A stretch of 64,000 nt of DNA from contig CAJFCJ010000019.1 of NCBI GenBank assembly GCA_904063045.1, positions 3,168,684 to 3,232,683 of the forward strand, written 5' to 3'. The notes beneath the pieces were generated by a model. It searched no databases. It was not told the origin of the DNA and saw nothing but the letters and a program-made list of their open reading frames with translations. Origin of the DNA: Dimorphilus gyrociliatus (taxonomy: Eukaryota; Animalia; Annelida). Below, one piece after another: positions 1 to 64,000 of the stretch (the first letter of the stretch is position 1; each line of letters starts with the position of its first letter). The position numbers were made by a program, and so were the translations under genes.

Positions 1-90
1 ACATAAAAGGAATTTAGATCAGGAAATTTATAGTTTTTGGAATGAGATTAAATTACTTAGCACCTGTGTAGAACACGGTCAGTTTGTCTG

Positions 91-3000
91 TTAATGCCAA
101 AAACCATAGGCATTTGGAGGCGCAGAATTCCAGTTCTGCTGCCGGTGCAAATTCATTAAAGTAGGAGGATGAGAGATTGGCGCACGAGGTATATGAGACG
201 CTGATTGAACGACGCAATGTTCAGCGGACTGACGTACAATAGAATTAGCCATTTGTTCTGTTTGACTTTTGTTCCGCTTACAAGCATTTAGTTCATTCGC
301 CTGTTGTTGCTGCTGTTGCTGCTGCTGTTCTCTTCTTTTCTTCCACATTTCTGATTTTTGTTGATATTGAAGTTCTCCATGTCGAGCATAATTCATGTTT
401 TTGTGCTGATAAAAAACTAGACTGATTCTGGTAGGATGAAATCTATTAGGTTCCCTAATTGCAGTTGTAGAATGCATTTCCCTCTTTGCGCATTCAAGAA
501 GAACACTACCATGACCAAGGGCTAGTGCAACTCCTCCTATATTTTCATCCAAGAATAAATGTTCATTGTAGGAAATCTCCTCATGACCAGATTGATCTCC
601 TTCAGTCGTATTGAAATCTTCACACCACCTTAACGAGTCCTCTCTGTTGATGTCTCCTGTTTTACTTCCATTCCACCACCGACGATTATCCATACCATCA
701 GAATTTTGGGGGAAAATACCACTACCACAAGACATTTGAGTATACGGATTATTGTAATCTGGGTTGTTAGCTGTCACTAAAGAAGGTGATTGAAAGTTTT
801 GCGCTCCCGTACCAGACGAAGACATTTGCATTTGTAAATTATGAGCCATACGCATGCGTTGCTCCAACTCGGCCTTGGTTGGAGCTTTCTTTTTTGGCAT
901 ATCCCCTCCTCGTTTTCTCTTTTCTTCTTGTTGTTGCAATTTCCGCTTTTTCTTGCAAGGGGTAGGAGTTGATCGGATTCGAACTATTTGCTCAAATTTT
1001 GTTAACGTATTAACTGATCCATCTCTTTCCTGCTGTAAACGACTTTCGCGAGTTCCATCTTCAGCAGTAGGGTCAAGTATGCAAAGAGGGTGAACATGTA
1101 GTTGTTCATCCGGCCCTTTTCCCAGACCTCTGTGTTTAGTTAACGTTACTACCACAGTACTGCCGTTATTCATATTATGATTGTCCCGATGAGCATGAGA
1201 GCAATAGTCTATGCAGGCCGTTACACCAGAAAACGGTCGTCCAGAGTCTAGTCCTAAACGGCAGTCCAATCCATCTTTCTCGAATTGAGTTTGATTTCTA
1301 AAACTGTCAGGTGCTACTTGTTTGTAAATAGGACTTAAGTGAGAAGCGAGAGACTGAAGCGCATGCTCCAGTTGTGTTTCATGGCTCTCATTTTTCAAAC
1401 GAAATTTTCTGGGCTGTTGAGATCGAGCAAATTTGCAACCGTTGTAGTACATACTCCATGAACATCCGAAAGAAAATGATGCTCCTCCTACATCATCCTT
1501 CCAACCTTGACAGGCGCAAGTCTTTTGTTCGTTTGATCCACACCTTCTATCTGTCTGTAAACCGTATACTGGAAGTAATTGCCGAAGATAATCATATAAT
1601 TCATCAGCTTGTTGAGAAGGAACACCTTCCCAAACGACTATATTGACTGTGATAACTGCTTGAGGACAAGTATGTCCGACTCTTGGTCTCGCAATGATTA
1701 AAACTTTCTCCTCTATTGAAGATCGACGAATGATCCACTTTGAAACAGGACAACCTTGAGTTCCTTTCCCCTCTTTACCGGAGTAAATTATCTTTTCGAT
1801 TCGAATGGCATTCCCTGTTAATCCGGTTCTTTCTTCAAACAATTTTCTTATACCTGCTATACTTTGCGCTGCTCCAAGGTGGGTATAAAAAGGTCCTTCG
1901 ACTCGTTCGTCGTATACTGTATTTGATCCTAAACAATTACAGCTTGGCACCTCCTCTTGTGTATTACTTCTAAGCCTTTCAACTAAATCTGATTCTTCAT
2001 TTACTGGAGTCGCTGGAGCGTCGCTACATTCATTTTTATCTGGTGATACACTCGTAGAGCTTGTACCAGATGAAATAGGAGATGTTGACTGGACCTTACT
2101 AGATAATTCGGTGCTTGTTTGAAGGCTACAAGCGGTGCCTAATTTTGATTCATTATAAACCTGAGTAGATGGAGGAGGTGTAGGAAGAGGCAAACAAGTT
2201 TTTGCTCGTACCGCTGTTCCCTGCGGTCTGAGGTTTGTTGATGGTTGTGGAAGTAGAGATTGCTGATTTCCGTTATACATCGAATTAGAGTTCCGGACAT
2301 TAGGGGGATGAAAATATTGCTGATGCTGCGATATGTGGGAGGTCGAACCGGGAGATTGGGGATAGTAGGCGCTCCTAATAGGCTGTATACTTCCTTGCTC
2401 GGCACCACTTCCCGCTCCCATTCTATGCGACGTTCCTTGATAGGCTATCTGTTGTTGGGGAAGAACTGATGATGGATAGTTATTATAATTAGTTCCATAA
2501 GCCCCTGTATAGGAAGACGACGTGTTATATTGAAAATTCTGATGTGTATCTTGGCCATAATACGCGTCTCGTCTGGGGCAGTTCATCTCAGATGGGAATG
2601 GTGCTGCCCCTGAAGGATAGGTATTGTAGTAGCCAGAATTTTCATTATTTGTATAATTTGATGTCTTGTAAGATGACTGATAAGTGACTGTGGGCTGTTG
2701 ACTATAAGTATAAGGAAACGACGAACTTGGAGCAGTATTTGGAGGTGTAACTGGTGGTGGATGCTGTTGTTGTAACTGTTCAAGAACCTCTGAAAATGAC
2801 TTAAGGTCATTTTGTAATTGTTGTTTCCGCTCTGAGTCAGTTAATATGTCATTAATACTGGCTAATAATTTATTATCATCCAGTTCCTCTTCCAAATTTG
2901 TTGTTGTTGTTGCTGCTGTCGTTGTTGTTGTTGTTGTTGTTGTTGTTGTGGCAGGATAACAAGGAAGGGATGATTCTTTGGTATGATTAGGCCCACATTG

Positions 3001-4974
3001 AGAATGCGAAGCTGTTGTTGTTACTGATGAAGATGATACCGCCAACGTTTCATTCGACTCAGAAACTGAAGTTTTTAACTCCTCTCGTTGTCTTCGACTG
3101 TGTATGGTCCCATTTCGATGAATAGGGCGTGTTAGAGGTTGAACTGTTGGAGTATGTTCATCGTCTTCATCAAAAGCATATGGATCGTTTTTGAAGATTT
3201 TCTCTTTGGGCAGTTTTAAAACAATGCTTGCTTTTTTCTCTTCGCCATTTGATTCCTCATGCTTGTGATGCTTTCTTTTTTTCTTTTTTTTCTTTTTCTT
3301 GACAATCACTGGCTCAGTAATGTTTAAAATGAGATTCCCTTCTCCGCAATTTTTCGCAGCAATCGATTCTCGAACTTGTTCCTTTTTATCGTGCGTCTCC
3401 AAGTTGTAATTCTGTTCAAGACTGCTAATATCTTTGACAATTTCATTACTTTGTTTTTTGCTCATATCTTTTTTTGGAGCTGAAGACTCTTTACATACTT
3501 CTGTATCTTCTTTTTCTTTATCAACAATTATTGTAGATTCAACAGGAGTTAATTCAATGCTTTTCTCCTTAATTAAAGTTGACTCTGATTCAACTTCTTC
3601 ATAAGTACAATTCTTTTCTGTTTCATTATCTGTTACTTCAGCGATGTCTTTGTTATTTTGGCTTAAATTTTCATCTTCCTTGAGAAGAGTTTCCTCTTCT
3701 TCTTTTACCTTTTCTTCCATCTCGGGATCATAGTTATCATCGTTTGTTTCAAGGCTCGTTTCAAGATTAAGCTTTTCACCCTTATCGCACTCCACAGTTT
3801 CATGCGTCTGACTCTCACAAGATGGTAATTTCTCCTCTATGTTATCATTGACTTGGCAATCTTTCTCGGCATCATCTTTATCATTGTTATTGTCTTCGTT
3901 GCCTTCTTCTGTTGGTCCATTTGCTGTATTTTTTGACTCAATCTCAACCTGTTCCCTACTTTGGATTTCTTCTCCTTTCCCGCTATTAAGTGAATCAGAG
4001 TCATTCTCAGTTTGTTCAGATATATTTAGAGTCTTTTGTGTTTCAAGCGATTCACTATTTTGACAATCGTCACTTTCTTGCGGCTTCGACGAGAGATCCA
4101 GTACTCCTTCTGTATTATTAACTGCTGAAGCTCCAGACCACAAATTATGACCACTAGCAGCTACGCAAGTCGTCATCTTTGCCAAGCATTCGGAGAGAGA
4201 GGGACGAGAGGATTGTTTCTTGACTGCCTTATTATTAGAAGGTAGAGAAGAGTAATTTGTTTTCAAAGTTGCACTATCGTCATGTTTCGATGACGAAACT
4301 GCTTTCACTCGTCTAACTGGACTACTCTTTCGTTTTCTTTTATTTGGTTTGTCATTCGAAACATTTTGATCTGAACCTGAGGTTGCTGTGGCTTCATCTC
4401 GCTTTGACTCATCATTAATCGTAGGTACCGTTAATATTTTTGCTTTAGGGCTTGACGATTTTTTCTTCGTTGATATTTGTGAGTATGCTTCTAAAAATCC
4501 ACTGGAGGAGGAGGAAACAGCCGTCGTCGTTGTTGTAGACGTTGTTGTGGCGGCGGAAGCACAGAGACCAGCGATATTCCATGGATTGGCCATCATGGCG
4601 CTGTATGAAGCGTAAACAGGATCAAGCATACTATAAGCAACAGCTAGTTCGGGAGCCATGAATGGAGATTGAGTAATATAAGCTCCATGGGCAAAAGCAG
4701 CATTCTGTGCCAGAATTAACTGTCTATAAAAAGCATCAGAACTATTGTCTTCTGTCGATTTTTCCTCTAGCTGTTTCTTTTTTCCGCTTTGTCTATCCAT
4801 ATTTCGAACCAGAAAAAAAAACAACACAACAAAAGTGTTAATTACGAACGGCTCGCTTCATCTTCGATATAATAGTTTGGATCGTTAACAGCCACAGACT
4901 GAAAAATTAGCATATTTATTTCGGTAAAACGCCAATCTAGTTGCATTAACCCTCTGACCTCTAACTAATTTCAT
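91..4974 (-). CDS. TET: TET-family methylcytosine dioxygenase. Main exon 91-4792; probable short 5' exons 4846-4898 and 4966-4974 (5' end uncertain, an ATG at 4800 is an alternative start)
   Basis: The 1578-aa ORF contains the Cys-rich region (CNCLG...EGPFYTHLG, GCPVSKW, RRCG), the HxD motif HAHRD, the distal His (HGSVLLECAKREMHSTT) and the 2OG-binding PTRISLVFYQH. Upstream exons join in frame through GT-AG introns 4793-4845 and 4899-4965. No CXXC domain seen. Confidence 0.95.
2898..2949 (-). repeat. Trinucleotide (TGT/ACA)n run encoding poly-Thr inside TET
   Basis: ttgttgttgttgctgctgtcgttgttgttg...; translates as ATTTTTTTTTTTAATTTT. Confidence 0.9.
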
Positions 4975-5320
4975 TTTGACAAATTCCTGCCTGGTATATT
5001 TTTAATTGCACAGCTCGATCGCCATGTTTTGCAAATGAGCGTCTGGTACCCAGTCTCATCATCTAGACAGGCTACCTGACTCTTATGCGTCCCAATCAAA
5101 ACACAAGTATTGTATCTTGTTTTATTTTATTTATTTTCAACGTCTACAAAAAAAAACTACATACATATAATTATATAGATAAATATAAAAAGAGTACGAC
5201 ATGGTTTGACAAATGAAAATGGTCTAAAAATAGATGAGCTAACGTTGAAACACTTTAGTTTCTATGTATCATACAGTAATAACGATAAGAATAAGTTGTT
5301 CCTTAGTACAGATATGGTTT

Positions 5321-6041
5321 CTAAGCAGCCTTCTGTGAGCCCTTCTTGCCAATAAGCGATTTGTGAATGTGGGGAATGACACCTGTTAACAGAAAATATA
5401 GATAGAGAATGCAAATTCAGGAAATAAATTGTCTTTACCTCCTCCTGCTATAGTGGCTTTGATAAGAGAATCTAATTCTTCGTCTCCTCTGATAGCAAGT
5501 TGCAAATGCCTTGGCGTTATACGTTTTACTTTCAAATCTTTTGAAGCATTTCCCGCCAATTCTAAAACTTCGGCCGTTAAATATTCTAAAATTGCGGCAC
5601 TATAGACTGCGGCTGTTGCTCCCACTCTGCCGTGACTTGTAGTTCTGTTCTTAAGATGACGATGAATTCTTCCAACGGGGAACTTTGTAGACGGAAAAAA
5701 ATTTGTTTAGGAAAGCGCGCCATTTTTCAAATAAACAAAGCAGCCGTTAAAAACTATCAATCCTCGAAATAGTATCGATTAGGCCCAATAGCTTATTAAT
5801 ATTATTTACCTGTAAGCCAGCCCTCGCAGAACGGGAAACGGCCTTCGCTTTTGCTTTTCCAGAGTCCTTTCCAGCTTTACCTCCAGCCTAAAAAAAATGT
5901 TCATAGTAAGCTAATTTTTTAGGTTAAGAGCCAAATAAATGGTGCAATATACAGATAAAAAATCGTTCTGCTCGATTTTCACTCGTGAGAGAGTGATTTT
6001 TTAATATCTTGGAAGATTTCAGTTGATTTAATACTCACCAT
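5321..6041 (-). CDS. H2AZ: Histone H2A.Z (H2A.V). Exons 6039-6041 (ATG only), 5810-5887, 5439-5682, 5321-5382
   Basis: Spliced translation [128 protein letters not shown]; all introns GT-AG. Confidence 0.97.
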
Positions 6042-6182
6042 TTTTGCTGTATGCAGACCTCAACAACGCGAAAACGAGACACAGCGTACCCTTGAAGAGA
6101 TCTTTTCGGTGATTGGTTTGAGCATGTCACGTGGTTTAAATTCCCACAATTCAATTCATGTTCCTGTTCCGTGAAATGAGCT
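6042..6182. promoter_or_regulatory. Probable bidirectional promoter between H2A.Z and the SH2-like gene
   Basis: Divergent ATGs only 141 bp apart; CCAAT box (ATTGG 6112-6116) and E-box GTCACGTG (6126-6133). Confidence 0.6.
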
Positions 6183-6697
6183 ATGGGTGAAAGTCTCCCT
6201 AAGGTTCTTGTTGTTGGCGACAGCAATGAAATTAACATTACAGTAAATGTCCACAAAAACTACTACATAGAGAGAATGCCAACATCCACTAAAACTGAAC
6301 TTGAAAAATTGCCTGGGTATATAAAAGAATTCAATCTGCGCAAAAAACAGCACAGATTTGCAGAACTGTTTTCTGAGGCAATGAATTTTGACGGAGTGTA
6401 CCTTTTATGGTATAATGATGAATATACTATTGGTTTAACTGTAACGTATGTAAAAGATATTAATAACTCTTCAGTAAAGTTACAGTATCATTTTATTACA
6501 GGTTTCAAGGGCAGTTGAAGCATTTTTGTATATTTTATTGCAATAACAACTTCCGCATTTGTTCACGAGTACGAGGCCCTTGTTTAAAAACTTTAATTAC
6601 AAAACTTATTAAAGGGACACCTATACAAAGAAAAAATAAGCCTAATGTGAAATTACACTCCCCTCTAACAATAAACAAAAGACAAAATCAGCATTAA
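6183..6697 (+). CDS. 152-aa protein with a degenerate SH2-like domain. Exons 6183-6445, 6502-6697
   Basis: A 56-nt GTATGT...TTACAG intron joins two track ORFs in frame; the DGVYLLWYN...IGLTVTFQGQLKHFCI pattern resembles SH2 strands betaB-betaD. Confidence 0.65.
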
Positions 6698-7560
6698 GAA
6701 TATCAACGCAACGGATAATCTCTGTTTGACTATTGTAAATTCTCTTGACTAGCAGTTAGTTTTCACCTGAAAAAATTTATGGAACAGATTTTAATAAATA
6801 CTTACTGATTTGAGATTATTATTTATTATTATGGTTTTTACAAGCTCATATTCATTTATGCAAGCATATCCTGAAAAACTTCGGTAATGCCACAACTTTG
6901 TTTTGTTATTAATCGAGTTTGTTTGTTATGCAGCGTAAGAACGAACTTCAACTTTAACACTCCATTTGAGAATTACTGTTATAATTGACTAATACGAAGT
7001 AATGAGAACCTTATTATTTATTTTCAATACAATCCACAATACAGCAAATTGTAATATTGAAATTGAAAAAACTGACTTAATTGTGCTTCTTTTTAAATTT
7101 AATAAAATGAGATTATAATTGAACATAACATGATAAACATTTATTTACAGACACCGAAGGATCATATGTTAAAAAGTTAAAAAAAAGTCATTTAATATTT
7201 CAGTAAATGATTATCAAGAGATTATTTTTTTGATTTCCCAATTGCAATCTTTCCCTTGTAATTTATAAGCTGAATAATGTGCCAAATAGAACGAAATCAT
7301 CTAATAGTTAATATAATATCTATTTAATTATATGTCTTGATATCTTAATTCATAATCTTTTACCTCTAATTATTTATAAATCTAATGGAAATGGTTTACG
7401 ATTATTGTTTTCATTATTTACACGACGTGAACTCATTTTGCAATTTTACTTTCGTTTTTGCGGAAATACCGTTCAAAAGACGGATCCCCTCCATTATTAA
7501 ACTTTAGATTCACTCTTCAAAATATCGTGGAGCCATCTAGCGTTAGAAGAATTCTTTAGG

Positions 7561-7576
7561 TGCTGCCATCTCGTGG
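7561..7576 (-). promoter_or_regulatory. CTCF-like motif
   Basis: Reverse complement CCACGAGATGGCAGCA matches the CCASYAGRKGGCAS consensus closely. Confidence 0.45.
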
Positions 7577-10500
7577 GTGTGATCTATTTTCATTTTAAAA
7601 TACACCATTTTGTATTGTTTTGTATGGTATCATCTAATGAAGAAATGTTCCAATTATGGGATATAATATCTATATTTGAATTAGCGGGCGTTAATATATT
7701 TTCGGAAAGATCATAAATTTTATTAGAAGTTACCAAAAGTTATATAAAATCTAAGGCAAAGACCACCAGTAACGCCAAAAGCAATCTTATTTAACATCAA
7801 AGTGATGTGCACGTGATTTGACGCGTTTATAGACTCCTAACTATGGAATCACTTTTACGCTAATAGAGAGTCTTACTTATTCCAACTAGCTTTAAAATTA
7901 TATTAAGATAAACTTTTGAGATGCGAGAGGATACTGCTTTCCTTTTAGACCCGCAGTAAACTGATATATTATTGAGCATAGCATATTCATTTGCACATTC
8001 CATCTTTGTGTCAAGCATTTGTTAGACTCAGTCCTAGATATTTATCAGTCAAATATTGCTGTTGTCAACTACTATATACGTTCTAAATGTACATATATTT
8101 ATATTATATAAATAAGAAGAAGCTGTAACACTTTATTTTCTAAAACAGTAAAATCATTTAAGATTCGTTTTAGACCTCAACTAGAATTAGACTTAGAATT
8201 AGAGAGAGACTTAATCTGTATAGTATTTAATGGAAGTGAGTAAAGAATTCGTATTTCGTTTACTCTTTATGACAGCATATAAAATTTGCTTTCGAAAAGA
8301 ATTTCGACAACTTTGTAATCAGATATTAATGCAAAATTATCGAATTATCATCTAACTTATTCTTTTTTCCAGTTATTAGAATGATCATTAATGTAGGCTT
8401 ACATAGGAGTATTTTATTCGTTTACAAAATATTCGACTTCTTAAGATTTCACTGCACAGGAAATACTAAGAAACAGGAAGCTATAATGTCGCCAGCGCTT
8501 TTCGTTTGCGTCCGTGCTATGATGTTCGTCGCAGTTTGTTGGGGAGGCCGAAAGATGGCGATAAGAAAAAGTAGAACATTATCTGCAATGGTGTAACTCA
8601 CATAAGATATAAAAAAAATAAAACCCTCCGAAAACTTATCTCAAAAAAAAATTATTCAATTGCAAAAAGAGATAGATAACAATCTTACTAGAAATTTGCA
8701 CTATATTTACTAATTCATATAATCAGTACTAGTATTTTCGGTCATATAAGATGTAATGTTTGTAATTTAAAGCCTATGACTCTTATTACCAAGATTTGAA
8801 TGAATGTGCATCAAAATTCCATTTGAAAAACGAAAAAAAGGAACAAAGAGTATTTTTTAAGTATTGAGGACATCTGTAACACTAAAGATTTAAATTGTTG
8901 GATCTCTTTAAGATGTAAACACTATATTGTTAATATAAATTTGAAAACTTTTCTATATATTTTCTTTGAAAACAAGCAACCTAAATGGTTGCAGTAGTGG
9001 AACTTGGGAAGGTTATTAGAAAATTAAATATATCCCTTCACTCGAATAATATTATTCAAGAAACGCTAAAATTTCAAATTTCTCCCGACGGTGGAAGTTT
9101 ACTTAAAAATTGTAAATAGTGTCTCAAAACTCTGAAATATCTTATATATACATAATGCACACCCATAGAATTGCAACGCCAACAGTTTATGTATTATTTA
9201 CTTTGGAGCTGAACATGTTCATCGGAAATATAAAAATAACTAGACGATCCAGGGCAAGGCTTCAGTTTAAACTAAGTGACCAAGGTCATGCGTTTGTGAC
9301 CTGGAGTTTCAGGTTGACGCCTGCAGTTACGTGCCATAACCTTACGTCACCCGCAAAGTAAAGTGACAGAATGCCTTGTCGAGTAGAAATAAAATTTTGC
9401 AAATGATTGATGTGACGAGTCGTTAGTGAATGTTTTAGTATTTACCAAAAATCATTTCTGTTAGTAAGCTTAAAGACATAACAGCTCATAGGTAAATGGA
9501 ACACGAAGAATGCAATTAAAAACCAAGTAATATGGAGAGAAGCCTTTGAGAAATGCTTATATCGAGTCCCGCGGAAAGAAGTCTGACCTCATTCCTACGT
9601 CGAGCTCCCTCATTGGCTTCTCAACTCACCCAAATGACCTCATTTGCATATGAAGGAAAATGCAATTCGGGACGCGTGCTGCGTGGAAGATGCTGCTGAT
9701 AGATGCCACAGACATTTTACTCTTTTTATATTATATGTGTATGGATTTTCCAGCATCCTATAAAAAGACACGTGTCCTATTCCCTTAGCTTTAACTCACC
9801 AAGTACAAATACATGATGAGACAATATATCTATATATCCATATATCCATATATCCATAAATATATATATATTGAGAGAACTGTGTAAAATGTTCCTTGAA
9901 AACAATTTTTAATTACATAAATAAGTTATTTTTAGTAAAAGAAAATAATATCTAAACTCAATAAGCGTTTAATTAATTGAAATCGACGAGTGGGATTTGA
10001 TAGAAAGCCATAAACTATATAGCACGTATACATAATACAATTTGTGTAAATATTTTTCAGTTAAGATGCCATTTTTCTACATCATCTATTACATTAGAGA
10101 TACCTGCTAAAAATTTTTTGGGAGAAAATAGGAGAGTAGCACAAATAGCTTTCTCTTCCTTTTGGCTATTCTTTATGAAACATTGCAGTTTTTTTTCGGA
10201 AACTATTACTTTGTAAGGCTATTTTCTATAAATTTCATCATGGGATATTATTCTTAATTATTTGTTTAGGCATAAAAGCTAAAAAAAAAGAGAATAATGA
10301 CAGAGTTAGTCTTAAAACATCTTATTCCGATTTTTGATGTTGCAACACAACGTTAAGAAAAAAATTGCGGTTAAATCAATTATGGTATATAACGACGCTT
10401 CTTTGTGAATATATATCAAACGAGAAAACGCTGTGTGAGGTGACACGATTGCGCATTCTCTTTATTACGTGTTGTCATGACTACGAAAGTGAGATATCGA

Positions 10501-13500
10501 TCAATCCGTTGCATGTAAGGAGAAGCGTATTTAAGCCTCATGAAAGATATATAAACTTTGAAGAAACTAGGAAGAATGTGTAAAAACCGCAAATAGTGAT
10601 ATACATTTATAGTAAGTATTTTTAAGAAGAAAATCAATCCTTCGGTATGCCAGTTACGCATAGATAATATACATCACCTCCACCTAGTAAGTAGCAGAAA
10701 ATGACTGGACTGTGTTTGATCTCTTTGTTCTGAGACTATGTCATGTGACCTGGTGTGACCTTCGTAACATTTCTTCTCATGTATCGGATGAATTTTATGA
10801 GAAGTTAAGCTGTATGTCTGGTTGCGCTGGTCTTTATGTGTGAAAACCTTTTTACTATTTCCTTTATATGTTTTCACCATCAAATACAAATGAAAATATT
10901 CTTTTTCCGGCGCCTAAAGAATTTCGCACGTTCGTACTTTCAAATTTAGCTTAACTTTTCCAAACTCATCTCTTCTATAGCTGATTTTTTGATATCGTAT
11001 TTTAATAATTCTCGACTAAAATTTCCTTTAAAAGAAAAAACACTTCTATAATTACATACAATGAAGTTTCGGGGAAATGCAGAGCAAACGGCGTCGTAAT
11101 CTTTGATCGAAGAGTCATTACGCTAAAAGCTCATATTTAAAATGGGAGCATTCAGTCGGATAAGCCGTGTAGCACTTTCTCTAAAAATTAACGAGTTTCT
11201 CGATGTTAATGTCAAACTTTATAAACGGAAAAATCTATCTCTTAGAGCAAACATAAAAATCATCTAAATATCTTTCTAAAGTTATTCCTTAAAGTCCTAC
11301 TATAAAGCCCGTTTTGTATGACCCAACATAAAATCTCACATATCAGCATTTCAAGAATTTAATTATACAAGATAAGTAAGTATAACATAACGGAAGGGAT
11401 TGTTGGACATTCTCTCGGAAAAATGATGGTTGGTGCGAGGAATGTGCTGGTCCCACGCTGAACGTAACCTTACTAGCAGGGGGCACGATGGCCTCGTCAC
11501 CTTCCTGCACCACTTAACCACCCTCTCACATTCTTCATAGCCTCAGTTATTGCGTGAGTCTGACTGCAGGCCAATAATAAGACATGCCCGCTGAGGAATG
11601 ACCCGAATATTGAACTCACATACTTTTCAGCAGAGCCCTTATGTGCAGTTTAACTTTTTGTGATTTTGCGATTTTCTCTTTCAGGGAACTTGTAGTTTTT
11701 TAGCGAGAAAGAAGATTTGTAACAAGTTAACTTGTATGCAATACGTTAAATTTTTAATAAAGTGTATTTACCAGTTTTAATGAAATTTTTGACTTGAAAT
11801 TATCATAATAAGGACAACTGCATCAGCATTAACAAAAAGGAATTCTATCAATATACTGCATAAAAACATATCTTATATTAACGTAGACTGTCTGCTTTTA
11901 AAATATGATTTCATGATTTTATAAAATGTAAGTGGAAAGATAGAGAAAACGGAAAAGAAAGCAGTGTGATTATGTAGTTTTATGCGTTTGGCTCGTCGCC
12001 AACGCGTCAGCACCGGGACAAGTGACCTGCAGTGGCAAGGCTACGCCCTTAACGTCGAAGCGTGCGTCTCGTCCAATCATCGAATAGTATGCAAATGAGC
12101 ACTCTCAGTCATGGGCTCTTTATACAAGTTTTTAGTTCCTCCATTGCTCCTTCCATTGCTTTTACGTATTTTTGCCTTAATAAATCCATATTTTACCATT
12201 GTCCCAAGAAGATCATTTCGCAAAGGTAGGCAATAATGAGAAATTAGAGAAAACCTTCATTGTCCGCCTTTAAACTATAATGTTTTATTGTTTATACTGA
12301 CACTATTTTGAAAACTAGAATTCCAGCTGAACTTTTCGAAACGCCTTTAACACACTAGTTTACAGACGTACATAAAATGTAAGCGTCGTACACGTCATAC
12401 TGACACCGTATTGTACCACTTGGGTTGAGCTAACATTATGTTGATTTTTCTCTCTGTATAAACACTCTCATTTAGCATAATTGCGTGCGGACGGCGATGG
12501 CAAAACCGCGAATGTATATAGACATTGGCGGCGGTATGGGAACGGATGCTGACTAAAAATATTTTCTGGCAATTCAATGTGTGCATGCATAGGCCCATTA
12601 TTATTCTCTAAAAATATTATTATTTCAAATATCTACGAAAAATTGCTTTTTACTCACGCTCCAATGCTGACCGATTTGACCTAATCCAGGTGCTGTTAGT
12701 CATTGGTCATTTAAGGTCATTTTCGAAGTAGCCGTGCCATCAACTGTAAGAATGGCGCCTTCCGCGTCCTCATCTGACCTAATTTCTCTTTCGAAACTCT
12801 GCGTCTCTCCATGACGTAACTACACATCTGCGCACGCACGCACGCAATTCTACGTCATATATTTAATGAGGTTACTCGATAAAATTGACCTTTTCCACAT
12901 GTTACAGCAATATATTGGTAAGCTCGAAAGAGTTACATGTGAGCCTTAATGAAGGCCTGTTAATATACAATTTATTTGAGAAATATGCAAAGGTTGATTA
13001 GCGACTATCTGCTGATCATTGTATCGATAAGATCAAAAGCGCGGCATTGAAATGCCGATCTTTTGGTGCCCAATTCGTGCATGCAAGCTCTTTGCCAGCT
13101 CATACAATTCACGGCTTTCGATATGGCGCCAAGATAGCACGCTAGGTTGTACACTTTGATGAACCGCTGAAGAATATGAAATGTATTTTCACTTTCTTTT
13201 CCTATTAGTCAGAATAGTACTACGAGTAGAGAAGTAGAACCGAGAAGTGACCCATGCTGACCTCACGAGCCAAAGCTGCGTGTTTACGCGGCATTGCAGC
13301 ATTCTTTCACGATGATGGTGTTAATTGGCGCAGGTGTAAGCATGTGGTCAGCGAGCCTGTTTACTGTCGGAGCGTAAAGCGATGAGTGCTATATGGCGCG
13401 TTGAGGAGGAAAACAAGCTGAGCATCTTTTCTCTGGTACTCATTTAGTGCAGAGGCGTGCTTGACCGATGAAAAATTGGTGTGAGAATCGTACGCGCAGG

Positions 13501-15764
13501 TTGTTAGTTATCGGGCCGTTGATCATGCTAATTATCTGCCGCGTGTGTTGCGCATGCGTTCTCTCGATAGATGCATGTGAAGAGAAGTGTGAACTGTACG
13601 TTTGCCTGGGAGCCTTGATGAGGGTTCGCGCTTATGCGTTTTTATATCGTCGCCAAAGGCGGCAAGTTCGCTTTGATGCGGTCATTTTTTATCTGCGGGT
13701 CAAAGTATTTCTTAATCCAAATAGCCCCTACCTAATTTTACGCGGCTCGTCTTGAATTCCAACACTCATTTTTAGGTTTTTTCCTTTCAATTACCAATTA
13801 CATACGTGCGACTTGGCGCGGACATTGTCCGTTCTCCGAACAGGGATTAAGTTGAAGCAATCACGCGTGCATGACGTCATTAACGGACAGGCGCCGCTCG
13901 CTCGTCAGGAATAAGGAGAACTGATACGCCGATAAAGGAGTATGTTTATTTTGAAGAGAGCTACAGTTTAATGCAGGCTATATCAATGACAAGCACCATG
14001 GTGCAATGTGAGATAAGCAATTCTGACTGGGGCACAGTGGCAGTGAGAGATTGCGCTCGAGGTCAACTTTCTGCACGTTGAGTCGAGTGTTTTTATGTAA
14101 AACTCACAGTTTTTACTTCTCCTGCAATCAAACAGGCGTGATTAAATGATGTCAGACACACAGCCCTTCTGAATATGACACAATCTAATTTTTTTCTACC
14201 GCCCAATTGTTATATATATACGCGTCATAGTGCTGCATCCATCATCCAACTCAATCAGAGCGTCTCATGCTTCGTAGGCTCAGTATTTCGGTAGTTTTTA
14301 TACAGACTTCGATTTGTATGTTTGCTGGCCTGTTATTAACCATCTATCACATGAGAATTTGATAACACTAAAGAAATCTAAAGATTTCAGGGACGAATGT
14401 TTTGGTTCAGTATATGTGTTATGTATACTTTTTTGTATACGTGAAATATTTATAATGAATATAAATGTTGAAAATACTATAAAATTCTTTGTTGATTTAC
14501 AACTTTTAGCGGTATGCTTTAATTGTTGCGCAGGCGCATCTAAATTATTTGGTAGTGGACATTCCAAATCGTAAATTTTCTCGAAGTAGGAGAATGAAAC
14601 TATCTAATACAGCATTTTTTTTATCAGATTCTGCAAATTATTGTTGATAGCCCTATAAAATATTCTTTATAATTAAGTCGGGATAAATATCTTTATTTGA
14701 GATTGCTTAAAAATGCATCGTCCTAAGAAAACAAGTTAGCATCATTTTTTACCGCAAAACGGCAGCAGTTCAGCTTCAGGAGTGCGTGATTTATACAACA
14801 AAAACACAAAGGCAACGATTTCGATTCTTCGTATGTATATAAAAGGAGAACTTTTCTGTTAGTCCGCAAATTATACGAGTGCATTATACTATAATTTTTT
14901 TAATCGTATGTTTAAAGTAATGAACATGCACGATCGGATATGTCCGAATTCTCAATCTCATTGGCACAAAATACATATACAAATAATATAAATATTTTTA
15001 AGCAATATACTTTACATTTACATACATAAATATAGGTATATATATAAATATGATACATGTTCTTATTAATATGAAAGTTAAAATAATCGACAAAGAATAA
15101 ATAGTAAAACAATAGTGTTTACATTTACTGCATAAATAAGCTTGAACGAATGACTTAGAAAATTTTATCGGCAGATTTTTTGAGATCTTATACAAGTGAC
15201 AGTTGTAATTATTGATATTTTCTTTTTTGTTGAATAGTCCTGACCTCGAACACGTAAATAAATGTATTTATACCAACAAGAGCACTAGTAAGTATATCCG
15301 CCACTAATCGGCTATTACCCTGTATAACAATACAGCTTTCTTGATAATAAAAAAAAAGAAAAAGAAAAATTTTTCGGAAATTTTCAACAAAAAAAGAATA
15401 AAACTACAATGTTTGAGCGTTTATGACGATTGAACAGAACATAAATATATGGCATTCATTTGCAGAACAAAACAAACGCTAAATGTGAAAACAAATGCAA
15501 AATATAACAAGGTTAGAAAACAAGATGTGAATTCTTTTCTTTGTTTTTATACATGATTTTTTTTTTTTGGGTTTTGAACCGAATTAGATTCGTGACTCAC
15601 TGATTGTAGCACATAATTTTTTTTAACATACAAGAAAAATAAATGCGATAGGTCTTCAAAAGCAACGGTTTAAACAAAAAAAAAAGATTCTTTAATATAT
15701 ATATATGTTTGTGTATGAGTGTGTGTTTTTTTTCCTTTTAAAATTTCTATACACAACTAATCTC

Positions 15765-17650
<1,886 letters not shown>

Positions 17651-20600
17651 TTACCTAGGAAACAACTTCCATATAAGGCAATCTGGGGTGAAAGGGGCGG
17701 GACCTGGTGAATGCGAGGGCGCTACGGGCACTGCCATTCACCTACCTTTCGTTCTTCATTGGTCACCTATCTTATGAATATTAATTGGCTTCCCTATCGG
17801 CTAGAGGGCGAGGCGGGGCAAAATGGCTGCCATACAGCTACTGTATACGACAAAAAGTCTTCTCTAAAAAGCGCGCGTCAATTATGTTTGAACGCAGAGG
17901 CTGGAAATCAGTCGTGGATAAAAATGGAAGAGTTGCAATTATTCCAGGTGAGGTTGTTTTCTTATCTTTTCTTATCTTCTATCATATTTTGCTCTTAGTT
18001 TATTGCTCAATTGATTATTTTTTAAATGCATCATTCAAAATTTGGGTTTATTTTCTTAATATATGATTATCTTTGGTTTCATTTAAAAATGGCCTTTTAC
18101 TAACTTGTAAGGAAAATGGTAGTTTAAGCAAGTCACTAAATAACTACATGCAATGTACAATACATTGCGAGTAGCATTTATAGATGTATATATCTATATA
18201 TATATATATATGTAAGAATCGCATATTAATATTTCTACCAACCAAAAGATATGATGTATATAATCAATATATATCTATATAGCTATATATATAAATATAT
18301 ATATATAAATGGAACGTTTATTAACTGTTATATGAAGTGCGTTTGCGAGAGTTTGTCGTGACTAAACAAGCCGAGTGGCAAGATTATATGGTACGCGTTT
18401 AATTCGATACAGCAGCCGGTATTGTGCGACCTCTCAGCTGTTGTTCGACCTTTAACCCAATTCCGATCGAGCATGCGCAAATGTAGTATATGAGTAAGTG
18501 CACACAGCGGTTCTGCAGAAATTTATCTCCTATAACTTCTAATTGGACCTTCTTTATAATATGATCAATAGAAGTTTAATTATAAACTAAATTTCCTATT
18601 TTTAAAGCGTATGATTGATTGAAATTCTACATTCATCCGGAAAAAATTTTATGTGAATAAATTTAAATTTAATACACATATCGATGTGCATACAGGAAGG
18701 GGAAAAGGAAAAGGAAGAATGAAAGACAGGCATCTCGCTTGAAAGATGACGAATTACTTAGCTTGTCAACAGCCGTGGGAAAGGAGTGCCCAAAAGCCTG
18801 ACAGCGCAATTACAAAGTGTAAAGGCTTTGACGTCACAATGGTCAACGGATAGTCTATATAGTAGCCTGTGGGCTACATAACGGCGTGTTTTCGACTGAA
18901 GCCTCCTCTTCTAGAGTGTGCCTCGCACGCGACGTTCGGAATGTTTTAAGTACTATGTTTTATTTAATTGCTTCCCCTCGGGCGAACGGCTATCAAACTG
19001 TCGTTTATAACTGTTTTGACGCCTTTTTCAATTGCTTTTTGCGTTAATTACAATTATATGCTCTTTTAAAACCAAAATGTTGTCTATATAATATGTTTAC
19101 TAATATTGCTACCTTAAATGCACTCATTTTTAGGTTAAGAACAAAGTAAAATAGATTTAACATCTATAGGAAAAATATTCATAACAACAACATATTTACG
19201 AGCACATGCACTATATGAATATATAATTCAATGAAAACAAGGGGCATTATGCGCCTCACCACTCCGCCTAGATATAATTTGATTGTTTTCGCCTCCAATT
19301 TCTGCCAACACCATACACCTTCGTTTACTTAGAAGCCACAGTGTTGATTCAGTTTCGTAGATACCTTCGAAAGTTAGATCTTAAAAAAATGACTTTTAAT
19401 TTATTATACATTGTTAAATTTAAGCATATTTAATAATAAAAATATTTTTAGTCTATAGGAAACGATGCTACATTGTCCCTGCCAAAAAAATTGCATACGT
19501 ATATAGAGATAGGAATTAAGTGTTCGTGAGTATTTATATGCAAATCGCTTACGCAATAATAAATATAAAGGAAAGCGTATATATTATTAACTGCCTTTAG
19601 CAATACTTACTTGTGCGCACCCGGAAAGAGTGCGTTTATAGACGACATCGTAGTACACGATTTATGTTATATACTGTATTATAGAGTAGCCGCGGACAGG
19701 GAGAAAGCTATTAATTGTAATTTCGCTGTATTTGAAATATTGGCGGTGCGTCACACTTATCAGCTTTCGGTGATTATAGAGAATGAGAGTATATATTTAT
19801 AACGTACTACATATAGCTCCTCCCAGCCTCACGCAAATTTTCCATCATCCCTCGGCCGTTCAGAAGAAAAAATAAAACGACAACCGTCCGTATATAATCG
19901 TATTAATTAGCAAGTGCACCATAGCACGCGGCACGTGCGTGAGCTAGCGCGTTAATTAGCGTAAGCACTAATTAGGAGAGGAGGCGGCCACATGTCAAGG
20001 CTTTCAACGTTGAGAAGAACGGCGTTCCATACCTAATCAATAAAGATCAATACTATATATATATATATCTATATAACTATACAGTATATTATACATTTAC
20101 TGTACAATTTTAGAGTTATATATATACAACATATTAATCATTTTAGAATTCTGACTATCAATTTAATGTTCTTTTGCATAAAAGTTATATTAAAAATCGA
20201 AAAATGGAGTTATCTAGTAGTGAAAGGTGAAATATAACAAGTTCGACTCGTACAAGATCAGAGGGCGTCTAACCGACCACGCCTCAAACTTAGCCTCAGT
20301 ACTGACCCCCGCCAGGGCGAAACAAAAGACAAACGAGCGACGTTAACGCAAGCCAGATGCTAATCTCCATCAAAATGCTAATCCGAACTAAACGCAAACG
20401 CGGAATGAGGTCAGGCAACAACTGTTCGGGTCACCGCATTGACCTCAACGGGGTATCGGATGTCGTGGGTTATGTAAGTTGTTTTTCACCCCCAAAAGAA
20501 GGGTATTTATATTTTTTATTATTCTTTACCTTTGGCAGAAGCAAGTCTATAAAAATTCTTTATAAATTTAATAATAGGCTAATCAAAAGATAGTTAGGTT

Positions 20601-23600
20601 TAAAATAATTTTGAATCATATATAACGATAAATTATTGTATTGTTGACGTTATATTTTGTCTTATTTTAATGGAATAGCCTTAATACATCCTACGTAAAT
20701 TTATGAATTAATACTTTTACGCAGTATATTTTGTATATATTATAAAAGTGTGTATATATAAAGCATTATTCATTCAGCCTGCACCTCGTAAATAGAACAT
20801 TTCGTAATATTATCCGCAAACTACAACCGCCATCGGCAATGGGTTTTTATCTGATATTCGAGGCGGCTTTTTCCTCATTCGTATAGATTCGCAACGGCCG
20901 ACAGGGAATGGGACCATCAATATAACTGTGTATGAATATGCATACTGTATGATAATCGGACCAAAATAAGTAAAATATTTGCATTGATGAAAACGATCCT
21001 TCATATTCTTTATAGTATACATACGATATGCATAAAAATATATGTACAATTTATACAGTATATATATATATACTGTATATATACTGTATATATGCCTTTA
21101 TGAGATAAAAGAGGCTAAAGTTCACGACATTCATATCAAAGGCCAAATTGATGGGGCGACGGAAGGTCTCGAAGGCGAGGCGCACGCCACGACCATAGTT
21201 AACATTCCGTTGTCACTGGTTTATCTTTGACTTGCCATCACGCTGAAGTGATCAGAAAGAGGGATAGAGAGTAAAGGAAAAGTGGTAATATAAAGAAAGC
21301 AATGAATGCATGCATGTACGTGTATATACGTGCCTATGTATAAAGTGTACGCTTTGTGTATACATACTGTGAAAGAGAGAGGCTTTGCTGACAGACATCT
21401 TGCGTACCCAGGTTCTGTTCGATTGTCTTTTTTTGCTGCTCTATATATTCGCCTACGATTCGGTCTTTAAAGTTTTAAGTATACTTATTCTTTAAGGTCA
21501 TTCCTTGTGCATGATTTTTTGCCACATGAATTTTTACCTCACTTTCTATACTCCTGGAACAGCGACAATAAGTGGGCAGTGAATGAGGCACTTGACAACT
21601 CGGCAATGGACATTAGATTCAATTAGGGCGTCGTGCCCCCGCATTGCCCAATGCTGCGCATGCAGGATAGCAGAGTAATATAGAAGAGACGGAAATACAC
21701 GACGAGTTAGATTGACGAGCGTATTGAATGGCCGACGGTTCTATACGCAATGTGATATCGCAGTCGAATGATTCGCCACAATCGAACTGTTCAAGCGACG
21801 GGCCTGAGAAATGCGTTGTGAGAAAGTCGCTCCCTTCTCGCCCTAACACAAACAACAACTTCAAAAGACGCCCGTTTGACGGTTTGCACATGTCTGCGGT
21901 TTGTCACAACAGGTATAGTGCGTGCACAACCATTTTAGAGAGTTGTAGACATTTTTTTCCTATCAGTCTTTCGCTCGGGTTTTTTTCTTTCCTCACAGGG
22001 TCAACAGTATAAGCGTTTTATTTACTCGAGCAATTGTGAACGTTTGTTAAGCTCGCCCTTACTCGATTATATAGCTTACACAAGCACAGAGTTTTTCAAT
22101 CTTTACCGGTTGGCCTACTTTTTTGTCCATCGCCCTATTATTTATAAACATCGTTCACCTTATCCGACCTACCTGACCCGATGGGGTGAGGCTATATAGA
22201 TATATACCCTCCCGCCACTCATTTTTTACTCTCTTCAATATAGAATCGATTTCTCTCTTTATGCCTTGTATGTGGTATGCACCTTATTTCTATTTCGCTT
22301 TCTCTCTACTCTCACCTCACGTATATATACAAAATTTCATACGCGGCTCTCGCTTTCGCTCCCACGCCGTGAACTTCAAAGTAATGCCGCCGTTGAAAAA
22401 TAGCAGTGACGGCACTTGACGCTAGCCTCCTACCACATCATCGCCACAGGCTTTTTCATTTTTACCTCTCTCGGTTTTAATATTTTTACACTGTTTAGCG
22501 GAAACCATACCGCACTGAAGCTCTTTAGCAATTGTTATTGTTATTATGGTATACCTCATCTATGTACGTGATTGTGCAAAGGAAGAAACGTCGCTATCCT
22601 AATCGTTTCTCTAAGAGACGTTCATTGTGATGCGACACGTCTCTTTATAATGAGTGGAGTATAAGTTTAGCGCTGATATGGCTTGATGTGACACTGATGA
22701 ATGTGCAGCGGTGCGTGTTAGTGGCGAGAAACGGCGTGGTTTGTTTGCCGCGCGTGTAGCAAAAGATAAGGGGACGGACGGCGGCTAATGAGAGTTAGAT
22801 AAGAGCAGTAAATCAATTAACGACCTGTTAAATGAGCGTCGCGTGTATATATAAGCTATCGGTTGAGAATGACCCTTCACCTCGTCGGGTCACCTCTCTT
22901 TACGTAGCCCCTACATGCAGCATATTTTTTCCACATTTAAGCAATTAATATCCTCACTGTTGTAATAAACCAACGAGTTGCAGGCAGTTTCCATATCCCT
23001 CTAATAAACGAATTATCATGTACTTTTAATCAATCATCCTTTATATTTACGTCTGAAATATTGTTGTTTATCCTTGAAAAATCTTTCAAACTTTTATTTA
23101 ATTTATTTTAAGCAAACTCGATAGTTAGGAAAGCTATCATCTTAAGACAGGTAGGTTAATGTAAAATAGAGTACAGGAGAGTGACGAGCTTATGAAGGAA
23201 GCAAGCGCTTTTATAAAGAATTTAACGTGAGAAAAAATGTATAGTGCGTGCCCTGTGACCTTAGAGGCGAGCATTTTCGGTCGAGGGACGCATTCTTCTT
23301 TCCCACGCTTGCGTACAGCGTCCGACATACGACACAAAGCGCGCATTTTATCCAAACATACGCGCGTCGCAATTACGCGTTTGCGCCTGTCATTCAACTG
23401 CTTTTTTCTGAAAGAAGAACCGAGAGATTTTTACCTACAATACGTATCAAATAATCACATTTTTATTACTTTCATTGATAAAAAAAATGCATGTGTGCAA
23501 ATATAAATGAGTAAATACATAAATATGTATAAATGAGTTTGTATCTGTGTATGTATTCGAAAAGGAAAAAAACTATACTCAGTAAACATACACTAAGAAA

Positions 23601-26600
23601 ATAGCAAAGAAAACAAGTGCCTAACGAGAGGAGTGTGAAGGTCGCCTACTGCCTGGGAATAACCTTTCACTCACTCGATTTCAACGACCTCTATCGGTTC
23701 TTCGACCAATTGCTAACCACTAATTAATGTCCGTGCTGCGAATTTCTGTCTCACTTATTTCAAGGAATACAAATAATAGAAATAAAATATTATGATCCCA
23801 AGATACATCAAAATAGATAAAACCTTTCTTTTTGTAATCTTTTTTTCATGAATTATTATTGTCCACTCTTAAATATGTAATAGTCGACAAATATGGATAG
23901 AAATTTTATATTCATCATGATATTGTTAGATACAGTCATACTTATTATACACTATATCATTCGATTATAGACGCACCATTACTGCATCGCTTTGTTAGAA
24001 GGCGCGTACTTCAAATCGCCAGGGTAACAACTCGTAATGAAATGTCAATAGCGAAGGCGTGCACTAAACCCATCCTACAAACAGACGTGCGTGTATGCAG
24101 TTTCCCTTTTTTTCATCCATTTTCAATTTCGTAGCCAGGTAGCACCACCCAATCTGCATAATCGAATTTAGTCGGCTACAGGCTTCGTCGTTTCTTAATC
24201 CTCTCTACAACTGCTTCTTACATCTGTAACCAACACCACGATATATTCTAGGTAATTTACCACTCGAAGTGATATTCGGCAATGTTTTTGAATTACAAAT
24301 ACTCATTTATATCTTGGCAATTATAGCTAAGCATTTTGCGCAATACCGTTTTGCGATTCCGGCGAGCGTCTCTATTGCCGTAAGTGGCTGTGGGTGGGTG
24401 TGCTTCTGTTTTGCATTCAGATTATTCTGCCAATCAGTTCATGCATGAGTGCATCTGTCGATCCATGTGAAAAATGGAAATTGTCCGACAGATCGTTGTC
24501 AAACGTGCCTCAATTATTGCGATGCTCACCAGCGTCGTTTTTTTGTTGGATTTAGTTTTTTTTGCAAAGAGAGCACGTTGTCGCTTAGGAATCATTTTAT
24601 TAACTTTTATAGTGACGAATTATATTCCTATAGAAAAAGTAGAATCTGAGGAAAAAATAAACACAGATAAAGCAGTGAGAAAGACAGCACCATCTGTTGT
24701 TTGAACTCTGACCCGAACTGGCAACACCTAATCCAGCCTGACCTCATTTCAGTGGCCAGTAAAGTTCTCTTTGAAGTGTATCGATTGCCGATCGCACAAC
24801 CTACTCGTCTGGAAAAGGTATATAGGGCGTATGTACGTTAATTACATCGATTATAAGATATGTACGGTTGGGTGTACATACACGTTCTTTATACATTTTC
24901 TTGTTCTCGTGAAGTAACATCAGCTACTGGAATTGTATACTCTTTAACCAGGAAGGTAATATGAATGTGTGCTATCCTCCAACTGCTATCCTCTTATATG
25001 TTTATAAGACACGCACTCACAGCTTGAAGCGTCTCTTGGCGCGTGATGTAACTGACGTCTGCAGTCGTCTCATCAGCACGTCAAACAACCTTGCACCGTC
25101 ACATGCTAATGACGCTCAAGCTAATTTAATATTTGCAACTCACCATCTCACTAACCCCGACTCTCTTCCGGTGAGGGGCTGAAAAGACTATAATTATATA
25201 CTCTATACACTGTGGGCTATGGTATTGCTGAGTATAGACGTATATAGCGATTGGGATTGAGGCGTGGCTAAGAGACGTTCTTCGCGACGCGGCTTATGCG
25301 ACGCCCTCAAAAGCGCATCCATCACGCCACTATCGTCGCAAACCGACGCCGAGCAAACTAATTGAAGCTTCGTTGACGCCCGGAAGATTGGTCTATTTGC
25401 ATAGAATCGACTGCTTCGTATATGAAAATACACCACATAGATTTAAATATTGCATACCACCATTATAATTGTTAGATAGAATATGCTGCAACCACAAAGC
25501 CCATTCAGAGTGGAGTCCTCTTAATGTTCTTAACGTATTACGCGGCTCACCGCAACAACATCACCTGAGCGACCGCAATACGACACGCGACACGCAAACT
25601 GGAGAGGTGAAGGTCACGGCCTCTTCGGCTACAGGGGTCGAATAGCCAACGACGTTCGAGCGTGCGCTACCGCAGAAAGGAGTTAACTTAATTAGTGGTC
25701 GCCGGTCACTGGTCAGTGGCAGCCTACAGCGTATAATCTATATTGCTGTAGCTATATTAACGCCGCTACTGCATCATGCAGTCTCTTAACAAGGCAGCCT
25801 TCAAGTTCATTTCCTGCCGCTCGAGGGCAAGCCACAATAATCAGCTTCCAGCACACAGTGTATTTAGATTTCAAAGGCTCTAATCACGAAAGGGGCGTCG
25901 AAGGTGAACAAAGCGTCACTAGTCGCCACTTCAAAGACCCGCTGAGGTTAGCGTCCGAGGGCGTCTCTAGACGGAAATTTTTCGCTCAACATTCAGATAT
26001 TCGATAACGTCAAAATTGAGACTGCACGCAGCATTCCCTACGTTAAAATCTCCAGCCGTGCTAGCGTGAGCCGCTAGGCGACAAGGAATGCTTTTGAAGA
26101 AATTGAAAACCTTCTATGCAGATATAGAGCTTTTGAAAAAAAAATTATATATATACGGTACATATATCTATTTATTAAGCGACGAATGAATTTGAGAGTT
26201 TTATATCAAGAATAAAGAAGCTTATATAGCTAAGAGAAAAGCTTTTACTTTTCAGTTCAAAAATGTAATAACTCTTTTTTATCTTGCCAGAATTGCTTCC
26301 TGAACTCGCATGGTTAAAGCGAGAACTCTTTTCTTACCGATTTTAGCAATTTCGAATGTTTTAGAAGTGCTTTTTGAAATTTTAGATTTCTTCTAGATTT
26401 TTTCTTTTTATTTAATAATATGTAAATTAAAATACCAAGCTTTGGAAACGCAGTTGTTAGCACAAGTAAGTAGCGCGCAGTAAATATCGTCCCAACTATT
26501 GTAGTCTACTTGACATTTTTCTACAGTCGAGTGCAGGTGGCAGGCTTTTCTATATGAGAATTCCTGATCTTTGAGCGGACGGAATTGGCGTAAAATGATT

Positions 26601-27800
26601 AAAATGATTATGAGAATCGCGATAGGGAAATCTATAGGAAAACGCGAAAGTGGTTGAAAGCCTCTGAGAATAAACAGGATAAAACACAATATATTAATTG
26701 ATTTATGAAAATCTTGTATGTATTTCATAAAGAAAGATTTGAAATTATAAACTAAAAATATCTCGAAATAGCAAATGGCATAGTTGAGCATTTTTCTTCG
26801 ACCCGCACTCGACCATAAATCAAACATGTTTGTAGTTTCTTTCACTTTCTCACGCGGCTTTAAACGTCTGCCTCTTGTGATGCATCTTTACGTCTGAATG
26901 ACCGTTGGTCAACGGGGCTGCCAGATATGCCTTTTCCGCTTTACGAATGGAATTAAAACGTGGAGACTAGCATGTGTGCCACACTTCCTCCTGACACAGC
27001 AATGGGAAAACGATGAGCGAGCAAGTGTGAAAAATCAATCATTATCCGTTTATGATTACTGTACACTACCGGTTCGCAACTAGTTTAACTTTAAGATTTT
27101 ATTATCAAATTAATATTTGAATGTATAATTCGCAAACCAGTAAGTAGGTGCATAACTGTAAAGCCAGGTGTGTACACCTCAGTGGGAGCCTCTACACCTT
27201 CCATATTCAAACAACTAGAACGTTTTTCAGAGTTAGCCCGCAGCCATTTGCCAAATTTGCTATGCATCTCGGTGAGAAATGCAATTGGCCGCTGGCTATT
27301 GAAATATTATTGCATGATATGACGTTCTACTAAAAAACATACGTTCGCTACCGACAGTTTTAGTTTGTTTACTTTTATGGTTATAGGTCACAAATATCAA
27401 GTATAAGGCAGTAGATGGCGTTTTCTCTTCCCATATGAAACACTATAGCGTTTTTTTACGAAGTAGTTTCATATATACCCGATAGATGGGGCTTGTGGTA
27501 CTAAAGACCTTTTGCGACATCTATAGTATATACTCGTCCCAAATTAGTATGCAAAATTATTAAAAATTCATCTAGTAGCAATGTTTACCACAATAGTGTT
27601 TTCGAGTTATTAAGTACATAACTTAAATAAGATAGTAACTTTGCATTACATCAAATATAAGATTTTTATCATAAAAATGAATAAAAAGTTATTTTAAAGC
27701 ATTTTAACTGATACAGATTTTATCAAAATGTATAATGTACAAATGAAAAATGTTCCTCTTTTATAAAGGATTTTCTAGGATTAAAAAAGGTTCGTGTAAA

Positions 27801-27814
27801 TCGATAGATGGCGC
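27801..27814 (+). promoter_or_regulatory. CTCF-like motif, one of a cluster at 27.4-28.5 kb
   Basis: TCGATAGATGGCGC; related motifs at 27408, 27514 and 28531. Confidence 0.35.
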
Positions 27815-28006
27815 AACAGTGATAACAAAGTCTGTCCAGAAAAACTGAACAGCCGGCGCTGCTTACAAAATAAAGAAACAAACAGGGCGACCGTTAGAGG
27901 GCTCTAGTGTCCTCAGATGTAGGCTGACGCAAAGCGATCAATTTCTGTTTGTAGTGATGCTCGGTACTGCTGCTGTACATTCTACTTTTTGAGCGACGGT
28001 AAAATT

Positions 28007-30909
28007 ATGGCGAATGATTCAACAACACCCCAGACTTCATCTACTCCTCTCTTCTGGTTACCGCAGACCTACGTAGCACCATCAGGCAATCACCCAATGG
28101 TAAGAACTAAGGACATTTTAACGGTCATATTTTGCTGTATACCCAGAGACACAAGCGTGTCTCTTTACTTCGTATATAACAAATACGCTTTTACGGGGTT
28201 TTACTAGTGACGATTTAACACTACAAGGGAATTATACCTAAGACTTAGACTTAGACAAACTGAAAACTGCGCGAGGCAGTGCATCGTTAAATCATCATGG
28301 TGGACGGTTATCGGATTTCGCTGTCCGGGCCGCGCCTACTCTAGTAATTTTCACCAAAGGCCAACTAGCTTTTGTATCTCGTTTAAATAGCAATGTAAAA
28401 GAGAGGCACAAAGATATAAAGGAGTTCTCCTTTCGACGCCTTTATTTCAAATTCATTCACCGTTTCTCAGCCGCGCGCATCCGCCATCACTCGACGCTCG
28501 TTTCTTTCCTTATCAGCCGTTTCGATCAGGGCGCCATCTATCGACCCGCATCCTCTTTGTTACTCAGCTAGTCTGTGAACTCTACAACAAAATTCACATG
28601 ATTGACTTAATAACTTAATAACTATTCCAAATTACTAAAATTACTGTGTTTTATTGTAGTTTGTCGCCGCCGCTGCTGCCGCTGCCCAGAATCCCATGGT
28701 GCAATATCCTATGACCGCTGCATCTTCTATAGATGAGTTGAATGCTGCTGTTGCTGCAGCCGTTCCCTCAGAGCAGACGGACCAAACAGATGCTGCTTCT
28801 ATCGTTAGTGCAGCTGTTACGACGACAAGTCAGCAGCAGCAGCTAACAACAACAACTATTACTACCAATACGCCTCCTGCGTCGACGACAGCAACTGAAA
28901 ATGAAATAGACAACCGGCGTTCAACATCTCCTCAAGTAACCGGTCCGAAGCGTTTACATGTGTCCAATATACCCTTTCGATATAGAGAAGCGGATCTTAG
29001 GGCCTTACTAGGCCAATTTGGCACCATTTTAGACGTTGAAATCATCTTCAACGAGCGTGGCTCTAAGGTATACAAAAGAGAAACACACATCATAACTAAC
29101 TTACATAACTTTTACAGTCGATTGCTGCGCCGCCCATTTCATTAAATATGAATAAATATTATAGTATATATAGCACGTGCTTGTAGGCTGCTGCAGCATG
29201 AACCACACTAACGGGTCTTGAACCGATTGTTAATATATACATGTATACATATACATACATACTTATATACGGGTATACTGTGCATATGTATGTATATATA
29301 TTTATATACTGTATATAAATTTATTTATTTATTTACAAGTAGCATTTACGGATAGACAAGAGTTAGGATATCTTTCTGCATAAAGTGTTAACGTTGTGTA
29401 TTTTAGCAATTATGCAAAATTAAAGTCAGAATAGTGTCGATACAACAAAGGAGATTACAACGTTTTTATCAGATTACATCAAACGCATGAAAACTTTCTC
29501 CTAGGTACCAAGATAGAAGAGAAACTTAAAAAAACTATCATTTTAGGCTTTGAGATAGTGTAAGAAAACTGGAGCTCTTTCTAAGCATTTACATCTATCA
29601 CATGCATACACATTTTCATTTTTCTAAGGCATTTATCACGAAATGATATAAGTTGATACTATTATTACATAAACTGTGCCGAATACGTTAAATTTAAACA
29701 TCTTGTTTTCAATACTACTTATATTGATGATTATGCATGTCTCTGCATACGTTGTATTAATGCATGCTATTGTCTCTCCTCCTGCATGCAGGGATTCGGT
29801 TTTGTGACGTTCGCGAATAGTGCTGATGCGGATCGGGCAAGAGAGAAAATGAACGGTCAAGTGGTTGAGGGCAGAAAAATAGAGGTGCATGTTTTTTTTC
29901 TTAAAAAAATATTGTTGTGAGAGTGTGTTGCATGCATGATTTGAACATATCTATCTACTTAAGTATATCTGGGCGGCAGTAGCAAAATAAACTGTGAGAG
30001 TGATCTTTTTCTCTCTTCACAGAGGCTGCCTGCCGGACTTTGTTTAAAAAAAAAAAATTTATGAGAGAGTGAGTGTGTTTGTCTTCGTTTGTGTGCAATT
30101 TTTTAACCGATCATGTGCTCAAAAATTAGGTTAACAACGCTACAGCAAGAATAATGACAAGAAAGAAAGATAGCACGGCAGCGGAGGCACTAAGAAGTAG
30201 TGTTGCAGCACTACAACGTTCTGGTAGAGTTCGTCCAACAGCTACTATTCCAATAGCTGGTCTCAGAACTCCTATTCAGATCCAATTACCAGGATTATTC
30301 CAAGATCCCTATTTGGCAAATTTAACAGCTGCATTTGGAGCAGAGAGATATCCGGTTAATATTTCTTTCCTATAGATGTCGCTACGTGTTATGCATTTAT
30401 ATAATGTCTTTACAGCACTTGGCCGCTACCTACGGTGCACGTTATGCTCTACCAACTGTAGCTACGGCAGCGTATACTGGTAATAGCGGGTATATATCAT
30501 AGTTTTCATATTTTTTTATATTTACCTAAGTAGATACATCGAAGATTGCATGTTGCGCAAATGTTTAAAGTTAATATACATAAAATGTTGACAGAATTGG
30601 CCGCGAACTTACTGCTGATCCTTACTTGGGACACAGCATAGGGCCAGTTGCAGGATATGGGGTACGTGTCACTAACATTTCTATAATGGCTGTTTCGCAA
30701 CAAGTGCATGATACTGTTTCTTTTCATTCTATCACTGCCATCTGATTTCAAAATCTTTCATTTTTTCAATATTCCTTCTGAACTATATCTCTTAGTTAGA
30801 AAGAGTTGTTTATTTGGTTTTACCAGGGGATGTTTTAAATTTTCCATTTTGTCAACAGGCCATTTACCGAGCAGCATCTGGTGGATACCAACGATTCGCT
30901 CCATATTAG
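28007..30909 (+). CDS. RBFOX: Rbfox (Fox-1/A2BP1) RRM splicing factor. Exons 28007-28099 (probable first), 28660-29067, 29792-29884, 30130-30354, 30416-30489, 30595-30661, 30859-30909
   Basis: [30 protein letters not shown]|[31 protein letters not shown]|[23 protein letters not shown] and C-terminal RFAPY* (PY-NLS); splice phases are consistent. Confidence 0.95.
29734..29938 (+). promoter_or_regulatory. Cluster of Rbfox-binding TGCATG elements around the 93-nt RRM exon
   Basis: TGCATG at 29734, 29761, 29783 (inside the 3' splice site), 29886 (overlapping the 5' splice site), 29929 and 29933. Confidence 0.85.
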
Positions 30910-31070
30910 AGGAAATACCTTAATGAGCTACAGACATTAGCATTACATACACTGCCACCTAATACTCAATTTATGTGGTGCTTGGGCTGTTGCAATCGTT
31001 TGAAAGACTTCACCTTTAAAAACAGACTTTTTTCACTCCTGCATCAATGAGAAAGCCGGATAAATGTAAC

Positions 31071-31085
31071 GCCGCTAGATGGCAG
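31071..31085 (+). promoter_or_regulatory. CTCF-like motif between Rbfox and TCF
   Basis: GCCGCTAGATGGCAG. Confidence 0.4.
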
Positions 31086-32084
31086 TAATGAGTTCATTTC
31101 AGCTACGTATCTTCGCAGAAATAAACAATTGATGTAGCACATCAGCATCATTGTTTAAATAGTAAACAATAATGAAATATCTGGTGCTATTGTTTATTTC
31201 TGATTTTTTTTTCTGAAAAGTTACCGCCATTTACCGGCTTAGATACTTTGATCGGTTGCTCGTTTAAGGATCTACACTACGCACACACATTGTTTTCGTC
31301 TAATGTTTAAGATAATTATTGTGTGTCTGGTGGTGTATAATTTTATAGTTCTGGTGCTTCGCCCAGGTAGAAAATCTTGCCAAAGGAACCCACCGACTAT
31401 CGTAATCTGGGCAGGCTATAGTCTTCCTTCGACCCAATTACTTTGCCATGTTAAATTAAGTTTAGTCATAAAAGTTATGTATTATTTTTGACTAGTCATA
31501 AATTCATGTAAACAGTCTTGTAACAGTTAAATATTTTGTTTCTATGAATTTTTCCTTTTTGGTATTTTGCTTAATTATGTAAAGTGTAATGTTGTGATTA
31601 AACAAAATAAATGTAATGTGTGATTTATTAAATAAATTATTTGAAACTTCTGGAAACGCTATGAAAACGTAAACTAATTTAATCCGGTAGATGACAGCAG
31701 TAGTCTTATTTACAAACACAACTTGAATTTATGATAAAATACAAAGTTTCTGGAATTAAATAAAGTAATTTAACGAAAGTAAAAATATAAAAAGGTTTTA
31801 AGAGATATACACAACGTAAAATAATAGGTAGAGAGAAAACGCGGGCTCTGAAAGCTTTATTGTTGACAGAGATCGGAACACGAACCAGATTTTAAGCATA
31901 AAATAGTAAGACGGTCGATGATTGGTGGGAAACGGCCAGATCGGACAAAGAGCGGCGAATTACGGGCGAATAAGGATAGTTCTTACTTATTCTATGGCGG
32001 ATTCAAACAGAGCACCGAGGCAGAGCGTGTAGCGTTAGATCTCTGCCGCAAAAATCACATCAAAAGCGCTCTTTTTAAGACAGC

Positions 32085-35000
32085 ATGCCGCACGTGAACG
32101 GCGGTGGTGGTGACGATTTAGCGTCAACAGATGAGGTTAAAGTTTATAAAGATGAAGGTGAAGATGAGACAAGAGAGAACTTGTCAGAAGATAAACTTGG
32201 CCTTGTCACCGAGACTGAAGAGGTAAGAGAGCGTTTGATGTTTGTGTGCATGACCAGAGCAATGTAAAATTGAATTTTCAGGAGAAGAATGCAGATATTG
32301 GCGGTAATTATGAAGGCAAGTCTCAGAATGCCTCATCTGATGGTAAGTAAGCGTTCGGGCGTTACACGCCCACTTTCTCTTTACGTTTCTTCTTTATCGC
32401 CCGTTGACCTGCTTTCATCCGCCGCTTCCTTTCTCCTACCTCGGTTTCTTGAAAGGAAACGAACGCTTTAAAAAAATATTGACTATTTCCCTTAATACGG
32501 CTCTGCCGCCACCGATCGATGGATGAGTTAGAAAATTGTTATGAGAAAAGCGAGTTGAGCATTCGAATTGATTACCGCTAGATCGTTCTTTGATGTTGTA
32601 GAGCGCGCCTTCCGTATGGCCGCTTCTTCAGTCTAAGAGAAGTTTGTTTGTCGGTGATTATTAAACGGCCGCGAGGTGTGACATTTTAGATTCCGCCGCA
32701 AAATAATGACTGCAAAAAAAAAGCGCTCGAGTGCAGTACTGTGAGAAAATAGGTCAGCTTTGATACTCTTCCTTTGATGTTCGTATTCTTTGATAGTCTT
32801 TCACGCGTCGACTTGTTTGTATTTCTGTTTGCTTGCAGGTTTTCTCTTATTGTTTTTCTCCTCCTGTATGCACTATGTATTCTCTTAGAAGGTAGAAACG
32901 ACGCACATCGACTATCCGCCTAATTATTGCATAAATACGCTCTTGTCGGCAAAGATGAAAGGCGCGCGAAAACTTTCATTTTTGATGGCGTCTAAGAGCC
33001 CACGCTCAACAACGATGAGGCTATAGCTTTTCACTGTTGTCGCTTCCCTAATCCCCAAAGAAATTTAAAGTCGTAACTAATAAGTTCCTACTCGAGATAA
33101 TATATTAACTGATACGACAGGATCAAAGAACGACGCCGCCATCAACGAACGTCTTTTTGGTATAGCTGGATTTCCGCTAGTCACTCCTTATCCGCCTGGA
33201 TATCCACCCGGTTTGGTAAGTGTTTTCTTTTTTCATTTTACTCAATCGAGCGGACCGTTCAACACCGACAGCTATCTACGTATTTACCAAGACATGAATG
33301 TCTTGCGAGTACACAAACATACTTCGCAAATGTCAATATTCGCTTTAGCCTTAGATAAGAACTTAAAGAATTTACGAATATGCATGCTTTACTGTTTCGT
33401 AGACGCTAGATGCGTCTACAACATATAAACGAACGTTCGGCAACATCAAAGCGCATTGATTCGTGTCACCTGTAGACGCCATAGGCGTAGAGCCGGACAC
33501 GTAGTCATTAAATATGCAATATAGACGTTCTACAACGATGCTGACCGTCGTCTGCGGTTTTTTCTCGCTTATCGACTTACTCTATATATCGATAGGCTAT
33601 CGAACAACTCTGAGCTACGCTCATGGCGTTATTAAATTAACTTTATTAGCGACAACACCTGGCTTTGTCGTCTACGGCGCTGTCAACAAGGCACACGACG
33701 CCCTGCCGCAAAGCAGATGAGCTGACGGCTGCAGGAAACGTCGGCGTCACAAAGGGACTGTCCAAGGCCGATTAGCTGCACTAGTAATTACTTTGATCTC
33801 TGCTCGCTGACGCCCGTCTAGCTTCTCTAATATCGCAAGCGCGTCTCCCTACGTCGTCATGACTACGCTTTGTTGACAAATCTGCGTATTAATTCGATAA
33901 GCGCCGTAGATAAGAATATTTTATATATATAGATATATATATATATATACATATATATATACAATACTTTACATTGTAGAAGTATATTTTGTATATTTTA
34001 CCGTAGATTATTTTATACTTATTTATTTACATTTCAACAAAACAACACTCGGTTGATTTTAGAATGTTTTATTGAGAATTCTTTTATACATTTTAATATG
34101 CGGTATGGATACTCTGTATGCGTAGACATCCTTGACTAGCCTGCTTCGGCTGGTGGTCATTACTTAGCAGATGGCGCCAGTGCGTCGCTATTGTACGAAT
34201 GTGACGCCCCGGAAAAGGTGCGAGTGACTTGGACAATGAAGTGATGAGGGCGTCATTATACTCGCAAGATGAGCACGCACAACGGACGAATTATGAAGAG
34301 ATGGTGCTGATTGGGCATCTAGAAAAATGACGCGTGTTTGGCCTGTAGTAGCCACTCAGTGTGTGCGTGACGCCCAGCAGCAGCCAGGTAACGCCGCATC
34401 GATCCGTAATCAGAACATCAAAGGCAGCGGCCGACATCAAAGGATGGAGAACAGTGGCTCCCCCGTTTGGCTGCGTGCTCAAGCTTTTCGCGCGTTTCTC
34501 CAACGATTTACCGACCTGTACTACAAATACACTGTAGCGCAGGTAAGAGGAGAGAAGGCGTATATATAACAGCTACTACGTGCGCAATCAGCTGACATCA
34601 AAGAACATCGTAGGGCTAATTACGTTTGTCCAAACTACTAATTGTCTACGTCATCAATGCAGTCGTTCGACCGTGATAATCTGTAATTGGCAGGCGTGTA
34701 GGATAATTTTCGAGGGAGCGTTTTACTGAGCGTCGCTGCTCAGAGATATTCGCAATAGAAGCAGCAACGACGGCATCTCTAATTGTTTTACCCGTTACAA
34801 ACGTCTGCCTTTGATGTTGCCGTTCGACGTTGCGCAGACTGCGACGGCATCTCCTTAACATCAAAGGGACTGCGCTTTACGCCTCACTGAACGTAGTTCG
34901 TGCCAAATTACGCTCGATTGCGCATGCGCATGGCCGCCGTAAAGCGTCTAATTGTAGATGTTTAACGATAAAGGAAGAATGTTTTTCAGGGCGGAAGAGT

Positions 35001-38000
35001 TGGCAGCTTTTCAGCTCACTCATCAAACCCGTTCGGCGTCTACGGCTATGACCATTTAGCGTCTCCTCCTCCGGCCCATATGGGCATACCGCCCGTCCAT
35101 ATCGATCCAAAAACTGGTAAGTACAAGTAGTTAGTATTTTAGAATAGGGTAGCCGCTTGCCACCCTGAGGCTATTCCTAAACTTCAAAGGAATTCTGCAT
35201 TTTTTCCCCCTTTCCAGTCATCACCGTTAGCTGTCGTTTCATTTTTGGGTAACGATTAGTTTAATCTAGTTATACCGTTAGTAGAGACGCGTAAGCGTAC
35301 GTGGAGGGCGGTTCCTTCTGACGCCAAAGGCGGAGCCAACTGCAACGTCGGATGAAAGTATCGCGTCGCTTTGATGCAAACGCCATCTTACGCAGTTTGG
35401 CATGCGTTAGGTACAATGTTCAAAAAGTACAAACCTTTTGATGATGTAGACTTCTAACGTGGCTTGCCTCTGCTAGATAATAGGGCGCTGTGTGGCGTCG
35501 GCTTTCAAAAGCTCGACGCCTCGTACTTGCGCGTGTGTGCGTCACTTTGACTCGCGCTTGCCGTCGGAATGAGAAAAAAATTATAAAATGAACGAGCAGC
35601 AACAAAATGAATGGGACTCTTGTTGGAATGCAGCTGCCAGTGACTGTGTGTGGCAGCAGCAAGGTCCTAGCGCTATTAAAAAAAGTTTGCTTACTTAGAC
35701 TAGTTTTTAAAAAAAAGTCTTTGCAACAGGTTTACCAAGACCACCAATGTATGGTCTGCCTCCTCCACCCACCGGACATTTGAGTGCCCTCTACCCAGAA
35801 CTTTCCAGTTGGTGAGTTTCATACTGAGTTTCTTTAGTTCAGTTTTTAAAGAGTTTTTTTGCTGATTTTGCTGTTTTCTTTGCAGGCACTCCCCTCCCGG
35901 TTCACCGTTCAGTGCATCGTCATTACGTAATCCCTACCATACAACCCTAGCCAATAGTCCTCTGGCACGCTTTTCGCCTCCAGGCTTACTACCCCCACCA
36001 GGAATACACCCAAGTGTACATTCATCGCACCAAGGTCTGCTGAAATGCGAGAATGATGGAAGCAGGTATGTCGTAATATATTTTAAACGAAATGATAGAG
36101 ACAAACCGAGGAGGCGCTTTACGCTTTGCCGCGCAAGTAGGTCAGGACGTTGAAGATGAAAGCGTCGAATCGCTTTGATGTTGGCCGGCAGGCACTAATC
36201 GCGTTGTACGAGTTACGATGCAATATACTTAACACAAGGAGAGAAGAGATGACGACGATTTCTAATAGTAGTCCTAAAGAACGTACCGATGTTGAGAGTA
36301 TAAATTAAAACGTAACAATATAGTAGCTCTTACTGCCTCCTCCAGAATCGACGATAACGCGTCTAATATGAATTCTTGCCGGAAAAATCACATAAAGAAG
36401 CCGTTAAACGCGTTTATGTTGTTTATGAAAGAGATGAGACCAAAAGTGGTAGAGGAGTGCGCCTTAAGGGAATCAGCGTTAATCAACCAAATTTTGGGAC
36501 GAAGGGTGAGAATTTTTTGTTTCTTTTACAGGTTAAACGGTGACGCTGGTTCGTCAGGCACGTCAACCGCGAGCGAGGATCAAAAACCTAGGCGTCCATA
36601 TGTAAAAAAGCCGCTAAATGCGTTCATGTTGTTTATGAAAGAAATGAGACAGAAAGTAGTAGAAGAATGCACCCTGAAAGAATCTGCAGCGATAAATCAA
36701 ATACTCGGCCGTAAGGTAAAGCCATTGCGCGGACGATGTAATCTTGCTGGCTGAGTTTTTCTCGTCTATGTTGGTGCGAACGTAGACATCATCGCCTTAT
36801 CAAATTTTTTATATAAAATATGTAGTTAGCATCAGCAGACCCTTGCTCATTCTACTGTATTTTTGACGGTTTTACTGATATAATCGTTTGACCTTTTTCC
36901 TCATTCAAATAACAGTGGCACGCATTAGATCGAGCTGAACAGGCTAAATATTATGACATGGCAAGAAAAGAAAAAGAACTTCACATGCAGCTTTATCCAG
37001 GATGGTCAGCTAGAGACAATTATGCTACTCATACAAAGAAGAAGAAGCGTAAACGAGCCTCAGAGGGTCAATCAGCAGGCAATCAGAGTATCAACAGCGA
37101 TTGTGAGTTTTTTTCTACTGAAAACTGTATCTTAAACGCGTTGAATCACTCTTCAGACGGCAACAGTCAAGCGAAGAAATGCAGAGCCCGTTTTGGCGTT
37201 GAACAACAGAGTCAGTGGTGCAAGCCGTGCAGGTATAGTTCTTTCACGATATTGAAGCTTCTTAATTGTGTATCAATTTGAACGCACTTTTTAAACAATC
37301 TTTATAATTATCAATTAAACTCTGATATTAATAACTGTGGACGCTTATTTCATGGAAGTGACTGGAACAGGTCAGATGCTGCTTCACCCGTGTGTGCTGG
37401 TTCATTATTACAGAATAGTTGTGGTGGTCTTGAACAACCCATCACCTCTTTACATCCTTCGAACGCTGCTCAGGTTGCCGATGCGTGACGCTGCAGGTGA
37501 CGCCGATAAAGCATGCGTCGTTTTTTGTTGTGACGCCACAGCTGTCCTCGTTGTGTACCGGTGGGTTCACCACCGTTCAAGTGAAGGATAGTGTATCGTC
37601 ACGAATTGGAGCATGAGACAGCACTGAAATGCATTTTTTCTTGTTGTTAATTTTGTTAGTTAATTGACGCTGCTTGTTAGATGCAGCAGCACTGCGGTTG
37701 GGTGTTACTAAACTGAATATTTGGTATTTCATACCGCAGTGCTGTCTCAAAAATATTAAGGCTAATTGTAATTGTGATAAATTTAGGAGATAAGTTTTTC
37801 GCTTTTTGCCGAGGAAAGCATGAAGCCGTCTGCATGATCAATTACTGACTTTTATATCGAGTTTTAACCGTCTGTTCTTTATTATACAGGAGGAAGAAGA
37901 AATGCATTAGATTCTTAACGGGCGATGAAGAAGTAGGTGGAAGTGATCTGGATAGTGACGCCTGTGATGAGTTAAGCGTCGCTTCACCTTCATCAAGTGA

Positions 38001-38112
38001 GGCTCCAGCCAGTCCTCGACCTTCAGTAGACGGGGAACATCCTCTGGCATTAACATCGAAAACTCCAGGCCCATCACTCACTCCTACTCGTCAACCGCTT
38101 CTAGCCACATGA
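32085..38112 (+). CDS. TCF: TCF/LEF (pangolin). Exons 32085-32222, 32282-32342, 33121-33215, 34990-35116, 35730-35811, 35886-36065, either 36346-36505 or 36532-36715, 36916-37102, 37157-37232, 37890-38112
   Basis: Beta-catenin-binding N-terminus ([16 protein letters not shown]), [21 protein letters not shown] box [15 protein letters not shown]...WSARDNYA, basic tail KKKKRKR and C-clamp [20 protein letters not shown]|RKKKCIR. Confidence 0.96.
33922..33960. repeat. (TA)n microsatellite
   Basis: Near-perfect TA run in TCF intron 3. Confidence 0.85.
34444..34542 (+). CDS. TCF: Candidate alternative first exon of TCF (isoform lacking the beta-catenin-binding domain)
   Basis: ATG-initiated 33 codons ([33 protein letters not shown]) ending at a CAG|GTAAGA donor in phase 0, matching the phase-0 acceptor at 34990. 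Confidence 0.5.
36346..36505 (+). CDS. TCF: TCF HMG-box 5' exon, copy A (alternative exon)
   Basis: CCTCCAG acceptor, GTGAGA donor; encodes ...[39 protein letters not shown]; enters in phase 2 and exits in phase 0. Confidence 0.85.
36532..36715 (+). CDS. TCF: TCF HMG-box 5' exon, copy B (alternative exon, canonical sequence)
   Basis: TTTTACAG acceptor, GTAAAG donor; encodes ...[39 protein letters not shown]; same phases as copy A. Confidence 0.9.
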
Positions 38113-40911
38113 ACATAGTGCCATGGCATTATATATACATATTTATGTGTACATCTGAAATATGCGTTCGTAAATTCTGAGAGTAGGATTCAACTAGCCT
38201 CAGCCAATATGCTATATCTTAATTTGAATACATCTTGAAAGAGATCTAATGCGTTTTTGTCTCTCAGAATTTGCAGTGCATACGTCAACGCTACAAACAC
38301 TGTTGGTCGTCAATATTGTACATTTTTTCTATGTTATTTATTTTTAATTTAGTACAAAAAATCAGAAATAATTGTCACCATCATAACTTATGTTATTTTA
38401 CCTGTATATATCACATAAATACCATCTTACATCAAAAATTACTATATTTATTCGTATATTCCAATTCTTGTTCTTTTTAAAATTTGGTTTATGGACGTGT
38501 CGCAAAAAAAACAAAGCAATTTCATTTTTTAAGCAATATACATGTTACTAAAGAATCGTTACTAGTCAGTTTGTCAATGATAAAAATCATGTAAAAGGAT
38601 AAATACAACCGTTTGTTTCATGTATACAATATTTGTTATAAATTGGCACGTCAATTTGCTCAAGGAATGTGCCCAATTGTGCTTCATTCCATTTTGGAGC
38701 AAATTTAAGTGGTATTGTTCCAAAATGTCGTATATTTTAACCCTAGGCCAAATTGTAATGTTTTTATTGATACTGTATGTAAATTACCATTCAAAAAAAA
38801 TAAAATAAAAAAGTGAATAATTTTTTAGATCATGATAAACCACATCCTACTTATTAGGCCATGTGCATCAAAGACACTCATTGCGCGGACATTTAACATC
38901 CAGCGTTAAGTATATGCCTGTCTTGAAAGTCTGCGACGTAGACGAAGTAAAAATTTGAAGTACTTAGTCCGTTCGACCGATTCTCAATAATTAGCGATTG
39001 ATTACTATTATTGACTTGGTCTCTTTTCTGATAACTTGAACATATTTAGTGATAGCTTGGCATGTTTTGCAAGGTATAAGGTTTGATAATTATTCAAAAT
39101 ATTTTTCCGCTCCAACAAATTATACTTCATGTATGAAGTATATAAAGATAAATATTTCGAGTATGCTTTATATCATTTCTAGTAGATCATATAAGTATAT
39201 GTATATATCAAATATATATAGATATATACTAATATATATATATATATATATATATCACATATTGTATACATATACGAGACGCTTTGCAGGAAACAGCAAA
39301 CATCAATGTTGTATCCGAACATCTATTTTAAATACCTTTCATCAGCTTGCTTTATACGACCCTACATAAACGTTTGATCTGTCTTGCACCATTATAGTTT
39401 TGTGCAGTCTACAATTTATAAGATTACTAAAATCCTAATAATAATATGGCCTAAATAAATATTATTTTCAGATTCAATATCAAAAATATATTATTTTCGA
39501 AAATGAAAATTAATAGCTGAAAAGTTAATTTAAAGATTTTAAAGAAAGAAAATGTCAGTTATTTTTATTCTCAGACTTCCAAGTGACAAATATTGTATAC
39601 AAATTGTATTGCTTGCAAAGGAGAAAAATGAAAAGTTTCCTTTCGATATATTTAAAAGTTATCTTTTCGATAGATCACGATTCAATGAGAGACGGTTTGT
39701 AATTAAGCTGCTGCTCATTAGTGAGTGACAGATTATTTGCAAGGTTGCCTTCAGCATCATAATAACGAAAAGAGCACGTGCAGCATTAGCTGATATACAT
39801 ATGAAAATGAAGGTAATATCGTCTGAATCGTTGATATTTTTTTGAGATAAGCTAGCAGTTCCTGTTCATGATACAATTTTTTTGTAATGAAAAGTTTTGT
39901 TTCGTGATTAAAATCATATTCAGTGACTAAATGCAGTAGACGTCTATATTCGGAAAACTTCCTAGAGAAGTTTTTTTTATAAATTTCCATCATATTATTT
40001 CACATTCATTCAATGAAAGCAGCCAAGTTCTCTATAACTTTATACCTGCTCCTCGTAAGTATATGTGTCTACGCATATTTTGTTTGTTTTCATCAATATA
40101 ATAGAAAAAACTAAAAGCTTTGTCCTATTCGTTTCTCACGCAGACGACGCGATATTTCCGGTTGTGTCTTTTTTCGCACCATGGGCGTCTAACGGTCGTA
40201 GCTTGTTATAGGAGCATGCAACCTTTGTTAAACGCAAGAAAGACTTCATTTGCTAAGGTGAACTTATTCATACAGTATATTATACCTGCAATGCATTACT
40301 CAAATTGAGCATATTTCTTTTTAAAACTATATTCACTTTCTCTATGCGACATATATGGGGATCTTTATCCTAATATAGGCTATTCTGTATCCAAAATGTC
40401 ATAATTATTATCTTTTATATAGACTATTAATAAACTTTCACACATCGCATTTAAGAGCAATCTAAAAAAGTGGCAATAGTAATGATAATCAAAAGCTGAT
40501 AGTAGACCTTGACTCCTAAAATATCAACGCCTAATGTTAAAATAAAAAGAGAAATAATGTAAATTCCTCTTCCTGATACCCTTTTAACTTACAGTCAAAT
40601 TTTTAAGCATACTTAAACTCACATCAATGGAATTGTACATGTTTTTTTTATATATATTAGGTTAAACACATTTCATTGAGTGTTTATTTTTTTACTCCAT
40701 CTTGGATATTTTTACTTAGCCTTTTTTATTTTTGAATTATTTTAAGATAGTAAAACAATTAGATTTTAATTACAGTTTCTCGTCGAAGGTGAGTAGTAAT
40801 AATTTGGAAAGAGATTTAACCTTTTTCTTATTCAAGAGAAGGAGGAAACGATAGAGACTTGTGATTGATTGAAGAAAACTCATTTTCATAAAATTTTAAA
40901 ATAAATATCAC

Positions 40912-40926
40912 CCACCAGATGGCAAC
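40912..40926 (+). promoter_or_regulatory. CTCF-like motif between TCF and KAT6
   Basis: CCACCAGATGGCAAC, a near-perfect consensus match. Confidence 0.5.
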
Positions 40927-41060
40927 ACATTATTCGCATTTTTTAATTTTGTTATAAATTATTCCATACTGTAACCGCAATTATTGTGGGAATGAAAATT
41001 ATTATATAGTACTGATCTTTAGATCGATATTATTGATGTGTATAAATACATAAATACATA

Positions 41061-41135
41061 CACATATATATATATATATACATATAGATATATATATATA
41101 TAAATTTATATATACTGTATATATATAAATACAGT
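41061..41135. repeat. TA-rich low-complexity repeat
   Basis: Interrupted (TA)n tract. Confidence 0.75.
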
Positions 41136-41959
41136 ATATATATATGACATATCATTAAAAATATATATTTATGTTTTGGCACGACATTCGAATCAGATGC
41201 TTAAACTCTTTGAAAATACAAACTAGATAATTTTAATGAAACATGAGAAATCACTATTAAATAATGTCTTAATCACATATATTGTTATTTTTTATTAATA
41301 AGGGTAGCGGATTTCTGACATGCGCTCTTTCGACTTCCGTTTCTCGCGAAATTGAAAAACAGGCGCCATATTAAAATGGCGACGGTTAGTGAATCTGATA
41401 AATAAAAATGATTGGATTTATCGGATATTTGTTATAGTTGAACGAAGTATAAAATTGCTAATAGTAGAGGTTAACCTTCATTAAAGAGAATCGATTTCCT
41501 CTTTGAATCGCCGCTTCGATTGAGGTTAGTATGATATCGTATTTGCGTGCATGTTGCGGTTTTGACGACTTTAATGGGGATATTTGGCACGGATAGCACG
41601 CAAAAGAGATAAGCTTTTTTGATAATTTGGGCGACTGTTTACTTAATATTTTACTTTAAGAAATATTTGAAATAAAAAACACATTTTATCAACTTGATAT
41701 TAGTGAGTGAGTGTTTTTAACTTCTCGCTTTCCATTGACGATTACCTGCGCCATCTTGTAAAATTGTGTTAAACGGTTGCGTATCGATTTCGTCCTTAGA
41801 ATTGATACATATGTATATCTGATCGTCGTAGTAAATGAATAATCATTCTCTTGTTTTATATTTCATGTTTAGTCATATTCGTTTAGTAATGGTTCCCAAA
41901 ATTAATCATAACAGGTGATTGCTCAATGATTCGTCGATATTGGATAAAGTTTGTTCGTC

Positions 41960-44900
41960 ATGGTGAAGGATATTATGCCTGAGGTGAAAGCAAATCCGTC
42001 CCAGATTCTCCTGGATGCTGTTAGGAAGATTCGGGGTCAGAAACAACGACCGAACTTTGATCGCCTTTCTCATGCTGTTCGATTACAAAAGTGGTCAACA
42101 GAGGTTCTAACAGAGTATATTAACAAAGCTGTTGAAGATGGAATTATCCTGAGAATGTATGATAACAAGGGTCTTATGACGTATAAAGATCCTCAAACCG
42201 TTTCTAAACTCAAAACCAGGGATTTGCATGTAGGAGCCGCTTCGGATTTAACTAAAGTTTTAATCAGAACTTTGAAAGAATTGGGCGATCCTGCAGACAT
42301 AGATCAGGTTGAAAAACATATTAGAACTGGCTATCATTTGACTATGGCGTTCAAAGCTGATTTGCGTCAGTCAATTGAAAGCGCCTTGGATAAAGGTGTA
42401 AAATCGTCTAAGTTTCTGTATAAAGATGGAAAATACTCTCCAATAGATGATCACGATAAAGCAGTTGCAGATATGGCATCTTTCAATCAGACGGTGAGTC
42501 ATGACTTTCTTATTGCAAACTTATAATAATTTTATTAAATCAGGGAGCGGCACCAGCTAAAACTACTTGCACTACCTGTTTAACCGGTTCAGGAAAAGAA
42601 CAAGCTCTGTTATCATGCTTTGATTGTGGTGAAAGCTGGCATCCCAGTTGCTTGCGAATTGGTGCTGATTTGGCTAAAAAAATCAAAACAATGAGATGGC
42701 AGTGTCGACAATGTAAAACATGTTCAGCTTGTGGAAAACGTTGTGATAGTAACTTAAAAGTTTCGGAGAACACTGAAAACCCCAAAATTGTACTCTGTCT
42801 ACAGTGCGATCGGGGATTTCATGCTGAATGTTCGAAGAAAAGTAAGGATGAGAATTGGATTTGTCCTTTATGTTTATCGGCACCAAAACTTAAAGCAAGA
42901 AAACGTAAAAGATCAAATAGTGAGAAAAGGACAAGAACCAGTTCTGGAGATTTTAACGGACAGGCCTCGAAACGCTCATTAAAAGATAAATACCCAACTT
43001 TACATTCTTATACCACAAAAACTGATAAATCTCCAGGAACTCTTCAAAATTTTCCGTCTTCAGTCTTGAGTAGCAGTGAATCAAAAGCTACCGGCGACAA
43101 TCATACAAAAAATTTATTCGATGGTTTATCAAATTTTTTTACGCCTAGTGGAAGCAGACGGATGTCTAATAGTTGTCCTCGAGCACCAGTTGAAGGGAAT
43201 AATACCCGTAATAATAATGAAAATGAGACAGTTGTGAAGGAACCAACTGATCGTTACAAAAAGTTAAAAAGTGTAAGAAAGATGAATAGTCACACAGAAT
43301 TTAGAAATAGTGTATTGAAAAAGTTTAAGAGGAAATCTGAAAATCGTCAGAGTTTAAAAAACAGAACTAACAAATTACTAGAAAGAGTAAAGCAGGCAGA
43401 GGCGAAACTAACTCCTAGCACGTCTGGGTCAGATACAGACACGGATGTACTATCTATTAGAAGTAGTAGTCCCTTGATTATTGCCCAAAATGTCACACCC
43501 CATGTTAGTGCCCAAGATGTGGAACTTTTTCAACAAGCTCGTGAGAAGGCTCTGGAGAGTTTAGCAACTTGCATTGAAAACCCATTAACAGCTGATCGAT
43601 TTCCTGCTGCTATAGCTTTTGGCCGCTACCACATTGACACATGGTATTCATCTCCTTATCCCGAAGAGTATGCAAAGTTGGCTCGGTTGTACATTTGTGA
43701 ATTTTGTCTGAAGTATATGAAAAGTGAGAAAATGATTGAAAGGCATAGAAGCAAATGCTGTCTTTGGTCTCCACCAGCCAATCAAATCTGGCGTTCGGCT
43801 GATTTGTCGATGTGGGAGGTAGACGGCAGTAAACAGCGTATCTACTGTCAAAATTTATGTCTGTTAGCTAAATTGTTTCTAGATCACAAAACCTTATATT
43901 TTGATGTTGAACCATTTGTATTTTACGTTTTGACGAAAAGAGATCTTCATGGTGACCATTTGGTTGGCTATTTCAGTAAAGAAAAACATTCTTCGCAAAA
44001 ATATAATTTATCATGCATTATGGTTATGCCTCAGCACCAACGCAAAGGATTTGGCAGGTTTTTAATTGAATTCTCATATTTACTATCTCGAAAGGAAGGA
44101 AGAACTGGAACACCTGAAAAGCCTCTGTCTGATCTTGGAAGAGTATCTTATGAAGCGTATTGGAAAAACGTGATACTATTGTTTTTACACGAGCGCCGAA
44201 AGCAACGATTAATCCAAACAATCTCAATAGAGGATATTAGTAGGTACACAGGAATGTGTCCACATGATATTGTACACACTCTTAACCGAATTGGTTTTTT
44301 GAAAATCTCGGATCGTCGCGTTTCTCTTTCTGTTGATTGGTCGATTGTAAGTGATCAAGTAGAGAAGGATAAGTCGAACTTAACGAGGATTTCATTGGAT
44401 GAAGAAAAATTAAAATGGAGTCCTCCAACGTCAAGCCCCGGTGAAGATAAAGATCTGACAGAAATTCAGGTATTAAATCTTCTAGTTAGCAATATAGGTC
44501 CTTTTTATTGTTGTATTTTATTTAATTTTCCTTGCACAATTTTCTATTTTCACTTTTCGTAATATGGTTTTGAGTGTTTCGTTGAACCCTTCTACAGTTT
44601 GACGATGACAGTGAAGCTAGAGGCAGTCCTGAATTAAAGAAACAAAATTATAAAGGAAAAAACCACGTTGGAAAGAATCGCAAATGTTCTAACATTTTAT
44701 CGGAAAATCCACCTTTAACACCACCTAGCGAACATGAAAATGTTTGTCCAAAAAATAATCAGGTATTAAAATATCATATTTTTATTTTATTTATTTCTCA
44801 GTTTGTAGTTTTCCCAACCTTTTGATGTCTTAAAATTTTTTCTTAATAAATCGATTTAAATTGTGTGTATTATTATACAGAAGCCTAAATCAAAGCTCAG

Positions 44901-46868
44901 AATGGAAAATCATAAATTGCGAAAGACCAGTACCTCCAATGAAGTTAACGGTAACAATCTTTTTAAAGTCATAATTATAACTGATTAACTGGTACATTAA
45001 TTACTTCAGATATCTCAATGGTGAAGGAAATGGGCAGAGGTCGGGGTAGACCAAGAAAAATTCAGCAAGTGTTAAATAAATATTTTTCACCAATACCTGA
45101 CGAAGCTCCAGTCACCGAATCTCCTACTGAATCTATAACACACAATTCTCCGCATCAATCTCCATTAGCTGATCATTCTCCAGTTTCTAATAATTCAATG
45201 ATGAGAAAAATTAATAGAATAGGAAGAACAAAAAAGAAAGTTTCCCCAGTGAGCAAAAGTCATGATGAAGTAAGAAACGAAACAAACGAAAAGCGAGATT
45301 CACCTCCTCCCCCTCCTGTTTTAACACCCGAGGAAAGTGATGAAATTAGTCCAACTTCTCCGGCGCCCAACTCAACTTCATCAACAGGTAGTGATGCAGA
45401 TGATGAATGTGACATATCATCAAGCAGCTCATCAACCACTAGTACCGAAAATAATTCAGGATCTGACTCATCTGGAGAATGTGAGATTGATAACGATGGA
45501 ACTTCAAGTCATATTGCTGGAATTGTCGCTGGTGAAAAGAATGACGGATTTTTGGTTGAGGAAAATTTAAATGGGAATATTGAGGAGAACAAGGATTTAG
45601 AAGCAGTCTCTCTCAATGACATAGCAACTCAAATTACATCGCCAAAGTCTGTATCATCTTCATCGTCTGATTCTTCATCTTCATCATCTACCTCCTCTTC
45701 AAGTAGCAGTTCTGCTGATTCTTCAACTGAAAATTCATGTATAGAAGCGGAGAACGAATCTATTCTTTTCGAAAGACCAAATCATGATCCAGACCTTGAA
45801 GATGAAGTCAAAATTGACAAAGTTACCATGGATTTAACAAAAGACAATCAAATGCATGAACATCACGAAATCAGTGAGAACCCTGTGAATCTCCCCATTG
45901 AACAGAATATAACTCAAATTCAAAATCATTCTGAAGCAGTAAGACTAGAACAAGAGAATGAAAGTATGATGTTCGATTTAATTGATACACCGATGACTCA
46001 ACCAGAGGAGCAACCGTCTATGAGACAGCCTTTTAGTGATTGTGCTCAAACATCATATATGGCATCTCCAGCTAGCAACTACATTCCCTCATCACCGGGA
46101 AGCACTCATTCTGCAGCTTACAACACACCAAATAATTATATTCATTCACCTAGCTACATGCCAAATCCAAGCCCTAATTCAACAGGCCAGTACAGTCAGT
46201 CGGGAGCTGCAGCTGGAGCTGCAAGAAATGGATCTAATACTTCCCCACCAGAACAAATGTATAATATGGCTTCTCCTTCACCAACTACGTTACCTCAGGC
46301 CTCTCCGAATGCAACCTACATGCTACCCCCACAAATGTTAAACAACAGCATGATGAGAGTTGATCAAACTACTGTTTCAGTTCTATCCCAGAAGTATAAC
46401 GCTCCTGTGCAATCGCAGCCATACCTAGGTCGAGGAGATTATTCGCTAGCAAAACTTCATGAGCTTGCGAATGGAACTCCTCCAGTTATGCATAATGGGT
46501 TAACTGGCCATGAACATGGACTATCCCCAGGAAAACATCCTCTGTATCACCCAGGAGGAGCTCAAATGTATTCTGCTACAAACAATAGCTGCTCTTCACG
46601 AGTATTTGGGGGAAACCCTAATGTTTCCTTACAGCCACCAGGAGGCACTAATATGATTGCCGGTTATTTCAACGCACCTCCACAAATGAATGGGGTTCGA
46701 GCCCATATGCAGCAAATGCCCCCGCCAATGCACCATGGAGGGTGGATGCCATCATCACATAACACTGCATATGGAATGATGGGTATGATGCAGCAGAGCA
46801 CAAATGCGTCTCAACAATGGAATCAGCAATCGTATATGACTCAATTTAATATGACTGCAAGAAGGTAG
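41960..46868 (+). CDS. KAT6: KAT6A/B (MOZ/MORF, enok) MYST histone acetyltransferase. Exons 41960-42493, 42544-44469, 44598-44762, 44881-44950, 45010-46868
   Basis: N-terminal winged helix (ILLDAVRKIRGQKQRP...TYKDP), H15-like domain, double PHD, MYST domain with C2HC finger and catalytic GTPEKPLSDLG, acidic region, and a Ser/Met-rich tail with SLAKLHELAN. Confidence 0.96.
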
Positions 46869-47197
46869 CAGTGCTTTAATGTGATGTTTGCATATCTGCA
46901 TAACCACGTCAAAACTGTCGACTAATGGTCACCTTTCATTAAATCCCATGCATAAATGTGCTGTAATTTTGGAATAGCGACTGTCACTTCGTTTTTACTC
47001 ATTTCTTTAGATATATTCGTTATCAGCAGTTTATACATATTCTGATACAAAGAATAAATAAAGTACACACCAATACGCGCATACGCTATGTATATTTATA
47101 TGACGTATGTGAGAGACAGTGTGTATATCTAATATCAATATTCATTTATTAAATTAAAACTAGGGTGAGGAAAGATATTATAATTTGAATTTTCTCT

Positions 47198-47211
47198 CAG
47201 AGATGGCAGCA
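47198..47211 (+). promoter_or_regulatory. CTCF-like motif between KAT6 and the Pitx pair
   Basis: CAGAGATGGCAGCA. Confidence 0.4.
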
Positions 47212-47939
47212 CCTAACTCGTCTGTTGTTGTGAACATTAAACAGAGAAATGAAAGTTACTGTAATTATAAACAAGGAAGCTCTTTTAAGCTATTGAAGAA
47301 CTTTGAGGAAGCCAATTTCGTTATCCTTTAAGCATTAATAGTTCGTTAATTTTATCGAAGCGTTGCGGTTAATAGTATCGATTCTTATTCAACAGAATTT
47401 CTTCAACCAATTTCCATATGTTGAATGATGAATTGTGAGACAAGCCAAAAATTAAAATGCAAATGGTTAATTAAGGCAGATGATTGAAGAGACGTTGCTG
47501 TAATTGACCATCAAAGAGGACTTAACCGGGATTGCGAGATCGTATTGCATATACGTCTGACCTTCAGAGCGTTCTAAAGCATCATTCATATATGCTAATA
47601 AGCCGAATGTATAAATGTATTGAGTGTTGGTATTTGGAGGGTATAAGAATGTCGCCTCGAGCTTATATTACTTCCTGATGTTTTTTGGGTTCAGTATCTA
47701 AACCAGAATTATCATAATTAGTTAAAGTAAATTATATGGTATGCTTGATGACAAATTTACCTTATGAGTTGCGTCGATCTTTTCACACTTAATTAGACAG
47801 AAGGTGATGAAGCATCAAATTGATCATGGTGTACACGGTAGTATGGGAGGAGCGATGGGCGGGGCATAAATGAATGACAGCTGTGGACGGTTTTGTTACA
47901 ATCAGTCGGCTCGCAACTATCGGTCTGCATATATTCGCA

Positions 47940-49556
<1,617 letters not shown>

Positions 49557-49563
49557 GCTATGA

Positions 49564-49626
49564 TTATATATATATATATATGTATATTATATTATATATA
49601 CTAATATATATATATATATATATATG
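49564..49626. repeat. (TA)n microsatellite just after the Pitx-a stop codon
   Basis: Interrupted TA run. Confidence 0.85.
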
Positions 49627-50263
49627 TATTTATATTTATTAATTTATTTACGTAATTATGAGGTTATATATATATAAAGTGCATGTTTTCAAATTGCTCA
49701 CAGCAAGAGTCAAGCGCGAGACGTTCAAATGAAATTTTTCTTTTGCTTAAAAGTATATATTGTATTGTATAAAGCAAGCACATAATGTCTCTATCTCTAG
49801 CAAAACTATAAGCATTATATATATATTATATATATGTCAACATTGTTATTAAATGTATAAAGAAGTTTATTTATTGAATAATATAGTCTGTAAATATATA
49901 CATACTTAAATATCGCGCCAATGGTGCTAAAAGCAACTGAAATCAACGCGTTGAAGCGGAACGAACTCATTAAACGGTCGAGCGGTGATAATGAAAGCGC
50001 CGAAGTTTGCGACGTCGTGATGATGCTAATCGTTCACAAAGCTAAGTGAATGTATGGTGCGTGCATTCACATTATTCTAATACATATAAAGGAGAGTTTA
50101 AGGCTTACTGAGGGAAAATGAGATTTTAGCTAAACAAAAATGTCTCTGGCATATCATTCATGTTACTGTAAATTTTATTACGATTTTTCACTCGATGCAT
50201 CTCATTTGTACAACGACGTCCTCTAACTGTCTTCTTCCATTTACTAATCCATCAATGTTCCCA

Positions 50264-56480
<6,217 letters not shown>

Positions 56481-58517
56481 TCTCTCCTCCAATTACTAAA
56501 CGCTTTGTATGAATATGAGAATAATATGACATCTAACATTGATGTTAGTGAAATATTCATATATGTTTATATTTGCGATACCTTATTTATTCTATTATAT
56601 CAATTATAGGAGGGAAGTTTAAAACACAATTATCTTAGTATCGCGCACAAGTATTAATAAGATTTTAAATATCAAAGTAAGTATTAAGAAAGACAAACGA
56701 ATGTTTATTTGAAAGGGTATACAAACCGCTAGAAAAATTGACCGATGCTAAATGAAGAAATGCAGGCATTCGATTGACTTGGGCGTCGCGACTGAGCGAA
56801 CATTCTTAATCAACATTAATACGTAACTAGGCACGGCAAAGATATAGGCTGTCCCAATTGACCAGCATATGAGTAAAGGAGAACGCAGTCGGTGTGTATT
56901 GATTAATGTGGCTAATTTGCATAATTTATGAAGAATATATCCCCCTTATATATATCCGCCAATCTTAGCGCGTCTCACGCTTCAATAATTCTTGTGAGAT
57001 TTCGTACTATTTTCTATGTTGAAGTGACTGTCAATAAGCAAAGCATATTCCTGTATTGCAGAAGATAAAGTAAATAAGTTTACAGAGATAGATTTATTTT
57101 CACTCTAAACCTATTTTTGCTAATAAAGACAAGCATAAATTGAATAATTTTTTTCATTAGGTTTTATTTCATTTTCAAGAATAATTTACCATATAGCACG
57201 CCCATCATCAATTAATCATATAATATAAAATATAAAGCCACAAAATCCAATCTCGTTTCTCATCTTTCAGGCGCGTCCTGAACGAAACAAGAATCCAATT
57301 AACTAACAACATTTTCAACTCGAGCTATAATCCGTAGCGTCTACCGAAAAAAAGCGTCGTTTATCGAGACCACCCAGAGCGTAGACGGTCACAATAGCTT
57401 TTTGATATCATCTGTAAACGACGACGTATCTGGATCTTGGGGGGAGTCAACCGTTGCGTATTCGTAATGACTTTTTAACATAAGAATATCTAGTTATTTA
57501 GTTATTAAAGGCAGACCAACTAGTTAACGAATTTCTTTTAAGCTATCCTTGAAAGTTTTTCGAAGGTGTCTTAATCCTTTCTAAAGTAAGAGTATTATTG
57601 AAAGTATTTCACTGACAAGAAGAAAAAGCGCTTTCAAACTGGAGTTTTAGATCAGTTTTGGAAGCGTCTAACGAAGACGCAAACGTTTATCGTGTACACG
57701 GTAAGCGGGCGTCATCAAAACGTTTGAAGTTTCCAGCACAAAGTCGGTTCGTGTAAAAGCACGTTGGAATTTGTTCATCGTAGCGTGGTAGTTGTAAAGA
57801 AGGACAAATCCGGTGAAAATCCAGATGATATTCTAAGAGGAGAGGAATTTGCTGGGCAAGCTCGACAAATCTGTATCGCAATTTCTCGATACATGAGTTT
57901 ATTGGATTTATGTAAAAAGTGGCGAACGGCAGGTGTTAAATTGTATATATGACGCGAGCTAGTGAAGAGTATATTGAGTTGAGTCATAAAGAAGAAAAGT
58001 AGCCGGAAGAATGAGATTTAGCGAGTCAACTGTTATTGGCGATCCCGCTCTGAATACTCTCCATCCGCCATGGGAGTCCTTCGCATCGAAAATATCCACC
58101 ATTCTTTTTGTTTTTTTTTGCTTCAGATATTTCATCAATCTCGAATTAGTGAGTACTTAATTTTTTGACGGGTTTCTTTTTGAAAAGTGTGAAGCATTTT
58201 ACCAACAGGTGGCGTACCGATAGATAGATGCAACAGCTAAAATTTTTCGCCCCCTTTCGGATATACGATATGCCAATCAAGCTTCTTTTTTTAAAAAATG
58301 TGCTTTTGTTAATATTTACATACAGTCTTTGAAAATTATGTTAAATATGACATACTTCTCTTCTATAGCTTTGCTTAGCCAACAAAATTTGTAAGAAATT
58401 CTCTGCATACTTTTTTATCTCTTCTTTTAAATGAAACAAGAAGATCTTACATTTGACAATTTCAATTAGAATACTTAAAATTTTCTAAAGTTAAAAAGTG
58501 ACGATTATACAACAATT

Positions 58518-58531
58518 GCGCCATCTCTCGG
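58518..58531 (-). promoter_or_regulatory. CTCF-like motif at the distal edge of the Pitx domain
   Basis: Reverse complement CCGAGAGATGGCGC; related motifs at 58202, 59302 and 59337. Confidence 0.4.
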
Positions 58532-61500
58532 CTAACACGTTTATAAAAACAAAAAGACTATTAAAAAGTCTATATTGAAATTTAGACGTGTCTCTAGTTT
58601 AATATAATAAATTTCGAATTGGTCGAAGTACAGAAGGATTAATGTTTTAAATTAAATATCACCAAATAAAGGAATACGGTAGAATAAAGAGGAAAAAGTA
58701 ATTCCTAGACATACATACATACGTTACTATACAGACATTGCACCGCTGTTTAGTTGACGCTATGAAACGAGATTTTCACTTTTCCTAACGCTATAAACTT
58801 TCAACGAAAGGTGACATCTTAATTATAACTTCGGTGGCCTCATTTTGAACTTTGAAAAAATAATTTAATAAATAATATCTATATTAAATTTTTAATATCC
58901 CATATAAAATGTTGATAACACAAGAAGAGTATCGCCGCACTTTTAGTATCTTTATAGCTAATATAGCAACAAAAAAATGTTATATACGATTGACATTGCG
59001 ATAAAGCTTTACAGATCGGATTGATTGGTATATACCTTACATATCTATAGTGACTATGTAACAATTTTACGGATTGTTTGTATAGTTTCCTATTAAGATT
59101 ATGCTTTGGATAAGGATCACTATTGAATTCAAATGAGACGGTTTGATCAAACAATAGTCCTAGTTTTTTTTTTTAAAAACAAATAAAATTAGCTTTTAAA
59201 GTTACAATTTAATAATTACATGCAACATGAAACTTTAGCCTCGCGTATAGTTATACATGTTTAACTGAAAACAATTCGACTTGTTTCGTTCACTTGATGA
59301 ACAGCAGATGGCATTTCAATTTTAAGGGTTCACGAAGCGACATCTAGCGCTCTGTTCTGAAAAATATTGTTTAGGGTCATGGATAAACTATTAGGGCGGA
59401 AATGTAAAATATATTGCATTTATATTATAATTAAGGATTGTTAATGAACATCTAAGGCCATGCCGCCTAAAGCTAGTGACTGAGAGAGCTGCAATTTATA
59501 GCCGTCTCGCACCACTTCGTTTCGGAAGTGGTTTACTATATCGGCTCTTTGATGTGTTTAATCGTTGAAAAGAATTTGCGCACCGTCACCCCCACCTAGC
59601 TAATAAAGTTTTACCAAACACGTTAATCTGACAAAGACCCTTCCGGTCAGCTCGTTCGATTCGCATCGAATCACCAGGGGTTCGGACAAGAGCAATCATT
59701 TTGTATATAGATAGGGTGATTAACTTTGCAAAATTGTATATATATATACATTTGATCAGATATGTATATCAATTTTGTATTAATCGCAGTTTGTTACATA
59801 GTTGATTGAATGAAGAATGAAAACATTAAAATTTTCCGAATATCTTGCATATATTGAAACATAAATGAAATTCCAGTCAACGTGTCAAACTTATGACGTT
59901 CGTTGTCTTTTCGAGTGGTTTATTCTCAACAAGCCCACATACCAGCCACGCCTAAGGCCATAACTGCATTGATATTCGACAATTTATCGCTTCGGTGAAC
60001 TGATGATTTTCTTCATACATATGCAACACCTCTCTCCTTCTTTGTGTACATTATTCGTAAGCCAAATGCATATATTAATATAATATATAGACTTGTAATT
60101 TTCCACTTTGAATATTACTGTTGTAATTTGAATAATTTAGTTTATGTTTATGATTCCATGGATTTTTTTTTACTTCTTTTTTTTGGAGCTAAATTTATTT
60201 TATCCTCTCTTTTTTTATCCCCAACACAGTATAAATAAGAGAAATCAGTTTACACGAAATCTCAATGGCTTGCCTCGATTTTGGAGTGTTCTGATTTATC
60301 AGCAGATAAGTACAAGGTGATACAGGTACAACGCCCGGCGCCGCTAAAGCTTCAAAGTGAAAAGGAGTAAAGTTGAAGTTGACAGGCGTCTAGCTCGCTT
60401 TTTAAACTGTTTACCTACGTTTTGTAATCACTCGGTATTGTTTGCAGTGCGTATACGAAGGTACGTGATTCCTCTTCTTTTCTTATCACCATATGCATTT
60501 TACAATAGAAGACTTAAACTGTTGAAGAGTCACTCATTTATGTATAAATTTTAGACGTTTTGTTTGCATAATAACGAATGGAATTTGCTAGGCCTCAGAA
60601 TTATCTTTGGGCCTTTTAAGCAAATGATTGAAGAGTATTACGTCATTTTCCCAGTCAATTCCCACAACTTTTCATCTATTCGAAATCAGAGCAAAATATT
60701 CGTTGAACGAGTGCGAAACGTGCCGATTACTTCCTGTCTTAGTTGAGCACGTGTTTGAAGCATATTTCTGACAAACCCATATTAAATAGTTGTACTATGT
60801 GGAATTTCATCAATCTTCTCAATCTTGCATCAATTAGCTTGAAATACGACACTATTGATCATGGATCATTCAGACTCCGAAATACAATGTCGCATTCTCG
60901 AGTCTCTTGCATAACCGCTCCTTTCGTAGCCATTCGCAAAATGCTCGTTTGACGAATCTATAAAAAGCATTCGGTTAATCCTTATATACCTGCGTTGACC
61001 CCTGCTTGACCAGTATTTTATTTACGCCCTCCTCTATATACCATACATTTCCTAAGTGGCACCATTCAATTAACATTTTCATAAAACACACCTGTGCATA
61101 ACGTATCATATTATGTAACAACATTTGGGACATTGACTGATTAGGTGTTTACCAGACGCGTGCCCATGAGTAAGAAACAACTATGCTATCCTTAGTAAAC
61201 GAGTGGATGCATAAGTACAGTATGTAAATTTGGAAGGTTCAAAGTTCAAGCGTCAGTTAAATTAGTTCTACGTACCAGCGATCGTTTCCTATTTCGCGAT
61301 CTGATTTTACGGTACAGGTGTCGATTTATCAATTGTGCAGATAACGGGCTAAACACATTAAACATTTACTACACAAAATACTAGGATTAATGTCCGTTTT
61401 AAGAACAGTAAACGATAAAGTTTATTTTTATTTTCATAAATTATCTATCAGCAATATAATGAATCTTTTGTTAAAAGATTTTTATATTTTCCAGCGTAGC

Positions 61501-61954
61501 CTTTTGTTTACTATATATATTTTTGAGATTACCACCATCATCATTGGGTTATCATCCTATTAACAATAGATGATAAGATAATCTCTGTCGATAACTTTCA
61601 AGATCCTATTGCTCTTACTAGCTTTAGTGCCTGGGATAGCGTGAATAAAATATATTAGTCTTTTTTTGCTGATTCTTAACAAACAACTTTGATCTGGTTT
61701 CATTAGAATTTTAATTCTTAATGAAATTTTTATATATATAATGATACCAACGGAGTTTAAAGTATCATAAAGAACATATTTAAGAGCGCAGGTGCGTTCC
61801 AACATATACTATCTAACAAGATTTAAGTGTTTTTCTGAGACTGGTCAAAGCCTGTTGTTGTGATATTCGAGTGCTAAATATGTTCTGATTGTTTGCTGTA
61901 CGGCACCGACGCGATCGGGCGTCAATTAGAAGTTATAAGAGAGCATCGGAATGT

Positions 61955-61999
61955 GAGGCGGAGTCTGATCGCTGATTGGATAGAGTAAAATTATAAATA
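61955..61999 (+). promoter_or_regulatory. Putative core promoter (GC box, CCAAT, TATA)
   Basis: GAGGCGGAG 61955, ATTGG 61975, TATAAATA 61992, in canonical order upstream of the ATG at 62062. Confidence 0.45.
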
Positions 62000-62061
62000 G
62001 GCGTACGGAACTTTTCGCGTAAATCTTTAGCGTTTGACACGCGCTCACTACGGGCATTGGA

Positions 62062-64000
62062 ATGTGTACGAATTTAACGAAATCTGATACATTTCCCACA
62101 GGATGCGAAAGGAGCTTTTCTCTTCATCGGACAGCTACAGATCCTGGCGTTTACTCTTATCAAATTCCTGATAGGTTGGTTTTGGTTCCGTCGGCTGTAG
62201 AGAAACAATCGTCTGGCTTAATAAGAGACGTTTTCTATGAATGTAAAAAATTAGCATCTTACGCTCTTCCACTCTCCTTCTCCTTCAACTGTCTTGTCTT
62301 CAAAAGTAAACCTTTAATCAATAGACAAAATGAATATGGTATAGTTGTTGTTTTGTGCCCATCAAGCCATGGAGTAGAGGATCAAAGGTGGAGGAACTAT
62401 GGCGAAGCAGAGCTTATTGGGGCATGCTTTGCTCCTAAATTTATTAAACCAGGTTTGTTTTATATTTCAAAAGTTACAGCTAAGTTTTTCTTAAGTCAGT
62501 AGTTAATCAAATCAAAACTAGCTTCATAGAATGAATGGTTGACTGTGGCGGCGAGATCAAACGAAGTATTTCTATACCAACAAAAGTCCGTATTCGACTA
62601 GGTTAAACGTTTATCGTCAGACAGTTTTGATGAATGCATAAGTTAGACATAATCTTTCTCTGTTAAGAAAATATAGAATTTCAAAAAGTTTTTATCCTCT
62701 TATCTAATTGAAGAAGCTTTATACTTAAAATGGTGCTGATTTTATATTCAACTATATGGTACGCTCATATGGTTTTCCAGCACGAAGCTTTTAGGCTATT
62801 CAATATTGATTTAAGCGATTGCTGACAGCCTACAGCAGTATTCTTTCTATAGGATTTAAAGCACAAGTAGGCCTAAACAGGCGCGGCGTCGAAGTTTTGA
62901 ATCTATAGACGTGTATTGACACTGGTTTTTACGCCTAACGGAACGACTGTGGAATTCGAGGATTGTTCGGTATTTGAGTATTGCTTTAAGATTTATCGAA
63001 GGGTTTTTTCTTTAAATCTTTACTTTAGGCCCAAAGTATTTAGTCTTTTGGCGTTATCGTCTAAAGTTATGCGCCGGAAATGTATTATTTCGTGGCACTT
63101 TATCTACTATATCGCATTTCGTTTAATTTGCGTTTCAAATTTTCCAGGTAAACTTCGAATACGACTGGTATCAAACTACATTAAACCGGATATTGTGCAG
63201 GACGAAGCAGGATTTTTTAAAGAGGAGAATCATTTTAGAGGTGGACAAGTGGAAAAACAATTCGCATGCTTGAATAAGGTTCGTGGGAATGAAATAATGA
63301 TAATATAAAAACACGCTATCACTACAATGGTTGTCATAACATTCGTTTCCGTTACGCTAATTACTTTAGCAGTGGTTGACACTGCGGCTTCAAAGTATTT
63401 TTGATAAACATTTGTCCTTTGTTAACAGGGAAATGGTGATTTATGCACGGGTAAAGTAGTGGTTGAGAGCGTTAGAGGGGAAACAAGCGAAACAATCTTT
63501 GAAATCAACTTATACTGGAAGAATAAAATAACACCTGATATAAATGATACTGATGAACAATGGGCTCTTTTAGCGATCAAGGAATTAGCTTGTAAGTATT
63601 TCAGATCACTGCAAATGTGTATATAATAATGTAAATATAGGCCCTAAATACCTAAATAAACGTGACCTTTGACCGAAACCTCAAATGGTCAGTTTCGCAT
63701 ATGTATATATAGCGCACGTCGTACGCGTGTCTGTTTGTTCAAAACCGCGTGGCAGGTAGGGGCCTTGTAATCGAATTTACTTTTCCCATCATTCAATATT
63801 TCTTACACGTTTAGGTATGCTTCGAATAAATGACGAAGAAAACTGGCGTATTTTAGCTCATGAATTGCACGTTAGCGAAGCTGAAATCTCGTACACCTTA
63901 ACACCCTCCCCAGATCCGATTGCAAGATTATTTTTATTATACAAACGACGCGGTGGAACACCTCAGCGATTCGTGCAATCATTGTATGCTGCCAGTAGGC
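62062..64000 (+). CDS. UPA-like plus death-domain protein, 3'-truncated by the window. Exons 62062 (or 62102)-62452, 63148-63278, 63429-63591, 63815 to the window end
   Basis: Exon phases join cleanly (1, 0, 1). The last exon NWRILAHELHVSEAEI...LFLLYKRRGGT...SLY fits a death-fold pattern. The preceding beta-rich segment (FNCLVFK...KPG|KLRIRL...EKQF...TGKVVVE) resembles the UPA domain of ankyrin/UNC5/PIDD by eye. Confidence 0.6.

Follow-up and report, generated by a model that had tools for sequence, protein, structure and literature searches.

A 93-nt RRM exon with TGCATG motifs on both splice sites in the Rbfox gene of Dimorphilus gyrociliatus: a probable autoregulatory cassette

The third coding exon of the Rbfox gene of the annelid Dimorphilus gyrociliatus encodes half of the RRM, is joined to both of its neighbors in RNA-run contigs, lies within a cluster of six TGCATG motifs and carries two of these motifs on its splice sites, at bases that are conserved across phyla. 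We propose that exon 3 is a cassette under negative Rbfox feedback, in which UGCAUG on the core splice signals would lead to a delta-RRM protein, and we give this reading a probability of about 0.65. We consider it likely that such a switch operates in D. gyrociliatus.

Rbfox1, Rbfox2 and Rbfox3 all have alternative splicing of their 93-nt RRM exon, the skipping of which produces a dominant-negative delta-RRM protein (PMC2777236, PMC3126832, PMC3575530, PMC11380049). These papers agree with two statements of the earlier note, that mammalian RBFOX1/2/3 have a 93-nt exon with the same boundaries and that Rbfox-induced skipping in mammals gives an in-frame, RRM-deleted, dominant-negative product. 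The mammalian short protein does not bind RNA and interferes with the full protein (PMC11380049). Mammalian Fox-2 exon 6 has three UGCAUG copies upstream and one downstream, all of them conserved; overexpression of Fox-2 results in exon 6 skipping, and CLIP found Fox-2 bound to its own pre-mRNA (PMC2777236). A 2009 review proposed negative autoregulation as a conserved feature of the family and mentioned a similar unpublished observation with C. elegans asd-1 (PMC2777236), and an equivalent alternative exon in the Drosophila gene was reported by 2011 (PMC3126832). The idea of autoregulation is thus not new, and the present case brings a new lineage to it. Baraniak (2006) and Damianov and Black (2010) reportedly dealt with exon 6 of mammalian Rbfox2 and its 93-nt counterparts in Rbfox1 and Rbfox3. 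Among the papers listed by our literature search for Rbfox with annelid or mollusc terms, none contained 'Rbfox'. With the mammalian mechanism already established and a family-wide trait proposed in 2009, our finding leaves current understanding unchanged; it adds to a known self-limiting family a spiralian in which Rbfox is single-copy and introns are very short.

The Rbfox gene and its third exon

Positions are given in the window, that is, the whole 64-kb stretch of D. gyrociliatus DNA that was analysed. The Rbfox (Fox-1 family) gene lies on the + strand, with coding exons of 93 (coding part), 408, 93, 225, 74, 67 and 51 (coding part) nt separated by introns 1 to 6 of 560, 724, 245, 61, 105 and 197 nt. 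Contigs from four public RNA runs (X1, X2, X3 and X5), examined over 27950-31000, gave the junctions 28099^28660, 29067^29792, 29884^30130, 30354^30416, 30489^30595 and 30661^30859. Such contigs represent the major path, and rare forms are lost from them.

The coding part of exon 1 (28007-28099) supplies 31 codons from the ATG at 28007, as defined by its reading frame and by junction 28099^28660 in X1, X2 and X3. Exon 2 (28660-29067), placed by junctions, Pfam and structure matches, encodes the N-terminal region and the first half of the RRM and ends with IIFNERGSK in phase 0. It is followed by intron 2 (29068-29791; junction in X1, X3 and X5 contigs), by exon 3 (29792-29884), which holds the RNP1 half of the RRM, and by intron 3 (29885-30129; junction in X3 and X5 contigs). 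The translation of exon 4 (30130-30354) begins with VNNATAR. RNA-contig junctions delimit exon 4 as well as exon 5 (30416-30489) and exon 6 (30595-30661), the last having one TGCATG 48 nt upstream and another 44 nt downstream. The coding part of exon 7 (30859-30909) ends with GGYQRFAPY and a stop codon. This terminus matches the RF(A/T)PY end, a hydrophobic PY nuclear localisation signal that is a feature of the Fox-1 family (PMC2777236).

The exon 2 and exon 3 pieces matched RRM structures of RBFOX1 and RBFOX2 (RBM9) (2CQ3, 2ERR, 4ZKA and 2N82) with E values of about 1e-18 and 1e-12, respectively, and together they are about 85% identical to the human RRM. Exon 3 shares 27 of 31 residues with human RBFOX1 in 4ZKA and corresponds to positions 40-70, the second half, of the Pfam RRM_1 profile. 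From the structure and RRM_1 matches, the protein has a single Fox-type RRM, and its identity to the human domain suggests that D. gyrociliatus Rbfox would bind (U)GCAUG. Exon 4, searched alone, had no Pfam match, including Fox-1_C (PF12414), and a scan of JGI metagenomes with this exon found no relative. The gene is single-copy, one such gene being present in the genome (77.9 Mb, 349 contigs).

The published genome of D. gyrociliatus is about 78 Mb in about 350 scaffolds, with a median intron of 66 bp (PMC7854359). The earlier note had described the introns flanking exon 3 as far longer than the norm. At 724 and 245 nt they are indeed long for so compact a genome, but they are not unique in this respect, as intron 1 has 560 nt. 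Hidden RNA genes were considered as a reason for the long introns and rejected: an Rfam search of 27900-31300 gave weak microRNA-family matches only, in an AT-rich repeat at 29229-29316 and all far under the gathering scores.

Exon 3 is exactly 93 nt and 31 codons long, as the earlier note had read it, and this is borne out by the translation, the RRM_1 match and the RNA-contig junctions. It supplies the second half of the RRM, with RNP1, and its boundaries, ERGSK/ and /VNNATAR (the slash marking the exon boundary here and below), are both in phase 0, so that skipping would keep the frame. The six TGCATG motifs that had been noticed within about 200 nt were all located on the + strand, at 29734, 29761, 29783, 29886, 29929 and 29933, a span of 205 nt; relative to exon 3 they stand at -58, -31, -9, +2, +45 and +49. 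The whole window has 27 + strand copies, which gives an expectation of about 0.08 per 200 nt; a figure of about 0.25 was also given for the 205 nt. The Poisson probability of at least six copies is about 5e-10 (about 1e-7 once all windows are allowed for).

The copy farthest upstream (29734-29739), found by motif search, has a counterpart at -55 in Diaphorina. At -31, a TGCATG adjoins the branch-point-like TTAAT in TTAATGCATG (29757-29766), a 10-mer that is common to other species; this TTAAT (UUAAU in the RNA) fits the branch-point consensus and may be the branch point. As the earlier note had stated, one motif lies within the acceptor and one overlaps the donor, and both can be read directly in the sequence. 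The former, at -9, covers the 3' splice site in TGCATGCAG (29783-29791), with TGCATG beginning at 29783 in ccTGCATGcag/G. The latter overlaps the 5' splice site in GTGCATGT (29885-29892), with TGCATG at 29886 in GAG/gTGCATG. Compared with the other donors of this gene, the exon 3 donor is a weak match to the consensus and is off at +4 and +5. The two remaining copies overlap each other in TGCATGCATG (29929-29938), at +45 and +49, and are peculiar to this genome among the species examined.

Conservation of the exon, its motifs and the delta-RRM junction

We compared the window with nine other loci, from the annelids Capitella and Paralvinella, the molluscs Tegillarca and Candidula, the insects Diaphorina and Blattella, the teleost (catfish) Tachysurus, the cestode Schistocephalus and the nematode Mesorhabditis. 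The teleost locus (L007), and no mammalian DNA, represents the vertebrates at the DNA level. The orthologous RRM exon is 93 nt long with the same boundaries in all ten species. Alignment of the orthologous introns, a check that the earlier note had proposed, showed GCATG(.)CAG at the acceptor and TGCATG at donor +2 to +6 as invariant columns in eight of the ten, namely the window species, two annelids, two molluscs, two insects and the teleost. The catfish and the window are identical letter for letter at both sites (ccTGCATGcag/ and /gTGCATGt). By chance, the splice-site motif pair would be expected at 1e-5 to 1e-4 per species. A third TGCATG, following TTAA, is found in five species: the window species, Paralvinella, Tegillarca and Candidula have it at -31, Blattella has it at -26, and the whole 10-mer of the window recurs unchanged at that position in the other four.

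The sampled loci of the cestode and the nematode are without the acceptor, donor and branch-point-side motifs, and from this comparison the motifs appear to vanish when unconstrained. Thus it is the motif positions on both splice sites, beyond the exon itself, that protostomes and a vertebrate have in common. The open frame of exon 2, used in a word search, returned 120 proteins, of which 58 continue as ERGSK/GFGF, 14 join ERGSK/VNNATAR and 45 run into an intron after ERGSK; because these 45 enter an intron right at this point, the intron position is widely common.

We defined the delta-RRM form as a protein that joins ERGSK directly to VNNATAR. Scored on the junction region of a bee delta-RRM protein, one search yielded 106 clusters with ERGSK/VNNATAR, all from insects or chelicerates and mostly RefSeq isoforms. 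Another, for which the N-terminal part of a clam protein was scored, added 16 clusters, of which 12 are spiralian (oysters, Mya, Ruditapes, Potamilus, Pomacea, Babylonia and the annelid Paralvinella), one is from a horseshoe crab and three are amphibian. Delta-RRM proteins are annotated in all three bilaterian superclades, including vertebrates. The delta-RRM models that come from genome projects (Blattella, Paralvinella and Potamilus) could be missed exons instead of real isoforms; in Blattella and Paralvinella, the genomic locus contains the exon that the gene model omits, flanked by the same motifs.

The earlier note had suggested that the switch may be ancestral to bilaterians. The exon size, the boundaries and the two splice-site motifs that annelids, molluscs, insects and a teleost share, together with delta-RRM proteins in three superclades, point the same way, and a deep ancestry of the exon and its splice-site motifs appears well supported by the alignments.

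Splicing around exon 3 and the reading of the motifs

Both inclusion junctions of exon 3 are present in the RNA-run contigs, and inclusion is the only form seen. The skip junction 29067^30130 was absent from the contigs of the four RNA runs over 27950-31000, in which a minor isoform could be dropped. Contigs from three of the four RNA runs cover stretches within introns 2 and 3 (as positions, not depths), and those of X3 and X5 extend from exon 3 into intron 3 (29857-30057) without any substitution. In intron 1 the only contig is a short one of low depth from X5, at the 3' end, and the sampled parts of introns 4-6 have none. This pattern is what would be expected if the introns beside exon 3 were removed slowly or conditionally.

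In run X2, contigs end at 29068 and resume at 30128, with none on exon 3; this gap may reflect a branch in the graph or a filter.

X3 and X5 represent a diverged strain that differs by 4-6% in exons 1, 2 and 4 and shows no difference in 29790-29886 and 29857-30057. About 200 nt in the middle of its intron 2 also differ (joint 29424/29625), and six substitutions of one piece are unplaced. Because 30858-31000 likewise shows no difference, the identity around exon 3 is only suggestive of constraint.

The proposed feedback would work as follows. UGCAUG stands at -31 beside UUAAU, at -9 over the 3' splice site and at +2 over the weak 5' splice site. When Rbfox is abundant it would bind these copies and, presumably by steric means, make the branch point and both splice sites harder to recognise. 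Splicing would then run from exon 2 to exon 4, and the resulting in-frame protein, lacking RNP1, would be unable to bind RNA and may act as it does in mammals. In the calcitonin/CGRP transcript, according to the account of Zhou and Lou given in PMC2777236, a UGCAUG at -34 keeps SF1 off the branch point, and on this model the exon 3 module may be read as an occlusion device. We infer that the exon is skipped in this species, that skipping depends on Rbfox, that the block is steric and that the short protein is active.

A different outcome from the same sites would be a stop codon instead of the delta-RRM protein. If Rbfox blocked the donor at 29885, intron 3 might be retained, or splicing might shift to a strong GTGAGT donor at 30069, possibly together with the strong acceptor at 30005-30022, directly before 30023; the stop would then lower Rbfox output by decay or truncation. 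One X3 contig has 23 letters before 30130 that equal the strain's copy of 30046-30068, implying a junction 30068^30130 that would remove 30069-30129, a 61-nt GTGAGT...AG intron of the usual size here. This single loose end suggests a second splice choice in intron 3, using either a long form of exon 3 that extends to 30068 or a candidate 46-nt exon (30023-30068, + strand), and an in-frame stop is present in both. The continuation of X3 and X5 contigs from exon 3 into intron 3 and the conserved cryptic exons of mammalian Rbfox2, whose use is promoted by Rbfox3 and leads to nonsense-mediated decay (PMC3126832), would fit as well. Against it, the basis is one 23-letter end, and that the run which supplied it is RNA is a guess. 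The RNA-run contigs contain no junction into 30023, and the element is not visibly common to other species. We consider it unlikely that stop-containing forms are the main outcome, although they are compatible with exon skipping and could coexist with it. It is also rather improbable that the sites are chiefly enhancers, with Rbfox at +2, +45 and +49 promoting inclusion of a weak exon in a positive feedback or in a developmental switch from the delta-RRM to the full form. Three of the six copies lie downstream, where UGCAUG usually enhances inclusion, the upstream side being the repressive one (PMC2777236), and activation through three downstream copies was proposed by Kim et al. for chicken Rbfox3 (PMC3575530). 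Because the +45 and +49 copies lie on the enhancer side, the sequence does not fix the net sign. However, the conserved core consists of the acceptor copy and those near -31, on the repressive side of the position rule, the +2 motif overlaps the U1 binding site, and overexpression in mammals causes skipping (PMC2777236).

It is very improbable that exon 3 is constitutive here, with motifs that were inherited and no longer regulate, or that an RNA helix loops out the exon without protein. The RNA contigs show only inclusion, and it speaks against the feedback model that conserved UGCAUG is also known to flank certain constitutive exons on which Fox proteins have no effect (PMC2777236). The same bases have been kept across phyla, however, which implies selection because introns evolving neutrally would no longer match from one phylum to another, and the cestode and nematode loci show the motif loss expected when constraint is absent. 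As to a helix, the minimum-energy fold pairs 29729-29740 with 29929-29940, a pairing that arises because TGCATG is self-complementary. The fold of 29720-29950 does not exceed shuffled sequence in stability (z = 0.03) and the other species lack the +45/+49 arm, so RNA structure was rejected as the main explanation.

Returning to negative feedback through the core splice signals, we tentatively consider a stronger version, in which the -31, -9 and +2 motifs are one intronic silencer module, whose bases have stayed fixed since annelids, molluscs, insects and vertebrates last had an ancestor in common and which is paired here with the second, stop-introducing choice. This is possible but doubtful. 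If true, the module would be among the oldest conserved intronic splicing elements known, and an animal with one Rbfox gene would have two layers of self-limitation. Occlusion of core splice signals may be how the ancestral switch works, a picture that is testable; the control unit spans about 400 bases and is a convenient natural minigene.

Comparison with known systems

The delta-RRM isoforms of arthropods and molluscs have an ERGSK/VNNATAR junction identical to that expected from skipping in D. gyrociliatus. In Blattella and Paralvinella the skipped exon has motifs at -26/-31, -9 and +2/+4, as in the window. The isoforms of those animals are annotated protein models, whereas in the window species only inclusion was seen. 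The possible stop-introducing choice in intron 3 resembles the cryptic exons of Rbfox2 that lead to nonsense-mediated decay (PMC3126832) in lying beside the RRM exon and in its expected effect, a cut in Rbfox output; the likeness is one of position and effect, not of sequence, and the evidence here is one loose end.

The closest counterpart is mammalian Rbfox2 exon 6 with its equivalents in Rbfox1 and Rbfox3. These exons and exon 3 are alike in their 93 nt, their 31 codons and their boundaries (ERGSK/GFGF...GRKIE/VNNATAR). Rbfox2 exon 6 is further alike in having three UGCAUG copies upstream and one just downstream, and in-frame skipping removes RNP1 in both. Unlike the mammalian exon, exon 3 has two extra downstream copies (+45 and +49), and its introns of 724 and 245 nt contrast with the many kilobases of the mammalian genes. 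The family is reduced here to a single member, so only self-regulation would be possible and no cross-regulation. Skipping and its dependence on Rbfox are known for the mammalian switch, while the D. gyrociliatus case is known from sequence and inclusion junctions.

Calcitonin/CGRP exon 4, which is repressed by Fox-1/2, differs from exon 3 in the location of its further sites. The second and third sites of exon 3, known here from the DNA, are on the splice sites and not in the exon. In the CGRP case the first site blocks SF1 and the second blocks a later step, giving a two-step block. The two exons are alike in having a UGCAUG some 30 nt before the acceptor and adjoining the branch point, which in exon 3 would be the TTAAT.

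Intron architecture around the RRM

In eight of the nine other species compared, an intron separates ...LLG (or ...MFG) from QFG... within the first half of the RRM, the nematode being the one without it. The corresponding site in the Rbfox gene of the window lies within exon 2, at 28975-28976, and this intron has been lost from the window genome. Despite that loss, both introns flanking the 93-nt exon (exon 3, 29792-29884) are retained in the genome and are still long.

Further blocks are shared near this exon by the annelid, mollusc and cockroach introns (Rbfox loci L003, L004, L009 and L010): TTGCACGT lies about 45 nt before the exon, and GTGGTAGCAC about 35 nt after it. Neither block is present in the window flanks of the 93-nt exon. 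GCACG is an Rbfox motif of the weaker kind. In the Diaphorina locus (L006, 9791-12076), an exon encoding a 23-residue stretch occurs in eight tandem copies, which could stem from tandem duplication or from an error of the assembly. Elsewhere in the window, minus-strand open frames at 16462-17599 encode the DNA-binding and ligand-binding domains of a nuclear receptor, which by eye is COUP-TF/NR2F-like.

RNA contigs and a possible second splice choice

Introns 2 (29068-29791) and 3 (29885-30129) are partly covered by contigs from three public RNA runs (X1, X3 and X5). Intron 1 has a single short, low-depth contig from X5, at its 3' end only, and no RNA-run contigs were found in the sampled parts of introns 4-6. 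Judged from this coverage, the introns around the 93-nt exon look retained or slowly removed.

A second regulated splice in intron 3 (30005-30129) is possible. One X3 contig carries the junction 30068^30130, which removes a 61-nt GT..AG piece, and position 30023 is preceded by a strong acceptor. Both possible alternative forms contain an in-frame stop.

Compared with the window, the diverged strain of runs X3 and X5 shows a difference of about 200 nt in mid-intron 2 (29424-29625) and numerous small changes at 29655-29680. The same intron holds an AT-rich TATACATA-type repeat (29229-29316) with weak matches to several microRNA families; an RNA gene there was rejected, all family scores being far below threshold.

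Exon 6 and the C-terminal end

Exon 6 (30595-30661) is 67 nt long, not a multiple of three, and has a TGCATG on either side, one 48 nt before it and the other 44 nt after it (region 30547-30710). Inclusion was the sole form in the RNA-run contigs, with skipping not seen. If exon 6 were skipped, the frame would shift and the RFAPY end would be gone. In this respect it recalls the frame-shifting C-terminal exons of mammalian Rbfox1.

What the first reader, a model, noticed from the sequence alone, without database searches (positions are those of the whole stretch)
34327..34542. Candidate internal promoter and first exon producing a dominant-negative TCF
Seen: within the 1.8-kb intron 3 there is an ATG-initiated exon with a textbook donor (CAG|GTAAGA) in the correct phase for exon 4. 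Two ACATCAAAG sites lie immediately before the ATG (34417, 34436), another follows the donor (34597), and a CTCF-like motif is upstream (34164). The product would keep the repression region, HMG box and C-clamp but lack the beta-catenin-binding domain. Established: vertebrate TCF7 and LEF1 make such dominant-negative forms from intronic promoters. Inference: a Wnt-inducible negative feedback isoform from a single invertebrate TCF gene.
Basis: partly seen in the sequence, partly recalled or inferred. Interest (0 to 1): 0.75.

Follow-up and report, generated by a model that had tools for sequence, protein, structure and literature searches.

The report
Unproven short-TCF exon in worm intron
The start-codon-plus-splice-donor "exon" inside the Wnt effector gene TCF of the tiny marine worm Dimorphilus gyrociliatus is really in the sequence and is already the first exon of a public gene model, but available RNA data join the normal exons around it and read straight through it, so it more likely marks a transcribed Wnt-responsive control region than the start of a proven dominant-negative TCF.

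Summary
The window is identical to Dimorphilus gyrociliatus (annelid) scaffold CAJFCJ010000019.1. All sequence features hold. There is an in-frame ATG at 34327 and another at 34444. The donor CAG|GTAAGA follows 34542, in phase 0 with exon 4 (34990).

The exon is not new. It is the first coding exon of public model DgyrCDS12093 (424 aa). That model exists because the annotation splits the single TCF gene at its 1,774-nt intron 3.

RNA contigs from two runs join exon 3 to exon 4 and show no 34542→34990 junction. One contig reads unspliced through the donor. RNA does cover 34039-34785, in one run at about half the exon depth while the other introns there are empty. Any such transcript carries 8-11 upstream ATGs. 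The 72-aa peptide has no relative among 1.8 billion representative proteins.

Best reading (about 0.5): a transcribed intronic Wnt-responsive regulatory module, plus a chance ORF that the gene predictor picked up. A real minor ΔN-TCF isoform is not excluded (about 0.25).

Also found: molluscs have genuine ΔN-TCF mRNAs whose conserved alternative first exon splices to the homologous exon. Published CAGE-seq would decide the question.

The parts
34327..34542 (+). Candidate alternative first exon (72 codons from ATG 34327; 33 codons from ATG 34444). It is identical to the first CDS exon of public model DgyrCDS12093 / CAD5123784.1.
34543..34548 (+). Consensus splice donor GTAAGA, phase 0. No RNA junction was found that uses it.
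34415..34442 (+). Two ACATCAAAG TCF/HMG sites (34415-34423 and 34434-34442), separated by GCAGCGGCCG and ending 2 nt before ATG 34444.
34595..34603 (+). ACATCAAAG site downstream of the donor.
34809..34817 (-). ACATCAAAG site. Its extended flank GGCAACATCAAAGGCAG is shared with the sites at 33443 and 34415.
34858..34866 (+). ACATCAAAG site.
33443..33451 (+). ACATCAAAG site in the 5' half of intron 3.
34164..34178 (+). CTCF-like motif TTAGCAGATGGCGCC. In this species CTCF motifs lie mostly close to TSSs (PMC7854359).
33913..34035 (.). TA-rich low-complexity block just upstream of the point where RNA coverage begins. The switch from TA-rich to GC-rich sequence fits the species' promoter pattern.
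34039..35018 (.). Stretch of intron 3 present in RNA-library contigs. X7 has 34039-34345 and 34559-34785 at depth 3.4-4.2, against 7.7 for exons. X1 has 34115-35018 continuous at depth 24 against about 212. The strand is unknown.
33121..33215 (+). TCF exon 3, spliced directly to exon 4 in RNA contigs of two runs.
34990..35116 (+). TCF exon 4 (GGRVGSF...[18 protein letters not shown]). It is the homologue of vertebrate exon III and the acceptor exon of the mollusc deltaN isoforms.
33650..33775 (+). 'Terminal exon' of the public 139-aa N-terminal model (inferred from the length arithmetic). No RNA junction 33215->33650 was seen.
32085..32222 (+). TCF exon 1 encoding the beta-catenin-binding motif (Pfam CTNNB1_binding, E 2.9e-05).

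Best explanation
The 34327-34542 'exon' is an ORF plus a strong donor lying inside a regulatory stretch of the unusually long intron 3 (1,774 nt; the species median is 66 nt) of the single TCF gene of Dimorphilus gyrociliatus.

The public annotation split this gene at that intron. It gave the 3' half (DgyrCDS12093, 424 aa) exactly this ORF as its initial exon. Real TCF mRNA splices exon 3 to exon 4.

The DNA from about 34.04 to 34.87 kb (TA-rich block, CTCF-like motif, five exact ACATCAAAG sites) is best read as an intragenic Wnt-responsive cis-regulatory module. Through it, TCF/beta-catenin would regulate the TCF gene itself. Like active enhancers and promoters, it is transcribed, giving mostly unspliced RNA that does not encode a TCF protein.

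Shown: the sequence features, the split annotation, the exon 3->4 junction, RNA coverage of the segment, and read-through of the donor.

Inferred: enhancer function, TCF occupancy and autoregulation.
For: 1. The window is identical to GCA_904063045.1 CAJFCJ010000019.1 (0 mismatches over 19,786 nt).
2. The record carries two adjacent models. One is 139 aa with CTNNB1_binding (window 32085-33775). The other is 424 aa with an HMG box and starts at 34327.
3. RNA contigs in two runs (X1 at depth about 212; X7 at 7.7) join 33215->34990. No joint is listed for 34542->34990 or for 33215->33650.
4. The X1 contig 34115-35018 is continuous across the donor. X7 covers 34559-34785 (3.4) about as deeply as 34039-34345 (4.2). 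In X7, intron 2, the 5' half of intron 3 and intron 4 have depth 0, which argues against DNA contamination or general intron retention in that run.
5. Six metatranscriptome libraries (X3-X8) from three studies hold 21-44% of the sampled words of 33100-35120. Exons 3 and 4 alone would give about 8% by my estimate.
6. ACATCAAAG occurs 12 times against 1.02 expected, with 9 of the 12 sites in 3.6 kb. CTCF-like motifs are enriched, and in this species they lie near TSSs and open chromatin. Long introns in this species tend to carry ATAC peaks.
7. There are 8-11 upstream ATGs between the contig starts and ATG 34327.
8. The peptide has no relatives and no Pfam family.
9. No Rfam family and no repeat explains the RNA.
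Against: - Contigs cannot show strand, TSS or rare junctions, so a low-abundance spliced isoform could have been dropped.
- The only raw-read run (X24) laid 0 reads and is no test.
- The donor is a rare, perfect consensus in the right phase.
- The annotation pipeline gave weight 10 to PASA transcript assemblies, so the model might rest on a real transcript.
- RNA at about half the exon depth in X7 is high for a typical unstable enhancer RNA.
- DeltaN-TCF isoforms spliced to the homologous exon exist in molluscs and vertebrates (PMC9303524), which raises the prior for a real isoform here.
Confidence: 0.5

Rival explanations
1. There is a genuine alternative promoter in intron 3. Transcripts start upstream of the ORF, use the 34542 donor and splice to exon 4. 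The product is a deltaN (dominant-negative-type) TCF that keeps the HMG box and C-clamp. The flanking TCF sites make it a Wnt-induced negative-feedback isoform. It would be minor or restricted to a stage or condition.
For: - The in-frame ATGs, the rare consensus donor and the phase match.
- The public model P0002 uses exactly this exon.
- RNA contigs start at 34039 and 34115, just after a TA-rich block and next to a CTCF-like motif.
- In X7 only this part of the introns is covered.
- There are no variants in 34327-34542 in X1, against about 1.1 per 100 nt in the flanking intron. This is weak (P about 0.09 by my estimate).
- Mollusc and vertebrate deltaN isoforms enter at the homologous exon (PMC9303524).
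Against: - No 34542->34990 joint appears in the contigs of two RNA runs, while every canonical joint does.
- The X1 contig is unbroken across the donor.
- X7 coverage continues downstream of the donor.
- The leader has 8-11 uATGs.
- The peptide is an orphan.
- The opposite strand is equally open.
- The sister 'terminal exon' of the split annotation also has no RNA support, which points to ab initio prediction.
Confidence: 0.25
2. The RNA is plain slow splicing or partial retention of a long intron. It is pre-mRNA, the ORF and donor are chance, and the segment has no promoter activity. The TCF sites may still be an enhancer, but that would be unrelated to the RNA signal.
For: - In X1 both halves of intron 3 (33222-33734 at depth 21.8; 34115-35018 at 24.4) and intron 4 (38) are covered at about 10-18% of exon depth. 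The contigs abut exons 3 and 4.
- The genome paper reports more retention for longer introns in this species.
Against: - In X7 only 34039-34785 is covered, at about half the exon depth, while the 5' half of intron 3 and introns 2 and 4 are empty.
- In X1 intron 2 (778 nt) has a depth of only 2-4.
Confidence: 0.12
3. An independent non-coding transcript, possibly antisense or a divergent pair, is hosted in intron 3. It arises from the nucleosome-free TCF-site core, and the candidate exon lies between or within its arms.
For: - The X7 contigs flank a 213-nt gap (34346-34558) that holds the twin TCF sites and the candidate exon. The run's word share of 0.30 matches my sum of the laid pieces, so the gap looks real for that assembly.
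- The strand of all the contigs is unknown.
Against: - X1 covers the gap continuously.
- At depth 3-4, gaps arise by chance.
- No Rfam family matches.
- No splice joint was seen on either strand.
Confidence: 0.08

Closest known systems
Vertebrate deltaN/dnTCF isoforms of TCF7, LEF1 and TCF7L2 made from intronic promoters
   Same: - The position matches: the promoter or first exon lies in the intron just upstream of the exon encoding ...PPPAH...DPKTG (vertebrate exon III, exon 4 here).
- The predicted product lacks the beta-catenin-binding domain and keeps the HMG box.
- TCF7 is itself a Wnt target whose deltaN form acts as a feedback inhibitor (PMC4999783 for dnTCF7; PMC9303524 for the exon III start sites).
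   Different: - Here no TSS and no splice junction has been shown.
- The first exon would add an orphan 33-72 aa peptide rather than starting inside the shared exon.
[quoted passage not shown]
Mollusc TCF/pangolin deltaN isoforms (RefSeq models and Logan cDNA contigs)
   Same: - An alternative first coding exon replaces the beta-catenin-binding N-terminus and splices to the homologue of exon 4.
- Mytilus galloprovincialis isoform X3 (P0025) is identical to full-length isoform X2 (P0013) from GSKFQPP onward, apart from one 24-residue internal insertion in X3.
- In Pinctada the alternative exon lies 5.6 kb upstream of that exon.
   Different: - The mollusc exon encodes a conserved Cys-rich motif (MPVCIWPDTCLLGC). 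It is shared by bivalves and, in diverged form, by gastropods, and it is backed by uninterrupted cDNA contigs.
- The Dimorphilus peptide shows no similarity to it. The best HMM hit anywhere in the locus has E 0.049, on the opposite strand.
- There is no TCF-site cluster around the Pinctada exon.
Intronic/intragenic Wnt-response-element clusters of Wnt feedback targets (e.g. Axin2, naked cuticle, Notum; own knowledge), bound by C-clamp TCFs
   Same: - Dense SCTTTGATS sites lie inside a Wnt-pathway gene.
- This TCF has a C-clamp.
- Helper-like GC motifs are about 3 times denser in 32.5-36.2 kb than in the whole window.
   Different: - The target is the TCF gene itself.
- Occupancy and Wnt responsiveness are untested.
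- Strict RCCGCC helper sites are few and are not consistently next to the HMG sites.
Split gene models at atypically long introns (annotation artefact)
   Same: - Two same-strand neighbouring models together make one TCF orthologue.
- RNA joins across the split.
- Neither the added terminal exon nor the added initial exon has junction support.
   Different: The initial exon coincides with a segment that is transcribed and rich in regulatory motifs, so a real minor isoform cannot be excluded.

Membership tests
deltaN/dnTCF isoform from an intronic promoter | Transcription start site inside an intron downstream of the beta-catenin-binding exons | tested here: inconclusive
   RNA contigs begin at 34039 (X7) and 34115 (X1), but contigs cannot show a TSS or a strand. 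The raw-read run X24 laid 0 reads.
deltaN/dnTCF isoform from an intronic promoter | The alternative first exon is joined in frame to the downstream TCF exons in RNA | tested here: not met
   No 34542->34990 joint appears in X1 or X7. X1 reads through the donor. All canonical joints are present. Contigs can miss rare forms.
deltaN/dnTCF isoform from an intronic promoter | The predicted protein lacks the beta-catenin-binding domain but keeps the HMG box (and the C-clamp) | tested here: met
   P0002 has an HMG_box (E 2.3e-21), no CTNNB1_binding domain, and the C-clamp KKCRARFG...WCKPCRRKKKC.
deltaN/dnTCF isoform from an intronic promoter | The protein is made and antagonises beta-catenin/TCF activation | not testable with these tools
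   This needs an isoform-specific antibody or tag and a reporter assay.
Wnt-responsive element (WRE) cluster / autoregulatory enhancer | Clustered high-affinity TCF HMG sites (SCTTTGATS) | tested here: met
   ACATCAAAG occurs 12 times against 1.02 expected, with 9 sites in 32588-36181. CTTTGATS occurs 25 times against 5.83 expected.
Wnt-responsive element (WRE) cluster / autoregulatory enhancer | C-clamp helper sites (RCCGCC) near the HMG sites | tested here: inconclusive
   Helper-like motifs run at 2.7 per kb against 0.94 per kb for the window. Only 7 strict RCCGCC lie in 31.5-37 kb, and they are not regularly adjacent to the HMG sites. GCGGCC lies between the twin sites.
Wnt-responsive element (WRE) cluster / autoregulatory enhancer | Open chromatin, TCF/beta-catenin occupancy and a response to Wnt activation | not testable with these tools
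   ATAC-seq and CAGE exist for the species (PRJEB37657, PMC7854359), but the peak tables are not held.
Split gene-model artefact | Adjacent same-strand models carry complementary parts of one orthologue, and RNA joins them | tested here: met
   The 139-aa model has CTNNB1_binding and the 424-aa model has the HMG box. The 33215->34990 joint is seen in two runs.

The most novel reading that the evidence does not exclude
An internal promoter in the intron just upstream of the [10 protein letters not shown] exon, producing a deltaN-TCF, is not a vertebrate innovation. It would be an old bilaterian (or at least lophotrochozoan plus vertebrate) feature. Molluscs have a conserved alternative first exon at that position, vertebrate TCF7/LEF1 deltaN forms start at the homologous exon, and the Dimorphilus exon would be the annelid counterpart. 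In Dimorphilus it would be wired to a TCF-site cluster as a Wnt-induced negative-feedback isoform of a single-copy TCF gene.
Probability: 0.18. Interest if true: 0.75.

Novelty: new member of a known kind. Interest (0 to 1): 0.4.

Why it matters
A real isoform here would mean that a single-copy invertebrate TCF gene builds its own Wnt-inducible antagonist. Reviews currently list that arrangement as a vertebrate innovation (PMC9303524).

As the evidence stands, three practical points follow:
1. The public Dimorphilus annotation splits TCF into two genes. Analyses that use DgyrCDS12093 as 'the' TCF lack its beta-catenin-binding domain.
2. The long intron 3 carries a strong candidate for an autoregulatory Wnt-responsive element, and it is transcribed.
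3. Mollusc data show that deltaN-TCF mRNAs do exist outside vertebrates. This makes the evolutionary question directly testable with existing CAGE and RNA-seq data.

Tried and rejected
- Raw-read RNA run X24 laid 0 reads on 31900-36100, and X3 laid 0 contigs. Neither is a test.
- The word search with the 90-aa open frame found only the unspliced 80-aa ORF cluster.
- The word search with P0002 residues 1-72, at full-length candidate sizes, found nothing.
- The exhaustive HMMER search of 1.84 billion representatives found only the ORF itself and one spurious low-complexity hit.
- The metagenome-contig scan found only exon-4 homologues of other animals. The two hits that seemed to extend into the candidate exon were translated intron.
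- Pfam found nothing on the peptide.
- A profile of the mollusc alternative N-terminus, run against the six-frame translation of the locus, gave no credible hit.
- Rfam and repeat searches of the intron found no ncRNA family or mobile element that would explain the RNA.
- CpG o/e is high across the whole 5' half of the gene, so it does not single out a promoter.
- The genome paper's supplement holds no CAGE or ATAC tables. The DgyrG12092 entries in the differential-expression table could not be mapped safely to the NCBI CDS numbers.
- An internal cassette exon spliced from exon 3 is rejected. The only joint leaving 33215 goes to 34990.
- The only joined form I used was the public protein P0002, by its id.
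Full report
IDENTITY OF THE LOCUS

The + strand carries one TCF/pangolin gene. RNA joints and the sequence define these exons:
- exon 1, 32085-32222. It encodes [26 protein letters not shown] and matches Pfam CTNNB1_binding at E 2.9e-05.
- exon 2, 32282-32342.
- exon 3, 33121-33215.
- exon 4, 34990-35116.
- exon 5, 35730-35811.
- exon 6, from 35886.

Two tandem HMG-box 5' exons follow near 36395 and 36605, and a C-clamp exon near 37174. An Rbfox gene ends at 30909 upstream.

A cluster look-up of the candidate ORF returned the NCBI protein CAD5123784.1, DgyrCDS12093 of Dimorphilus gyrociliatus. The fetched locus from GCA_904063045.1 (CAJFCJ010000019.1) is identical to the window over 19,786 nt. 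Record coordinate equals window coordinate plus 3,168,683. The organism is therefore the miniature annelid D. gyrociliatus. The 'coral metagenome' RNA libraries that hold the stretch presumably contain this worm; that is my inference, not something the tools show.

THE OBSERVATION

- Intron 3 is 1,774 nt.
- Frame 0 is open from 34297 to 34566, with ATGs at 34327 and 34444.
- The donor is CAG|GTAAGA after 34542, in phase 0 like exon 4.
- AGGTAAG is rare: 3 on the + strand of the window and 1 on the - strand. Two of the + strand copies are the exon-1 donor and this one.
- The motif is strongly enriched: 12 sites against 1.02 expected, with 9 of them within 32588-36181. CTTTGATS gives 25 against 5.83.
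- The CTCF-like motif is at 34164-34178. Such matches are also enriched in the window, 12 against 1.45, and three lie between Rbfox and the TCF start codon.

Two things weaken the coding argument. The opposite strand is open over the same stretch. ATG-open frames of 33 or more codons ending at looser G|GTRAG donors in phase 0 occur 6 times on the + strand of the window.

THE EXON IS ALREADY ANNOTATED, IN A SPLIT GENE

The public record holds two adjacent + strand models:
- a 139-aa model at window 32085-33775, with CTNNB1_binding;
- a 424-aa model at window 34327-38112, with the HMG box.

The 424-aa protein (P0002) begins MTRVW...YKYTVAQ|GGRVGSF. It therefore uses ATG 34327 and the 34542->34990 splice.

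The 139-aa length equals exons 1-3 plus 33650-33775, including the stop codon. That is an added terminal exon inside intron 3 (my arithmetic).

The annotation combined AUGUSTUS, protein alignments and PASA assemblies in EvidenceModeler. The species' median intron is 66 nt (PMC7854359). A 1,774-nt intron is about 27 times that median, which is the kind of place where ab initio predictors split genes. This last point is inference.

RNA EVIDENCE

I had one search for runs and one lay of reads.

X1 (an RNA-type run; its spliced contigs show that it is RNA):
- One contig at depth 212.8 joins exon 1 to 2 to 3 to the start of exon 4.
- A 905-nt contig at depth 24.4 covers 34115-35018 without interruption. 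It passes through the candidate exon, its donor and the would-be 447-nt intron into exon 4.
- Another contig at depth 21.8 covers 33222-33734.
- Intron 2 has a depth of only 2-4.

X7 (a metatranscriptome from a different study):
- One contig at depth 7.7 joins exons 1-6 canonically.
- Contigs cover 34039-34345 (depth 4.2) and 34559-34785 (depth 3.4).
- Intron 2, the 5' half of intron 3 and intron 4 have depth 0.

Neither run shows a 34542->34990 or a 33215->33650 joint.

The word shares of six metatranscriptome libraries (X3-X8) from three studies are 0.21-0.44 of 33100-35120. That is far above the roughly 0.08 I estimate for exons 3 and 4 alone. Part of intron 3 is therefore recurrently present in RNA libraries. 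For X7, the share of 0.30 matches the sum of the laid pieces.

Limits of this evidence:
- Contigs give no strand and no TSS, and they drop rare variants.
- The only raw-read run laid 0 reads.
- X3 laid nothing because of a filter.

What the RNA shows:
- Full-length TCF mRNA is the main form.
- The 3' half of intron 3 is transcribed beyond what general intron retention explains, at least in X7.
- The RNA covering the candidate exon is mostly not spliced at its donor. In that unspliced form the ORF ends at 34567 after 80 aa (P0001) and cannot reach the TCF frame.

OTHER TESTS OF THE CODING READING

- If transcripts start where the contigs start, 8 (from 34115) or 11 (from 34039) upstream ATGs precede ATG 34327. 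The canonical leader has one.
- The 72-aa peptide has no Pfam family.
- It has no relative in two word searches, none in metagenome contigs, and none among 1.84 billion representative proteins.
- X1 differs from the window at about 1.1 sites per 100 nt of intron but at none of the 216 nt of the candidate exon. By my estimate that is P about 0.09, and binding-site constraint explains it as well as coding does.

THE REGULATORY READING

The genome paper reports four relevant points for this species:
- CTCF motifs are the commonest motif in open chromatin and lie mostly near TSSs.
- Promoters show upstream TA enrichment and downstream GC enrichment.
- 944 intronic ATAC peaks sit in introns much longer than the rest.
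- Longer introns are retained more often.

The segment fits this picture. A TA-rich block (33913-34035) is followed by GC-rich DNA, the CTCF-like motif at 34164, five exact TCF sites between 34415 and 34866, and local RNA. No Rfam family or repeat accounts for the RNA.

I therefore read 34.04-34.87 kb as an active intragenic regulatory module, either enhancer-like or a weak promoter. Through it TCF/beta-catenin probably acts on the TCF gene itself. Occupancy and Wnt responsiveness are inferred, not shown.

COMPARISON WITH KNOWN SYSTEMS

Vertebrates. TCF7, LEF1 and TCF7L2 make deltaN forms from intronic promoters. The TCF7 and LEF1 deltaN forms start in exon III, which is the homologue of exon 4 here. 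[quoted passage not shown]

Annelids. The Platynereis Tcf study describes eight isoforms defined by their C-terminal region, including two alternative HMG exons. It describes no deltaN form (PMC5996498).

Molluscs. The search for relatives of P0002 residues 73-424 gave an unexpected result.
- Many mollusc TCF proteins carry a different N-terminus without the beta-catenin motif.
- In bivalves it reads ...VAQEKDWLLIRTKMPVCIWPDTCLLGC.... In gastropods it reads MCSTC...MPVCPSVCPSCPLC...CTVRCLLELGGKF.
- This N-terminus joins exactly at the exon-4 homologue.
- Mytilus galloprovincialis isoform X3 is identical to full-length isoform X2 from GSKFQPP onward, apart from one 24-residue internal insertion in X3.
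- A 362-aa example is one uninterrupted ORF on 2.2-2.4-kb Logan contigs from two runs, so it is cDNA.
- In Pinctada imbricata the alternative exon lies 5.6 kb upstream of the exon-4 homologue, with no TCF-site cluster around it.

DeltaN-TCF mRNAs therefore exist outside vertebrates and enter at the same exon. However, the Dimorphilus peptide is unrelated to the mollusc exon and still lacks junction evidence.

VERDICT

Probabilities:
- About 0.5: a transcribed intronic Wnt-responsive module, plus a chance ORF and donor used by a split gene model.
- About 0.25: a real but minor or condition-specific deltaN-TCF first exon.
- About 0.12: plain intron retention.
- About 0.08: an independent or antisense non-coding RNA.

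Public CAGE, ATAC and stage RNA-seq data for this species (PRJEB37657) would settle the matter. I could not reach them with these tools.

The only joined form used was the public protein P0002, by its id.

Noticed in passing
window 35588-35663 and 35664-35729: X1 RNA shows an alternative splice inside intron 4. A contig covering 35089-35661 joins to exon 5 with a 66-nt GT..AG intron (exon end 35663), at depth 38 against 157.6 for the canonical joint. Read from exon 4, the transcript hits a stop at 35128, leaving a truncated protein with only the beta-catenin-binding part. However, ATG 35588 opens the [29 protein letters not shown], which is in phase with exon 5. It was not seen in X7.
   Followed up: partly
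proteins P0004, P0012, P0015, P0016, P0025, P0028, P0049, P0063 (bivalves) and P0014, P0018, P0038, P0040 (gastropods); L013:10001-10192; L011, L012: Molluscs have a conserved Cys-rich alternative N-terminus (MPVCIWPDTCLLGC and relatives). It replaces the beta-catenin-binding domain of TCF and splices to the exon-4 homologue. It is supported by RefSeq isoforms of one gene and by uninterrupted cDNA contigs. I found no paper describing it, and the literature treats deltaN start sites as a vertebrate innovation. Several arthropod models also begin just before [10 protein letters not shown]; these may be deltaN forms or truncated models.
   Followed up: partly
window ~36395 and ~36605; L013:23288-23470 and 23530-23715: The tandem duplicated exon encoding the start of the HMG box ([15 protein letters not shown]...) is also duplicated in the pearl oyster Pinctada imbricata. 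It is described as two alternative HMG exons in Platynereis (PMC5996498). The pair is therefore shared by annelids and a bivalve, not specific to Dimorphilus.
   Followed up: partly
window 32085-33775 and 34327-38112 (record CAJFCJ010000019.1): The public annotation splits the single TCF gene into a 139-aa model and a 424-aa model. The 139-aa model ends in a 'terminal exon' at 33650-33775 that has no RNA junction support.
   Followed up: yes
window 31072, 31223 (-), 31684, 34164 and eight other places: CTCF-like motifs are enriched in the window (12 against 1.45 expected). Three lie in the 1.2 kb between the end of Rbfox and the TCF start codon.
   Followed up: partly
window 32745-32800: Three TCF-type sites lie within about 45 nt of intron 2, on the minus strand (ATCAAAG, ACATCAAAG, ATCAAAG). 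They are part of the wider array of sites in the gene.
   Followed up: no
window 33222-33734: In X1 the 5' part of intron 3 is covered at depth about 22, starting right after exon 3 and stopping at 33734. It is followed by an uncovered gap of about 380 nt. This may be read-through with an intronic 3' end, giving a product with only the beta-catenin-binding part, or it may be an assembly break. The only ATTAAA signals are at 33507 and 33631.
   Followed up: no
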